Below are positions 1 through 64,000 of a stretch of 64,000 bases of DNA, in pieces. Position numbers and translations under genes: made by a program. The DNA comes from an uncultured Bacillota bacterium (GTDB lineage: Bacteria > Sysuimicrobiota > Sysuimicrobiia > Sysuimicrobiales > Segetimicrobiaceae), in NCBI GenBank assembly GCA_963787105.1, contig CAWBBU010000018.1:64082-128081 (forward strand), written 5' to 3'. The notes beneath the pieces are model-generated. The model saw nothing but the letters and a program-made list of their open reading frames with translations, had not been told where the DNA came from and did no database searches. Position 1 is the first letter of the stretch. The number at the start of each line of letters is the position of its first letter.

Positions 1-1060
1 GTTCACCAGGGTCTCGACCGACCGCCCGAGCACCGCTTCGTCGATATGCACCACGGCGACGGGATACCGGCGGGCGGGGTCGGCGTCGTCGAGCAGCTCC
101 GCGCGCACGCCGCGCAGGCCGGCGAGCGCCTCGAGGATCGTCTGGAGCTGCCCCCGTTGGAACGGCCGAGGTAGCCGCGTGGTCACTCGCGAGGAACCGC
201 CGGAGGGCGACGATGAGGCCGACGATCTCCTCGCGGCCCACCTTCATCGACCGGCCGAGCCCGTGGTGCGGCGGCCCGGGCAGGCGGCCGGTCGCGAGAT
301 ACCGGTCGCGCCATGGCCAGGTGCCCGGATACACGTCCATGTCCTGGTGCTGCAGGGCGACGGATTCGATCAGGTCGGCACGCCCGACGAGAATCCCGCT
401 GGCCTGGGGGCCGCCGATCGCCTTGCCGCCGCTGAACGCAACGAGATCGGCGCCTTCCGAGATAAACCGGCGCAGGTTCTCCGCGGGCGGAAGCGCGGCC
501 GCGGCGTCCACGATCACGGGCAGTTCTTGCTCATGCGCAATCCGAACGACCTCGTCGAGCGGGACGCTGCCGGGCACGTCGCCCACGGAGAACGCCACCG
601 CGGCCGTGCGGTCGGTGATGGCGGCTTCGATCTGCCACGGCCAGGTCGCTCCCCCGCCGGGATACCCCAGATAGCCGACCTCCACCAACTGGGCCCCGGC
701 GACCCGGAGCGCGTGCGTATACGCCGTCAGGTGCGGCCGCTGGACGATGATCTCGTGGCGGAGACCGGAGGTGTTCGGGAGCTGATCCATCGCGGCGACG
801 TCCATTCCCGCGATGCTCGCCGCGGCGGCCAGCGTCAGTCCGGCGGCGGCGCCCGCCGTGACGTAGCCGGCCTCGGCCCCCGTCACCTCGGCCAGGTAGC
901 GCCCCGCGGCGGCCTGCAGCTCATCGATGCGCACGCACTGCCGTGCGGCCTCCGCCATCGCCGCCGCGACCTCGGGGGCGATCGGCATGCCGCTCAGGCG
1001 GGTCAGCGGCCCCGCGGCGTTGATGATCGGACGGACGCCGAGCTCCTCGAAGATCCCCAC
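1..1060 (-). CDS. SelA-family PLP-dependent enzyme (seryl-tRNA(Sec) selenium transferase-like / DgaE-like); 3' end leaves the window
   Basis: Absent from the ORF track because there is no stop in the window. My minus-strand translation from GTG at 1060 (GGAGGA 5 nt upstream) reads GIFEELGVRPIINAAGPLTRLSG...VIVDAAAALPP...FSGGKAIGGPQASGILVGR, the SelA-type PLP-lysine block. The best-looking frame changes near 165-185. The + ORF 179..1150 is its antisense shadow. Confidence 0.6.
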   Translation of the reverse strand, partial: MGIFEELGVRPIINAAGPLTRLSGMPIAPEVAAAMAEAARQCVRIDELQAAAGRYLAEVTGAEAGYVTAGAAAGLTLAAAASIAGMDVAAMDQLPNTSGLRHEIIVQRPHLTAYTHALRVAGAQLVEVGYLGYPGGGATWPWQIEAAITDRTAAVAFSVGDVPGSVPLDEVVRIAHEQELPVIVDAAAALPPAENLRRFISEGADLVAFSGGKAIGGPQASGILVGRADLIESVALQHQDMDVYPGTWPWRDRYLATGRLPGPPHHGLGRSMKVGREEIVGLIVALRRFLASDHAATSAVPTGAAPDDPRGARRPARRARGAARRRRPRPPVSRRRGAYRRSGARAVGRDPGE

Positions 1061-1218
1061 CCGGTTCCTCCACAGCTGCGTCCGGCGCGTCGGACTGCCG
1101 CGCGACGTCGGGCAGCGCCTTCAATTGTAGAGGAAAAATGCCGGGGGTGAACAGGTCCGCGCCGGCTCCGAGCATCGCCCGGCCCGCCGCGGACGGGCGC
1201 CCTCGGCCTGGCGCGGGA

Positions 1219-2655
1219 CTAGTCGCCGCCCGCGACGTCCACGGGCTCGCTCGGCACGAGCTTGTTGAGACCGTTCAGCGCGGCGGCCTTGTACGCTTCC
1301 GCCAGCGTGGGGTAGTTGAACACCACGTCCCGCAGGTAGCTGACGGTGCCGCCGTGGTCGACGAGCGCCTGCCCGATGTGAATCAGCTCGGTGGCGCTCT
1401 GCCCGAGAATGTGCACCGCCAGCACTTTCAGCGTCTCACGGTGGAACAGCAGTTTCAGGAGGCCGTCCCGGCCGCCGCTGATCTGCACGCGCGACAGCTC
1501 GCGAAACGGCACCACGCCGACCTCGTAGGGCACCGCGAGGCGCGTCAGCTGCTGCTCCGTCGGACCCACCATCGCCACTTCCGGAATGGTATAGATGCCG
1601 TACACGAGGCGCGTGGACATCGGCGGCGCCTCGATACCGCACGCGTGCAGCGCCGCGAGCCGGCCCTGCTCCATGGACGTCGATGCCAGGCTGAACCCGC
1701 CGATGATGTCGCCGACCGCGTACACGTTCGGGACGGTCGTGCGGTACATCTCGTCCACCTTGATGCGGCCTTTCGCGTCCATCTCGATGCCCACCGCGTC
1801 CAGCTTGAGATCCGCCGACGCGCCCGAGCGGCCCGCCGCGACCATTAGCGCGTCCGTCAGCAGCGCCTTGCCGCTCGCCATGCCGACGTGCACGCGGCCC
1901 TCCGCGGTCCGGCGGACGCTCGAGACGGTCTCGCCGAACCGCAGCGTGATGCCCTCGTCCCGCATGTGGTAGTACAGGGCGTCCTCGATCTCGTCGTCCA
2001 GGGCCTCCATCGGACGCTCGCGGGAGTCGATGAGGGTCACCTGCACCCCCGCCGTCTGGAAGATCGTCGCGTACTCCACCCCGATGATCCCGGCGCCGAC
2101 GACCGTCATCGAACGCGGAATCTCCGACAGCGTGAGCAGGCCGTCGCTGTCGATGACCGTGCGGTCGTCAAACTCGAACGCCGCCGGGCGCAGCGGCCGG
2201 CTGCCGACGGCGATGACGATCTTGTCGGCGGTCACGGTGCGCGACCCGTCCTCGGTGGAGACGATGATGTGATGCGGATCCGCGAACGAGCCGATGCCGG
2301 AGTAAATATCGACGCCGTTCCGGATGAGTTGATCGCGCACGATATTGGTCTCGGCGGCGATGACGTGCTGCGTCCGCGTCGTGAGGTCCGCCATCTCGAT
2401 GCGGTCTTTCACCCGGAACGCGGCGCCCATCGTCGGGCGCTGGCGGACCCCGGACAAGTAGGCGACGACCTCGCGCAGCGTCTTGCTCGGGATCGTCCCA
2501 TGATGGATGCAGCCGCCGCCGACGTCCATGTTGCGCTCCACGATCGCGGTCCGCCGGCCGATTTTGGCCGCCGCGATCGCGGCCCGCTGGCCCGCCGGGC
2601 CGCTGCCGATCACGATCAGGTCATACTCGTTTGCCACAGCCGTCTCTCCCGTCAT
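1219..2655 (-). CDS. sthA: Soluble (Si-specific) pyridine nucleotide transhydrogenase
   Basis: ORF 1219..2742, with the start taken at the internal ATG 2655 (MTGETAV...). YDLIVIGSGPAG, GGGCIHHGTIPSKTLRE, YAVGDIIG and C-terminal FNYPTLAEAYKAAALNGLNKL align along the full length with E. coli SthA as I remember it. Confidence 0.85.
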   Translation of the reverse strand: MTGETAVANEYDLIVIGSGPAGQRAAIAAAKIGRRTAIVERNMDVGGGCIHHGTIPSKTLREVVAYLSGVRQRPTMGAAFRVKDRIEMADLTTRTQHVIAAETNIVRDQLIRNGVDIYSGIGSFADPHHIIVSTEDGSRTVTADKIVIAVGSRPLRPAAFEFDDRTVIDSDGLLTLSEIPRSMTVVGAGIIGVEYATIFQTAGVQVTLIDSRERPMEALDDEIEDALYYHMRDEGITLRFGETVSSVRRTAEGRVHVGMASGKALLTDALMVAAGRSGASADLKLDAVGIEMDAKGRIKVDEMYRTTVPNVYAVGDIIGGFSLASTSMEQGRLAALHACGIEAPPMSTRLVYGIYTIPEVAMVGPTEQQLTRLAVPYEVGVVPFRELSRVQISGGRDGLLKLLFHRETLKVLAVHILGQSATELIHIGQALVDHGGTVSYLRDVVFNYPTLAEAYKAAALNGLNKLVPSEPVDVAGGD

Positions 2656-2696
2656 CGAGCCTCGGCGCGCGTCGAGTCCGCCTCGGGCCGCCGCCG

Positions 2697-2723
2697 GCCC
2701 ACCGGTACGTTCCACCGGTGGGC
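2697..2723. other. GC-rich hairpin (10-bp perfect stem, 7-nt loop) between the methyltransferase gene and sthA
   Basis: GCCCACCGGT-acgttcc-ACCGGTGGGC read directly. It sits about 45 nt upstream of the sthA start on the minus strand. No U-tract follows, so function (terminator or 5'-UTR element) is unknown. Confidence 0.4.
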
Positions 2724-2948
2724 AACCGAAAACAGTATACACGCGACAGCAGGTTATCGGACATGGTCGCCCCAGAAAGCGCCGCGGACGCCCGCAGGTA
2801 CGACCAGAATACGCGCCGCCTGTTATGCCCCGCGTCGAATCAGCGTGAGGTCTCTGTTAAGAACAGACGAACGCTTTGGCCGGCGGGATCACGCAGTTTC
2901 GGGAGGCGGACGGTGGAACGCCGACACGTGCCCGGTTCGGGGGACCGC

Positions 2949-3530
2949 TCACCCGGCGAAGGTGATCTCGACGGGGGGGTGGGTCTGCAGCTCTCGCAGC
3001 GGCGCGCGAATCGGCTTCACGGCGCGCATCTCGCAGACCATCTCCCGCACCACGTTGCGGTGCGACTTGACCTGTTCGATGATCGTCTTGACGTCCATGC
3101 CCGCGTAGGCGGCGCGTTCCACCAAGAGCAGAATGCGCACCGCGTCCCAGTCCCCACGGTAGCCGTAGTCGGCCCGCCAGTAGTGCGGCTGGCCGAAGTA
3201 CCCGAAGGTCCCCGGAAAGCACAGACGCACGTGCGTGGGATCCTCCGACCCGTCGTCGCTCGCCCCGTGCGGCACGCGAATCGTGGCGACGGCGCCCGGC
3301 TTGGCCACCCGGTGCAGCTCCTGCATCATCGGGAGCGGCGCGCGGATGTGCTCGAGCAGGTGCGAGAGCAGAAACTCGTCGATGCTGTCGTCCTCGATCG
3401 GCAGGGGGACCTCGGCGCAGCGCTCGAGATCCGCCACGATGTCGACGCCGGGCAGCGGATAGATATCCAGGTTGAGCCAGCCCTCGATGATGTTCCGGCC
3501 GCACCCGACGTTGAGGCGCCGTTCAGCCAC
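2949..3530 (-). CDS. Class I SAM-dependent methyltransferase (type 11 domain)
   Basis: 193-aa ORF. LNVGCGRNIIEGWLNLD (motif I) and IDEFLLSHLLEHI (post-II) are typical of small SAM methyltransferases. Confidence 0.75.
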   Translation of the reverse strand: MAERRLNVGCGRNIIEGWLNLDIYPLPGVDIVADLERCAEVPLPIEDDSIDEFLLSHLLEHIRAPLPMMQELHRVAKPGAVATIRVPHGASDDGSEDPTHVRLCFPGTFGYFGQPHYWRADYGYRGDWDAVRILLLVERAAYAGMDVKTIIEQVKSHRNVVREMVCEMRAVKPIRAPLRELQTHPPVEITFAG

Positions 3531-3548
3531 GACGCCGCCCCGCGCGGT

Positions 3549-4235
3549 TCAACTGGGTTTGCCCGCTTGGACGATCTCGATGTGGGTGATCTTCACCGGC
3601 GTGAGCGGCCGGTCCTGAGCGTTCCGCGGCATGCGCGCGATCTTCTTCACCAACTCGACCGACGCGTCGTCGCACTGGCCGAAGATCGTGTACGCGCCCT
3701 GGGGGGGATTGAGGCCCGGCTGCGGGGCCTCCGTGATGAAAAACTGGGACCCGTTGGTGTTCGGGCCGGCGTTGGCCATCGCGAGCCGGCCGGGGCGGTC
3801 GAAGGTCAGGTCCGGACGCAGCTCGTCCGCGAACTGGTAGCCGGGACCGCCCATGCCGGTGCCCATCGGGTCACCGCCCTGAATCATGAACCCGGGGATC
3901 ACCCGGTGGAAGATCACGCCGTCGTAGAGCGGCCGGCCGTGCACCACTTTCCCGGTCGCCGGATCGGTCCAGTCCTTGGTCCCGTCCGCGAGGCCGATGA
4001 AGTTCTTGGACGTGACCGGCACCTTGTCGACGAAGATCTCGCATCGAAGGTCTCCGGCGGTCGTGTGGATGATCGCGGTCGGGTTGTGAGACGCTGGCGC
4101 GGGCTGCGCTGCCGACATCTGTTGTCCTCCAGGTTCGACCGTGTGGTACAGAGCGGTCTGCCCGCCCGCGGCGCCGGCCAGGGCCGGCACGGTCACACAG
4201 GCGAGCAGCATCCATACAATAGCGCGAATTCGCAT
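3549..4235 (-). CDS. Secreted cyclophilin-type peptidyl-prolyl cis-trans isomerase
   Basis: ORF 3549..4346, with the start at ATG 4235 giving signal peptide MRIRAIVWMLLACVTVPALAGA. FHRVIPGFMIQGGDP, GGPGYQFADE and MANAGPNTNGSQFFIT are cyclophilin hallmarks. Confidence 0.9.
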   Translation of the reverse strand: MRIRAIVWMLLACVTVPALAGAAGGQTALYHTVEPGGQQMSAAQPAPASHNPTAIIHTTAGDLRCEIFVDKVPVTSKNFIGLADGTKDWTDPATGKVVHGRPLYDGVIFHRVIPGFMIQGGDPMGTGMGGPGYQFADELRPDLTFDRPGRLAMANAGPNTNGSQFFITEAPQPGLNPPQGAYTIFGQCDDASVELVKKIARMPRNAQDRPLTPVKITHIEIVQAGKPS

Positions 4236-4424
4236 CGCATCCCTCTCCTGAGCACCCGTCATCGTGTTCGCCGGTCCTCGTGACCTGACGGGGCCGCCGC
4301 GCTGGACCCGCGACCCCGTGATATGCCACGCCCCAACGTCTCGCACCTGCTTATGTACACAACGGGAATCGACAACGCAACCACCGGCGGCGTCCGCGCG
4401 CCGCGGGAGAACCGCGCGGCGGCC

Positions 4425-6153
4425 TCACGACCTCCCGGCCGCGGCCCGCGCCGCCCGCCACGCGTCGATCGCGGTGACGATGGTGGGCGTCGGTTCGAGC
4501 GCGCCGAACCGGTCGCCCGCCGTCGCCGCCAGGATCAACTGTCCGCACCGGGTAGCGCGCGTGCGCCACCCGCAGGCTGATGCCGTCCCGCTCGAGCCGG
4601 TCGGCGAGATCCTCGAGCATCGCCACCGCGGCGAGATCGATCGCCGACGCCCCTTCCAGGGTGAAGACGACGAGCTTGATCGGCCGCCCCGCCCGCTCCA
4701 CCGCGGCCGTCGCGGCATGGCGCACGGCGGACGCGTTCGCGAAAAAGATCGCGCCGTCGACGCGGAACACCAGCACCTCCGGAATCTCCTCGTTGTGCGG
4801 GGCGTGGGCCAGATCGGTGAAGGTGTCCGGTGCCCGGGACGCGGCCGAGGATGGCCGTGGGCGGGTGCGCCGCGCGCGCGATGAGCATCACGACCGACGC
4901 GATCACCCCGACAAACAGCCCCCGGAGCATCCCCAAGACGAGCACGCTGAGCAGCGCCAGGACCGCGATCCGAAACTCGGGGGGACTGGCGCGGCGCGTC
5001 CGGCCCAGCGCCCGAAGGTCGATCAGACCCGCCGCGGCCACCAGCACGACCGCGGCCAGAATCGGCTGCGGAAGATTGCGGAACAATCCGCTCAGGAACA
5101 CCAGCACCGCCGCGATCAGCGCCACGGCCACCAAGCAGCGCCGCGGGCGTCCTGGCGCCGCTGGCGTCGTTCACGGCCGACTGGGACATGCCGCCCCCGA
5201 CGGGGTACCCCTGACCGAACGCGACCGCCGCATTGGCGACGCCCAAGGCGAGCAGCTCCTGGTTCGGATCGATCTCGTCCCCGTGCTTCGCGGCGAAGGT
5301 GCGGGCGACCGCCATGCTCTCGACGTAGCACAATAGAAAGCAGGCGAGCGCGAGCGCGAGCAACGTGTCGAGGTCCGACGGCGTCACGCCGGGAAGCGCG
5401 AGGGCCGGCAGTCCCTGCGGAATCCGCCCGACCACGTCGACCCCGTGCGCCGCGAGCGAGGTCATCGACGCGAACACGATGGACAGCACCACGACGACCA
5501 GCGACACGGGACGCCGGGGAAAGAGATGTCCGCCGGCGACCAACAGGATGATGCCGGCGAGCCCGACCGCCAGCGCGGGCGGCTTGGTCTCTCCGAGATG
5601 TCGCACGAGAAACACGATGCGCGGGATGAAATTGCCGCTGCCCCCCGGGATCCCGAACAGCTTCGGCAGCTGCGTCGAGGCGATCTGCAGCGCGACCCCC
5701 GCCTTGAACCCCACCAGCACCGTGTCGGCGATGAAGTTGACGATCACTCCCAAGCCGCAGCGCCCAGGCGAGCACGCACGCGCCCGCCACCATGATCGCC
5801 GTGGTCGCCGCGAGGGCCGCGTAGCGTGCCGGATCGCCGGCCACGAGCGTGCCGAGCGTCGACGCCACGAGGATCGAGATTGATGAGGTCGGGCCCACCG
5901 CCATCTGACGCGAGCTGCCGAACACCGCGTAGGCGAGGGCGCCGAGCATGACGCAGTACAGGCCGACCTGGGACGGCAGTCCGGCGAGGGACGCGTAGGC
6001 GAGTGAGACGGGAATCGTGAACGCCGCGAGCGTCAGGCCGGCCACGATGTCGGGTCGCAGCCACGCGGCGTCGTAGTCCGGCAGCCACCGGGTGATCGGC
6101 AGGACGGTCTTCAACACCATCGGCCAGCGGGAGTGGGAGGAGGACGACGCCAT
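4425..6153 (-). pseudogene. SulP-family anion permease with C-terminal STAS domain, broken by about 4 frame changes
   Basis: The protein runs through four listed ORFs. 5116..6153 carries the N-terminus (LRPDIVAGLTLAAFTIPVSLAYASLAGLP). 4425..5753 carries FIADTVLVGFKAGVAL. 4535..5134 carries LPQPILAAVVLVAAAGLIDL. 4351..4776 carries the STAS part (LVFRVDGAIFFANA). The tail returns to the 4425 frame. Breaks are near 5750, 5150, 4820 and 4555. Confidence 0.8.
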
Positions 6154-6438
6154 CTCAAGATCCGGTCTGCCCGTGACGTTCGCGCGGGACCGCGGCCGCC
6201 GCGCACGCGCGCCGCCGTCACCAGAATCAGACCGGACGGCCCTCCCCCCGGCACATCGCCTGCTGGATGCTCGATCGATACGCTGCGCTCGCCGGGGATT
6301 CCTGGCGCGCGTCTTCTCACCGACCTCCGGCGCGGATCACGACCTGCGGTGTGCTGGGACGCTCCGGCACCGCGCCGATGGGATCCGTGGAGGCGGACGC
6401 ACCCGCGCAGGGTGTCTCGCGTCTGGCGCGCGCCTATC

Positions 6439-9056
6439 CTAGCTGCACTGAAATCCGACGCCCCCGCAGAGGGTCGCCATCAGCACGCCCTTGTCGACGC
6501 TTCCCGTCCGGTAGGTCCGGCACGTAAACCCGCCGGCGCCCGTCGGAATGAACGTCGCGGGCGGGTTGTCGGGGTTCGCGGTCGTGTTGAACGCGACCAT
6601 GCCGTGGTGGCCGCCGCCCGCGGTGTAATTCGGGCTCACGAGCCACTGCCGGCCGGCGCCGTCCGTGTAGACGTCGATCCCCGGGGCGGCGAGCGGATTG
6701 TTCGTCGGGTCGGGGTCCCCGGTCGCGGTGAGCTGCCCGGTCCGCCGCATCGTGGCCGGATTGTAGACGCGAATCCCGAGGTCGCCTTGGCTCACGTAGA
6801 TCCGCTGGCTCGCTTTGCGGATCTCGCAGATCCCGCCCGCGGCCGGGATGAACGACCCGCCGACGTTGGGCGGGTTGCCGAACCATCCCGCGTGCGGGGA
6901 CGCCAGCGTAATGGCTTTGGTCGACGCCGGCAGGCCGACGGCCCCGGTCACGGGCGACGGGCCGAACGTCTGGGGGCTCCCCATGTACTGGTACTGCCCG
7001 TACACGTTCAGCGTCGCCGCGAGCGGCGGCACCGCCGGGAGGCCCGACACGATGATCGCATTCGACGGATTCCGCAGCGTCATGGCGTTCGAGAGCGGCG
7101 ACATCCCGCAGCACACGCCGAAGGAGTCGAAGTACGCGATCTGCACCTGATACGTGAACGGCGTCTCGACGCTGCCGCCGGAGCCCGCGGCGATGTGCGG
7201 CGCCGCCACGGCCGTCAGCAGCCGGTCGGGGATCCCCTCGGTCACGATCGGCGCGATGACGCCGAGGCGGCCGACGTCAAACGCCATGACGCCGAGCGCG
7301 GAGTCCGAGACCCAAAGTGTCGAGCCGGGCACGCCGCAGGCGCCGTCGACGAACAGCCCCGTCGTCCCCTGGGTGCCGGACGGCCCCGTGTACGCCCCAA
7401 CGGCCGTGAGCGCGTAGTACGGCGCCGACCCCACCGCGTAGGTCACGATCTTGAGCCACGCCGTAGGCGTTGACGACGGCGCTCAGATACTTCCCGTCCC
7501 ACGCGGTGTTCACCAGCGTCGCATCGCCGTAGCACACGAGCGGCGTCATCGCGCCGCCCCGGCACTGGAACAGGTAGTCGTAGCCGTTCCCGGCCGCGCC
7601 CGGCGCGATCCGCAGGGTCGGGTCGGTGCCGCCCGCCGTGGTGCCGAACGCCTGCAGGCGGCTGCCGATCAGGGTGCCCACCGAGCCGGCCATGATCAGG
7701 TTGTCCTTAGGATCGTGGACCTCGTAGGAAAAGCGGCACGTCGAGTACGCGTATTCGACGGGGTCGCCGACGACCGTCGTCGCTTGCCGCGTCTCCGCAT
7801 TGGCGTAGCACGTCTGCAGCACCGCGACCCGGCCGCCGGCGGCCACTTTCGACACATCGTACACGATCGTCCCGCCCGGTCCGCCGTTCGCCCTCGGACG
7901 AGAGCGCAAACTTGGTCCCGTCGGGGCTGACCGCCGTGTCGACCGCCGGACACGAGACGGTGCCCCCGGGGCCGGCCTGCGTCCATCCGGGGATCGTGGT
8001 GAGCAGGCTCAGCGCGTCCGCGGGCCCGATCGCGAGCACGTCCGTCCCCGATTGATTCACGTCGCCCCACGTCGCGTACAGGAGATTGTGCACCGGGTCG
8101 AATTTGAGCTGGCCGTACCCCGTCGCGCGGGCGGGCGCGCGATACGCGGCCGCGGGGCCGAGCAGCCGCGGGGCCGTCGGCGTCGTAATGTCGTACGTCT
8201 GAATCACGCCCGCGTTCGCGGCGTACAGACGGCTGCCGTGGGGCACGCCGACGTGCAGATTCGGGATCGTGGCGAGGCGGGTGGCCGGCGGTCCCCCGGC
8301 GACGAGCAGCGCCAGATTGAACAGATACAGGTTCCCCGTCGCGTTGTCGCAGCACACGAGCCGCTGGTTGGCCCGGTCGATCTCCATGCAGTAGACGCCG
8401 CTCCACGCGTCCGTCGACTGGAACGTGTACGTCGCCCCGGTCTGGATGTTCGTCGCGGTCAGCGTCCCCGGCGTCCCATCGTGCGCCAGGTAGACGTAGG
8501 TGGCGTCAATCTGCACGGCTTGGCTGATCGTATTGAACGACTTGGGCCAGTTCGCATTCGCCATCGCCATGGTCGTGCCGTTGAGCACCTGCGCCTGCGG
8601 CACGACCGTGTTGTTCACGGCCACGTACCCCTTGAACTGGGCGCTTTTTCGCGGGTTGCTGTACACGGCGTTGTTGCACGCATAGGACAGCACCGTACTC
8701 TGCCCGCTCTGCGTGTCGATGCGGATGATGCCGGTGTCTCCCTCCTGCGTCGGGACGTACAGATAGCGGCTGTCGTCACTAAAGGCCGGGCCCCCCGCGA
8801 ATCCCTGGAAGCTCGCTCTCGTGACCGGCCCGATGATCGCCGTTCCGGCGTAGTTGCCGTACACGGTCATGTCGCGCAGCTTCCGCCAGGTCCCCGCGGT
8901 CGCGGTCGTCGATGTCGTCGTGGCGCTCGTCTTGGTACTGGACGCGGCGGAGGCCTCTCCGCCCATCGTCTCTCCCAAACCGATCGCGACCGCCGCGGCG
9001 ACGCCGTGTCGAAGGAAATGCCTGCGGCTGTAGACAGACCCAGCAGCGTGTGTCAT
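6439..9056 (-). CDS. Large Tat-signal secreted beta-propeller-like repeat protein (about 870 aa), two apparent frameshifts
   Basis: ATG at 9056 gives MTHAAGSVYSRRHFLRHGVAAAVAIGLG (twin-arginine motif), then a Thr/Ser-rich linker. Repeated YVTN/NHL-like blades follow (YVYLAHDG, NLYLFNL, RLYAANAGVIQTYD, LLYATWGD). Reading continues through ORFs 7707..10079, 7277..7909 and 6439..7446, with breaks near 7895 and 7460. Confidence 0.6.
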
Positions 9057-9386
9057 CGCACCGATGCCTCCCCGGAGCTCATCTGGCGGTGACCTAGTGT
9101 GGACGGTGCACGCGGTCGGAGCCGTTCGCGCGGGCGAATGTCGGTCCGCCCGCGCGCCGTGACCGCGTGTCGTCGGCCTTCCCGACGATACAACACCGCA
9201 CCGGCGCCGTCGTTCACCTCGCGATTGCGCGCCGCGCGTCCGACTCGTATATGCCCGCGCCCCCATTCGTCTGGACGCCGACAGACACAAATCTTTATTT
9301 TTTCCGCGCGAGTCGGCGCGCCCGCGCGTCTGAACCGCGCCGGCGCACGGTATAAGGCAGGATGCACGGCCGGGGAGCGGCTCGGG

Positions 9387-9971
9387 ATGACGCGAAGACG
9401 ACAGATCGCCGCGGGACGCAGGCGGCGCCCATCGGATTGGGGTGAGAGCGGATTCACCCTGGTCGAGACGATGCTTGGGATCGTGCTGCTGACGTTCGGG
9501 CTCCTCGCCGTCGCGGATGTCTTCCCGCACGGCTTGGCGCTGTCGGCCTACGGGCAGGGCCAGACGGAGGCGGCCGACCTGTCCGAGCGATGGATCGAGG
9601 ATCTCAAAAGCGCGCCGACCACGACGCTGACCCAGGACCTGGGCGATTACGGCACGGTGCCGAGCCTCTATTTTGATCAGAACGGCAGCGCCACGACCGC
9701 CGCGAACGCGGTCTTCACGGTGGACCTCCAGATCCAGTCCTGGATCTGGGATCAGAGCACCGGCCAGTATGTCGCCTCCGCGACCCCGTACAGCGTGCCC
9801 GGCTCCGGCGCGTACGTGTACCGCGTGTCCGCGGCCGCGCACTGGCTCGTCAACGGGCACACCGCGTTCACGTCCGGGAACGCCGGCGCGCCGAACGGGT
9901 GCGTGGCCGGCGGCGCCGCCGTGCCGGAAGGAGCGGGCTGTGTCCAGACGAGCACCTTTGTCACCCCGTAG
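9387..9971 (+). CDS. Prepilin-type N-terminal cleavage/methylation domain protein (PilV/GspH-like minor pilin)
   Basis: Internal ATG 9387 of ORF 9099..9971. Leader ...GESG followed by FTLVETMLGIVLLTFGLLAV (G-1, F+1, E+5). Confidence 0.75.
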   Translation: MTRRRQIAAGRRRRPSDWGESGFTLVETMLGIVLLTFGLLAVADVFPHGLALSAYGQGQTEAADLSERWIEDLKSAPTTTLTQDLGDYGTVPSLYFDQNGSATTAANAVFTVDLQIQSWIWDQSTGQYVASATPYSVPGSGAYVYRVSAAAHWLVNGHTAFTSGNAGAPNGCVAGGAAVPEGAGCVQTSTFVTP

Positions 9972-9991
9972 GGCCCCGCCGCGGCGCGCCG

Positions 9992-10653
9992 GTGAGCGGG
10001 GGATGACGGTCATCGAGCTGATGACCGTGCTCCTCGTGTTCTCGCTGATCATGGGTGCCTTGTCGTCGCTCATGATCACCAGTCTCGACGTCTACTCCAA
10101 GGGCAGCGTGAGCACGCAGGCGCAGGCCAGCGTGCGCATCGCGCTCAGCCGTCTCGTGCGCGAGGTGCGCCAGGCGCGCCGTCTCATCACCGGGACTGGC
10201 GAACCCGCCAACGGCGGGACGTTCACGTTCGAGACCGCGTGCGGCCCCGCGCCGCAGATCAGCTTCGCCCTGCCGCACACCGCGGTCTACGCGCTGTCCG
10301 ACGGAACGACCGCGTACGCCACCGACGCGAACGCGGTCGGCGCGAACCCCTACGACGGCTGGTACGTGAGCTACTATCTGTCGGCGGCGCAGGCCGCCGG
10401 GACGCTGCCTCCCGCGGCCAATGCGTCGGGACCGTACGTCATCCGCGTGCAGTACGATGTGACCGCGAACCAGCTCTCGTACGGGACGGTGGCGGGGGGC
10501 GTGACGGCGCTGACGCTCGCCGCGCACGGCAGCTGCCCCACCGTGAGCACGCGCAATCTCTCCATCACGGTCGCGGGCTCGGCGGCGGCGGTGAACGAGG
10601 CGGTGAGCTCCACCGATGTGGTCGCGAGCGATGTCACCCTCCGCAACCAGTAG
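9992..10653 (+). CDS. Prepilin-type minor pilin (PilW/GspJ-like)
   Basis: GTG 9992 gives VSGG followed by MTVIELMTVLLVFSLIMGAL (E+5), then ...SVRIALSRLVREVRQARR, typical of PilW/GspJ-type pseudopilins. It begins 21 nt after the previous stop. Confidence 0.7.
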
Positions 10654-10705
10654 GGGCCGCGCGCCGGCGCGGGCGATCGGGCGGGCCGTCCGCTCGGACG
10701 ACGGC

Positions 10706-12340
10706 ATGACGTTTCTGATGACGCTGCTGGTCGTCTTCTTTGTGAGCATGATGCTCCTCGCGTTCCTCTTCATGAGCCAGAGCGGCGTCTGGTTTGCGGC
10801 CAACGACCGGAACAGCACGATCGCCCTGAACCTCGCGGAGGCCGGGGTCCAGGAAGCGCTCAACCGGATCCGCGTCTCCGGCGTCGGCGGCACGGGCGCG
10901 TTCACGAACAGTCTCGCGAGCAGCGCGGCGTCGCCGCACAGCACCGGCACCGTGTCGCTCGAGGCCGCGCTGGCGACGAACCCGACGATCGTGCCGATTC
11001 TCTCCGTGGCCGCGTACGGCGGCATGACGCGCGCGACGCGGGTCCTGGTCCAGGCGGCGTACCAGACCGGATTCGCGAACGCGGTGCAGGCCCCGCTGGT
11101 CGTGTTCCAGGGCGACGTCTCGGCGATGACGGGGGACGCGTACTCGCAGTCCAGCGTGACGTTTCAGAACTATCAAGACGTCCCCCGCACCGGCCTCGGG
11201 CGCGAGCGCGATGAACCTGATTTCCCCTCAGGTGATGGCCGGCAGCGACGTCACGACCCAGGGAAGCGGCCCGGGCGACTTTTTCTTCGAGTGCGCCAAC
11301 GATTCGACGACTGAAGTCGCGCCGACCCCGTGTCTGCGGCAAACGAACCTGCCGGTCAACTGGCATCCGGACACCCCGCAGGGAATGCCGTCCGCGGACT
11401 TCGCCGCCGTGATGCTGCAGTGGCAGGGCAGCAATGCGAACCTCCCGAGCGGCGTGCAGGTGGTGGAGGCCACGCAGAACGGCGCCGGCGTCACCTACAC
11501 GTCCGCGGGGACGTACACGCCGACCTATTGGACGGCCCTCACCGCCACGGCCGGACAGGTGATGCTGGTCGTGGATACGAGCGGCCCGTTCTGCGTCAAC
11601 GGGGCGAGCGTCACCGCGGGGGTCTGCGCCGGCCTCGGCACCGTCTACGGCAGCGTCTCTGGCGGCGGCGCGGTTGAGCGCTACCTCGACTGGGGTCTCG
11701 TCGCGGACGATCTCAGCCGGCCCGCGGCGACGACGTTCTTTCAGGCGCCCACCTGCGCGGCGTGCGATGCCGGCGGCCCGAACGGTCTTCAAAACGGCAT
11801 CCGCTACGTATCGCCGATCCCCGCCGTCGACGTGCTGGGCATCGCCTGCGGCAACAATCTCGCGCCGGGATTCAGCGCATTCTACAACGCGTCGGAAGAC
11901 GGGACGGCGTGTGCGACCCCCCCGACGCTCGTCGGCAGCGGCGCTTTCACCGGGACGCAGAACAACCCCGAGTTCCTCGTCATCGACGACGGCGCCCCAG
12001 GCGGCGCCGGGGTGACGATCACCGGCTCCGGCCGCGCGAGCGGATGCGGCGACAACTTTGCGTCCGCCAACTGGGGGGTGATCGTCGCGACGGGAGACGT
12101 GACCTTGAATAACTTCTCGTTCGACGGCGTCATCTACGCCCTCGGCAGCGTGTATAGCCAGGGCCATACCTACATTAAAGGCGGGGTCTTCTCCGCCACG
12201 CCCTGTCGACGACGCAGGTCGACCAGCTGGGCGGCACATTGACCTTCTGCGGCGGCGCATCCGTCGGCGTCCCCATGGCCGCGACGTTTTTCAATTTCAC
12301 GGCGATGTCGTGGGTGGACCGCCCCGCAGGGCAGCCCTGA
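10706..12340 (+). CDS. PilX-N-terminal-domain protein (large pilus-associated protein), two apparent frameshifts
   Basis: ATG 10706: MTFLMTLLVVFFVSMMLLAF...ALNLAEAGVQEALNRI (PilX_N-like). It continues in ORF 11211..12242 after a break at the C5 run 11182-11186. The tail ...LSTTQVDQLGGTLTFCGGASV...DRPAGQP ends at TGA 12338-12340, after a break near 12200. Confidence 0.6.
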
Positions 12341-12428
12341 CGCGCGCGTAAGGCAAGTGTCCGATCGCTAGCACGAAATCGCCGGTTCCCGGAGCAGGTA
12401 TCTCCCGTCAGGCAGCGAATTTGGCGTG

Positions 12429-12451
12429 GGATTGTCGACTGTTGACAATCC
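12429..12451. promoter_or_regulatory. Inverted repeat GGATTGTC-N7-GACAATCC, candidate GntR-family operator
   Basis: A perfect 8-bp inverted repeat read directly, 65 nt upstream of the GntR start. The GT..AC core arms fit the general GntR/FadR operator style. Confidence 0.35.
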
Positions 12452-12515
12452 TACCCACCGGCTCGGGCAGGCGCCATTCCCGTGTCAGCTCCGATCATCA
12501 GAGGATCACTCGCCT

Positions 12516-13208
12516 ATGGCATCCGTGCGATCCGTGGCACCGAAGCTGTTGTCCCGACGTTCGCTTGTCGACGGCGTGCGTGAATCGCTGATCGATGCGA
12601 TCCTCACGGGTCGGCTCGCCCCGGGCGACCGCGTCATCGAGGCCAACGTCGCGCGCGATCTCGGTGTCAGTCGGGGCCCCGTCCGGGAGGCGTTTCGGCA
12701 GCTCGCCGAGCAGGGACTGCTCGTTCTCGTGCCACACCGCGGGGCCGCGGTCGCCACGCTGACCGAGCGGGACGCCTACGAGATCTACAGCCTGCTCGTG
12801 TTTACCGAGCGGCTCGCGCTGCGGTTCATCAAGCGGCGGCTGTCCGACGCACCGCGGGACGGGCTGCGGCGGGCGCTCGATGCGATGCAGGAGGCGGCCG
12901 CGCGCGGCGACGCGTCCGCGGTCGCCCGGGCGGATCTGGCCTTCAACGACGCGCTGTACGAATGCGCGGGACACCGGCGGCTGCAGCAGTTGTGGACCGG
13001 GCTCAAGTACCAAAGCTTCCTGCTCGTGTGGAGCTACGCGAGCCGCGCGTACCCGTCGCTCACGGCCATCGTCGAGCACCACGCGAGAATCGTGAATTTG
13101 CTTGAGCACGCCCGCTGGGACGAGCTGCTGGGCTATCTTGAGGCGAACGCGGACCGGGTCGAGCTGCAGCTCTTGGACTTCTCGACCATCGCCACGACAC
13201 CCACGTAG
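12516..13208 (+). CDS. GntR-family (FadR/FCD subfamily) transcriptional regulator
   Basis: ATG 12516 within ORF 12426..13208. Winged helix-turn-helix (RVIEANVARDLGVSRGPVREAFRQLAEQGLLVLVPHRGAAV) followed by an all-helical FCD-like C-terminus. Confidence 0.85.
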   Translation: MASVRSVAPKLLSRRSLVDGVRESLIDAILTGRLAPGDRVIEANVARDLGVSRGPVREAFRQLAEQGLLVLVPHRGAAVATLTERDAYEIYSLLVFTERLALRFIKRRLSDAPRDGLRRALDAMQEAAARGDASAVARADLAFNDALYECAGHRRLQQLWTGLKYQSFLLVWSYASRAYPSLTAIVEHHARIVNLLEHARWDELLGYLEANADRVELQLLDFSTIATTPT

Positions 13209-13286
13209 CACCGCGGCGGCAGAGGACCGTCGACGCGCCGCACCGCCGCATCCGCGCGGGGCGAGTCACACACGCAGGGAGGGATC

Positions 13287-14720
13287 ATGCGAGACATCGC
13301 ACATCGAGCGCTGGCCGCGGCCGCCGGACGAGGAGTCGTCTACGCGTCCGTGCGCGTCACCGACGTAACGTACCGGCGGATGGCGCTGCGCAACACGGCG
13401 CCGGCCGAGCCGGTCGTGGACCATCAAGCCGGGCTGCTCGTCCAGATCCAGACCGAGACCGGACGGGGCTACGCGGCCACGACCCGGATGGATGCCGCGG
13501 GCATCGACCGCGCGGTCTCGGACGCCCTCACGCGCGCGGGGGAATTTCCGTTCACGGCGCCGGTGCCTGTCGGCGCGGGGCCGCGGGCGGCGTACGCGAC
13601 GCCGGTCGAGATCGATCCGTTCGCCGTCGACGCGGAGGACTACTACGCCGTCATGGAGCGCGGCGCACGGGCGGCGCTGCGGCATCCCGCGGTCCGCGTG
13701 GTCGAGCCGTTCATCACGGCGTCCCGGGTCACGAAGGTGTTCGTGGACACCCGCGGCAGCGAGATCGAACAGCGCCTGACGACCTGCGGCGGCGGCATCC
13801 GGGTGTTCGCCGAGCGGGACGGACTGGTGCAGCGCCGCTCGCACGGGATTCTGCAGGGGACCCACGGCCAGGCCGGGTTCGAGTTCGTCGCGCGGGACGA
13901 TCAGGAGGAGCGCGCCGACCGCCTGGCGCGGGAGGCCACGATGCTGCTCGACGCCCCACCGTGCCCCGATACGACCACCACGGTCATCCTGGGCACCGAG
14001 CATCTGGCGCTGCTGCTTGCATGAATCGTGCGGACACGCCTCCGAGTTCGACCGCGCCACCGGCGACGAGTTGACCTTCGCCGGCGGATCATTTCTCACG
14101 CCCGAGCGGCGCGGAGAGTTTCGCTACGGGTCCCCGCTCGTCACCATCGTGGCGGACGGGTCGACGCCCGGCGCGATGGGCACGTACGCGTACGATGACG
14201 AGGGATTTGCCGCCTCAAACGGTGCCGATCGTGTCACACGGCCGCTTCGAGAACTTCCTGACGTCCTACAGCACCGCGGCCTCCGCGGAGAACGGTCCCG
14301 GGCGGCGGATGCGCCCGGGGCGAAGCCTGGTGGGGCATTCCGCTGGTCCGGATGCCGAATCTCAGCCTCGAGCCGGGTGCTGTGCCGCTCGAGCAGCTGC
14401 TCGAGGACACCGACGACGGGATCGTCATGGAGACTCCCGCCACGTGGAGCATCGACGACCGGCGCATTAATTTTCATTTCTCGAGCGAACTGGCCTACGA
14501 GATCAAGCGCGGAAAGCGTGGACGGACGCTGCGGAACGCGTCGTACATGGGCGTGACGCCGCGTTTTTGGGGCGCCTGCGACGCGATCGCCGACAGCGCG
14601 TCGTGGACGATGTGGGGACTCGCGGCGTGCGGCAAGGGAGAGCCGATGCAGGCCATGCCGGTCGGCCACGGCGCCTCTCCCTCGCGGTTCCGGGACGTGC
14701 ACGTGGTGGGGGGCCGCTGA
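13287..14720 (+). pseudogene. tldD: TldD-family metalloprotease, about 3 frame changes
   Basis: ORFs 13287..14024, 14017..14556, 14195..14470 and 14352..14720 join into one TldD. They carry ...LALLL/HESCGHASE (metal site), YAYDDEG, TVPIVSHGRFENFLTS, and GIPLVRMPNLSLEPG...GIVMETP...ACGKGEP. Breaks are near 14022, 14215 and 14303. Confidence 0.8.
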
Positions 14721-16081
14721 TGCAACAGGACACTGTGGCCACGCACCTCCGCGCCGCGCTCGACCGGACAGCCGCGCAGTCGGCGATCGTCACGCTGCTC
14801 GACGAGGACTACAGCCTGACCCGATTTCGCCGCGGGACCGTGCATCAAAACCTCACGCGGCAGGGGCTGACGGCGTGCGTGCGCGTGATGGTGGACGGGC
14901 AGCTCGGCCAGGTCCTCGCGACCGTGCCCGGGCCAGAGGCGGTCGCCGGGCTGCTGGACGACGCCTGTGCGCTGGCCCGGACCGGCGGGCCGGCAGGACC
15001 CGACCGTCCGCTCGGTGCGATGGACGGCGATGACGTCACGATCGATCTCGCGGCGTCCCTCCCCACGGCGGCGGTCCGGCGAGACGCCATTGACGCGATC
15101 ATCGCGCACGCGCGCGGACGGGGGACCGTGGCGTCAGGCGCGTACGTGACGTACCGGACGCGCACGACCGTCGCGGTCTCGGGCGGACCGGTCCGCGAGA
15201 TGGTCACGGCCAGCAGCTATCTCCGGACGGTGATCGAATCCGAGCGCGCGTCGGGGTACGCCGAAGCACTCAGCCCGGATTTTCATGCCCTCGATCCGCA
15301 GGCGGTTGCCCGGGAGGCCGCGGACAAGGCGCTGGCGGCCGGGGCGCCGCGGACGCTCCCGCCCGGCGACTATGATGTGGTACTCGACTATGTCGCCGCG
15401 GCCGATTGGCTGCGATTCCTCGGAGTGTACGGCTTCAACGGTCAGGCGGCCGCGAGCGGGGCGAGCTTTCTCCGGGACGTGTGGGGCCGCCCGGCGGTAT
15501 CGCCGCTCGTCACGCTCTGGGATGACGCCACGGATCCCGAGACGCTGCGCCTCCCCTTCGATTTTGAGGGAACCCCGAAGCGCCGGACCCCGTTGGTGAC
15601 AGAGGGACGCGTCGAGGCCCCGGTCCACGACCTCACGACGGCCGCCGCGTCCGGGACCACGTCCACCGGGCACGCGAACTCACCGTTCGGCCTGCAGCTG
15701 CTGCCTGGACCCGCGCCGTTCCACTGGCACATGGCGCCGGGCGCGCGCAGCCGCCAAGCGATCATCGAGTCGACGCAGCGCGGCCTCTTGGTCACCCGCA
15801 TGAACTACACGGATCTGTCCGACCGGAGGGCCGGAATCCTGACCGGACCGACCCGCGATGGGACGCTGTGGATCGAGGACGGCGAGATCCGCGGTCCGGC
15901 CACCGACGTCCGCATCACGGACAGCCTGCTCGGGACGCTCGAGCGGGTGGCCGCGGTCGGCGATGCGCCGCGCCTAGTCTACGACTGGTGGAATCCCATG
16001 CACAGCTACAGCATGTGTTACCGCGTGCCCGTGGTGAAGATCGCCGCCTGCCACATCAGCGGCGCAAGCGCACTCGACTAG
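14720..16081 (+). CDS. pmbA: PmbA/TldE-family protein (TldD partner)
   Basis: ATG 14720 overlaps the tldD stop (TGATG). The 453-aa product has a PmbA_TldD-type C-terminus (GLLVTRMNYTD...GTLWIEDGEI...) and an intact frame. Confidence 0.75.
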   Translation: MQQDTVATHLRAALDRTAAQSAIVTLLDEDYSLTRFRRGTVHQNLTRQGLTACVRVMVDGQLGQVLATVPGPEAVAGLLDDACALARTGGPAGPDRPLGAMDGDDVTIDLAASLPTAAVRRDAIDAIIAHARGRGTVASGAYVTYRTRTTVAVSGGPVREMVTASSYLRTVIESERASGYAEALSPDFHALDPQAVAREAADKALAAGAPRTLPPGDYDVVLDYVAAADWLRFLGVYGFNGQAAASGASFLRDVWGRPAVSPLVTLWDDATDPETLRLPFDFEGTPKRRTPLVTEGRVEAPVHDLTTAAASGTTSTGHANSPFGLQLLPGPAPFHWHMAPGARSRQAIIESTQRGLLVTRMNYTDLSDRRAGILTGPTRDGTLWIEDGEIRGPATDVRITDSLLGTLERVAAVGDAPRLVYDWWNPMHSYSMCYRVPVVKIAACHISGASALD

Positions 16082-16098
16082 CCAAGGAGGATTCGCTC

Positions 16099-17646
16099 AT
16101 GATGCAACGGCTCTCAGTGATCTTGATCGGATTGCTCGTGGTCTCGAGCGTGGCTCTCGCGAACGTGCCGGTATCCCACGCCCAGGCCGGCGCCACCGTC
16201 GTCGTGGACCAGGGGACCGACACCGAAAGCATGGATCCCATGTTCACGCAGGCGCGGTTCAGCGACAACGTCATGCTCACGATGTTCGAGACGCTGGTCA
16301 CGCGGGACAGCTCGATGCACTACAGCCCGCTCTTGGCCGAGAGCTGGCGCATCCTGTCGCCCACGACGTGGCAGTTCAAGCTCCGTCAGGGCGTCCGCTT
16401 CCACGACGGCGAGCCGTTCAACGCCGCGGCCGTGAAGTACACGATCAGCCGGCTGTACGATCCGGCGGTCAAGGCCCCCAGCTTCCTCAAGGGGTTCGTC
16501 CAACTGGACCGCGTCGACGTGGTCAATGATTACACCGTGAACATCGTGACGAAGGCGCCCGCGCCGCTGATGCTCGAGTGGCTCGTGTACTTCTATATGA
16601 TGGCGCCGAAATACTACAGCGCCATCACGCTGCCCCAGGCGGCGCTGCGCCCCATCGGCACCGGTCCGTACGTGTTCAAGGAGTGGGTCCACGACGACCA
16701 CGTGACGGTGACCGCGAACCCGAACTACTGGGGCCCCAAGCCGTCGATCAGCACGATCATCTTCCGGCCGGTGCCCGAGGACGGGACCCGGATCGCCGAC
16801 CTCTTGTCCGGGAGCGCCGACATCATCGTCAACGTGCCGCCCGATCAGGCGAGCCGCATCAGCGCCTCGTCGATCGCCACCGTCAAGACCGTGGAGGGCG
16901 GACGCGACATCTTCATCGGCATGCGCACCGACCGGCCGATCCTCCGCGACGCGCGCGTCCGGCAGGCGATGAACTACGCGGTGGACGTGGACGCGATCAT
17001 CAAGTCGCTGCTGAACGGCACGGGACGCCGGATGGCGACCGTGGTGAACGCGTTCGCGAACCCGGCGGTCAAGCCGTACCCGTACGATCCGAACAAGGCG
17101 AAGGAGCTGCTCGGCGAGGCGGGGTGGACGCCGAAGAACGGCGTGCTGACGAACGCGCAGGGACAGCCGTTTGCGATCACCATGGACACGCCGGTGGGCC
17201 GCTACATCGCGGACAAAGAGGTCGCCCAGGCGGTGGCGTCCTACCTGCAGGCCGTGGGCGTCCAGATCACCGTGAACCCGCTGGCCTGGCCGATCTATTC
17301 CAAGAAGATGTTCGAGGACACCAACCCGGCCGATATGTTCCTCTTGGGACTGGGGTCCTCGTTTGACGGCCAAGACGAGATCCGCTATCTCCAGAAGGAC
17401 TTCGGCTACAACCCGACGTTCTGGAACAACGCCGACTTCGAGAAGACCTACGCGGCGCTGAACGCGACGGTCGATCCGAAGCAGCGGATGCAGGATCTCT
17501 ACACGCTGCAGCAGATCGCGCACGACGATCCGCCGATCATCTACCTGTACAAGCAGACCGACTACTACGGGGCGAACAAGCGCCTCAACTGGTCCCCGCG
17601 CGCCGACGAGTTGATCGTGCTGCAGAACGCGACGGTCAGCCGCTAG
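16099..17646 (+). CDS. ABC transporter substrate-binding protein, family 5 (peptide/nickel/opine type)
   Basis: ATG 16099 preceded by AAGGAGG (16084-16090). Signal peptide MMQRLSVILIGLLVVSSVALA. Family-5 blocks are present: TDTESMDP, W.FKLRQGVRFHDGEPFNA, ANPNYWG.KP. Confidence 0.85.
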   Translation: MMQRLSVILIGLLVVSSVALANVPVSHAQAGATVVVDQGTDTESMDPMFTQARFSDNVMLTMFETLVTRDSSMHYSPLLAESWRILSPTTWQFKLRQGVRFHDGEPFNAAAVKYTISRLYDPAVKAPSFLKGFVQLDRVDVVNDYTVNIVTKAPAPLMLEWLVYFYMMAPKYYSAITLPQAALRPIGTGPYVFKEWVHDDHVTVTANPNYWGPKPSISTIIFRPVPEDGTRIADLLSGSADIIVNVPPDQASRISASSIATVKTVEGGRDIFIGMRTDRPILRDARVRQAMNYAVDVDAIIKSLLNGTGRRMATVVNAFANPAVKPYPYDPNKAKELLGEAGWTPKNGVLTNAQGQPFAITMDTPVGRYIADKEVAQAVASYLQAVGVQITVNPLAWPIYSKKMFEDTNPADMFLLGLGSSFDGQDEIRYLQKDFGYNPTFWNNADFEKTYAALNATVDPKQRMQDLYTLQQIAHDDPPIIYLYKQTDYYGANKRLNWSPRADELIVLQNATVSR

Positions 17647-17705
17647 ACGGCGGGCGCCCCGCGGCCGGCGGGATCGGGGCCGCACATCACCGGAGGTGGA
17701 CGGAC

Positions 17706-18673
17706 ATGCTCGACGGGATCGGGAAGGCGGGGACGAAGACCTACGGGGCGTTCGAGTTCGCGCACCCGCTGCTGGCGGGGCGGTCGTGGCCCTATATCTC
17801 CATCCGGGGAGCCGAGGACGGGCCGACGCTGTCGGTCACGGGCGGCTCCCATGGGTCCGAGTACGCGGGCATCGCGGCCACGATGCGGTTCGCGGACGAG
17901 CTCGATCCCCGGAAGATCCGGGGGCACGTCCTCGTGATGCCGATCATCAACCAGCCGGCCTTTTGGGAGCGCGTGGGCGAGATATGTCCGGTCGACGGCA
18001 AAAACCCCAGCCAGGTCTACCCGGGCCGGATGGACGGCACGTTCACCGAGGTGATGGCGGCCTACCTCTTTGAAGAAGTGTTCGCGCACTGCGACGCGCT
18101 CGTGGATCTTCACGGGGGGGACCTGATGGGACGGCTCACCCCGTTCACCATCTACCAACCGGCCGATGACCCCGCGCTGACCCAGAAGTCGCGCGCGCTC
18201 GCGGCCAGTTATGGGTTTCCGGTGACCGTGCTGCGGAAGAGAGACGTGCTGAAGCGGCCGGTCCCCGGCTACGTCCATTCCGCGGGCGCCCTTCGCGGAA
18301 TCCCCGGCATCACCGCGGAGTGCGGGGGCGAAGACCAGGCGAAACCCGAGGACGTCGAGGCCCACGTCGAGGGGCTGCGGCGGGTGTGCGTCCATCTCGG
18401 CATCGCCCGCGGCACGCTGCCCCCCAACGATCCGCGCTGGTCGAGTTCGCGCTGGTGCTGGCATCGCAGGACGGAGTCTTCGCGCGGACCGCCGATATCC
18501 AGGCCCGCGTCCGTGCCGGCGACGTGATGGGGGCCCTGCGCGACCTGTGGGGCCGGCACGTCGAGGACATCGTGGCGCCGGTCGACGGCGAGGTGCTCTT
18601 CCTGAACACGAGCCTCGCCGCGCGCAAGGGACGCATCCTGTTCGGGCTCGGAGCACCGGTCGCGGCCACGTAG
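17706..18673 (+). CDS. Succinylglutamate desuccinylase/aspartoacylase (AstE/AspA, M14-related) family deacylase, one apparent frameshift
   Basis: LSVTGGSHGSEYAGI...VMPIINQPAF...NPSQVYPG...LVDLHGGD. The C-terminal beta domain continues in ORF 18320..18673 (LVEFALVLASQDGVF...VDGEVLFL). Break near 18433. Confidence 0.7.
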
Positions 18674-18676
18674 AGC

Positions 18677-19594
18677 GTGGGCGTCTTCGTCGCGCGGCGC
18701 CTCGTCGAAGCCGTCGTCGTTCTCTTCGGCGTCAGCTTCCTGTCGTTTGCGCTGCTCTTTCTCTCCGGCGATCCGACCTACTTGATGATCCCGGAAAACT
18801 ACTCGCGTCAGCAGATCGCCGAGTTTCGCCACCAAATGGGCTTCGACCGTCCGTGGTACGCGCAGTACGAGGATTTTCTGGCCCACGCCGTCCGCGGCGA
18901 CTTTGGGGTCTCGCTCCGCAGCCAGCTGCCGGCGCTCCCGCTCGTCATCGAGCGGATGCCCGCGACGATGGAGCTCGCGGTCACCGCGATGGCATTGTCG
19001 CTCGCGGTCGCGCTGCCGCTCGGCGTGGCGGCCGCCACGCATCATCGGACGCCGCTCGACACCGCGAGCATGGTCGGCGGACTGCTCGGCCAATCGACCC
19101 CCGGGTTCTGGCTCGGCCTCCTGCTGATCCTCGTGTTCGGGGTGGAGCTCCGGTGGCTCCCCGTGTCCGGCCGCGGCGGCGTGTCGCACCTCATCCTGCC
19201 GAGCGTCACCCTCGCGATGTATTCCATGGGGCGCAACGCCCGGGTCGTGCGCGCGTCGATGCTCGACGCGCTGGGCCACGACTTCGTCCGGACCGCCCGC
19301 GCGAAGGGCGTGACGCGGGGGGCCGTCCTGTACCGTCACGCGCTGCGCAACGCGCTCTTGCCGATCGTCACCCTGATTGGGATCGATTTCGGCGTGCTCC
19401 TGGGGGGCGCCATTATCACCGAGACGGTCTTTGCGTGGCCGGGCGTCGGGCGCTTGGTCGTGAACGCGATCTACGAGAAGGACTTTCCGATCGTCGAGGC
19501 CGCGGTGATCGTGATCGCGGCTGTATTTGTCCTGCTGAATCTCTGCGTGGATCTGGCCTACGGGTATCTGGATCCGCGCGTGCGGTACGGGTAG
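18677..19594 (+). CDS. ABC transporter permease (DppB/OppB-like)
   Basis: 305-aa ORF with multi-pass TM character and the binding-protein-dependent transport signature region (RTARAKGV....LYRHALRNALLPIVT). Confidence 0.85.
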   Translation: MGVFVARRLVEAVVVLFGVSFLSFALLFLSGDPTYLMIPENYSRQQIAEFRHQMGFDRPWYAQYEDFLAHAVRGDFGVSLRSQLPALPLVIERMPATMELAVTAMALSLAVALPLGVAAATHHRTPLDTASMVGGLLGQSTPGFWLGLLLILVFGVELRWLPVSGRGGVSHLILPSVTLAMYSMGRNARVVRASMLDALGHDFVRTARAKGVTRGAVLYRHALRNALLPIVTLIGIDFGVLLGGAIITETVFAWPGVGRLVVNAIYEKDFPIVEAAVIVIAAVFVLLNLCVDLAYGYLDPRVRYG

Positions 19595-19603
19595 CGGGCG
19601 CCG

Positions 19604-20437
19604 ATGGGAGGTCGCTTCAGGCAGTCGCCCGGCGCCATGGTCGGCCTCTGCCTCCTGCTTTTGATCGCGGGCATGGCCGCCGGCGCGTCATGGCTCGCAC
19701 CGGCATCGCCGACGGCGATTCACGTGCAGGACCGGCTCCTGCCGCCGCTGTCGGTGCAGGGGGGACTGCGGCACTGGCTCGGCACCGACTCGCTGGGGCG
19801 GGACGTGCTCAGCCGCTTTCTCGTCGGCGCGCGGATCTCGCTGTTTATCGGGCTCAGCGCGGTCGCGATCGGCGGCGTGCTCGGCACCGCGATCGGCCTC
19901 GTGAGCGGCTACTACGGGGGCTGGCTCGATCGCGTGATGATGCGGCTCGGGGACGTGCAGCTGGCGTTTCCGTTCATTCTGCTGGCGCTGGCCGTGATGG
20001 CGGTGCTCGGCCCGGGGCTCGCCAACATCATCGGCGTCTTGGGGGTGACCAGCTGGATCACGTACGCACGGGTGGTGCGGTCCGAGGTGCTGTCGGTCCG
20101 CGAGCGGGAGTTTGTGCAGGCGGCGCGCGCGCTCGGCGCGGCGACCCCGCGCATCCTCACGGTCCACGCGCTGCCGAACGTCATCGGCACGGTCGTCGTC
20201 GTCGCCACGTTCTCGGTCGCCGGGACGATCCTCTCGGAAGCGGGCCTCAGCTTCCTCGGACTGGGCGTCGGCGCGGGCACGCCGACCTGGGGGCAGATGC
20301 TCGCGGATGCGCGCGACTATCTCACGAACGCGTGGTGGCTGACGACCTTCCCGGGACTCGGCATCTTGGTGACCGTGCTGGGCGTGAACCTGATCGGCGA
20401 TTGGCTGCGCGACTACCTGGATCCGCGGCTTCGGTAA
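19604..20437 (+). CDS. ABC transporter permease (DppC/OppC-like)
   Basis: 277-aa ORF. GTDSLGRDVLSRFLVGARISL and EFVQAARALGA....IL..HALPNV are typical of DppC-type permeases. Confidence 0.85.
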   Translation: MGGRFRQSPGAMVGLCLLLLIAGMAAGASWLAPASPTAIHVQDRLLPPLSVQGGLRHWLGTDSLGRDVLSRFLVGARISLFIGLSAVAIGGVLGTAIGLVSGYYGGWLDRVMMRLGDVQLAFPFILLALAVMAVLGPGLANIIGVLGVTSWITYARVVRSEVLSVREREFVQAARALGAATPRILTVHALPNVIGTVVVVATFSVAGTILSEAGLSFLGLGVGAGTPTWGQMLADARDYLTNAWWLTTFPGLGILVTVLGVNLIGDWLRDYLDPRLR

Positions 20438-20455
20438 GCGCCGGACGCCCGCCGG

Positions 20456-21595
20456 CTACGCCCGGACGCCCTCGGTGACCGCCCGAAGAATCTCGGCGGC
20501 CCCCATCCCCTCTAACCCGAGCTGACGAATACCCCGGCCGGTGTTCCGAAAGTCCTCGCCCACCGCGGCCGACAACACGGTGATCACCGCATCCGTGCAC
20601 GGCGTCGGCACCCCGATGGCCGCCGCGACCGCCGCCATCGGCACCAGCCCATACGGCACGTCTTCGCGCACGTGGCGGTGCTGAAACGACCGGGCCCCTT
20701 TGGAATTCGCCAGCACCGGGGCCGTCGACAGCACTTCGTACAAATCATCGCCGCGCACCCCCTGGTCGGCGTAGTACCGGATCATCGACTCCGCGAGACT
20801 CAGCGCCGGCAGATCCAGCGCGCGCAGAATCGCGAGCCGCTCCGCGTCGACTGCGTCCATCAGGCGCGCAATCGACGGCGTCAACCCGCTGCGGAACAAG
20901 CCCCACTCGACGCCGCGCTCGGTCAGGCTCAGGTTCCCGGTGACGAGCACTGGGTGGACGATGATGTTCACGTTGTTGAGCCCCGTCTCTAACACGTTCC
21001 CGGCCGCCGAAAACTCCGGGTACACGGGGGCGAGGGCGGCGAGCATCTCCCCGGTCCGTTCGGCCGGAATCGCCGCCGCGGGAACCGCCCGTTTGATGCC
21101 GTTGATCCGGACATTCGCGGGAGCTTCAGCATCATCCGCCGGCATGCGATGAGCGGTATAGATCAGGTTCGCGCTCTCGCCGATCACCGGATCATAACGC
21201 GGCGCGATCCGCTGGGACGTGCTGTAGAACTCGAGCGCGCCGCCAAACGCTCCCGGGCTCATCAGCACCACATGATGATCGCGCAGGTGCGGGACGAGCG
21301 CCTGGGCGAAGCGCGCGTGGCCGTACGCCGGCACGATCACGAGCACGACCCGTACGCCGTCCAGCGCTTCCTCCACGTCGGTAGTCACCACCGACGGCCG
21401 ATACACGTTGTCGGACACGGCGCCGTAAATCCGGATGCCGTGCGCGCGGACAGGAGCGAGTTGAGGCGCGAATTCTGGAAGATCGTACAGCGCCACGGTG
21501 TGGCCGCGTTCGATCAAGTGGCCGGCGGTCGCCAGGCCGCCGGCGCCAGCGCCGAGAACGGCCACGCGGGATTCCATCGCGGCGCGATCAGGCAT
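20456..21595 (-). CDS. NAD(P)-dependent opine (octopine/nopaline) dehydrogenase family protein
   Basis: VAVLGAGAGGLATAGHLIERGHTVALYDL (Rossmann fold) plus NNVNIIVHPVL..GN......G....LFRSGLTP..ARLMDAVDAERLAIL (the opine-DH C-domain pattern). The start is ambiguous between ATG 21595 and 21577. Confidence 0.7.
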   Translation of the reverse strand: MPDRAAMESRVAVLGAGAGGLATAGHLIERGHTVALYDLPEFAPQLAPVRAHGIRIYGAVSDNVYRPSVVTTDVEEALDGVRVVLVIVPAYGHARFAQALVPHLRDHHVVLMSPGAFGGALEFYSTSQRIAPRYDPVIGESANLIYTAHRMPADDAEAPANVRINGIKRAVPAAAIPAERTGEMLAALAPVYPEFSAAGNVLETGLNNVNIIVHPVLVTGNLSLTERGVEWGLFRSGLTPSIARLMDAVDAERLAILRALDLPALSLAESMIRYYADQGVRGDDLYEVLSTAPVLANSKGARSFQHRHVREDVPYGLVPMAAVAAAIGVPTPCTDAVITVLSAAVGEDFRNTGRGIRQLGLEGMGAAEILRAVTEGVRA

Positions 21596-22135
21596 GGTGG
21601 GCTGCCGCCGTTCGCATCCCCTGCGGAGCCGCGTTGCGTGCAAGACGAGTCGTCCATGTACCCGTGCTCAGGATGATCCCTCCCAGTGAGTCCATCTCAG
21701 CGAGGCGTCGTCGAGACGCGTGCGCGGCATGCACCCGCACGACGGCGCAGGCCCGGACTCGAAACCGCCGCGGCCGAGACCGTCCGCGCGTTTCCGTCAC
21801 AATTCCGTCGCATCGTCCTCGGTTCCCCCTTCCACCTCTGTGCGCCGGACCGGCCGCGGCAGGAGGCCCCGCGTATGGCTCACGAATCCTCCCGTAGCGT
21901 CTCAGCACCGCCGCGACATCCCGACGTTACCAACCGTTCGTCGCGATCACGTGTCGCGTACGCTGCGGCACGGGTTCACATTGCCGGTGCGCCGGCGCGG
22001 AATGCGCTACGCTGTCCGGCATCGTCAAAGTCAAGCGCGTGCCGACCACTGGCGACGCGATGGGTACGCCTCTGATCGCCACACCACGACGCGTGAACAC
22101 CAGTGCGATCGACGCGGCCGAAAGGACGGGGACGC

Positions 22136-23676
22136 ATGACAACACGGACCTGGTTCAGTGTGCTGACAGTGGTCACGCTGGTCGTCGGCGTCGGGATCGG
22201 CCTGCCGGCCAGGAGCATCGCACAGGCGACCGACCAAGTGACACTCGGCATCGCCGGCAACGTGCCGACGTGGGACCCGCAGTCAACGGGGATCCTCGCG
22301 ACGGAGCTGGTGGCCACCAACATCTACGACACGTTGATCAAGAGCGACGCCGCGCAGCGCCTGCGGCCCGGGCTGGCCGTCTCGTGGACGATGATCGACC
22401 CCACGACCTGGGAGTTCAAGCTCCGGCGCAACGTCGTGTTTCAAGACGGCGAACCGTTCAACGCGCAGGCCGTGAAATTCTCGTTCGACCGCGCGCTCGA
22501 CCCAAAAACCAAGAACGCCCGCGCCTCGCTGCTTCGGCTCATCGCGGGGGTCACCGTCGTCGATAACTACACGGTCCGCTTCACCACCCAGCATCCCTGG
22601 CCGCTGTTCCTACCGACGATCGCGCGCCACGGATGGATCGTCCCGCCGCGCTACCTCCAGCAGAGCGGTCCCGACGCACTGGTGGCGCACCCCATCGGCA
22701 CCGGCCCGTATCGGCTGATCAGCTGGACCGTGGACGACCGCGCGGAGCTGGAGGCCAACCCCACGTACTGGGGCGGGACGCCGCGGATCAAGCACGTGAC
22801 CATTCGCATCATCCCGAGCCAGCCCACCCGCCTCTCGGAGCTCCTCAGCGGATCCGTGAACCTGATCGACCAGGTGCCGCCCGACCTAATGGACCCGATT
22901 CAGCGGTCTCCGCGGACGAAACTGGTCGGCGCGCCCGCCGCCGCGATCTTCCTCGTCGAGTTTAACCTCATCAACATGGCGCCCACGCGCCCGCTGGCGG
23001 ACAAGCGGGTGCGTCAGGCCCTCAACTACGCGATCGACCGCACGCAGATCAACCAGAGCATCATGCACAACACCGGCGCACTGATCGCCACGTTCTGCCC
23101 GCCCGCGGGCGTCGGGTGCGACGCGTCAATCCCGCCGTTCCCGTACGACCCGCAGCGGGCCCGTGATCTGCTGCGGGACGCCGGCTATCCCAACGGCATC
23201 GACATGACGATGGGCTATACGAATGGGATCTATCCGGAGGACCACAACATCGCGCTCGCGATCGTCGACCAATTGGGGCGGGTCGGCGTGCGCGTCACCC
23301 CGTCCGTGATGGACTACGGCATCTTCATCAGCCAGCTCGCGAGCAAGAAGATCCCGTACGACGCGTTCCTCAGCCGCTCGACCGCGCAGAACGGGTACTT
23401 CGAAGAGGTGGCGGCGCAGGCGCTCCACACGGGCGGCGCCGCGTCGTTCTGGAGCAACTTCGACTTCGACGTGCTGCTCGACACCGCGGAGGTGACCACC
23501 GACAGACGAGGCGGAACGACATCCTGCGCCGCGCACAACTCCTGGTCAAGGACGAAGCGCCGATCATTCCGCTGTTTACAGCGCCGAACGCCGACGGGCT
23601 CGATCGCGATCTCATCTGGACGCCGCGCTTCGACGGGCTGCTGACCATGGTCGACGCGTCGTGGAATCATCCGTAA
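22136..23676 (+). CDS. ABC transporter substrate-binding protein, family 5, one apparent frameshift near the C-terminus
   Basis: ATG 22136 with signal peptide MTTRTWFSVLTVVTLVVGVGIG. Family-5 blocks W.FKLRRNVVFQDGEPFNA and ANPTYWGG.P. The tail ...RRNDILRRAQLLVKDEAPIIPLFTAPN...SWNHP ends at TAA 23674-23676, after a break near 23503. Confidence 0.8.
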
Positions 23677-23728
23677 GCCTCCCCGGGGATCGTCCGGCGG
23701 CACCATCACGCATCAAGGAGGATCTTGT

Positions 23729-25056
23729 ATGAAGCGGGTGACACAAGACGGACCGCTCGGCGACAAGCTCATGCTCCGTGACCCTGAGGCCGGCGTGCTC
23801 GCAATCACCGGGGGCACGGTCTTCACCTCCACCGGCGCGGCGCCGATCACGCCGGGCACGTCGTGATCGACGGTGAACGGATCACCGCCGTCGGCCCCGC
23901 GAACGACTTGAAGATCCCCAAGGGCGCCGAGGTCTACGACGCGACCGGGCAGTTCGTCATGCCCGGGCTCATCGACGCCCACCTGCACTTCACCGGGGTC
24001 TTCAGCTTCGACCGCTATCGCATGTTTCTCCAGCCGCCGTTCGCCGCCCGGGTGATCCGCGCCGCGCTGGACGCCTATGAGGTGCTGGCGGCGGGGTTTA
24101 CCACCGTACGCGAGCTCGGACACGGGTCAATGGACCAGGTCATCGGGCTGCGGTGGGCGATCAACAACCGGCTGGTCTGCGGGCCGCGGATCCTGACGTC
24201 GGGATGGTCGATCTCACAAACCGGCGGACACGGTGATCCGCACGTGTTTCCGAGGGACTGGACGCGGGAGCTCCGCCCCCGCAGCCGCTTCGCCGACGGA
24301 CCGGAGGAATGCCGCAAGGCGGTTCGCGAGAACTTCGGCGACGGGGCGGACCTGGTCAAGTTCTTCGCGACCGAAGAGGGGCTCGCGCCCGGCCCGGACG
24401 GGCTGGAGGCGGATCCCAACTTCACCATCCCCGAGATCGAAGCGATGACCGACGAGGCGCACCGGCGCGGCGCGAAGGTTGCCGCGCACGCGACATCCCC
24501 CGAAGGTCTCCGGAACGCGCTCGTCGGGGGAGTCGACACCATCGAGCACGGCGGAGATTTGGGGGCGCACGACGATCTACTCGACATGATGGTCGCGCGC
24601 GACGTCATTTTGGTACCAACGCTCTCGGTCTATTATTGGATCGGCCAAGAGGGCAAGCGCATCAACACCAACCCCAAAACGATTGGCGGCGCCGCCGCGA
24701 TGATGGAAGTGCAGGCGAAGTACCTCAAGAAAATCCATCAGCGCGGCGTGAAGATCGCGCTCGGCACCGATACGGGAAACATCAAGGGGCGCGGGCAAAA
24801 CGCGCGCGAGCTCGAGATGCTGGTCGAGTGCGGCCTCACGTCGACCGAGGCCCTCATCGCCGGCACGCGCGTCAGCGCGGAAGCGATGGGGCTGCAGAAG
24901 CATCTCGGCACGTTCGAGCCCAACAAGCTCGGCGACGTCCTGATCCTGAGCGCCAATCCGCTCGACGACATCACCTGCATTCGCAAAAAGGACACCATCG
25001 TGCGCATCATCAAGAGTCAGGCGCCCCTGTCGAAGGCGCCGCAGCCTCCGGTGTAG
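23729..25056 (+). CDS. Metal-dependent amidohydrolase (amidohydrolase_1 family), one apparent frameshift near the N-terminus
   Basis: ATG 23729 preceded by AAGGAGGA: MKRVTQDG...LAITGGTVFTS. It then continues in ORF 23863..25056 (VIDGERITAVG...VMPGLIDAHLHF...VAAHA...DTIEHG...LGTD). Break near 23860. Confidence 0.75.
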
Positions 25057-25095
25057 CGCGCCGGAGGAGACGCGTTCCTCGGCGGTCGGCGGAAC

Positions 25096-26523
25096 CTACG
25101 GCGTCGGCAGCGGGAAGCCGCCGACAGCGCGCTCGTAGCGCGCGGCCGCCTGCAGCACGGAGATCTCGTCGAAGTGTCGTCCGACGATCTCCAGACCGAC
25201 GGGGAGCCCGGTGCCGTCGAACCCGCAGGGCACCGAGATGGCCGGGTAGCCCAACAGGTTGAAGGTCCACGTATTACACAGGTAGAGTCCTTCCGCGTCC
25301 CGCTCCCCTCCGTTCCACGGCAGCATCTGCGTCTCGAACGACGTGGCGGTAATGGGCGTGGTCGGCAACACCAGGAGGTCGAACCGCGAAAACAGGTTCG
25401 CATAGACGCGGCGCATCTCGTCGACGTCGACCGCCACCCGCCGCGCGATGCGCGTCCGCTTCCGACGGAGACCCGCGCGCACGTATTCCATGTAGGGCGG
25501 AAGCGCCGGGAGCTCTTCATCAAAGCGCGCCGCCTCCTCCAGCAGCACGAGCTCCGGCCACCGCTCCTCGTCGAACACCGGCGCCTCGATGGATTCGATC
25601 GACAGCCCCAGCGCGGCGAGGACCCGCACCGCCTCCCCCACGCGTTCCAAGACGTCCGGCTGGGCGCCGCGCGGACCGCCGGCCGCAAACCACCCGACGC
25701 GCAGGGGCTCCGCGTCCGCACGTCCGTCCAGCGCGCCGAGATAGTCGGGGACCTCGACGTTGGCGGATGTGGGGTCGCGCGGATCGTACCCCGCCAGCGC
25801 CGCGAGCAGGATCGCGGCATCCCGCACGGTGCGCGTCAGCGGCCCAACGTGCTCCAGCGCCTGCCCGAACCCGAACACGCTTCCATACTGGCTGACGCGG
25901 CCGTGCGTCGGCTTCAACCCCACGATGCCGCTGAACGAGGCGGGGATGCGAATCGACCCGCCGGAATCGGTCCCGACGCTCGCGTAGCCCATGCCGAGCG
26001 CCACTGCGACCGCGGACCCGCTGCTCGAGCCTCCCGGCGTATACCCCAACCGCCATGGGTTTTGGGCGCGGGCAAAGCCGGTACTCGCCGTCCGGACCGT
26101 GTCCCAGGCCATCCCGGTCCCGACGTTCACTTTCCCGAGAATAACGGCACCGGCCCGGCGCAGCTTGTCGAGACACGCCGCGTCATCGCCCGGGGGAGCG
26201 TAGTCCGCCAAGATCGGCGATCCGACCGTCGTCGGAGTGCCCCGCAGGAGAAACGTGTCCTTGACGCTGATCGGGACACCCAGGAGCGGGCCCGCGTCGG
26301 AGCCGCCCCGAACGGCGGCATCCGCGTCATGCGCGGCCGCGAGCGCGCTCTCTTCCATGATGGTGCGGTACGCGTGATACACGGGGTCGAGCGCGCGGAT
26401 GCACGCGAGACACGTCTGGGTAACTTCAAGCGACGACACCGTACGGGCGCGAATACGCGCCGCGACCTGCTCGACCGATGCGCCGCTGGGCAGCGCCGTC
26501 ATCACGTGCGTCGCTCCGTCCAC
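25096..26523 (-). CDS. Amidase-signature family amidase (GatA-like)
   Basis: Intact 475-aa ORF with [48 protein letters not shown], the classic amidase signature. Confidence 0.85.
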   Translation of the reverse strand: MDGATHVMTALPSGASVEQVAARIRARTVSSLEVTQTCLACIRALDPVYHAYRTIMEESALAAAHDADAAVRGGSDAGPLLGVPISVKDTFLLRGTPTTVGSPILADYAPPGDDAACLDKLRRAGAVILGKVNVGTGMAWDTVRTASTGFARAQNPWRLGYTPGGSSSGSAVAVALGMGYASVGTDSGGSIRIPASFSGIVGLKPTHGRVSQYGSVFGFGQALEHVGPLTRTVRDAAILLAALAGYDPRDPTSANVEVPDYLGALDGRADAEPLRVGWFAAGGPRGAQPDVLERVGEAVRVLAALGLSIESIEAPVFDEERWPELVLLEEAARFDEELPALPPYMEYVRAGLRRKRTRIARRVAVDVDEMRRVYANLFSRFDLLVLPTTPITATSFETQMLPWNGGERDAEGLYLCNTWTFNLLGYPAISVPCGFDGTGLPVGLEIVGRHFDEISVLQAAARYERAVGGFPLPTP

Positions 26524-26556
26524 GGCGCAGCCGAGCGCATCCGCAACCGCGTGCGC

Positions 26557-28337
26557 TCAGACCGCGACGACGTAGCCTTCGCGGCGCGGATCGGCCCCGC
26601 CGATGAACACTTGTCGGTCCGGATCCCGCATGATCACGCACGCGCCGCCGGCCGACCAGGTCCACTTCGGCCAGCGCGCGATCGTATGCCCAAGCGCGCG
26701 GAGCCGTATCGCGGTGTCTTCCGGCACGTCGGCCTCCATGCGCAGCATGCCCGGCTCGTAGCCATGCGGATACGCCGACTGCGGGAATGAGTACGAGGCG
26801 TAGCGCGCGTCCTCCACGGCGTGCTGCGGGTTCATCCCCCAGAGCAGGATCTTCGTGAGCACCTGGGTCATCGTCTGAGGCTGCTTGTCGCCGCCCGGAG
26901 TCCCGATCGCCATCAACGGCACGCCGTCGCGCATCACGAGCGCCGGATTGGCGTCAGGCGGACCCGCTTCCCCCCCGCGACCACGTTGGGATTGTTTGGA
27001 TTCAAGCTCCCCTGCATGCCGCGCTCCGAGATGTCCAAGCCCAGGCCAGGAATGATGGGACCGTCGGAGCACCCGTCGCTCGGCGTACAGGAGAAGATGT
27101 TCCCCTCCCGATCCATCGCGGCGATGTACGACGTGCCGTGCAGTTCCGACTTCACTCCATACGCGTCCGCGGCGTACACCTCACCGGCCGGCGGAATCGG
27201 GGCGATCTGCGGAAACCCCGGAATGCTGCCGTGGGGAGGACACTCGGGATACGCGCGCCGCGGGTCGATCCGGGACCGCCGCTCCGCCAGGTACGCGGGC
27301 GACAGCAGCTGCGCCATCGGCACATCCACCACCCGCGGGTCCCCGTAGTACCGCTCGCGGTCGGCAAACGCCAGCTTCAGGGCCTCGACGATGTGATGCA
27401 CCGTCTCCGGGCTGTGCGGGGAAAACGCCTCCAGCGGGACGCCGTCGAGCATGCCCAGCGTTTCGAGGAACGCCGGACCCTGACTCCACGGCCCGCAGCC
27501 GTAGACGTCATGCTTCCGGAAGGAAACCTTTTCCGCGGGCTCCTCCCGAACGGCGAATGACTCGAAGTCTTCCATGCTGAAGAGTGCGCCGTTGGCCCGG
27601 GAAAAGTCCACCATGGCCTTCGCGATGGGACCGCGGTAGAAGTAGTCTCTGACCGCATCGATTCCCTGCTCGCGTGTGCCCCGAGCGCGCTGTTCCGCCT
27701 CGGCCATCGCGCGCAACGTCGCGCCCAGCTCGCGCAAAACGATCACGTCGCCGACCGCCGGGGGATTTCCGTTGCGCAGGTAGATCTCCCGATTGACCGG
27801 ATGCTTACGGAACTGCTCCAGGAAGCCGCCGATGCTGTGAGCCATAAAGTGATGAACGGGAAATCCGCCTTCCGCCACGCGGATCGCGTTCTCCACCACG
27901 TCCGCGAAGCGCTTCGTCCCGTAGTTGCGCAGCGCCAGCAGCCACGAGTCCGCAGCGGATGGGACGACGCAGCTCGACATATCCTGGGTGATGCGGCCGC
28001 CCTTTTCTCTCAGATAGTAGTCGCGCGAAATCGCTCGTGGCCAGGTCCCGGTCCCCGCGAGCGTGGTCACCCGGCCGGTGGCCTTGTGGTAGAGAATAAT
28101 CGGCGCCACGCCCGATAACGACGACATGTCGTTGTGCACGACGTTGAGCGTCAACCCGGCGGCGACGCCGGCATCGATCGCATTGCCGCCGTCCGCGAGC
28201 ATGCGCATCCCGGCGGACGCGGCAAGGTAGTGTCCCGCGGCCACCATGCCGAACATTCCCATCACGAGCGGGCGTGAAATCTCCGTACGAATGGACCACG
28301 TGTTGGCGCCGTATTTTGTGTTATAGCTCTGGCTCAT
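26557..28337 (-). CDS. ggt: Gamma-glutamyltranspeptidase, one apparent frameshift
   Basis: ORF 26934..28337 (GNAIDAGVAA..., HGTSYIAAMDREGN with the catalytic Thr) continues in ORF 26557..27072 (LVMRDGVPLMAIGTPGGDKQPQTM). Break near 26950. Confidence 0.85.
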
Positions 28338-28469
28338 AGAACGTCCCCCTCACGCGTACCGCATGATGGCGGTGCTACCGGATCCCGCACAATGGGCACT
28401 CCCGAACTGTCTGGTTCGTCGCCGAGCGACCGGCAGTCCGTCATGCCGACGGCCTCCGCTCCTCCGGAC

Positions 28470-29207
28470 CTACATGTAACCCGCGGACACTCGGCGCTTC
28501 ACCACCGCCTGGTACACCCAGTGGGTCATGGTGACGACATCGTAAAACGGAAGCCCGGTCGCATCCTGCACGGCCGGACCAAAGGTGCTGAAGTTCGTAC
28601 CCTCACAGACGAACGCGCCCACCTCGGGATGACGCTCGACGAGGCCCGTCGCCATCCTCACCACGCCCGCTTCCGCCGCGAGTGGATCGATCGAATCGCC
28701 GTTCTTCACGAACACCTCATAGAACTCCGGCGTGTGTTCCGCGCCTGCCACCACGTAGGGCACGTCTGCCGCCCCAACGGCGCTCAACACCTCCGGGCTC
28801 AAGTGCTCGCCGTTCGCGGTGAGCACGCCGATCTTCTGGTCGGGCTGTAGCATGCGGTACACGACGGGCATTTGCATGAGGCTCGACGTGAAGACCGGAA
28901 TCTTCACGGCCGCGGCCATCTGCGGCTGAAACAGGGCCAAGAACCCGCAGCTCGTGGTGATCGCCCGGACACCGTCCTGTTCCAGTTCTTTTGCCGCCTG
29001 GACAAACGCGTCGAGGAGCCCAACCCCCCGCTCGAGTACCACGCGCTGGGGCACGGCCGACGACACCTTCTTGTACCGCACTGGAAAGGGAAACGTGGTC
29101 GCGTTCCCGACATCACCGGGCAGCCTGGGAAACCGCGTGTCCAGCATCAGAATCCCGATTGCCTCGCCGTACGTGTTGTACCCCCCGTGAACCCGCGGCA
29201 ACGACAT
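28470..29207 (-). CDS. Asp/Glu/hydantoin racemase-superfamily protein
   Basis: ATG 29207 preceded by AAGGAG. IGILMLDTRFPRLPGDVGNATTF...AITTSCGFLALFQ...KIGVLTAN pattern. The substrate is unknown. Confidence 0.6.
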   Translation of the reverse strand: MSLPRVHGGYNTYGEAIGILMLDTRFPRLPGDVGNATTFPFPVRYKKVSSAVPQRVVLERGVGLLDAFVQAAKELEQDGVRAITTSCGFLALFQPQMAAAVKIPVFTSSLMQMPVVYRMLQPDQKIGVLTANGEHLSPEVLSAVGAADVPYVVAGAEHTPEFYEVFVKNGDSIDPLAAEAGVVRMATGLVERHPEVGAFVCEGTNFSTFGPAVQDATGLPFYDVVTMTHWVYQAVVKRRVSAGYM

Positions 29208-29319
29208 CGCTCCTTTCCTACGAGCTGGCGCACACAAGAGACCGACGAGCGCGGTGAAGCGGAGGGCCCGTGACCCCGCGGACGGGGGCTTGCGCGCATC
29301 TTCCCGGCGTGCGTCCCGC

Positions 29320-29886
29320 CTACTTGTTGAGCGGTCCGATCTTGGCCCCTGTCATCGCGAAGTCGTACATTAAGCCCTTCGGGCCAACCACGAATCCGGC
29401 GATCGGCGCGGTAATGTGCATCGTGCTCAGATCGGCGCCCGGGCCGACGTGAATCAGCGTCACGGGGCCATCGGTACCCACCGTCCAGCCTGCCGTCAGC
29501 TGGAAGCGCCGGAGCGTCCCGGCATCGCGGAACACGAAAATAATGTCCTTCGACAGGATCGCCGAGGAGGCTCCCCATTTGGCCGTAAAGCTGTAGTAGC
29601 CGAAGCTCCGCGCGTTCCCGTTCAGCCGCAGGGCGCCTTCCCCGTACTGCTGACCGTACAGGTATGCGCCCTTCACGACCTGCGGGAACACCAGCACACC
29701 CGGCGATGCGGCGATGAACTTCGCACCGCCTTTGAACTGTTGATCGAATCGCGCCAATGCCGCGTTCACGGCGGTGTTAATCTGCCCCACCGTGTTCGCG
29801 TGGGAGGTACCGGGCATCGTGAGTCCGCAGAGCAGAAGTACAAATCCCGCGAGCGCCATGCCGCGGGAAAACCGCCGAGCGTGCAT
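29320..29886 (-). CDS. Secreted SYLF (Ysc84/DUF500) lipid-binding-domain protein
   Basis: ATG 29886 with signal peptide MHARRFSRGMALAGFVLLLCGLTMPGTSHA. The rest resembles SYLF-domain proteins (VVKGAYLYGQQYGEGAL..., GWTVGTDGPVTL). Family assigned from memory. Confidence 0.55.
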   Translation of the reverse strand: MHARRFSRGMALAGFVLLLCGLTMPGTSHANTVGQINTAVNAALARFDQQFKGGAKFIAASPGVLVFPQVVKGAYLYGQQYGEGALRLNGNARSFGYYSFTAKWGASSAILSKDIIFVFRDAGTLRRFQLTAGWTVGTDGPVTLIHVGPGADLSTMHITAPIAGFVVGPKGLMYDFAMTGAKIGPLNK

Positions 29887-30123
29887 CGCCCTACCCCCTG
29901 GAAAACTCGAAGTCGCTCCGACCCGGCGGGGCCACCGCCGTCCGACGCGCCAACGGCCGAGGCGCGTGCATTCAGCACGCCCCCGCACCGAGAAGCATAC
30001 TCCGCGCCGCAACCGAAAGCCTTGTGGCGGCGGAGCCGGGCGATGCAACGCGAGGCGCGCTACAGCGACGTGGTCAGGAGCGAACCCCCGGTGGCGCGGC
30101 GGACGGGTGCGTTGCCCGCGATC

Positions 30124-30807
30124 TCACGGTCCACGCGACGGTCCGCCCGAGGGGCGGGCCATCAGCCCCGTCTCGATGGCGAGTGCCACAGCCTGGACTC
30201 GGTTCCGAGCGCCGAGCTTGCGATAGATGGCACGCAGGTGGGCTTTGATCGTCGACTTTGAGAGACACATCTCTCCGGCAATCTCTTTGTCGCCGGATCC
30301 AGCGGCAACGGCGGTGAGGATTTCGATCTCCCGATGGCTCAAGGGTTTCGGGCGAGCCGCCCCAGTGGTCGGATCCGCGTGCGCCATGGTGTGGAACAAT
30401 TGCCGCGCCGTCTCGGGACTGATCGTCGCCGTGCCTTCGTGCGCGGCATGAATGGCCGCGACGAGGTGCTCGACATCAGTGTCTTTCGTCAGAAATCCTA
30501 CCGCGCCGGCGGCCAGGGCCTTCTGAAGGAGATCCTGACTGCCGAGCGCACTCAGAATCACGACCCGGGTGTCCGGGCACTCCGTTCGGATCGCTCTCGC
30601 GGCCTCCAATCCGTCGCCGTCAGGCATATTGAGGTCGAGCAGCGCGACGTCCGGACGGAGTTCGAGCGCGCGGGCAATGGCCTCGCGTCCGGTCCCCGCT
30701 TCGCCGACAAGCTCAATATCGCGTGCGCCCGGAGCGCGCTCCAACACCTGAGAGATCGCCCGTCGGAACAACACATGGTCATCGGCAACCAAGAGCCGGA
30801 TACTCAT
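30124..30807 (-). CDS. NarL/LuxR-family response regulator (REC + LuxR HTH); no adjacent kinase
   Basis: MSIRLLVADDH...DVALLDLNMPDGDG (phospho-acceptor Asp region) and LSHREIEILTAVAAGSGDKEIAGEMCLSKSTIKAHLRAIYRKLG. Confidence 0.9.
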   Translation of the reverse strand: MSIRLLVADDHVLFRRAISQVLERAPGARDIELVGEAGTGREAIARALELRPDVALLDLNMPDGDGLEAARAIRTECPDTRVVILSALGSQDLLQKALAAGAVGFLTKDTDVEHLVAAIHAAHEGTATISPETARQLFHTMAHADPTTGAARPKPLSHREIEILTAVAAGSGDKEIAGEMCLSKSTIKAHLRAIYRKLGARNRVQAVALAIETGLMARPSGGPSRGP

Positions 30808-31837
30808 ATCGCAGCCATGGTTGTCCCCGCATGGGAATGCGCGGATACCGCGACAAGGTCGGCGGTCGCGAGCGGGACGAGAGCCTGCTCACCCGCGGCT
30901 CGTGGGCGGTGATGTTTTCGAATACAGCGATGTCGCACCCTTAGTCGGAACTCTACGTAACGAGCCGCACCGTGCACATGGGATGTTCAGACTAATCCCC
31001 GGCACAGCGTGAAACAGGGGTGCGGTACTCGAGTGTTTGCCGTCTTCGTTTCGGTTGCGAACGCGTGCCTATCAACCGCCGACGTCGGAGCGCCTACGTG
31101 AGGACAGAGACGCGGTTCGCGGCACGTCTCGATACACACATCACAACGTACGCTGATATTGACCCGCACACGGCTCCCATGCCCCACGGCATCGCCAACG
31201 CCATGGGATGCGGCGGATTTTTCGGTCTCTTCGTGGACATTAGGTGGTGAATAGCGTGGTGACAACACCACGTGTCCAACTACCGCGGCGCCACGGTGCG
31301 TGACGAGCGCGTGAGTCAAGACGATCGTTTTCGATCAGTAGCGCACCCTAATACGACTGCGCGTTGCTCACGACCAACCGAAAGAGGACACCCGGGTGGT
31401 CGCCGGCATTGTCTGACCACCGAATGCACCTGCGCGTTCATCCCTCGCCTGGACAGTAGTGCTTTAGTACCAATGAGGACACCGCCGGAAGTCCTATCGC
31501 ACAAGCGTGCGCGAATGCCTAGGCTTGTGACGAACGACGCAGATCGTGGATGACACTCATCCGGTCGGCTCAGGCGAGGTACGCAGGATCGCTTGAGAGA
31601 CGCCGCTACCAGCCGGTTCTGCGAGGCGCGGATCTGGGTTCGTCGGGCTGACGGTCCGACATGAACGAGGCGGCCGAGTATTGCGCAACGACACGTTCAA
31701 CTCCAGCGACGCGACCCGTGAAACCGCGGTGACTCGACCCGGGTATCCGTACAGGCCCGCCGACGACCTCGGCCAGCGGCGCAGAGGATCCCAACTCACC
31801 GGGTTGCCCACCCGCTCCAGCGAGGAGACACGTCAGC

Positions 31838-32392
31838 ATGCCTGACACGAGCCCGCTCGCCACGACGAGCGTGGCGCCACCATCAGGACCGCGATTTTGG
31901 AAATACCTGAGTCGACACGCGCGCCGGGTGAACTCGCACTCGCACGGCCACCGTGACGCGCGTGGCTTCACGTTGATTGAACTGATCGTTGTGGCCGCTG
32001 TCCTTTCGTTGCTCGTCGCGCTGGCGTTGCCGTCCTATTTGGGTGCGCGCAAGCAGGCCGCGATTGATGAAGCGAATACCATGGCGGACGAATGGAAAGG
32101 GCTCGAGTGGGGGTGCTACCTCCAAAATGGCCTCAACCTGCCCCCGTGCCTGGGAAATGCCGCCATCGGATTTGGTGAGCAACCCGGTAAATATTGGAAT
32201 TGGACGACCAGTGCCACCTACAGCGATGTCATCACGGCAAGCGGCGGTGGAAAGGCCCTGGAGGTGACCGTCTCGTGGCCGTCAACAAATGCCGGCCTCG
32301 AAGACGGAGAAACCTTCGTGGTCGACCTGATCATTAGCGCATCGGTCAATGTGGGACAGGCCACGACCTCATGCCTCCCCAACGCCTGCTAA
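31838..32392 (+). CDS. Type IV pilin-like protein (prepilin N-terminal methylation domain)
   Basis: ...DARG followed by FTLIELIVVAAVLSLLVALALPSYLGARKQAAIDEA (G-1, F+1, E+5). There are two Cys pairs in the C-terminal half. The ATG 31838 leader is unusually long (43 aa); GTG 31928 is an alternative start. Confidence 0.7.
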   Translation: MPDTSPLATTSVAPPSGPRFWKYLSRHARRVNSHSHGHRDARGFTLIELIVVAAVLSLLVALALPSYLGARKQAAIDEANTMADEWKGLEWGCYLQNGLNLPPCLGNAAIGFGEQPGKYWNWTTSATYSDVITASGGGKALEVTVSWPSTNAGLEDGETFVVDLIISASVNVGQATTSCLPNAC

Positions 32393-32611
32393 TGGAGCGG
32401 TCGCGCGCAGGTCGACGCACCTCGTTCGCGACGAGCTCGCGCTGTCACGGAATTCATCGGCTGAACCTCGCATCCCGCGTGGCCCACTGACCAGTTAGTT
32501 CGAACTCCCGCAATGGAGCGGCAAGAACCCACAATTCGATGGAGTGTTCTTAATGGGAGTTGCGCCCAGTATATAGGCGTATAGAGGCACGTCACAATGT
32601 GGGGTGTCACG

Positions 32612-33262
32612 ATGATGAGAGGAACACTGCTCGCAGCAGTCCTTCTTGTCGCCGTGGTCGTCGGCCTGACGGTGCTGCCCGGCGTGGCATTCGCGGATAT
32701 CGTGGTGAACGGCGGCTTCGAAACCGGCGATTTGACGGGATGGACGACCAATCCGGCGCCCGCGGGCGGCTTTCCATGGACCGTCGAGACCACGGGCGGC
32801 CTCGGCCCAGGTTTTGCCAACAGCGGAAACTACTACGCCAGCACCGGTTGCGTCGGAGCCGGATGCCTTGATCCCATCACCGGCGCATGGCTCACACAGA
32901 CCCTGCCCACGATCGCCGGCCAGACCTACGATCTCAGCTTCGCCTATGACCCGTATCTGGGATCGCCAGTCGAACTGCAGGTCCAGTGGGGGGGCGCCAC
33001 GGTGTTGGATCTCATGAACAGCAACAGCCCCGGATATACCGTGTACACGGTGGATGATCTACTGGCCACGTCCGCGTCCACGCCGCTCACGTTTCTGGGC
33101 CGGGACGATCCGTCGTTCGACGGCTTGGACGATGTCGCGGTCAGTCCCACACCGGAGCCGTCGACCCTGGTGTTAGTGACGTCCGTCCTGCCATGCTTCG
33201 CCGGGATGCGCGTCTTATGGCTTCGGAAGTTACGCGTGTCGAACGGAGTATCCCGACCATAA
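32612..33262 (+). CDS. PEP-CTERM sorting-domain secreted protein with CBM/DUF642-like beta-sandwich
   Basis: Signal peptide MMRGTLLAAVLLVAVVVGL...AFA, then IVVNGGFETGDLTGWT. The C-terminal motif is SPTPEPSTLVLVTSVLPCFAGMRVLWLRKLR (PEP + TM + basic cluster). Confidence 0.7.
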   Translation: MMRGTLLAAVLLVAVVVGLTVLPGVAFADIVVNGGFETGDLTGWTTNPAPAGGFPWTVETTGGLGPGFANSGNYYASTGCVGAGCLDPITGAWLTQTLPTIAGQTYDLSFAYDPYLGSPVELQVQWGGATVLDLMNSNSPGYTVYTVDDLLATSASTPLTFLGRDDPSFDGLDDVAVSPTPEPSTLVLVTSVLPCFAGMRVLWLRKLRVSNGVSRP

Positions 33263-34493
33263 CGCGAGCGATACGTCGCGGCGCCGCCGAACGGACGCGT
33301 CCAACGCTCGCTTCCAAGTGGAGGTGACGGCGTCGCGCGCAGGATGGGGGTCTGCCCCTGCGTGTTGATCCGGACGCATGGGCCACCTCTTCGCACGCGG
33401 AACGTTCCTGCCCAATGCGTCACGGATATGCTGTTCTAGAATTCGACGCGGCGCGGCTGCGGGGCGGCGTCGACCGCCGATCGGGCTCGGCGGACCGGTC
33501 GATGCGCGAACGATGAGGGTCGGCTGGAACAGGATCGTCTGAGGGGGCAGGGAATCCGCCGCAGTCCCCGCGCGGAGCCGGTTGATGAGCAACTGCGCGG
33601 CCGCGGTCCCGAGGTCGTATCCGGGCTGGGCGATCGTCGTCAGGGGCGGCGTCAGGATGGGGGCCCAATCCATGTCGTCGAAGCCGATCACCGACATCTC
33701 GCCGGGAATCTGTACGTTGGATTCCTTGAGCCGCAGAAGCGCGCCGATCGTCATCAGGTTGTTGGCGACCAGGATCGCGGTCGGCCGTGGCCGCAGCCGC
33801 AGGAACTCGTCGACCAGGACGTACCCGCTCTGCTGTTTGAAATCTCCCTCGAGGATCAGCGCGTCGTCGACCGGCAGTCGGGCGTCCTGGAGCGCCTCGA
33901 TGTACCCTTCCAGACGCTCGCGTCCCGTGGAGTGGCGTCGCGGACCGGTAATCATCCCGATCCGCGTGTGCCCGAGCGTCAAGAGGTGCGCCATGCCCGC
34001 ACGAACGCCGGCCCGATTATCGATCAGCACCGCGTCGGACTGCAGGGCATCCAACTTCCGATCCACCTGCACGAGCGGGATCCGGATGGCCGGCGGCAGC
34101 GGGGATCCGTCGGGCGATCCGCCGGAGGGGGACAATACCAACCCGTCGGCGCGCTTTTCCCGGATCGTGCGCAAATGCAGCTCTTCCTTTTTCGCATCCT
34201 CATCGGCGTTGAAAAGCAGCAACGAGTAGCCGTGGGCCAGCACGACGTTCTCGACACCCCGGACCAGCGCGGCGAAAAATGGATTGGAGTTGTCGGAGAC
34301 TACGACGGCGAGGGTGTTGGTACTGCCCTTGATCATGCTGCGCGCGATCGAGCTCGGTGCGTAATCCAGCGATTTCGCCGCCCGCAAGACGCGCTCGCGC
34401 GACGCGTGGCTCACGCATCCATACCCGCCCAGGGCGCGCGCGGCGGTCGCGACCGAAACTCCCGCGTTTGCTGCGACATCGCGAATGGTCGTC
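33230..34493 (-). CDS. LacI-family transcriptional regulator (the conserved core ends near 33480; the tail is doubtful)
   Basis: ATG 34493: MTTIRDVAANAGVSVATAARALGGYGCVSHASRERVLRAAKSLDYAPSSIARSM, then a periplasmic-binding-like sugar domain up to ...TLIVRAST. A further 80 or so Arg/Pro-rich codons overlap the convergent gene and look like lost-stop read-through. Confidence 0.85.
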
Positions 34494-34766
34494 ATCGCAT
34501 CTCCCGGACGAAACGGTGAGATCACTGTCATGGCGCGGGCCGCGGTTTCGCCGGTGCCCGGACATCCGCAAGTGGCCTGTTGGACAGACGATCGTCCGGA
34601 CCCTTCACATACGGGGCCGCCCGCCGATCTCGAATTCGGCCGACTCATACCGTGCTCGATCACGGGGTAGACGTAAGGGACGTGTGCATCCACGCGGCAA
34701 TCGAGTACGTCGGCCCCATACGCGAATGCCACGTCGCCGGCTCCGTCCCGTCGCGCGCCCCCTGAG

Positions 34767-35652
34767 TCATGCCAGCAGGCCGGCCGCGCGCAGGGCGGCG
34801 CAGCACTGATCGGCCGCATCGGGGGACAGCGGCGCGAGCGGCGGCTTGGGGATGCCAGCGCGAATTCCCTTTGCGATCAACGCCGCCTTGAGCGCCGCCG
34901 GAATCGAGGTCGCGGCCAGGATCGCGTCCTGCCCGGCGATCACCTGCTGCTGCAATCGTTGCGCGAGCGTCAGATCTCCGGCGCGCATGGCACGGTACAG
35001 ATTGACCATGACTTCGGGACACACATTGCCCGAGTCCACACACGCCGCCTGCCGCGCCTGCGGCCATCGCGGGCAGAATGAGCGCGTCGTCGCCCATCAG
35101 CACGGGAACGTCCGGACGTACGGCCTTGAGGAGGCGGAGAAAGTACCCCATGTCGCCGCTGCTGTCCTTGAACGCGACCAGCCGCGGGTGCGCCGTGAGG
35201 ACCCGCACGGTGGCAATCGACAATCGATTCCCCGTCCGCGCGGGAAGCTCGTAGAGCGCCACCGGCAATGCCGACTCCCGCAACAGGGTCTCGAAGTATG
35301 TCCGAAGCTCCGATTGCTCGTAATGGTAGAAATGCGGGGTCATGATGACCGCGATATCGGCGCCATCCTCCGCCGCCATGGCGCTGAGCGTCCGTCCTTG
35401 ATCGATGGAAATCGCGGCGATGCTGGCGAGGACCGGCACCCTGCCGGCCGCCTGACGCCGCACGACCCTGAGCAACGCCCTCCGCTCGTCCACGCTCAGC
35501 AGGGGGCCCTCCCCCGTCGTGCCGCCGACGAAGAGGCCATGGATGCCGCCTCGGATCAACCCTTCAGTCAGCTCGGCCGCCGCCTCTTCGTCGATCCCGG
35601 TCGAGCTGATCGGTGTGACGATCGGCACTACGATCCCCTCGAGTCGCATCAT
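34767..35652 (-). CDS. DapA/NanA-family class I (Schiff-base) aldolase/lyase, one apparent frameshift
   Basis: ATG 35652 overlaps the upstream stop (ATGA). GIVVPIVTP...GIHGLFVGGTTGEGPLLS..ER...VPVLASI...ALYELPARTG...AFKDSSGD. It continues in ORF 34767..35039 (NVCPEVMVNLYRAMRAGD). The break is at the CCC run 35039-35041. Confidence 0.75.
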
Positions 35653-36410
35653 GCCTCCGTTCCCGGGGCAGCGGCTTCGTTGGACCTCATCCACCGCACC
35701 CACTCCGCGAGCGTCTGCCATGGTGCGGGCCCCGCGTCCTGCTCAAAGCACGCGGGACCGTTCCAGCCATTGAGCGCGCGCGTGACCGCTGCGAAGTTGA
35801 TCGCTCCGGGCGGCGACGCCGCGCCGTCCGGCAAGCCCTTCAAATGCACCATCGCGGTCACGTCGCGCACGTCCGCCACGATACGCGGGACGTCAAACCC
35901 CGCCTGCGCGGCGTTCCCAACGTCGACGTTCAAGCGCAGGCCCGGCACGCGGCGCACGAACTCCGCGAGCGCACGGAGATCGCTGCCGGGGCCGTTGCCG
36001 ATGTTCTCCAATACGAGCTGCACCCCGGCGTCCGCGGACGCACGCGCCCAGGTCGTGGCCAGGGACACGGCGCTGCTCCCAAGCGCGCCGAGATCGCCCG
36101 GGAAGATGCGGAGCATGCGCGCGCCGAGGGCTCGGGCGACCCCGAGGTCCGCCCGCAGCGGACTTTCCGCCCCCGCATCTGCCGGCTGGGCGGCGAGTGC
36201 GGTGTTGGTCGCGTAGATCGTGCTGAGGCCGTGCGCCGCGAGGATCTCGGCGACCTCCGCGGGAGAACGGCCCGCTCCCAAATAGTCCGGGCGCAGCTCG
36301 ACGGCGCGCAGCCCGAGCGCTTGGCAATGCCGGGCGACCATGTCCGGCGAGCTCTCGCTCGGCGCGGCCGACTCAAACACGACCGAACTGATCCCCAGTG
36401 TCAGGCTCAC
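35649..36410 (-). CDS. Xylose-isomerase-like TIM-barrel protein (sugar phosphate isomerase/epimerase family)
   Basis: 253-aa ORF. The GTG start overlaps the kdsB stop (GTGA). It has the general AP-endonuclease-2/TIM-barrel pattern (LRAVELRPDYL..., RMLRIFPG, LVLENIGNGPG). Confidence 0.65.
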   Translation of the reverse strand: MSLTLGISSVVFESAAPSESSPDMVARHCQALGLRAVELRPDYLGAGRSPAEVAEILAAHGLSTIYATNTALAAQPADAGAESPLRADLGVARALGARMLRIFPGDLGALGSSAVSLATTWARASADAGVQLVLENIGNGPGSDLRALAEFVRRVPGLRLNVDVGNAAQAGFDVPRIVADVRDVTAMVHLKGLPDGAASPPGAINFAAVTRALNGWNGPACFEQDAGPAPWQTLAEWVRWMRSNEAAAPGTEA

Positions 36411-37150
36411 GTCTTCGGAGCCGCCTTGGCGAGGATGGCCGCGACCACGTCGAGATCCGCCGGGGTGTCGACGCTCACGCCGGTGTATGGGAATCGCGTC
36501 TGGGACACTCGGATCCGGTGCCCGTGCTCCAGCGCCCGCAGCTGCTCCAGGGATTCGGTCTGTTCGAGCGGCGTCGGGGCGAGGCGCGTGAACTGCAGCA
36601 AAAACTCACGCCGGTACGCGTAGATGCCGATGTGCACCTGCGGGACCGCCACCCCCCTCACGCGCGGGTATGGGATCTGCGCGCGGGAGAAGTACAGCGC
36701 GCGACCGTTCAGGTCGGCGGCGACTTTCACGACGTTCGGGTTCTGGAACTCCTCGTCGGTGGTGATGGGCATCATGAGGGTCGCCATGTCGGCCTGCGGA
36801 TCGTCCCGCAGCAGCCCGATGACCTCGTCGACCATGCCGGGCTCGAGCAGGGGCTCATCGCCCTGCACGTTCACGACCACGTCGCACTCGATGCCGCGCG
36901 CGACCTCGGCCACCCGGTCCGTGCCGGTCGGGTGCGTCGTTGCGGTGATCCGCGCCTCGCCGCCGTGCGCGGCGACGGCTCGTTGAATACGTTCGTCGTC
37001 CGTCGCGACGACGACCTGGGTCACCGACTTCGCCGCGCGAGCGCGCTCCAGCACGTGGATGATCATGGGCTTGCCCGCGAGCACGGCCAGCGGCTTCCCT
37101 TCGAACCGCGTGGATCCGTATCGGGCCGGGATCACAACGAGCGCACGCAT
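36407..37150 (-). CDS. kdsB: 3-deoxy-manno-octulosonate cytidylyltransferase (CMP-Kdo synthetase)
   Basis: ATG 37150: MRALVVIPARYGSTRFEGKPL..GKPMIIHVLERA...VVVATDDERI...TGTDRVAEVA...VVNVQGDEPLL...ALYFSRAQIPY...IGIYAYRREFL...LEQLRALEHG..I. This is collinear with E. coli KdsB as I remember it. Confidence 0.85.
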   Translation of the reverse strand: MRALVVIPARYGSTRFEGKPLAVLAGKPMIIHVLERARAAKSVTQVVVATDDERIQRAVAAHGGEARITATTHPTGTDRVAEVARGIECDVVVNVQGDEPLLEPGMVDEVIGLLRDDPQADMATLMMPITTDEEFQNPNVVKVAADLNGRALYFSRAQIPYPRVRGVAVPQVHIGIYAYRREFLLQFTRLAPTPLEQTESLEQLRALEHGHRIRVSQTRFPYTGVSVDTPADLDVVAAILAKAAPKT

Positions 37151-37160
37151 GCCCGTCACC

Positions 37161-38378
37161 TCACGCCGATGGGCGCGGCACGCCGCGCTCCGAGGTCCGC
37201 GCACCCCACCGCTCAGTCACGGACGCGTACACGCGCGAGCGGTCAAGCGGCGTCACCTGATTCACGATCCACTCGCGCATCGCGATGCCCTCCGGCGTCT
37301 CCTGCGGCGCCGTCATGAACTCCGCGACCAAGCCGAGCTCACGGATCACTCCCCGCGCCAGCGCGGGCCACACCGCTCCGATGTCCGCCGAGATCGGCAC
37401 GCTGCCCTCCAGGCGGGTGAAGCCGGACATCTCCATGCGAAACGGAATGCCCGTGCTCTTCGTCTTGGGAAGGCCCTTGTCGATGGCTCCCTGAATGCGT
37501 CCGCCCTCGCGTTCGAGACGCCACGCGTGTTCGAGCTGCGGATCGAGGTCGATGCGGATGAGCACCTTGCCCTCGAGCCGGTACGTCGGATAGTGTTCCC
37601 ACGCGGCCCAAATGCCGTGCCCCAGGTAGAGCTCGAACGGCCCGTCGTGGATCTCCTGGGTGTAGGCGACCGCGGACTCGATAATCACGTCGGCATCGGC
37701 GAGGATCCGCGCGTTGCGCGCCGTGCGCTGGCCGACCGGAATGCTGTCGGCGACGGCGGTCCCCACCATGCCGCCGCCGATGAGCTGCGGCACCGTCACC
37801 ATGACCGGGACGCCGCGGCGCGCGCCGGCCCCAAGCATGGTCGACGGGTGGCAGCCGAACCCGGCGACGAGCTCAAACGGTTCGCCGACGCTCTGGGCGA
37901 GCATGAGCAGCTCGCGGGCCACGCGCTCCGTGCGCAACCCCATCGGATACGCCATGTTGCCCGCCGCCTTGATGATTACCGCGCCGTCGGCCGCGCTCGC
38001 GCGCGCGTACAGGTCCCGGTCGAATGGCATTTCGCGCGCCACCCAGTCGAGCTGTTCCGGGGGCATCACCGTAATCTCGAACACGCCCCCGCGCGGCAGC
38101 AGCTCCGCGGGCAGCCCCAACGGAACGCCTTGGACGCGGCGCACCCGGTCCAGCGTCCCGGCCATCTCATGCGCCACAACCGCCGAGCTCGTGAGGACTC
38201 CGTCGACGACGCCGATGCGAATGAGCTCGGCGATGAGTGTGGTGACGCCTTCATGAAGGTTGGGGCCGCTGCCGACGGCAACCGCGACCCGCCCGCCGCG
38301 CCGCTTCGCGGCCACCACCGCGTCCACCGCCTGCGCGACGCGCGCTTCTACTTCGCTGGACAGTATGCCGTTCGCCAT
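37161..38378 (-). CDS. Conserved-looking hypothetical protein (405 aa), function unknown
   Basis: ATG 38378 within ORF 37161..38666, with GGAGG 12 nt upstream. It ends 10 nt before kdsB. GSGPNLHEGVTTLIAELIRIGVVDGVLTSSAVVAHE weakly recalls deoxyhypusine-synthase-like Rossmann proteins, but I cannot assign a family. Confidence 0.5.
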   Translation of the reverse strand: MANGILSSEVEARVAQAVDAVVAAKRRGGRVAVAVGSGPNLHEGVTTLIAELIRIGVVDGVLTSSAVVAHEMAGTLDRVRRVQGVPLGLPAELLPRGGVFEITVMPPEQLDWVAREMPFDRDLYARASAADGAVIIKAAGNMAYPMGLRTERVARELLMLAQSVGEPFELVAGFGCHPSTMLGAGARRGVPVMVTVPQLIGGGMVGTAVADSIPVGQRTARNARILADADVIIESAVAYTQEIHDGPFELYLGHGIWAAWEHYPTYRLEGKVLIRIDLDPQLEHAWRLEREGGRIQGAIDKGLPKTKSTGIPFRMEMSGFTRLEGSVPISADIGAVWPALARGVIRELGLVAEFMTAPQETPEGIAMREWIVNQVTPLDRSRVYASVTERWGARTSERGVPRPSA

Positions 38379-38652
38379 GGTCGGTTGGCGCCTCCGAAAG
38401 GTTATGCCGTGGCGTTGCGGTCGAACACGCCCGCGGTTACGGGAACGGCTGCACGCGACATCCTGTCCGCTCGATCGGTCGTGTTCGCGGCTAAGACTAC
38501 AGCATCCTCGAAACGCGGGGTCGGTGAACGCGCCACGAGACCATCCTCGTCTTGTGTACGTGCTGCGCCCGCGAAGTGCGCGACGCCGCCGCATGTGATC
38601 GTGCATCGACAAGCACGACGCACACATCTCCGGAGCCGCCTGCGGCCGGCCG

Positions 38653-40285
38653 TCACGCCCGGCCACTGCGGAGCCGATGCAACCGCGCCATGACCTCCGT
38701 GCCGCCCTCGCCGAAGTAGCGCGCGGTCTCGACGTAGTCCGAGTACAGGCGCTCGTACACGCCTCGCGCGCCGGCGTCCGGTCGGTACCACACCCGGTCC
38801 CTGTTCCCCATGCGCTCGACGACGCCGGTCATGTCGGAAGTCTCCTCCGCCGCCGCCACCGCGTAAATCGCCGCGCCGACCGCGGACGCATCGGGGACAC
38901 GGGCCGCGGCCACGGGGCGCCCGGTCACGTCGGCCGTGATCTGGAGCAATAGGGGGTTGCGCTCGGCCAGCCCGCCGCAGGCGTGGAGGCCCGCGATCGA
39001 CACCCCGCCCGCCTCAAATGTCTCGATGACGCGGCGGGTCCCGTATGCCGTCGCTTCCAGGAGCGCGCGATAGATCTCCGCCGGCTCGGTCGTGAGGGTC
39101 AGCCCAAGCAGCATGCCGGACAGGGTGGCATCGACCAGCGGCGTGCGACACCCGTTCCACCAGTCGAGCGCGAGCAGTCCCGACGCTCCCGGCGCGATCG
39201 CGGCCGCCTCCCGACCGAGACGCTCGAAGACGTCTTGGTCTCCGTACCGACCCGGGACGGCCGTCCGAAGAAACCAGAGGAAGATGTCGCCGACCGACGC
39301 TTGACCGGCCTCGTACCCGAACAGTCCGGGAAGGATTCCGTCCTCGACGACTCCCGAGATGCCGCGAACCGGCTGCCGCCTGGCATCGACGAGGAGATGG
39401 CAGGTCGACGTCCCCATGATCATAACGAGCTGGCCGGCCTCCGACACCCCGAGCGCGGGAACGGCCGCGTGCGCGTCGATCGTCGCGACCGCGACCGGCA
39501 CGCCGCTGTTCAAGACCCGTCCGGTCCGCCCATGCGGGCGTGAGTCGGCCCGCGCGCGTACCGACGGGACGCGGTGACGCGGCGAGGCGATCCAGCAAGC
39601 CGGGCAGCGCGGGATCGAGTCCCCGCCAGAACTCGCGCGGAGGGTACCCGGAGTCCTTTTGCCAGTGCGCTTTGTACCCCGCCTGGCACGCGCTGCGCGC
39701 TTCGCTCCCCGTCAGTTGCCAGACGAGCCAGTCGCCGGCCTCAATCCAGCGCGCGGTAGACTGCGACACGGCGGGGGGCGCTTCGGCGAGCACTTGCCAC
39801 CCTTTGGCCCACATCCACTCCGATGAGGTCTTCCCCCCGTACCACGCAAGGAATTCACTCTCGGGCTGCGCCGCGCGATCGTTGATGCGGTCGGCATAGG
39901 GCTGCGCCGCGTGATGTTTCCAGAGCTTCGGCCATGCGTGCGGCTCGGCGGCGAACTCAGGAATCAGGCACAGGGGCGTGCCGTCCGCCGTCGTCGGCAG
40001 AACGGTGCAGGACGTACAGTCGAGCCCGATCCCGATCACATCGTCGGGGCTCCCGACGTCACCCATCGCGTGCAGCAGGCTGGCCGCGGCCTCGAGCCAG
40101 TCGCCGGGATGCTGCAACGCCCAATCAGGCGGCAGTCTCTCGGTCCCGCCGGGGAGCGTGCGGTCGATCACGCCGTGCGTGTATGGGTGCGTCGCCGTCG
40201 CGATCACGCGCCCGTCGGCCGCATCGACGAGTACCGCGCGCGCGGACTCGGTGCCGAAATCGAGGCCGATCGCGTGGCGGCCCAT
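38653..40285 (-). CDS. FGGY-family carbohydrate kinase (ribulokinase-like), one apparent frameshift
   Basis: ATG 40285: MGRHAIGLDFGTESARAVLVD... It continues in ORF 38653..39513 (VPVAVATIDAHAAVPALG...IMGTSTCHLL...GYEAGQASVGDIF...LALDWWNG.R), which is AraB-like. Break near 39510. Confidence 0.8.
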
Positions 40286-40299
40286 AGAATCGGTCCGCG

Positions 40300-41724
40300 T
40301 TATGCGAAGACCCGGTAGTCGATCCCAAACATCTTCGCGAGCCACACGAGATCCGCGACGCAGTCGCCGTACACGCCGTGGATGTGGTTGCTGTCGTACT
40401 CGGACAAAAACACGTCGGGCGCGACCCGAAACCGTGCGAACGCGTGGGGCCACACCGGCGTCGTGGCCGCCGCCTTCTCCGCGGCCACCTTCGCGGGAAA
40501 CTTCACGAACTCTCCGGGCACGATCGCGAGCCAGTACTTCCCCTGCCGGCGGGCCAGTCTCGCCAGCGTGACGGGACCCGGCGCGGCGATGTGCATCACC
40601 GACGCGCCTCCGGCCGGAAAGTACACGTCGGCGGGATAGAGGTGCACGTGCCGCAAGTTCACGCTCGGGTCGAAGGAGTGCCCGGCGAAGTACGTCGCAT
40701 GCTCGCCCGAGTTGCAGAGATCCCAGACGTCGTCGCCCGCGTCGTAGTGGCGCACATCGGCAAACAGCACGGGCGTACCGGCGATGTGCTTGAAGAGCTC
40801 CATGGTCAGCGCGCCATCGCTGTCGGCCTCGGTCGCGCAGACGATCGGATCGTGAGGGCCTTCCCAGTCGTACGGGTCATTCAGCAGCGCCTCCGCGACG
40901 TCCATCGTGGCGAAGTGGTTCGTCATCTCGGGCTGGCCTTTGATCCCGCAGAAATTACACCGCCACTCGTCCAGGATCTCCCGCACGGCGAGATACGACT
41001 TCAGCTGGCGGCGCAGCAATTCCGGTGTTAACCGTTTGCCGTCGTAGTGAATCCGTGCGCCGTTTTGCTCAAGCCATCCGATGCCCGCGTTCACGCGCGC
41101 ATCGGGCATGGCCTCGGACCGGCGGACGATCTCGTACTGGTCGATATGCTCGATGTCGATCCCGAAGTCTCGGCGCCATTGGTCGAGCGCGGGGACCGCG
41201 GTGTACATGCCCATCGACCGTCCGCCGATGAGGCCGTACACTTCACCGCGCAACCGGTTCTTGGCCATCGACGCCCGCAGGAATGACAGCACCCGCTCGA
41301 ACACCGCCGCGTCGTCGATGTCCCCCGAGATGCGGCCGTGGAACACACCGACCTGGTCGAGGCTCCCCGCGGCGGCGAGCATCGCCACGAGACCCGGATA
41401 TTTCGGGTTCACGTTGCTGAGCAGCAGAATCGGTTCGGGCACGAACTGCGCGGCGATCGCCGAGAAGTGAGGAAACGCCCAGATGCCGTAGTTGAAGATG
41501 ACGGCTTCCACGTCCTGCGCGGCGAGGTACCGCCCTTCGCGCTGCGCAAGATCCGTCGTCCATACGATCTCGCGCCCGGTCACGACGTCCCACCCGACGG
41601 CCCTGAGCCGCTCCGCGAGCCGTTCCTGGAACTGCCGCGTCAGCGGCAGTAACGACTCGTGCATGTGGCTCCGGCCGTCTGAAAACGTCAGGATGCCTAC
41701 CTTCGGACGCTTCACCGCATCCAC
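40300..41724 (-). CDS. L-fucose/D-arabinose isomerase-family protein
   Basis: Intact 474-aa ORF. KVGILTFSDGRSHMHESL and the overall pattern match the short FucI-like isomerase family. The kinase gene starts 15 nt downstream. Confidence 0.7.
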   Translation of the reverse strand: MDAVKRPKVGILTFSDGRSHMHESLLPLTRQFQERLAERLRAVGWDVVTGREIVWTTDLAQREGRYLAAQDVEAVIFNYGIWAFPHFSAIAAQFVPEPILLLSNVNPKYPGLVAMLAAAGSLDQVGVFHGRISGDIDDAAVFERVLSFLRASMAKNRLRGEVYGLIGGRSMGMYTAVPALDQWRRDFGIDIEHIDQYEIVRRSEAMPDARVNAGIGWLEQNGARIHYDGKRLTPELLRRQLKSYLAVREILDEWRCNFCGIKGQPEMTNHFATMDVAEALLNDPYDWEGPHDPIVCATEADSDGALTMELFKHIAGTPVLFADVRHYDAGDDVWDLCNSGEHATYFAGHSFDPSVNLRHVHLYPADVYFPAGGASVMHIAAPGPVTLARLARRQGKYWLAIVPGEFVKFPAKVAAEKAAATTPVWPHAFARFRVAPDVFLSEYDSNHIHGVYGDCVADLVWLAKMFGIDYRVFA

Positions 41725-41832
41725 CCCCGTGCGGCCGGCCCCCTCGCGAACCGACCACAGCCCCGTTTGATGACTCAGACCATGCCCGACCCGTCTCTCC
41801 GGAACAGCGCGGAGCCCCGCGCCATCCTCTCT

Positions 41833-41844
41833 GAGAACGTTCTC
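41833..41844. promoter_or_regulatory. LacI-type operator candidate, site 1: perfect palindrome GAGAACGTTCTC
   Basis: Read directly (ctGAGAACGTTCTCta), 109 nt upstream of the isomerase start codon (41724, minus strand). The central CG and AACGTT core fit LacI-family operators. Confidence 0.6.
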
Positions 41845-42084
41845 TACTTCGGTAACCTACGAGCCCCTCCTCCTGGGAGCGGGCGGACATCAGCGGACGC
41901 GCGAGTCGGATATCCCAACTGCCAAGGCGGCGCGAGCGGCGACATGCTGGTGGTCGCGGGGCGACGGAAACGGGCCTTCCCGAGATGGTCGGTAACCCGA
42001 CCCGTGCTGCCCGCTGCGCTGACGCCGGTCCCTCCCGACGGGGAACCCTTGTAGGCACTCCGAACGGCCGGACGGCACGGGACG

Positions 42085-43013
42085 TCAGTGCGAAGCGTCG
42101 CCCTCGACGTCCGGCAGGCCGGCCGCGCGCAGAATTCGATTCATCAGACGATGGGTCTCCAACGCGTCGCGGGCCGGCGATCGGACGTCACCGCCGGACT
42201 CAACCGCACGAACAAAATCGTTCACTTCCTGCTGGAATCCGAACCGCTCCTGCGCGGTCATGAGACCGCCCGTGCGCGGAATCAACGATGTGATACGCGT
42301 CTCGCCGTCGCCGCTCGCCGCGAAACTCTCGGGCGCGTCGACTCTGGTGCTCTTTCCGCCGCCGTAGGCTTCGACGTGCTCCGTCCACTCGCCGCATGAG
42401 CGGTTCGCGATTAGGACGCCGATCGAGCGCGCAAAGCGAATATGGGCGACGCACGACGTCTCGTAGTAGGGATCGTCGAACTGGCTGGACGCGGTCACGT
42501 CCACGGCGTCCCCGCATATCCAACGCATCATGTCGACCATGTGGATGGCGTTATCGTAGGTCCCACGATAATCGACACCCGACCGGCACTTCTGGGCGAC
42601 GATCACATCCGGGGCCTGCTGCGCCCACGCCGCTTTCAGGGCTTCGTAGACCGGGGCATACCGGCGGTTGAACCCGACCATCAACAGCACGGCCCTGCGT
42701 TCGGCCGCCGCCACCATGCGTTCGGCATCGTGGAGCGTCGCGGCCATGGGCTTCTCGACGAAGACATGAATGCCGCGCTCGAGCAGCGGCACGGCAATCT
42801 CCGCGTGGGTCTCGGTACTCGTGAGGACAAACGCCGCGTCCGTGTCGATTTGATCGAGCGAGTCGTACACGCGGCCGATCCCGTACCGGTGCGCGGCACG
42901 GCTTGCGCTTTCGCCCGAACGGCTCATGATCCCCTCGACGCTACACGGGCTGTTCATGATCGCGGGCAGCAAGACTCGCGAAATATTCCCGCTCCAACAA
43001 TGGCGGCGCGCAT
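42085..43013 (-). CDS. Gfo/Idh/MocA-family oxidoreductase, one apparent frameshift near the N-terminus
   Basis: ATG 43013 preceded by AAGGAGGG: MRAAIVGAG, then after a break near 42993 GNISRVLLPAIMNSP...FVEKPMA...GFNRRYAP. Confidence 0.75.
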
Positions 43014-43129
43014 ATGGTCGGTGCCCTCCTTGAGTTTCCGGCCGATGCATTCTAGTCTACCGTCCTGCGCGTCCGCGGTGTATCCTTCGCACATCCGGTC
43101 GACGCTCAGAACGGCGGAGGACAAGCACA

Positions 43130-44137
43130 ATGGGACAGACACCCACGGTGGCCATGCTGATACCATACCCGACGCGGGCGGAGGTACTCACCGCGAACAT
43201 GGAGCGCCGCCTGGGGTCGATCGCCCGAGTCGTGTCAACGCCGGAGCAGGATCCGGATCGATGGGACCTCCGGGCGATGCTGACGGGTGCGGACGCCTGC
43301 CTGACGGGGTGGGGCACGCCGGCCCTGTCGGATGAACTGCTGGCCAGTGTGCCGACCATCAAGTTCGTGGCGCATACGGGCGCCAGCATCCGTCGCCTCG
43401 TTCCCCGCGCCGCGATCGAGCGCGGCCTTATCCTCTCACACGCGTCGTCGATGATCGCCGACGCCGTGGCCGAGATGGTGGTGCTGCAGGCGCTGCTGCA
43501 TGTGCGAAGGCTGCCTGACATGGACCGTGCGATCAAGCACGGGGCCGACTGGCAGGAGACCTTCGATCGATACCTCGGCAGGCAGCTCGGCGCGCTGACG
43601 GTCGGCATCGTCGGAGCCAGCCACGTGGGGAGGGCCGTCATTCGTCTCCTCAAGGCGTTTGGCAGTCGGGTGCGCGTGTACGATCCCACGCTCACCCAGA
43701 TCGAGGCGTCGCGGCTCGGGGTCGAACCGGTCGCGCTTGCCGAGTTGATGCGCTCATGCGATATCGTCAGCCTCCACGCACCCGTGCTGGCCGAAACCAT
43801 CGGAATGATCGGCGCCTCCGAGCTGGCGCTTATCCGCAACGGCGGGCTCTTTATCAACACCGCTCGGGCCGCATTGGTCGATAACACCGCGCTCCTCAGT
43901 CACCTCCGCGAGGGACGTTTTTCGGCCGCGTTGGACGTCTTCGAACAGGAGCCTCTTCCGGATGACAGCGAGCTCCGGCAGCTGCCGAACGTGGTACTGT
44001 CTCCCCACGCCGGCGGCCATACCGTTGACACCCAATTTCGACAAGGAGAAGCGATGGTGGCCGAACTGGAGCGGTTCTTCCGGGGAGAACCGCTGCGATT
44101 CGCTGTTGATCCCGCCGCGCTCTCGATCATGGCCTGA
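43130..44137 (+). CDS. D-isomer-specific 2-hydroxyacid dehydrogenase family protein
   Basis: 335-aa ORF with GGAGGA upstream. GIVGASHVGRAVIRLLKAFGSRVRVYDP (NAD site), ...SLHAPVL..T..MI and LSPHAGG are present. Confidence 0.8.
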   Translation: MGQTPTVAMLIPYPTRAEVLTANMERRLGSIARVVSTPEQDPDRWDLRAMLTGADACLTGWGTPALSDELLASVPTIKFVAHTGASIRRLVPRAAIERGLILSHASSMIADAVAEMVVLQALLHVRRLPDMDRAIKHGADWQETFDRYLGRQLGALTVGIVGASHVGRAVIRLLKAFGSRVRVYDPTLTQIEASRLGVEPVALAELMRSCDIVSLHAPVLAETIGMIGASELALIRNGGLFINTARAALVDNTALLSHLREGRFSAALDVFEQEPLPDDSELRQLPNVVLSPHAGGHTVDTQFRQGEAMVAELERFFRGEPLRFAVDPAALSIMA

Positions 44138-44211
44138 ATCGTTCGCCGAGGCGGTAAAGAGCATAGGCAATGCAGGAATTCCATATGACCCGTCGAACCA
44201 GCGCCCGAGAG

Positions 44212-44225
44212 TGAGAACGCTCTCA
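44212..44225. promoter_or_regulatory. LacI-type operator candidate, site 2: TGAGAACGCTCTCA
   Basis: Read directly. The 16-mer GTGAGAACGCTCTCAC is palindromic in 7 of 8 pairs and shares the GAGAACG half-site with sites 1 and 3. It lies 93 nt upstream of the sugar-binding protein ATG 44318. Confidence 0.55.
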
Positions 44226-44317
44226 CAATGGCCAGATATGGGTTCGAGGGGTCCATCGGCCAGGCGGTAAGCTCAGAAGGATCACCACAGCCCGTGGTTC
44301 CGGGGAGGTGTCGCAAT

Positions 44318-45580
44318 ATGAGATGGGTGACGTGTGTGATTGCAGCGGCCGTGATGGTCGTGTCTCTACCGTTTGCGGGAATGACGGCATCGCCGGTGGT
44401 CATCACGTCCTGGAACGGTGTGGGACCGCCGGAAAATGTCATCTTGTCCCAATTCACCAGGGACTTCAACACCAAGTACGCGGGGCAGATCCAGGTGACC
44501 GAGAACGTCACGAAGTGGGACACGCTGTACTCGCAGATTCTGACGGACTACCGGTCGGGCAATCCGCCGGATGTCTTGACCTTCGAGACGTCGGCGCTGC
44601 CGCAGTACGTGCACTTCGGCGTCCTGCAGCCGGTGGGCCCGCTGATGGCGCAGGCCGGTTTGAAGCAGTCAGATTTCGTTCCGGCAGTGTGGCGAAGCAC
44701 GTTCATCGGCGGTGTCCAGTACGCCGTCCCCCTCGACGTACATCCGTGGGGATTCTTTTACAACCGCAAGCTCTTCCAGGCGGCAGGTCTACCCGATCGC
44801 GCGCCGCGGAACATGGCGGAGTTTCTGAGCGACGCGCAAAAGCTGACCGTCGCCGGTACCGGCGGGGCACCCGACCAGTACGGATTTGGATTCAACTACA
44901 ACGGCGCGAATCCGAGCCGGCTGATGATCTCGCTGCTGGCGCAAAAGGGCAAGAACATCCTGTCGCCGGATAACAAGCGCGCCGTGTTCGACACCGCCGA
45001 CACCCGGGAAGTGCTGCAGTTCCTCTACGACCTCGTCTACAAGTACAAAGTGGTGCCGCAGCGCGAGACCGACGCGGTCGGAGACTTCAAGCGCGGCGCG
45101 ATCGCGATGCTCGTCACCGGCCCGTGGGAGATCCCAGACTTCAAGGGCGTGTCGGGGCTCGACTTTGCGACCGCCGCGATGCCGGTCTTTTACAACAAGC
45201 CCGGCGTGTGGGGCGACGCGCACGACCTGGTGCTGTCGAAGACAAACTCGCCCGAGCGCCAGAAGGCGGCGATGGAGTTCGCCGCCTACATCAGCAGCCG
45301 GGGATACGAGTGGACCACCCAGGCGGGGCACCTGCCCGTGCGCGAGGACGTCATCAACAACCCCCAGTTCAAGACGCTCGGGTACTGGCAGCCACTGGTC
45401 GCCGAGGAAAGTTACATGACGGTCTATCCGCCCATTGACCAGTTTTCTGAGATGTTCGGCCAGGACCCGACCGCGCCGCTTGTGAAGATGACGGAGTCGA
45501 TCCTGCTCAATCAAGGCGTCCATCGCAGCGGCGGTCACGCAGGCGCAGACCGAGTTCAACCGGTGCTCGCGCAGAAGTAG
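44318..45580 (+). CDS. ABC sugar transporter substrate-binding protein (family 1, CUT1-type)
   Basis: ATG 44318 with signal-like MRWVTCVIAAAVMVVSLPFAG. It shows the typical family-1 pattern (ITSWNG..., PDVLTFE, GPWEIPDF). The last 25 or so codons read better with a compensated frame excursion (see findings). Confidence 0.85.
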   Translation: MRWVTCVIAAAVMVVSLPFAGMTASPVVITSWNGVGPPENVILSQFTRDFNTKYAGQIQVTENVTKWDTLYSQILTDYRSGNPPDVLTFETSALPQYVHFGVLQPVGPLMAQAGLKQSDFVPAVWRSTFIGGVQYAVPLDVHPWGFFYNRKLFQAAGLPDRAPRNMAEFLSDAQKLTVAGTGGAPDQYGFGFNYNGANPSRLMISLLAQKGKNILSPDNKRAVFDTADTREVLQFLYDLVYKYKVVPQRETDAVGDFKRGAIAMLVTGPWEIPDFKGVSGLDFATAAMPVFYNKPGVWGDAHDLVLSKTNSPERQKAAMEFAAYISSRGYEWTTQAGHLPVREDVINNPQFKTLGYWQPLVAEESYMTVYPPIDQFSEMFGQDPTAPLVKMTESILLNQGVHRSGGHAGADRVQPVLAQK

Positions 45581-45626
45581 TGGCGCGCATGTACGAAGAA
45601 CCGCGCGCGCTGCGAAAGGCCACGCG

Positions 45627-46550
45627 GTGATCAGCAACGGGGAGGCGCGGATCGGGGTCGATCCGCGCCTCCCTACCCGTCGTAGGACTTCGCCGTTCCG
45701 ATCGGCGTGGGCGTGGGGGATGCTTGCGCCCTACCTCATTTGCCTCGTGCTGTTCTTCCTCGTGCCGTTCTTTTTTGCCGTCGCGATCAGCTTCACCCGA
45801 TGGCAGATCATCGGGCAGCCCGTGTTCATCGGGTTCGCGAACTATCTCCGCGCCGCCCAGGACCCGTCGGTGCGGCAAGCCATTGGGAACACGTTTTATT
45901 ACATGGCGCTCATGACGTCGACGCTGATGATCCTGGGACTCGGGCTGGCGCTGCTGCTCAACGCGCCGGTGCCGGGGCGGTATCTCGCCAGAACAGTCGT
46001 CGTGATGCCGTACGTGATCAGCGTCTCGGTCATGGGGATCCTCTGGCGTTGGATGTATGACCCGAACTTCGGCATCATCAACTACTATCTGGGCCGTCTC
46101 GGACTGCCGCGGTTATGGTGGCTCACGGACACCGTCCAGGCGATGCCGTCGATCGTCATCGCGGACTGGTGGTGGATCGCCAGTTTCACCACGGTGGTCT
46201 ACCTCGCCGGGCTCCAGGCGATCCCACGGGAGTTGTACGAGGCCGCCGAGGTCGACGGGGCGTCGGCGCGGAGCAAGTTCTGGCACGTGACACTCCCGGG
46301 CCTCCGTCCGGTCACGCTCTACGTGCTCATCCTCAACACGATCACATCGTTTCAAATGTTCGGCGAGTCGTTTGTGATGACCCAAGGCGGTCCGCTCGGC
46401 ACCACCACCACGCTGACGTATAAACTCTACGACGCCGGATTCTTCGATCTCCAGCTCGGCTACGCCGCCGCCCTGTCGGTGGTGTTTCTCATCGCCATCG
46501 TGGCCCTGACCGCCGTGGAGTTCCGGGTGCTCAAACTTGCTGGGGACTGA
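45627..46550 (+). CDS. ABC sugar transporter permease (MalF/UgpA-like)
   Basis: 307-aa ORF. AWAWGMLAPYLICLVLFFLVPFFFA and the EAA-loop region YEAAEVDGASARSKFWHVTLPGLRP. Confidence 0.85.
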   Translation: MISNGEARIGVDPRLPTRRRTSPFRSAWAWGMLAPYLICLVLFFLVPFFFAVAISFTRWQIIGQPVFIGFANYLRAAQDPSVRQAIGNTFYYMALMTSTLMILGLGLALLLNAPVPGRYLARTVVVMPYVISVSVMGILWRWMYDPNFGIINYYLGRLGLPRLWWLTDTVQAMPSIVIADWWWIASFTTVVYLAGLQAIPRELYEAAEVDGASARSKFWHVTLPGLRPVTLYVLILNTITSFQMFGESFVMTQGGPLGTTTTLTYKLYDAGFFDLQLGYAAALSVVFLIAIVALTAVEFRVLKLAGD

Positions 46551-47409
46551 CGCCGTCTCGTCCCGTTGGCTGACGCCTGCGCGGGTGCGGCGCGTGGTGT
46601 TGACGTGCCTGATCGCACTGGTCATCGTCGCCTACGCGGGGCCGACGCTGTGGCTGGTGTCGACCTCCGTGACCGAGGAGGGGCGTGTCTTCACCCGGAT
46701 CCCGCAGTGGATTCCCCATCCGATCACCATCGCCAACTACCAGTTCGCGTTTCTCACGTATCCGTTGGGACGATGGTTTGTGAACAGCGCGGTCGTCTCA
46801 TTGGTGACCGTGGCGTTGTGCGTGCTCATCAACGTGCCTGCGGGGTATGCGTTTGCCCGGCACCGCTTCCCCGGAGATGGGATCCTCTTTTGGCTCACGC
46901 TGGCCTCGGTCATGGTGCCGGTGCAGGCCTACTTGGTTCCCATGTACCTGCTCTTTACGCAATTCGGGCTGATCAACACGCTCACCGGATTGATTCTGCC
47001 GTTCCTGTCGAACGGGTTCGGCGTATTTCTGATGCGGCAGTTTATCCAGCAGATTCCACCTGAACTGGAAGAGGCGGCCATCATTGATGGCGCGTCCCGC
47101 GTGGTCGTGCTGTGGCGGGTCGTTGTGCCGCTGATCACCCCAGCGATCGCGACGCTCGTGATCTTCCGCTTCATGCAGAGCTGGAATTCGTTCGCGTGGC
47201 CGCTGGTCGCGGCGAGCAGCGACAGGTCGATCACCTTGCCCGTGGGACTGGCGCTGCACGTGTTCGGCGTGGTCGGCTCCGCGTCCGCGCAACCGCGGTT
47301 CGGCCTCTCGATGGCCGCATCGTTTGTCTCGATGGCGCCCGCGATTGTGGTGTTCCTACTGCTGCAGCGCTACTTCGTTGAAGGCATGGCGTCGTCGGGG
47401 CTCAAGTAG
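46537..47409 (+). CDS. ABC sugar transporter permease (MalG/UgpE-like)
   Basis: 290-aa ORF overlapping the previous gene by 14 nt. EAA loop: LEEAAIIDGASRVVVLWRVVVPL. Confidence 0.85.
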   Translation: MLGTDAVSSRWLTPARVRRVVLTCLIALVIVAYAGPTLWLVSTSVTEEGRVFTRIPQWIPHPITIANYQFAFLTYPLGRWFVNSAVVSLVTVALCVLINVPAGYAFARHRFPGDGILFWLTLASVMVPVQAYLVPMYLLFTQFGLINTLTGLILPFLSNGFGVFLMRQFIQQIPPELEEAAIIDGASRVVVLWRVVVPLITPAIATLVIFRFMQSWNSFAWPLVAASSDRSITLPVGLALHVFGVVGSASAQPRFGLSMAASFVSMAPAIVVFLLLQRYFVEGMASSGLK

Positions 47410-48232
47410 CGAGGCCGGCATTCACGCCCTGTCCTGCATCGACCCAGGGCACCGGATGAGCAAACCGAGCGGCGTACACGCGCGTGAGATGGTCGACCGC
47501 CAGAGGAAGCAGCTCGAGGCCGCGCCCCTCCCCCTGGAACGAAATGGTCAGGTCCTGATGGTAGCCGAGCGCCCCGAGCGCCCATAGGAGACCGTACCAC
47601 CACAGCGTTCCGTCACCCGGATAGGTCGTCTGTTGGCGGCCGAGAAGAGACCGTACGTCCGTCGCGTGGACGTGTCCGATTCTCCGATTGAGCACATACG
47701 CCGACCGCACGGGATCCTCTCCGACCAACACGGGCGCCGCCGTGTCGAAGGAGGCCTGGATCCAAGGAGTGGCCGCCGCATCGATCAGCGCCCGCACACG
47801 CACGACCGACCCCGGCAGCGGCTCGTTCGCCAGCAGGAGGTGAACACCGGCCTCTTTGGCCTGCTGAAGAAACGTCCACTGAGGGTCCCCGGTCGGCGGG
47901 AGCATGCGCATGCGCTTCGCGCCGAGCGCCCCCGCGGTTGCAAGCGCCGCACCTGCCGGCTCTATGTCGCCGTGACCGGATGGGAACCGTAGACCGCTTC
48001 CATAAACGACCGTACAACCCGCCCGATTCGCAGCGTCGCGGGTCGCCGCGGCGTCTTGCGTCCACTCGGGGTCGACCTCAACGCCCCGGCACCCGAGCGC
48101 CGCCGCCTGTTGCAGAAACTGCTCGATCGTGACTCGGCCGGACCGTAACTCCGCGGCCGCGACGGCCGTGTGGACGGCAAGGCGCATCCGGGAGCGCCCC
48201 TGAGCGGCGGGACCGGACGACGTCGTGTTCAT
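47402..48232 (-). CDS. Xylose-isomerase-like TIM-barrel protein
   Basis: ATG 48232 overlaps the upstream BNR gene stop (ATGA). RGVEVDPEW..., AKRMRMLP, VHLLLANEP, IGHVHATD pattern. Confidence 0.6.
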   Translation of the reverse strand: MNTTSSGPAAQGRSRMRLAVHTAVAAAELRSGRVTIEQFLQQAAALGCRGVEVDPEWTQDAAATRDAANRAGCTVVYGSGLRFPSGHGDIEPAGAALATAGALGAKRMRMLPPTGDPQWTFLQQAKEAGVHLLLANEPLPGSVVRVRALIDAAATPWIQASFDTAAPVLVGEDPVRSAYVLNRRIGHVHATDVRSLLGRQQTTYPGDGTLWWYGLLWALGALGYHQDLTISFQGEGRGLELLPLAVDHLTRVYAARFAHPVPWVDAGQGVNAGLAT

Positions 48233-49185
48233 CCCTCGAGCGCCGCCTGGTCGAACGTGAGGTGCGCGATCGCGAACCGTCGATCGGTATAGAGCAGATG
48301 CAGCATGCCGTCCGAGCCCTGGATGATGGCGGGATACGAATATTCCCCCGGCTCGGTCTCGACGTCGCGGGCGACGCGCCACGACTTTCCCCGGTCCTCG
48401 GACACCGCGAGTGTTAGGGGAGACCGATCGTACAACGCATTGTTGAACGCCAGCACCAGGCGGTCATCGGGCGTGCGCACCATGTCCACGCCGGCGTCCG
48501 GGTTAGGGAGCGCGATCGGTGTCGGCGATGACCACGTGCGACCGCGATTGGTCGACTGTGCCCGCCACAGCGGCCCGCGGCCCTGCGTCCGCATCAGGCA
48601 CACCAGCTCGCCGTCCGGAAACTCGACGATCGTGGGCTGCTCGTTCCCCGGCGTGGACCGGATGGGCATAGAGGTCTCCCATGACTGGCCTTCATCCCCG
48701 GAGATCAAGCAGACCGAGGCGTGCACACCCGTGTCATCGTACAGCGGGAGTAAAAGCTCGCCGTTCGACAGGACGCACGGCGTGTTCCGAGGCATCAACC
48801 CCGTCTCGTCGCGAAGCACGTGCCGGGGCCCGAACGTCACGCCGCCGTCGGTTGACACCCGGTACTTCAGCTTGCACGCGCCCCAATTGAGAACCTCGTA
48901 CATCACGGAGTAAAACAGTCGGAGTTCCCCGGGCCTCACTGAGAACAGCACGGGATTGCCGACCGTGCACCCCTCGGTCTCCACGAGCACAACGGCTTCC
49001 GTCCAAGTTCCCGTGGACCGCCGAAAGAACGCACCGAGGATTACAACGTCGGACGCGTACTCGTGCGAGCCCCCATACCACGCAGCCATGAGGTCACCGC
49101 TGGGCAATTCGCACACCGTGGCCGCGTGCACCGAAGGGTGGTCAGGAGAATCGCCGAACACGACGCGTTTCTCCCATGTCGCCAT
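48229..49185 (-). CDS. BNR/Asp-box repeat sialidase-fold (GH33-like) protein, no signal peptide seen
   Basis: Intact 318-aa ORF with four Asp-boxes read directly: STDGGVTF, SGDEGQSW, STNRGRTW, SEDRGKSW. Confidence 0.8.
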   Translation of the reverse strand: MATWEKRVVFGDSPDHPSVHAATVCELPSGDLMAAWYGGSHEYASDVVILGAFFRRSTGTWTEAVVLVETEGCTVGNPVLFSVRPGELRLFYSVMYEVLNWGACKLKYRVSTDGGVTFGPRHVLRDETGLMPRNTPCVLSNGELLLPLYDDTGVHASVCLISGDEGQSWETSMPIRSTPGNEQPTIVEFPDGELVCLMRTQGRGPLWRAQSTNRGRTWSSPTPIALPNPDAGVDMVRTPDDRLVLAFNNALYDRSPLTLAVSEDRGKSWRVARDVETEPGEYSYPAIIQGSDGMLHLLYTDRRFAIAHLTFDQAALEG

Positions 49186-49249
49186 GCTTGTCGCTCCATC
49201 GACATGATGTCACCAGGACGATCGGGTGCAGGTAGACAACCCCCGCATA

Positions 49250-49261
49250 GAGAACGTTCTC
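49250..49261. promoter_or_regulatory. LacI-type operator candidate, site 3: perfect palindrome GAGAACGTTCTC
   Basis: Read directly (taGAGAACGTTCTCac), 65 nt upstream of the BNR gene start (49185, minus strand). It is identical to site 1 over the 12-bp core; the 16-mer matches the reverse complement of site 1 at 15 of 16 positions. Confidence 0.6.
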
Positions 49262-49680
49262 ACTGTCTCGATGTGATCCCTTTCGCCTCTCCCAATCCGC
49301 CGCTGCCGCGCCGCTGAGCCGTCCATGGCCGAATCGCGAAACAACTCGTCGTCCATGGCAGTCGCATGGTCGTGTTATTGGACAGTGCGGCCTTCGTGAG
49401 CAATCGCTGGGTCGTCATGGCGCCGGCATCTTCTTCGGAGCGGCAGCGAGAACAGCGTCCTTGGTCTGCTGAGCAGCGACGGCCGTCGTCGTCCCGTGTG
49501 ATATGTAGCCAGCAGGCGTCAACTCGATCGTGCGCTCTTCCATCCTCCAAAAGGAGGGGATGAGGAGACCGTTTGCTACTCGTAGGTCCGGCACGACCTG
49601 CTACAATTGCGGCGCAAGGGTCGCGGGTGTACGAACGGGATCGTTGCTCCGTTATCAACCGACATAGGGGAGGGATACTG

Positions 49681-49953
49681 ATGGCCGAAAGCAAGCTTGC
49701 CGCATTGGCCCCAAAATTCAAGGAAAATCCCGGGCTGAAAGACCAGATTAAGAAGGCCACGAGCCTTGATCAGGTTGTTTCCATTATGAACTCTGCGGGT
49801 GTCCAGATCACGAAGGCCGAACTCCTCAAGTCCGAAGCGCAGAGAGTCCTCGCGCTCAGCGACGCGCAACTGGAAGCCGTTGTCGTCAGCCATAGCTATA
49901 CGACCGACACGTTTATGGGCTGCGCCACGTGGGTGTTTCAGTGCTGCGGCTGA
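49681..49953 (+). CDS. lanA: Lanthipeptide precursor with Nif11-type leader (90 aa)
   Basis: ATG 49681 (GGAGG about 10 nt upstream) inside ORF 49573..49953. Sequence: MAESKLAALAPKFKENPGLKDQIKKATSLDQVVSIMNSAGVQITKAELLKSEAQRVLALSDAQLEAVVV-SHSYTTDTFMGCATWVFQCCG. It has Nif11 leader architecture and a Ser/Thr/Cys-rich C-terminus, and sits beside lanM. Confidence 0.8.
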   Translation: MAESKLAALAPKFKENPGLKDQIKKATSLDQVVSIMNSAGVQITKAELLKSEAQRVLALSDAQLEAVVVSHSYTTDTFMGCATWVFQCCG

Positions 49954-50004
49954 TTTCTTGCCGCACGAGTTTTGAATCTGTGCGATAACGCACTGTGACG
50001 TTTC

Positions 50005-50060
50005 GAGTTGCGGGCTTCTAGCGGTCGCGTCCGTTGCGATTTTCTAGGAGCCCGCAACTC
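50005..50060. terminator. Long hairpin at the convergent lanA/lanM junction (17-bp stem, 1 mismatch, 22-nt loop)
   Basis: GAGTTGCGGGCTTCTAG (50005-50021) pairs with CTAGGAGCCCGCAACTC (50044-60), read directly. The left arm contains the lanM stop, and the right arm encodes its last residues. No clear U-tract. Confidence 0.4.
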
Positions 50061-53000
50061 AGGCAGCCTGCCAGGACGTCGACATCCTCCATCGTCAGTG
50101 AGACTAATCCAATGCCGGACGTGCCGGTAAACAGGCCCGGCAAGAAGATGTGCCCCTCCGCCGGCGAGAACAGCCGATAGGCACCACCGTGGCGCTCGGC
50201 ACGGCCAATGCGTCTCGTCAGGATCGCCTCGGCGGCAGCACCCCAGTGCGTGCCCAACCCATTGGCCGCAGCGATCTTCAAGATCGTGATTTTTCCAAAC
50301 GCTCCACAGCACACCTGATCGACCGCGACATCATCGCGTACGGTAGTGGTCAGGGCCACCTCGAGTTCCTGTTCCACCTCGGCATCCCAGAGGCATGTGT
50401 GTCGCAGGCATAGGCGTGCGAGTGCGATACCCGGAGCCCCGTGGCACCAGCTGTTCATGAACTGTGTCGAGTGTTCCGTCGTCCGGAAGTCGGGCCAATT
50501 GCCGCGTGGCGGCGAGAACTGCGAACGCTCGTAGGCCAATCCCCTCCGGGCCGACGTGAGGTACCGGGTCGCCTGGGTGGCTCGATGGAGCCTCGCGAGC
50601 GCGGCGGCGATCCCTCCGGCGCCGTGAGAGAAGCCCGTCAGAGATTTCTTCGCGTCCATACTTGGCCACGCATCATTCTCCGACTGTTGGGTCACCAGAT
50701 GGTCGCCACAGGCGCCCGCCAGCGCGAGCAGGTCGCGAGGGCTCTCTCCAGCGGCCTCTCTGACACGTGCCAACGAGAGCAGCGGTCCGACTAAGCCGGC
50801 ACAGCCGGCGATGATGTCAAGACGGTTGTCGGCGTGTATCCGCTCGACCGTAATCCGATCGGCGAGCGCATGCGCTACCGCACTATAGCTCCCAGACGGG
50901 GGCCGCAGGCCCAGCCGTTCAAGCGTCAGGAGGCTGAGGATCAGACCCCCCGTGCCCGCAAGCCCGAGTGGTTGGTCGCGAACCCAGCGAAACGCCGCAA
51001 ATGCGTCATCAGACTCCAGGGTTTCCAACACTGTTGACATCGACTGGCGGGCATCCTCACGAAGCCGCGCGGCCTCCGCGGCGTGGCCGGGATGCGCATC
51101 TAGGTGCTGTGCGAGTACCGAGAAGAACAGGGCGATGCCGCTGCGCCCGCTGTAGAGCGACGGCCCGACGATCCCAAACCGAAATCGCTCTTGATCCTCG
51201 GCGAGATCCAAGCCGAGCCACGCAGGACGACCCCGTGAACCGCGCAGAATGCGCTGTTGCAGTTGTGTCGCCAAGCGACGCGCCTCCGTCAACCGCCGCT
51301 CCTGGGAAAGCGGGCGAGCGGCTCCGCCGGTCGTCCCCACAATCCCTGGCGAGGTGGCGTCTTGACCGTCGTCGCTCGGCCGCGTGGATTGCAGCTGACT
51401 GGCCTCGATCGCACCGCGAATGAGCTGGAGCTGAAAGTCGATATCCGCCTGTTCGAGGCGCTCGACCCGTCGTCGGCTGGCAGCCAAGCCGGACGCGCGC
51501 ACGAAGCCGGGAATCGGTTCCATGCCGCCGGGAAGCCGCAGCACGTCGCTATCGATCGCCTGCTCGAAATACGGAATATCGAGCGTCTCCATCTGCCGCA
51601 GTTCTGATTCGAAGATCGGCCAGTCGAACGGTTTCTCGTTTGGAATCAGATACTGGCGGCTGAGCTGGTCCAGCTTCACGCCGCGCGCGACCGCAGTGTG
51701 TAGCGCGTCCGGCTCCAGTGCCTGCAGTTGGATGGTCGCATAGACCTGCGTGGGCCGCACCACCACGCGACGTGGAAGTCCGGCGAAACGGTCAAGAAGC
51801 GCGCCGGGCGCAAGGAGGTCGTCCTTGTGACGCAAAAAGTGCTGCATCTGCACGGCGAACCCCTCGCAGAGGGATGACGCGAACTGCTCGAACAGACCCG
51901 GCCGGGTGCCCGTGACCGGAGAGCTTGTCGGCGTTGCGGCGGGTTCGTCGACGCGTCCCCAATGCATGCGGTCGCTGTTCATCGCGACCCACCCATCCCG
52001 CGTCGTCGTCTGGTTCAGCCGCGCGACGCCGAGGGCGCTCGAATCGATGGCGCGCATGCGCCCACCGACCGCCATGAACCGCCACTGGGGCAACAAGCCG
52101 ACGCGCAAGACCGACTGCCCCAACTTCTGCCGGAGATCATCGGGGCCAGCGTCCCGCCGCTCGATCGGGTCATCTCGGTCGCCCTGCAACAGTGTTTCTA
52201 CATCGATCAGCACAAGCTGGTCGCCGTTGGCGATTACATTTTCGTTGTGGCAGTCGTTACAGCCGAGCATGTACAGCACCGCGAGAAGATGGCCCGCGTG
52301 GCGGTAGAATCTCTCGAGTTCTTGATCGCTCTCGCACGGCCGATGATCCACAAATTCCATAAACCCATAGTCCTCGACCGGCAGAACCTTGAGCACACGG
52401 AACACTGGCGCGCCGCCGAGCTCATTCAGATGATGCAGGAAGGCGTGATACGCGCGGTCGACGCCCATATGCCTCGGCTTATAGACGACCTTCCAACGGT
52501 CCCCGCACGTCGTGGAAAAGTCGCAGGACCGCCACGGACCGTCCGCCCCGGTGCGGGTCGCTCAGATTGAGATCGATCTGGCTCAGGAGCGCGTCCGGTG
52601 GGCACCCCGAAGATCTCAAAGAGCACCGCCCTGTTCTGGTGAACCCGTTCGAGCAGTTCCTGACTCGACTCGAGCCACTGATGGACCGCCGTCGACCACA
52701 CACGTCCGAGGACCGGGTACGCACTCAGGATCTCGGTCAAACCATCGCGACGGTGATGCTCGATGAACGCCAGATACTCGTCGGTCGCCGGAGGGCTGTC
52801 GTCGGGAATCTCACCGCTCAGACGCGCCAGCAACGTGCCGCCAACGCCGCGGTGCTCGGAAAATAGCTCGAACACGGCATGTTCGCCGAGACGCGCGAGC
52901 CTCTCAAGCAGGACATCCGAGAGCGCGCGAATGGCTTGCGGGGCGATCCGGTTCAGCACGGCCGGGGGCAGTCCCCGTTGCAGCAACTGCTGTGCCCAGT

Positions 53001-53388
53001 TGCCGATAGGCCGCCATAACTCCTCAAACGGTCGGCGGATCCCGTGGCGGACGGCGGCATCCCCATTCGGCGGGGGCGGTGCGTCCCTACATGCGCGGCG
53101 CAGCTGATCCAGGAGGGGCAGCCAGCACGGCTCGCCGGGCGGCGCATCCACCGGAGGGTTCACTGCCCAGGCCGCATGTTGGAGGGTGTTCCCGCACCAC
53201 TGCAGCCGCTTCTCGAAGTTGGCGCTCTGATGCGGAGCCACCGCGGCCCGCCATGCCGCCAGGCGCTCATCGTCTACCGATGTTGACCCGCACCCTCGAT
53301 CGCGGGCTTCCTGTAGCCGTTCTCGCAGCGTCCAGCCTTCGCGTATGATCAGCCGAGGGCTCGCGGGCTCCAGATCTAACCGGCCCAT
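50018..53388 (-). CDS. lanM: Class II lanthipeptide synthetase LanM (about 1120 aa), two apparent frameshifts
   Basis: N-terminus is ORF 52426..53388. A short stretch lies in ORF 52479..52724 (LLSQIDLNLSDPHRGGRSVAVL). The rest is ORF 50018..52468 (WKVVYKPRHMGVD..., DCHNENVIANG, VLIDVETL dehydratase motifs). LanC-like cyclase motifs are GFSHGAGGIA, NSWCHGAPGIA and VCCGAFG. Breaks are near 52590 and 52522. Confidence 0.85.
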
Positions 53389-53500
53389 GTCTGCCGTTGG
53401 TCCTCCACGCTGCGCTGTGACCGGCTTTCGTCGGGATGGAGAGGCAGTCCTCCGCGAGCGGGCGGCCCTGATCGTGCGCTAAGCCTTGATTTACAAGGGT

Positions 53501-53578
53501 TGGTGGAGACGACGGGATTCGAACCCGTGACCCCCTGCTTGCAAACAGGATACGCGAAGTAGTGCCCCGTGCTCCTCC
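53501..53578 (-). tRNA. tRNA-like element: convincing 3' half (GCA anticodon-like loop, T-arm, acceptor, encoded CCA), non-canonical 5' half
   Basis: Minus strand: ...CCTGTTTGCAAGCAGG-GGGTC-ACGGG-TTCGAAT-CCCGT-CGTCTCC-A-CCA (53550 to 53501). The upstream 28 nt (GGAGGAGCACGGGGCACTACTTCGCGTA) gives 6 of 7 acceptor pairs but no normal D-arm. The anticodon loop is 6 or 8 nt depending on the fold. It is probably a tRNA-Cys 3' fragment or pseudo-tRNA. Confidence 0.4.
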
Positions 53579-53759
53579 GTGTACATAGGTCTTGTCCAGT
53601 GAGGATTTCCGCGTGGCGCAGTGCTTGCGTGTGCTGGCCCTGTGCAGGCCAGTTTCGGTCCCGTAGATTAGCAAAGGATTAGCAGAACGTGTGGCGCTGT
53701 GGCAACGGATCCATGATGCAAACGGGGGGCCCTGACGCAACGGCGACCGAGGAGGATGT

Positions 53760-53924
53760 CGATAAGGCGACCGAGGCGCAGTCCCCCGCGCGCTCCCGGA
53801 ACCGCCCCGCCACGCCGACGATCTGCGCGCGGCAGCCCGAGAGGCGGGCGTAGACCCCTGCCCGCGTCTCGGCGATGAATCCCGCGCCGACGATCCCGAC
53901 GTTCACCCGCGGTGGCGCGGTCAT
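53760..53924 (-). pseudogene. N-terminal fragment of a Gfo/Idh/MocA-type oxidoreductase (truncated)
   Basis: ORF 53679..53924 begins MTAPPRVNVGIVGAGFIAETRAGVYARLSGCRAQIVGVAG (Rossmann N-terminus), then loses protein-like character after about 50 aa. Confidence 0.5.
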
Positions 53925-53933
53925 CGCATCGCC

Positions 53934-54611
53934 TTAGGTCTCTTGGAAATCGTGGCGGGCATCGAGGTGGACAATGCGGAATCGTCTCTCCAATGAGCCA
54001 CCAATCAGGGAGATCGCGTAGGTGATCACAAAGTACATGCTGGCAACAATGGACAAGACGAGGAAACTGTTACGAGTCGTATCGCGCACGAGCAGGCCGG
54101 TCTGGGTCAATTCCGCATATCCGATGATCGATGCCAACGAGGAGTCCTTCAGCGTACCGATATACACACCAACGGATGGCGGCAACATAACTCGGACTGC
54201 CTGAGGACCGATGACATAGCGCATCGTTGCAAGGAATGCCATCCCAGACGCAGAGGCCGCCTCCCATTGTCCCACTCCCACGCTCTCGATCCCCGCACGC
54301 ACAATCTCCGCCATGTTGGCGCTGGCCACTGCGGCAAGCGCCATCGTTGCCGCGGCAAAGGGAGGCACGCTAACGCGCGCGATCAGCGGGATTCCGTAGA
54401 ATGCGAAAAACAACAGCACGAGCAGCGGAATCGAACGAAATCCTTCCACGTACGCGATTGCGCCGACGCGCACAGCTGTCCAGCGGGATGTCCGAGCCAG
54501 ACCGACAAGGATCCCGATGAGCCCGCCCAAGAGGAGAGCCAACCAGCTGATCCACAGCGTGATCCCAGCCGCCCTGACCAGCGTCCCAAAGTATCCGAAG
54601 ACAACCATCAT
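53934..54611 (-). CDS. Polar amino-acid ABC transporter permease (HisM/GlnP-like)
   Basis: 225-aa ORF with 4-nt overlap to the upstream permease. It has His/Glu/Gln/Arg/opine-type permease character (EGFRSIPLLVLLFF, GQWEAASASGM). Confidence 0.85.
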   Translation of the reverse strand: MMVVFGYFGTLVRAAGITLWISWLALLLGGLIGILVGLARTSRWTAVRVGAIAYVEGFRSIPLLVLLFFAFYGIPLIARVSVPPFAAATMALAAVASANMAEIVRAGIESVGVGQWEAASASGMAFLATMRYVIGPQAVRVMLPPSVGVYIGTLKDSSLASIIGYAELTQTGLLVRDTTRNSFLVLSIVASMYFVITYAISLIGGSLERRFRIVHLDARHDFQET

Positions 54612-55243
54612 CTAAATTGGCGGGCGTCGAGCGGAGAGCCAAACACACGTTGGCCGACTATTAGCCGCGCAACATTCACTATTTGGCACAGCACAATGTA
54701 CACAAAGCCGGCCACGAGGAACGTTTCAAAGAAGCGAAACGTGGTGGAGCCGGTAACCCACATCCAGTTTGACAAGTCGAATACCGTCACCACCGACGCC
54801 AAGGACGAACCTAAAAGCACGCCGATAAACATATTCCCCAGCGCCGGGTAAATCGCGCGGAAGACTTGAGGGGCGACAATGTGACGGAGCGTTTGGAAGC
54901 TCGTCATACCCTGAGACGCTGATGCTTCGTACTGTCCTTTGGGAATCGCCTGCAGGCCGCCTCGAAAGACCTCCGTCATGTAGGCACCAGAGTGTAGCGT
55001 AAGACTGATCACGGAGGCAGTGAAAGCGGTGATGCGCCATCCGGCTTGGCTGGAACCGAAATACACGAGATAGAGCAGGATCAGCAGCGGGATGTTCCGC
55101 AAGACCTCAACATAGGTGGCACCCACCGCTCTCAGAACTCTCAAACGGTGGGTTCGCGCGAGGGCTCCGAATACGCCCACCACCATGCTGAAGACTATTG
55201 CCAAGATACTGAGCCACAACGTCGTGCCGATTGCCCCGGGCAA
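54608..55243 (-). CDS. Polar amino-acid ABC transporter permease (HisQ/GlnP-like)
   Basis: 211-aa ORF. YVEVLRNIPLLILLYLVYFG and PKGQYEASASQGM (EAA-like loop). Confidence 0.85.
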   Translation of the reverse strand: MPGAIGTTLWLSILAIVFSMVVGVFGALARTHRLRVLRAVGATYVEVLRNIPLLILLYLVYFGSSQAGWRITAFTASVISLTLHSGAYMTEVFRGGLQAIPKGQYEASASQGMTSFQTLRHIVAPQVFRAIYPALGNMFIGVLLGSSLASVVTVFDLSNWMWVTGSTTFRFFETFLVAGFVYIVLCQIVNVARLIVGQRVFGSPLDARQFR

Positions 55244-55298
55244 ACTTCCAATGTATGGAAGAATTGCCCTCAGATTAATTGATAGCCCATTGAATCCT

Positions 55299-56172
55299 CT
55301 AGGCGAGCTTTACCCCGGGATAGTCGTTCTTGAACCAGCGCTTCCAAACTCCTACGTTCATGCCGGAAATATTGAACCCGCGGACCCACACATTCACCAC
55401 GCGCCACCAGTCGAAATCGCCTGCTGGCAGCCCGATACAAATGTCTTCGAAGGCCCACGATCCCGCGACGCGATATTTGCCCGGATTCTGCCGCATCTCC
55501 TCCGCAATGGAAAAACCGTCATCGGCCAGAGCGTCGATTTGCCCTCCCTGCAAAGCGAGAAACTCGTCGATATTCTTGGTGAAGACTTCAAGTTTTGCAT
55601 TCGGCAGGGTAAGCGGCACCAAGTCATAGGCCGTACCACCACGTGCAACGCCAATCTTGATGCTCGGTTTGTTCAAGTAGTCTACTTTTTGCAGATCACG
55701 CCGGCTGTTCAAGACGGCGAAATCGTTGTGGGTTGTTACGTACGGGTCACTGAATGCGATCACGGTAGAGCGTTGAACGGTATTGGTGAAGTTTGAGATG
55801 GTTATGTCCGCCTTCCCGGTCTGAAGTGCGGCCACGCGCCCGGGACCGTCCAGCTTAACCCACTCAATATTGACCTTCAGGGCTTTCGCGAACGCACCCG
55901 CGATGTCGATTTCGTATCCTTCGAACGTGCCAGCAGGAGTGAGCAGGATTTCCACGGCAGTCCATCTCCCGCCGTTGCAACGCGAAGATCGTGCCACTCT
56001 TCAGAACCCGATTGACGGCATCGGAAGTCTGTGCGTCACTGCGCGCTGCTAGCGCTCCACCAGCGACCATAGCCGCGCCAGCACCCAGACCCACAGGAGC
56101 CAGCATGCGAGATAGTCCACCGGCAACGGTCACGCCCAGCGTACGAGAGAACAAATCGCGCCGTCCGAACAT
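55299..56172 (-). CDS. Amino-acid ABC transporter substrate-binding protein (family 3), one or two apparent frameshifts
   Basis: N-terminus MFGRRDLFSRTLGVTVAGG (Tat-like) in ORF 55864..56172. A third frame reads LRVATAGDGLPW. The body is in ORF 55299..55997 (GYEIDIAGAFAKAL...GKADITISNFT...). Breaks are around 55945-55985. Confidence 0.75.
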
Positions 56173-56509
56173 CTACCATCCCTCCTTCGCGATCGGATAC
56201 GATTGATTGACCCGACGCAACAGCGACGTATCCCTGAAACGGTACCCATCGTACGCGGTTGCCTTAGCCGGCTCCATGCTCGGGGGATATTGGCCATGCG
56301 CGACGCCACGCTGCGTAGGCCAATTCCCTCGCCCGAGCGACGATGCTGGAGTCGCAACACATCCCCCACCTCGCCGCTTGGCGTGGCGCCTGCGCCATGT
56401 TGTGAAATCTATCTTCACTTTCTTTCTGCAAATCGCATTTCCTCTCGCGTGACGTCCAGGCAACGGCCGCCAGCACTCGATGAGCCGGCGCACGCGAGCG
56501 CCCATCAGC

Positions 56510-57930
56510 CACCAACCCGGGGTGTTTCGGGAAGCGGGAATCCGCCGCGCGCGCGTTCGTAGATCCCCGCAACACCGAGCACGAGATCATCGTGCAGATG
56601 TCGTCCCACCGAGCTGCAGGCCTACCGGCAGACCCTCCTCGCTGAGCCCGCACGGCACCGAGACGGCGGGGTGTCCGGTGACGTTGAACATCCAAGTGTT
56701 AGCCGCGTGGAGATCTGGGGTCTCGAGCTCGCAGCCGTGCCACAGATAGGTCATCGCGCCAAGGGGCTTGGCGGTGATGGGCGTCGTCGGCAGCACGAGT
56801 AGGTCGACGCGCTCGAACAGCTCGGCATAGGCGGCGCCGATGTGCCCTGAATCTCGCTGAAACGATCCATCACTTTGCGCCGCTTGCGCCGGAGATTGGC
56901 CCTAATGTAGGCCCGGTAAGATCCCGGCGTCGGCGCCTTCCGCATCATACATTTCCCACTCGTTCAGCAGGGTGATCTCGTCCCACAACGCGATGTCGAA
57001 CATCGGAAGCCTCACCGACTCGACGAAGATGCCGGCCCCGGCACCCGCCAAACTCTCAACTGCCGCCTCCACCCGGGCACCTACGTCCGGCTCGGACCGA
57101 ACTGTCCCCCGCTCACGTCGAAGCCCAGCCGCACCGCCCCGAAGTCGGGGTGCAACACCGCAGACAACGCAGCGGGTGGCGGTGCGTCAAGGGACGTCGG
57201 GTCCAAGGGATCGCGGCCCGCGAGCACCTCTAGCATGAGCGCGGCGTCTTCGACCGTCCGCGCGAGGGGGCCGACGTGTTCGAGCGCCGTGGCCATACCG
57301 AAGACGTCGCCATGCTGGCTGACGCGACCGTAGGTCGGCTTGAGCCCGACGACGCCGGTGAACGCGGCGGGGATACGGATCGAACCGCCGAGATCGGTGC
57401 CGACGCTCCCATAGCTCGTGCCGATCGCAAGGGAGACCGCAGAGCCGCTGCTCGATCCCCCGGGCGTGTAGGTCGGGCCGCCACGGATTTCGGGCCGTGG
57501 GCAGGCGCGCGCTATCCGCGTTGGTGCGGGACATCCCGCTCCCGACGTTCGCTTTTGCGACCACGATGGCACCGGCGGCGGTCAGGCGCTGGACGCAGGT
57601 CGCGTCTTCCTGGCGAGCCGGCGCGTAGTTCGAAAGGCTCACGGTCCCGACGGTCGTGCGGGTCCCGCGCATCAAAAACGCGTCCTTCACCGTCACGGGT
57701 ACGCCGTGGAGCCGACCGAGTGGGCGGCCAAGGCTAACATCCTCATCGGCGCGGCGCGCTGCTTCGCGGGCCTCGTCGGTGGGCGCCGAGAGATGCGCAT
57801 GATGGCGGGGTCAAGCACCGCGGCACGCGCGAGACAGGTGTCCACGAGTTCGGTGGAGGACACCTCTCCGCGCCGGATCAGGTCCGCCGCGACGGCAGAG
57901 AGAACATTCGGTCCTGCGCCACCTCTTACC
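56510..57930 (-). pseudogene. Amidase-signature amidase, decayed paralogue of 25096..26523 (many frame changes)
   Basis: Fragments lie in ORFs 57187..57696 (VKDAFLMRGTRTTVG), 57081..57572 ([50 protein letters not shown]) and 56587..56796 (LPTTPITAKP...NVTGHPAVSVPCG...GLPVGLQL). By eye they are about 70% identical to the intact amidase in the signature block. Confidence 0.75.
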
Positions 57931-58010
57931 CACCTCCCGTCCGGGGCACATCGTAGACGCGCCGCACTACAGGCAGCGGACCGCGCGACGTACGTCTGAG
58001 CCCGGTCCGG

Positions 58011-58801
58011 CTACAGGTCGCGAAGATCCGGACGGTCCACCAGTTCGATGCGCACGCCATCTGGATCGCGGATGATGCCGATGCCCCCAAACCGGTGCCA
58101 GCCGGCTTGGGGCTGTCGGGTTCCGGGGTCACACCCTGCGAAGCGAACCGGTCGAGGGCCGCGTCAACGCTCTCGACGCGCAGCGCGATGTGGCCGAAGA
58201 TGTTGCTCGTAGTGTCGGGTGTCGGCCGGTGCAGTAGCTCCAGCACATCGTACCCATAGTGGTAATATAGAATCGTCTGCTGACGCGACGCCACGTACAT
58301 CTCCTTGAGGACCTTCATGCCGAGGGGCCGTCCATAGAAGTCCTTCGCCGCCGCGAGATTGTTCGCACGCAGCGAGTAGTGGTCTAATGACTGAATAATC
58401 CCCGGCGCGATCGGCGCCATCCGGAAGTCGGGGTTGCGCTGGATGAGCTCGACCCGGGCGCCGTTTGGGTCGCGCACAAAGGCGAGGCGGCCGACGCCCG
58501 AGCCGGCGACCTTGGGCGCATCCAACGCCTCCGCCCCCGTGTCGACCAGCATCTTATAGTCGTCGTCGAGCGCGTCTGACAAAAAGGCCACGTGGGTGAT
58601 CCCGAAAACCTCGTCCCGCGGCGGGCGAACGGCGGTGCAGCGACTCGATCATACCGCCAGTGATCTGGCGAATACCACGTCGGTCTGGCTCGATGGGATG
58701 ATCCTGCGGGAGATTTCCTTGGCGCCGAGCACGTCTCGATAGAACGCGAGCGTCGTGTCCAGGTTCCGTATCACAATGCCGTAGTGGTTAATCTAGATCA
58801 T
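58011..58801 (-). pseudogene. Two-domain VOC (glyoxalase/bleomycin-resistance/dioxygenase) protein with in-frame stops and frameshifts
   Basis: Reading from ATG 58801: MI-TAG-INHYGIVIRNLDTTLAFYRDVLGAKE..., then a TGA and a frame change, then ORF 57926..58591 (LAFVRDPNGARVELIQ; LDHYSLRANNLAAAKDFY...FGHIALRVES). The tail GIGIIRDPDGVRIELVDRPDLRDL lies in another frame and ends at 58011-58013. Confidence 0.65.
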
Positions 58802-58859
58802 GACAGAGTCTCCTTCGCGGTCCCCGCATCACGCGAGATTGAGCGTTCGCCGTCTCTCG

Positions 58860-59690
58860 TCAGGACACCTGCGCGCTCCTTGCTGACGGCGTCTTCGCAT
58901 CGCGGAGGACCCGAGGAGTGACCGTGATCTCGGGGATGTGCATCCGCTCCGGGCAACTCAGCGGCCAGATGAAGATGTCGGCGATGTCAGACGGCCGCAG
59001 CGTTAGCGCCACGTTGCTCTTCAGACGGTGACACCAGCTTATGCCCTCAGACGGTCGTATTGACCGGTCCTGGGCTAACCGAGGTCACGCGAATGCCGGA
59101 ATTGCGGTATTCCTCGATGCAGGGCTCCCCATCCGCGCCCGGGCTCCGTACGGTGAGGACCTGATCGAAACCGTCGGGCGAGCATTTGGCCGAATCCTTC
59201 ACGTGCACGCACCTGACGCTGTTCCGGAGCTGTCTCCACGTGTAGACGCCCGACTCGCCGTAGCGGTACGTGTGCAGGGTTTCCAGAGGATCCCGAGTGG
59301 GTCGCTCGCGCCGCGGGCGTACAGATCGACAATGCGGTTGGACGTTGAAAAATAGTCGCGGGTCTCAAGAAGGCTCATGACACCATGCGTGCGGGTAACC
59401 TCGGCGATTTGGGTCAGTCCCGCGGCGATGGCCTCGATTGTCGCGTCGAAGTCCTGATCCTTGGGAATCGGACCCCCAAACACGCGCATGAAACGGCCCC
59501 GAGCGCCTCGGCAAATGAAAGGTTCTGCCGGGTAGATTCTGCGTTACCGACGAGACGCTCGCCCTCGTCAAGCGAGTTCATCCGGACGCTGATGCCGAAG
59601 TAGGGTCGAGGGTTGGCGCAGTGCTTGGGTCTAAGCAGCAGTCTTTCGGCCCTGTCCATCTCTGACGATGGCGTGCAGACCCCGACGGCT
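58860..59690 (-). pseudogene. Remnant of a xylose-isomerase-like TIM-barrel gene (5'-truncated, several frame changes)
   Basis: The pieces ...FGISVRMNSLDEGERLVGNAESTRQNLSFAEALGA / MRVFGGPIPKDQDFDATIEAIAAGLTQIAEVTRTHGVMSLLETRDYF / LGILW..LHTYRYGESGV...VHVKDS lie in different frames. Confidence 0.4.
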
Positions 59691-59695
59691 GCTCG

Positions 59696-60001
59696 GTACA
59701 AGTCTGGTTCCGACCCCCGCCACCTCGAACCCGGACGTGCGGGTTTCCCGCATCCGGCTCTCCTGCCCACTTCACACCAAGGGTTATGAGACCTATCGAA
59801 CTGGGAGTGCTTTCGGGAGCGCCGGCACGTGTCGGACTCCGTAATCGTCGTACAGGCCGAGTGTGCCGTAGATCCACTCCCTACTCCACCTCTTCCAGCC
59901 GAAGCCTGGTCGTTTTGCCGCTCTCGCAAGGTGGCGCCGTACTTTCTTCTCGATCCAGTACCGCAGACCCGTGAATTGCCGACTGGCGTGACCGATGCGG
60001 A
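59696..60001 (-). mobile_element. 3' segment of the outer group II intron (end of its RT/maturase ORF, domain V, domain VI)
   Basis: ORF 59793..60161 carries RIGHASRQFTGLRYWIEKKVRRHLARAAKRPGFGWKRWSREWIYGTLGLYDDYGV, a group II maturase C-terminus. A near-canonical domain V lies at 59727-59760. The 3' boundary (59650-59700) is approximate. Confidence 0.65.
59727..59760 (-). ncRNA. Group II intron domain V (outer intron)
   Basis: Minus strand GAGCCGGAUGCGGGAAACCCGCACGUCCGGGUUC, compared with the consensus GAGCCGUAUGCG..GAAA..CGCACGUACGGUUC. It has one extra G in the 3' strand. Confidence 0.7.
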
Positions 60002-60126
60002 GTAGAGTAAGGAGTTGGCGCGCCGCGTAGCTCAGCCAATAGGGGTACAGCCTGTCCACCTCCGTCGGTGGCTTGCAGCCTCCAGCCCTCGTCCCGGGCG
60101 ACACACGTTTCCAACTCCTCCTCATC

Positions 60127-60159
60127 GATCCGAGCATGACCTTTTCGGTCACTCGGCTC
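60127..60159 (-). ncRNA. Group II intron domain V-like hairpin (inner intron)
   Basis: Minus strand GAGCCGAGUGACCGAAAAGGUCAUGCUCGGAUC, 12 nt after the RT stop. It has the AGC triad and a GAAA loop, but the third base pair is G-A instead of G-U. Confidence 0.55.
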
Positions 60160-60170
60160 ACCGACGCCCT

Positions 60171-61493
60171 TCACCGACGGTTTTCGCTCCGCTCGAACCG
60201 AACGCTTCCGACCAAGCGGATCAATCCGACGCGGTTGCCGGACATGACGATGTACTTCATGCCGCGCCCGCGTCCGTTCCGCCCGTGTCGTTTGGAGAGC
60301 AGCAGCGCCATTCGTTCGACCGTGTACCGGTCCAACTTGGCGAAGCAACGAGTCGAGTTGCCGTACCGATAGTACTCGCGCCATCCCCCGAGAAAACGAT
60401 TGAGGTCGCCCACAACCGTGTGCGTGGGGACATGGCGTCGATTGCGCCCGGTGAGTTCCCGGATCCGAGAACGGCACCGGAGCACGGCTTTGGCACTCGG
60501 CCAGCACGCCGGATAGTGGAAGCTCGGTCTGCGCCGCGAGGGTACCATCTGATGATGGAAACCCAGGAAGTCGTATCCCTTGCTCCCACTCGCTACTCCG
60601 ACGATCTGCGTTTTGGAGCCGGACAATGCCAGCCCCAACTCTTCCAGGGTCGTTGCCAGGGCCGCCTTTGCGGCTTCGGCCTTCTCCCGAGTTGAGCAGC
60701 AGATGCAAAGATCGTCAGCGTAACGCACGAGCGTCCCCAGCAGGTGATGCTTCGTCATCCAGGCTTGGTCCAAACGATGCAGGACCACGTTAGCGAGGAC
60801 TGGCGAGAGCGGCCCGCCCTGCGGGGAGCCCGCCGTCGGGGTCGTCAGCGTACCGCTGTCGAGTATCCCGGCGGACAAGATGCACCGAATGAGCTCTACG
60901 ACCTTCCGGTCGCTGATCCGCTCCCGGAGGCAATCCAGGATGCGGCCATGCGCGAGTCGATCGAAGCAGCTCTCGATGTCGGCGTCCACTACCCATGTCC
61001 TTCCTTCCCGAATCGCCTCCCGCATTGCTTGCAATGCTTGGTGGGCGTCTCGCCGGGGCCGAAACCCGTACGAGCAGGGCAGAAAGTCCGCCTCGAAGAT
61101 CGGTTCGATGACGATCTTCAGCGCTTGCTGGACCACCCGGTCCCGCACATTCGCGATCCCGAGCGGTCGGAGCTTGTCCGGCTTGCCCGGTTTGGGAATC
61201 CAGACTCGCCGCAGCGGCTGCGGACGATACGTTCCGTCTCGCAGGCTGGCCTCTAGGTCCTCAAGGAACTCCTCTACACCGGCCGCTTCAATATCCGCGA
61301 TGGTGATGGCATCGTTTCCCGGTGCTCCCTGGTTGGCGCGCACCTCCAACCACGCGCGCCGGAGAACATCCCTGCGATGGACCCGGTCATATAGCGCGTG
61401 GAAACGTCGATTCGGCGACCGCTTGGCCGCCTGGTACAGTTTGTGTTGGAGGGTCCGAACCTTATCGAGGGTGTTGTTGGGCCTTGCGGCCAT
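60171..61493 (-). CDS. Group II intron reverse transcriptase/maturase (RT + X domains, no En domain seen)
   Basis: ATG 61493 within ORF 60171..61592. RPLGIANVRDRVVQQA, SYGFRPRRDAHQA, DADIESCFD, SPQGGPLSPVLANVVL, VRYADDLCICC (YADD) and LGGWREYYRYGNS are present. The frame is intact. Confidence 0.9.
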   Translation of the reverse strand: MAARPNNTLDKVRTLQHKLYQAAKRSPNRRFHALYDRVHRRDVLRRAWLEVRANQGAPGNDAITIADIEAAGVEEFLEDLEASLRDGTYRPQPLRRVWIPKPGKPDKLRPLGIANVRDRVVQQALKIVIEPIFEADFLPCSYGFRPRRDAHQALQAMREAIREGRTWVVDADIESCFDRLAHGRILDCLRERISDRKVVELIRCILSAGILDSGTLTTPTAGSPQGGPLSPVLANVVLHRLDQAWMTKHHLLGTLVRYADDLCICCSTREKAEAAKAALATTLEELGLALSGSKTQIVGVASGSKGYDFLGFHHQMVPSRRRPSFHYPACWPSAKAVLRCRSRIRELTGRNRRHVPTHTVVGDLNRFLGGWREYYRYGNSTRCFAKLDRYTVERMALLLSKRHGRNGRGRGMKYIVMSGNRVGLIRLVGSVRFERSENRR

Positions 61494-62064
61494 GCACCAG
61501 TTCCCCCCTCTCCCACAACACGGACGAAGCAGGGGCCCTTTGCTCCAGCGGGTTATGTTGTCCCGCCGGTCATCGCTACCGTATGGCCCCATCCGACGCC
61601 CTCCCGGCTCAGCGCGATTTCCCGTTTGGCGGTTATACGCACCGGCTGCTCCTGGATCGCAGACCCAGGGCCGGGGAGGGCCTCTCCAGTTCCCGTCACC
61701 ACCGTCCGAACGTTCCGCGCCCCTTACGGCGGAGGGTTCTTCGGCGTTGCGCTTCCAGGCTCTTCACGCCTTCCGTGGCCTTCGCCCTGTTACTCCGGGC
61801 TCGGCTCCCCCTTGGTCCCTTTCGGGCTGGTCTAACGCCGCGGCAGGCTTCGCGTAATGCTGCGGACCGTTCGCTTGCTACCTCCGTGAGGCTTCCGACG
61901 CTGGGCTTCGACGTCAGGCGTTTCCCCCTGACGCCGCCAGCCTGCTACCAGGCTCCCTGGCGATTACCTGGGCGGGACTTTCACCCGCTGGCGGTGACGA
62001 GCTTACGGGCTACGCGCTCACACCGACACCACCTCCCTCCGTCGCGCGTGCCCTCTGGACACGC

Positions 62065-62545
62065 AGTAGTTGAGCCATCCCGCAAGGATGGGGTTCACCT
62101 CGCCTGGATGACTCGCTGCACCGGCTGTGAGCGGTGGTGCCGGAAAGACCTCCCGGATCTTCTGCCGGAGTTCAGTGCATTTGTGGCGTGTCGGCGTGTA
62201 CTGCGGTCGCCACACGCCGCGATAACTCCGAATCCGGCGAAAATCGAACCCGAGGAACGTAAATGTCTCCTCCCGCTCGAGATCCACCATGCGGCTCTTC
62301 TGCTCATTGACCTGGATACCGAGCTTCGCGATTTCTTCCCGGATTCGCCGGTTGATCGCCTTGAGTAACCAGTCGTGCCGTGTGTGCGCGTCAACCAAGA
62401 TGACCATGTCGTCTGCCCACCGCGCGTACGTCACGTTCGGGATGGAGCCCCGCCGTGTGGTCTGCCGCGCCTTCTCCAACATCACATCGACCGGAGTCAG
62501 ATAGATATTGGAAAGCAAAGGTGACAGGACTCCTCCCACGCAAGA
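62065..62545 (-). mobile_element. 5'-truncated body of the outer group II intron RT ORF (RT domains 4-7 and start of X)
   Basis: ORF 62018..62653 carries GGVLSPLLSNIYL, YARWADDMVILV (YADD) and FLGFDFRR...EVNPILAGWLNY, then runs into the inner intron 5' end. No RT domains 0-3 and no intron domains I-III lie upstream. Confidence 0.65.
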
Positions 62546-64000
62546 GATAACCCGTGGGGGAAGTTGAAGTGGGGATCGAGTGTTTAATGGTAACCGTGTC
62601 GGCGCTGATCTCCACTTGCTTGACGACCAATCGGAGTACTCGCTGCTGATCACCGATTGAGAGAGTTTGGCTCGCCGTTTTGAGACGCACGAGAAATGTT
62701 TCGAGGCTTTCTGTCAACTGCAAATAGCGCTCCGCGTCGACCAGTTCGGTCTCTAACGCTTCGGTCTGCGCCTGTAGGGCCACTTCGCGGTGTCGCAGTT
62801 TCGGCATCCGCTGCCGCAATTCAGCCAACTCCATGAAGCCCTCTTGGTAGACCTCGATGAGACGCGACCGGGCGCTCCGCACACGGTTGAGCTCCGCGAT
62901 GAGTCGATCTTTTCTGCCGACAGCTGGATGCGTCTTGCGCAAGGCCTGCTGCCGACGATTGATCTCCTGGTGCATGAGGGATGGGTCCGCGAGCAACGCG
63001 GTCACATGGTCCCACACTAACGCATCAAGATAGTCCTGGCGGATGGGCGCATTGCGACAGACTCGCCCCTGTTCCCACCGGTAGTCATCGGAGCCCAGGC
63101 AGCGGTAATAGTAGAGCTTGCGCCGCGACGTCCGGGTCGAGGTGCGATAATAGGCGTACCCGCACTGCTGGCACACCACCAGGCCTTGCAGCAACGTCGG
63201 TTCCTTGGTGTGTCGCGCGGCAAAGTGCAGGTTGTCCTGCAAACGCTGTTGGGCCAAGGCAAACTGCTCGGCCTCGATGATCGCTGGGACCGGAATCGCA
63301 ATCCAGTCCGTGCGCGGCCGCGGCCGCCCCGTTCTCCGTCGCGGGACGGTGGCGCCACGGAGCCGGAGGCGCCGTGTCACGCGTCCCGGCGTCTCGATCA
63401 CCCCGGTCTTGCCAAAGCACGCGCGCCCTTCATACGCGGGATTGCGCAGAATCCCCCACACCGTACTCCGGTCCCACCGATGCTTGCCCGTATATGTTGG
63501 GATGCCCTGCGTGCCCAGCCGGACTGCGATCCGACCGATACTGAGTCCCTCCTGCGTGTACCATTCAAAGACGGTGCGGACGACCGCGGCCTGCTCTTCC
63601 ACGATCTCGTAGCGCGCCGGCAGATCCTCGGTCCGCCGCACGTACCGGTAGCCGTAGGGCGCGCCGCACAGTACGTTCACCGAGCCCAAGCGAGCGCGGT
63701 GCACTTTCCCCCGCCGGGTCCGTTCCGTAATCTGCGCCTTCTCGTATTCGGCAATCATCCCTTGAAACTGCACGAGCAACTCCTGCTCCGGTCCTCCGCC
63801 CGCCGGTGTATTGAGAAATTCGATCGCCGCGCCGCTGCGGGCAAACTCCTCCATCACCAGAATTTGGTACGCATATTTCCGGCTGAGCCGATCAGGGGCG
63901 AAGACCAGGACCCGTTCGACCGCGCCATCAGCGACGAGATCCCGCAACCGTTCAAGCGCCGGCCGCGCTAAGGTCGCCCCACTGTACCCCTCATCGGCAA
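62391..64000 (-). CDS. Large serine recombinase; 5' end (catalytic Ser) lies beyond the window, true 3' end uncertain
   Basis: ORF 62391..63947, and the frame stays open to 64000 (ADEGYSGATLARPALERLRDLVADGAVERVLVFAPDRLSR). It has a resolvase-domain end, a recombinase domain (WDRSTVWGILRNPAYEG) and a zinc-ribbon (CQQCGYAYYR...YYYRC). A coiled-coil tail runs to ...TVTIKHSIP near 62565; codons after that are probably read-through into the intron fragment. Confidence 0.85.
   Translation of the reverse strand, partial: ADEGYSGATLARPALERLRDLVADGAVERVLVFAPDRLSRKYAYQILVMEEFARSGAAIEFLNTPAGGGPEQELLVQFQGMIAEYEKAQITERTRRGKVHRARLGSVNVLCGAPYGYRYVRRTEDLPARYEIVEEQAAVVRTVFEWYTQEGLSIGRIAVRLGTQGIPTYTGKHRWDRSTVWGILRNPAYEGRACFGKTGVIETPGRVTRRLRLRGATVPRRRTGRPRPRTDWIAIPVPAIIEAEQFALAQQRLQDNLHFAARHTKEPTLLQGLVVCQQCGYAYYRTSTRTSRRKLYYYRCLGSDDYRWEQGRVCRNAPIRQDYLDALVWDHVTALLADPSLMHQEINRRQQALRKTHPAVGRKDRLIAELNRVRSARSRLIEVYQEGFMELAELRQRMPKLRHREVALQAQTEALETELVDAERYLQLTESLETFLVRLKTASQTLSIGDQQRVLRLVVKQVEISADTVTIKHSIPTSTSPTGYLLRGRSPVTFAFQYLSDSGRCDVGEGAADHTAGLHPERDVRAVGRRHGHLG

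Follow-up and report, generated by a model that had tools for sequence, protein, structure and literature searches.

How does an open reading frame for a group II intron reverse transcriptase (RT) come to be cut in two by a stretch of DNA that encodes an RT of its own? The locus that raises this question lies in a stretch of bacterial DNA of 64,000 nucleotides, which as a whole is referred to here as the window. An earlier note on it, made from the sequence alone, had proposed that an independent group II intron with a full layout sits within the maturase ORF of another group II intron. This proposal was borne out by Rfam and Pfam matches, by an empty site and by the occurrence of the nest in a second genome. 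We consider it likely, with a probability of about 0.88, that the locus consists of mobile elements stacked in layers upon a single group II intron, with all of the layers on the minus strand. The annotated features are listed in Table 1.

Table 1. Features of the nested introns and of the adjoining recombinase element in the window.
Feature	Position in the window	Strand	Evidence
Inner group II intron, complete, 2063 nt	60002..62064	-	Rfam matches, invariant F codon, L080/L081 empty site, shared termini
Inner domain I segment, Rfam group-II-D1D4-4	61855..61990	-	102.5 bits, E 9e-22, full-length model
EBS1 5'-AGUA-3', within a domain I hairpin loop of 9 nt (GGAGUAACA)	61791..61794	-	Covariation
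Inner RT/maturase, 440 aa, YADD	61493→60171	-	Pfam RVT_1 1.4e-34, GIIM 8.9e-15
Inner domain V GAGCCGAGUGACCGAAAAGGUCAUGCUCGGAUC, AGC triad	60127..60159	-	RF00029 alignment and fold
Inner domain VI, with an expansion of ~95 nt in the domain VI loop	60002..60123	-	RF00029 alignment
Outer RT segment 1, motif 4/5 (GGVLSPLLSNIYL...YARWADD) to GWLNY	62065..62530	-	Pfam RVT_1, homologues
Outer RT segment 2, (F)RIGHASRQF...PKALPVR and stop	59793..60001	-	GIIM over the junction, homologue alignment
Outer domain V	59727..59760	-	RF00029, L001 alignment
Outer domain VI, ~70 nt larger than that of L001	59600..59724	-	RF00029 alignment end, L001/L013 comparison
Right-hand part of a serine-recombinase element, in outer RT motif 4	62531..64000	-	Pfam, homologues, L075–L077, L079

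The inner intron splits the outer maturase motif GWLNY|FRIGH between the first and the second base of the phenylalanine codon. When position 62065 is joined to position 60001 the outer protein reads ...NPILAGWLNY-F-RIGHASRQF, and both the 2063 intervening nucleotides and the in-frame restoration of the motif, as given earlier, were found to be correct to the base. The Pfam GIIM domain runs across the junction formed in this way (4.2e-12), and homologues that lack the interruption align to the joined protein with 55–74% identity and a coverage of up to 100%. All eighteen sequences compared have F as the junction residue, and moving the junction by ±1 nt puts L or C in its place. The closest uninterrupted relatives (L080 and L081) contain GGGTGGCTCAACTACT|TCCGAATCGGTCA unbroken and thus represent the empty site, the target at the insertion point being GGATGGCTCAACTACT|TCCGC. 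Splicing of the inner intron would ligate CTCAACTACT-TCCGCATCGG. As in a twintron, the inner intron lies wholly inside the outer one and its exact removal restores the outer ORF, with domains V and VI downstream of it. The same nest was found in the second genome (L001) and in L013, where the outer intron is complete: it starts with GUGCG at the 5' end and has a D1D4-4 motif of its own, an entire RT and domains V/VI.

The ends of the inner intron (5' GCGUGUCCAGA; 3' ...CCUUACUCUAC) are fixed by identical termini in about sixty copies with differing flanks, and the comparison with other copies, which the earlier note had proposed as a check, confirmed them. Two further checks proposed there, domain V/VI models and a fold of the inner intron, gave a match to RF00029 at 60161–60002 (39.4 bits, E 2.4e-5) and recovered the domain V hairpin. 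This score is 0.6 bits under the gathering score of 40 because of the insertion of about 95 nt in domain VI; the domain V portion of the alignment has high posterior probability. In the minimum-free-energy fold A60008 is a single bulge located 7 nt from the 3' end and is the candidate branch point. The 3' terminus is AC, in agreement with the terminal AY of group II introns, and most other copies of the lineage for which the 3' end was read end in ...CCCUCC and not in ...UAC.

The RT/maturase ORF of the inner intron, with RVT_1, GIIM and YADD, is located in domain IV and lacks a DNA-binding/endonuclease domain. Its relatives are also 440 aa in length with identities of up to 93%, and an exact-protein look-up returned no record. 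The dN/dS values against five other copies range from 0.13 to 0.17 and the inner RT is under purifying selection. It shares only 27% identity with the outer RT, and both introns are of the same Rfam type, the D1D4 subtype being the only typing applied here in place of phylogenetic class labels (A–F, ML, CL, g1–g5). The inner intron is apparently intact and potentially mobile, for which we infer splicing and retrohoming; the 46 distinct insertion sites of its lineage, the existence of empty sites and the finding of nearly identical copies at separate loci are indirect indications of such activity.

The 5' end of the inner intron does not follow the GUGYG consensus. It reads GCGUG (U2→C), whereas the related outer intron of L001 reads the canonical GUGCG at the aligned position. 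A boundary error of a few nucleotides or an indel had been offered as the reason, a suggestion that was refuted, as GCGUG is the conserved terminus of the whole lineage and was observed at the 5' end of every copy (about sixty copies at 46 distinct sites). When the boundaries are moved by ±1 or ±2 nt toward a canonical GUGYG, L, C or a stop replaces the invariant F, and the last two bases of the inner intron would also have to follow the host codon. With the boundaries as annotated, the dinucleotides outside the intron change with the host codon (TC, TT, AC or AT, resulting in F or Y) and the 5' GC of the intron is constant. The substitution could in principle impair catalysis, but its conservation over many mobile copies argues otherwise. 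GCGUG is therefore treated as a lineage-specific variant of the group II intron and not as a ground for exclusion, since the other ribozyme, ORF and mobility features that were tested are present, EBS2 being a tentative assignment. A search for GCGUG group II termini gave nothing relevant within the paper collection searched. Four other introns (L008, L010, L016 and L019), which begin with GUGCG or GCGCG and whose flanks are unrelated, were left out of the lineage count.

A total of 61 copies of the inner lineage were found at 46 distinct 5' flanks, by pattern scans of collections from which the window's own contig is absent. Thirty-five of the 46 flanks place the intron directly after the G-W-x-x-Y codons of intron maturases. 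The host introns belong to several Rfam types (D1D4-4, -3/-1 and -2) with Pfam GIIM spanning their junctions, and they occur in several phyla, including soil Actinomycetota, Chloroflexota and other MAGs. Some members were observed in IS4, IS256-like and rve transposase genes, with occasional near-cognate transposase or relaxase sites, while two to three of the four flanks classed as 'other' resemble decayed maturases. One candidate (L012) was excluded as a 21-mer chance match with no intron homology beyond it; its flank looks ribosomal-protein-S11-like by eye.

The choice of site was examined through the exon-binding sequences. The EBS1 loop pairs with the four final nucleotides of the 5' exon, UACU (IBS1, 62068–62065). 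Across 27 distinct exon/intron combinations the two covary (AGUA/UACU, AAUA/UAUU, UGUG/CACA), with 95.4% of cells paired, compensatory changes in three of the four pairs and none of 500 shuffles reaching the observed score. This pairing is only 4 bp long. A candidate EBS2 (CCAGCC/CCAACC) at about intron position 235 faces GGNTGG at −16 to −11; it is perfect in L005 and L015, has a central mismatch in the window, L001, L004 and L006, and overlaps a small hairpin. For EBS3/δ nothing in the alignment pairs convincingly with the +1 position. An independent group II intron would have retrohomed into the outer RT gene by picking its site via the pairing of the EBS1 loop AGUA with exon UACU, and the upstream GGNTGG is probably also recognised, either by the EBS2-like CCAGCC/CCAACC or by the protein. 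The G-W-x-x-Y codons of diverse intron RTs are the regular target of this lineage.

The outer intron, into which the inner one would have moved, is predicted to be of the Rfam D1D4-4 type, with the gene for an RT/maturase lacking an endonuclease domain in its domain IV loop. Its near-canonical domain V had been placed correctly in the earlier note and is matched by RF00029 (59762–59600, 34.2 bits, E 4.5e-4), about 6 bits under the gathering score, with one extra G in the 3' strand relative to L001. The piece described earlier stops at 59696, short of the outer 3' end, which sits near 59600 (putative end ...CGACCCUAC) with an uncertainty of about 14 nt, as L001 and L013 show a 14-nt indel there. 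Segment 1 has 85.5% nucleotide identity to the outer RT of L001 and differs by two indels, insertions of +1 near 62146 and of +2 near 62105–62106, the stretch between them being out of frame. Segment 2 is 85% identical to L001 5496–5786. The two frameshifting indels and the altered domain V mark the outer copy as one in decay. Neither outer domains I–III nor an N-terminal RT was found within the window.

The upstream limit of 62545 given earlier did not hold, as the outer RT is interrupted within motif 4 by a large-serine-recombinase element, whose abutment is the only reason for the RT sequence starting at about 62530. The recombinase contains the domains Resolvase PF00239, Recombinase PF07508 and Zn_ribbon_recom PF13408, and its gene continues past the end of the window, which thus lacks the N-terminus with the catalytic Ser region. 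Its C-terminus, ...GYLLRGRS, is conserved, homologues stop there, and it is encoded by the terminal att arm TGGGAGGAGTCCT. Homologous recombinases with 55–94% identity occupy the same RT motif 4 position, and the one with 94% identity sits in a different RT copy. Three loci (L075, L076 and L077) share the layout RT-N / small ORF / recombinase / RT-C. The ends of the element are conserved in L075, L076 and L079 (left ACTCCNCCCACRCAA, right TGTGGGAGGAGTC), and the window holds the right end only, the predicted left end being located about 2.2 kb upstream just outside it. L079 shows the left terminus with only 4 nt of flank, which is compatible with RT, and no RT N-half is visible in it. The joined ends are near-palindromic and attP-like, and the circular element is predicted to have the junction ...GGGAGGAGTCCT-ACTCC.... 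The empty attB is seen as uninterrupted ..PQGGPLSPLLSN.. in the outer RT of L001 and in L080 (L080/L081). The element totals about 2.2 kb and consists of the recombinase and one HTH/RHH-like ORF of 83–119 aa, for which all HTH/RHH matches in Pfam are sub-threshold. By a heuristic count, about 27 of 100 close recombinase homologues carry an RT alternative-frame tail.

Site-specific elements with large serine recombinases include phage serine integrases and Tn4451/Tn5397-type transposons. The element described here is similar to them in its Resolvase/Recombinase/Zn-ribbon architecture, in the recombinase gene adjoining the element end, in the near-palindromic attP-like joined ends, in the fixed orientation relative to the target and in the absence of target duplication. 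It differs in being very small (about 2.2 kb) and in having its attB in the coding sequence of motif 4 of a group II intron RT. No report of serine recombinases that target intron RT genes was found in the paper collection searched, and such an element is possibly undescribed.

The history that we propose from these features is as follows. In the intact twintron (L001) the outer RT would be translatable only after the inner intron splices from the outer RNA. In the window copy a putatively active recombinase element of about 2.2 kb would have entered at motif 4, where RNA splicing could not remove it, and the outer 5' half would lie past this element outside the window. With its RT gene split by the recombinase element and shifted in frame by two indels, the outer intron is unable to produce a protein of its own. 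The comparison between the window and L001 gives an inner dS of 0.27 (92% identity) and an outer dS of 0.51 (85% identity); the inner copies are younger than the divergence of the outer ones, as would be expected if the inner intron had homed separately into outer copies after these diverged. Both kinds of element are found inside a single outer intron in the window, and a third intron layer was observed at related loci. With slightly less than even odds, we suggest that hyperparasitic elements of two or more unrelated kinds share the intron RT gene as a 'safe harbour', namely phylum-spanning and apparently undescribed GCGUG introns that home to G-W-x-x-Y|(F/Y), and serine-recombinase elements of about 2.2 kb with attB in motif 4.

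Three other explanations were weighed against this history. The nest might have been inherited or mobilised as a composite unit, with the twintron retrohoming whole, as the window, L001 and L013 all have the same outer/inner pair with an identical junction, and composite retromobility has been listed as a possible route (Mohr et al. 2010, PMC2882425). We regard this as unlikely in view of the unequal divergence of the two layers and of the solo inner copies, which exist both in the same MAG (L007) and among 46 different flanks. The argument from divergence is the one made for the T. elongatus twintrons, and a pattern of this kind could also arise if inner copies underwent gene conversion. An assembly chimera or boundary artefact, with unrelated RT fragments or intron ends off by a few nucleotides, would account for the non-canonical 5' end and for the absence of the window's contig from the collections scanned. 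It is effectively refuted, as many homologues, and the empty-site DNA too, have the two RT fragments joined without a gap, the same junctions occur in independent assemblies, and the outer dinucleotides track the host codon while the intron 5' GC is constant.

The missing 5' half of the outer intron allows a further alternative. Fragments of group II introns truncated at the 5' end are common in bacterial genomes, and the outer copy could be such a dead remnant of incomplete reverse transcription or deletion with the recombinase as a chance neighbour; the lack of outer domains I–III and N-terminal RT in the window agrees with this. The breakpoint, however, falls within a few bases of the conserved recombinase end, and in L075, L076 and L077 recombinases occur at the same spot in motif 4 with the RT N-terminal half beyond them. 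We consider a dead fragment very improbable; abortive reverse transcription of the outer intron was rejected in favour of insertion of the recombinase element, and we infer from the relatives that the outer intron is interrupted by this element and not simply 5'-truncated.

Group II introns nested as twintrons have been described before, and so has homing into the ORFs of introns. Those of Methanosarcina acetivorans are reportedly described by Dai and Zimmerly in a 2003 paper (RNA 9:14). According to the summary of a study of this archaeon, site-specific introns home into other group II introns or their ORFs to give nested arrays, the flanking exons of the nests are not housekeeping genes, and the nests constitute perpetual homing sites (PMC4424553). 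As far as that summary goes, the present lineage is similar in that it homes into other introns' sequences and in its nested arrays, whereas the M. acetivorans introns are archaeal, related to each other and from one genome (PMC4424553) and the lineage here is bacterial and spans several phyla. In the same comparison by summary, the use of one maturase codon motif, the several Rfam RT types and the GCGUG terminus also set it apart. In Thermosynechococcus elongatus, where TeI3 is inserted in TeI4, the inner copies are more alike than the outer ones, a sign that they inserted independently and recently (Mohr, Ghanem & Lambowitz 2010, PMC2882425), and the inner copies here are likewise closer than the outer copies. 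TeI3 has no ORF, relies on the outer protein and lies between the first two ATGs of the ORF (PMC2882425). The inner intron here, unlike TeI3, encodes its own RT and is located in the maturase (X) domain, so that the outer protein is incomplete without inner splicing.

The twintron of Trichodesmium erythraeum (Pfreundt & Hess 2015, PMC4649490) and those of Euglena chloroplasts are also introns within introns with sequential splicing, as would apply here. In these cases host protein genes are interrupted, with the inner intron in the ribozyme part, whereas here it is located in the coding sequence of the intron-encoded protein. RmInt1 is said to home into ISRm2011-2. Like RmInt1, the inner intron has an RT without an endonuclease domain and uses a conserved site inside a different mobile element as a safe harbour, but its main target is the maturase motif of another intron and not an IS element.

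Twintrons have been called rare in bacteria (PMC4649490). Our data contrast with this rarity for one intron group, as a whole lineage lives mainly within other introns, and it uses as its landing site the DNA for a protein motif whose conservation is required in every intron maturase. The nest offers a natural system for sequential splicing in which the outer intron's own protein depends on the inner intron, a means to ask how a 4-bp EBS1 together with extra contacts gives specificity, and a test case of whether group II catalysis tolerates U2→C at the 5' terminus. It also illustrates how selfish elements compete with and parasitise one another. The recombinase element, if confirmed, would represent a new target class for large serine recombinases and a very small natural integrase cassette.

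The 5' and 3' flanks of the inner intron were observed to be mismatched at four loci (L034, L046, L007 and L023), which means that intron copies recombining with each other have a part in shaping these loci as well. The surroundings of the nest in the window consist of mobile-element debris.

Nesting of one group II intron within the maturase ORF of another, as the earlier note had proposed, is borne out on the minus strand of the window by Rfam and Pfam matches, a restored host ORF, an invariant junction residue and an empty site in relatives. Joining 62065 to 60001 gives ...EVNPILAGWLNY-F-RIGHASRQF..., and the joined outer protein gains a GIIM match across the junction (4.2e-12). It has 2700 homologues, the best of which are uninterrupted, with 55–74% identity and up to 100% coverage. 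The junction residue F is invariant in an alignment of 18 sequences, and moving the boundary by one base puts L or C in its place. In the closest uninterrupted relatives (loci L080 and L081 of other assemblies), the empty site at the DNA level reads GGGTGGCTCAACTACT followed without a break by TCCGAATCGGTCATGCC. An origin of the two RT fragments from unrelated genes is contradicted both by this unbroken DNA and by the uninterrupted homologues. The inner and outer RTs are only 27% identical and are therefore separate elements.

Judged by its sequence, the inner intron looks intact, and its lineage is under purifying selection. Only its group-II-D1D4-4 match at 61990–61855 (102.5 bits, E 9e-22) passes the Rfam gathering score anywhere in the 64-kb window. 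The domain V/VI model RF00029, run as the earlier note had advised, matches both introns below the gathering score, with 39.4 bits (E-value mode) at 60161–60002 for the inner intron; this shortfall of 0.6 bits is due to a ~95-nt insertion in domain VI. Minimum-free-energy folding of the region yields a canonical domain V and, for domain VI, an extended helix in which a lone A (60008), 7 nt before the 3' end, is bulged out. The outer domain V is present as claimed, whereas the outer end was misplaced and lies near 59600 by RF00029. Domain VI is unusually large in both introns (inner 60002–60123 and outer 59600–59724, minus strand), and the ~95 extra nt of the inner lineage are kept among close relatives.

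Coordinates of the nested introns, the recombinase element and neighbouring features
Feature	Position	Strand	Remarks
Inner group II intron	62064→60002, 2063 nt	minus	full group II layout
Inner RT/maturase ORF	61493→60171, 440 aa	minus	RVT_1 1.4e-34, GIIM 8.9e-15, YADD
EBS1 of inner intron	61794–61791	minus	loop of domain I hairpin GCCCGG-AGUA-ACAGGGC
Outer domains V/VI	59762–59600	minus	RF00029 34.2 bits, E 4.5e-4, below gathering score
Large serine recombinase ORF	directly upstream of ~62530, running off window end	minus	Resolvase, Recombinase, Zn_ribbon
Element/RT loci	window 62531–64000; L075 4836–8134; L076 637–4082; L077; L079	minus (window)	
Glyoxalase-family ORF, intact	57926–58591		after fragments downstream of outer intron
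L001 outer intron 5' end	L001 1811		GUGCG
L001 outer intron D1D4-4 motif	L001 1838–1976		
L001 outer RT ORF	start at L001 2334		full-length
L001 inner intron	L001 3427–5493		splits outer RT ORF at GWLNY/F; outer domains V/VI then

Scans for the inner 5' end GCGTGTCCAGAGGGCRCGCGC gave 17 loci in genomes and 52 in metagenomes. A duplicated locus and a single chance match to the 21-mer were dropped, and the 61 copies kept, each preceded by 19 nt or more of sequence, represent 46 distinct flanks. Thirty-five of the 46 flanks close with the codons G-W-x-x-Y plus T, typically as ...LNPxLRGWxxY, three with W-N-D-Y in relaxase genes and four with (Q)RC(W/Q)xH then ACA, a context read by eye as an IS256-like transposase. 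Of the remaining four flanks, two or three resemble maturase sites in decay. In copies with sequence on either side, an F or Y codon is completed by the 3' exon, which then runs on through the remainder of the maturase domain. In four loci (L005, L015, L036 and L064) the junction is spanned by Pfam matches to RVT_1 and GIIM. The host introns are of Rfam types D1D4-4, D1D4-3/-1 (L009) and D1D4-2 (L020), and the host organisms include Actinomycetota, Chloroflexota and others. Judging from these flanks, the maturase GWxxY motif is the habitual target of the inner lineage.

The same copies bear on the 5' end GCGUG, for which a boundary error or an indel had been considered. The dinucleotide after the intron changes with the host codon (TC, TT, AC or AT) while GC at intron positions 1–2 is constant throughout the lineage; the boundaries and the U2→C terminus are therefore genuine, and both explanations fail.

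The loop AGUA of exon-binding site 1 (EBS1) is complementary to the final four exon bases, UACU. Loop and exon covary among 27 distinct exon/intron combinations, with AGUA/UACU in 15, AAUA/UAUU in four, UGUG/CACA in three and AGUA/UAUU, which includes a G·U pair, in another three. In this EBS1–IBS1 pairing 95.4% of cells are paired and three of the four pairs are changed on both sides; none of 500 shuffles reached the observed score, and slid controls were only 26–50% paired. Covariation extends to the hairpin stem, where C-G is replaced by G-C in 10 sequences. In L001, another locus with the nest, the outer intron has the homologous loop CCCUCAA, complementary to its own 5' exon UGAGG. Besides EBS1 there is probably a second exon contact: even non-RT sites keep GGNTGG, at −16 to −11 in L004 and one base further upstream in L007. 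An EBS2-like CCAGCC/CCAACC is a tentative partner for it.

Four loci at (Q)RC(W/Q)xH plus ACA (L022, L043, L058 and L068) look like a sub-lineage, a retargeted branch of the inner-intron family; their three readable EBS1 loops (L022, L058 and L068) are UGUG. Two further non-RT hosts are transposase genes, namely L003 (exon WINY/YNNRRPHSAL; rve_3, weak) and L006 (IS4 transposase N-terminus; Nterm_IS4 plus DDE_Tnp_1), both encoding W-x-x-Y then F or Y at the matching DNA sequence. Chimeric flanks were observed in L034 and L046, where a MobA/VirD2 relaxase 5' exon (…HIHIVATLARQDG…WNDY) is joined to the second half of a maturase (GIIM), of a different type in each. L007 and L023 have a common 5' flank and different 3' flanks. 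These flanks suggest ectopic recombination between intron copies.

The nest recurs in L001 (CAWDRG010000015.1, a 503-kb MAG contig labelled uncultured Firmicutes), which aligns with 90% identity to window 62527→59708 and where the outer intron is whole. A second copy of the nest (L013) lies on another contig of this MAG, which also holds the solo inner-intron copy L007. The inner parts of the window and L001 are 92% identical (ORF dS 0.27) and the outer parts 85% (dS 0.51), with dN/dS about 0.15 for both. The lower inner dS dates the inner copies to after the split of the outer copies, and the comparison favours independent homing into already diverged outer introns, the same argument as for the T. 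elongatus twintrons (PMC2882425). Gene conversion is a possible alternative source of the inner-versus-outer identity gap. The L001 inner RT (4001–5323; P0121, in a cluster of 26 sequences) has YCDD in place of the YADD of the window copy.

While the nest itself stood, its upstream limit in the earlier note did not, as a serine-recombinase element splits the outer RT. Outer-RT homology starts at ~62530 (GGVLSPLLSNIYL, RT motif 4), and the C-terminus ...GYLLRGRS, common to all homologous recombinases, is coded exactly at the RT junction. The recombinases of L076/L077 and L075 are 61% and 55% identical to that of the window, and in these loci the N-terminal half of the RT is followed by a small ORF (83–116 aa), the recombinase and the C-terminal half of the RT. 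At the DNA junctions, the ~2.2-kb element splits motif 4 between ..CAAGGTGGCCCGCTG and CTCAGCCCGCTGCTG.. and has conserved termini (left ACTCCNCCCACRCAA, right TGTGGGAGGAGTC) that form a near-palindromic attP-like site when joined; the empty attB is the uninterrupted PQGGPLSPLLSN in L001 and L080. The L079 recombinase is 94% identical to that of the window, and L079 has the same left terminus 4 nt into its sequence. The right side of its element is a different, more diverged RT copy, which indicates an independent integration. On the evidence of these junctions the outer intron has most likely been interrupted rather than just truncated, and since the RT is split by a ~2.2-kb element in relatives, its missing 5' half is predicted from ~64.7 kb, beyond the window.

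The element comprises a small HTH/RHH-like ORF and the large serine recombinase in the same orientation as the RT, and the recombinase ORF extends across the att site and enters the RT in a different frame. A heuristic signature for alternative-frame read-through picked out 27 of 100 close homologues of the recombinase as continuing into RT-like sequence. A second group (P0262, P0278, P0305–P0308, P0320, etc.) has another common read-through tail, H(H/D)(P/S)SLR(C/S)P(L/F)..., which suggests that this recombinase family has a second conserved class of integration target besides RT. A row of three tyrosine-recombinase (Phage_integrase) genes (L075 8200–11373) adjoins the serine-recombinase/RT locus of L075, and a HEPN_AbiV gene lies near it.

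Compared with L001, ~13 codons of the outer RT in the window are out of frame (FPAPPLTAGAASHPG vs FRQHRSQPVQRVIA, L001 as reference), between insertions of +1 at ~62146 and +2 at ~62105. Owing to these frameshifts and the recombinase insertion, this copy is predicted to be unable to make its own RT. Its domain V has one extra G and its domain VI is ~70 nt larger, which is not so in L001. Both insertions sit in the ORF loop of outer domain IV, and the ribozyme core might still fold, given transcription and help in trans. Downstream of the outer intron (58800–59600, minus strand), what is left of genes is short pieces whose Pfam hits fall below threshold (xylose-isomerase-like TIM barrel, short-chain dehydrogenase). 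The locus looks like a mobile-element graveyard among decayed genes.

Twintrons are established in Euglena plastids and a few prokaryotes, and nested introns as such are thus of an already known kind. Bacterial twintrons have been called rare (PMC4649490). What is new here is an ORF-containing inner lineage spanning several phyla, its targeting of a universally conserved maturase codon motif across intron classes, and a conserved non-GUGYG 5' end. The likeliest genuinely new item is the serine-recombinase element in the RT, based on the right-hand junction in the window, both RT halves in L075 and L076/L077, and the L079 left terminus with RT on the right; a literature search found no report of such an element using RT motif 4 as attB.

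Three-level nests were observed in L015 (about 1834–3858, minus strand) and L018 (about 92–2116, minus strand), where an inner-lineage intron in a GWAAY maturase site itself hosts, at position ~485 and shortly before its ORF, a ~2-kb insert. This insert starts with GUGCG, matches D1D4-3 weakly and includes domains V/VI of its own. L020 holds a group II intron of type D1D4-2 that likewise has domains V/VI of its own (950–2829, minus strand); the inner-lineage copy lies ~690 nt downstream of it, apparently in the same host RT gene, and if so, one RT would carry two different intron insertions.
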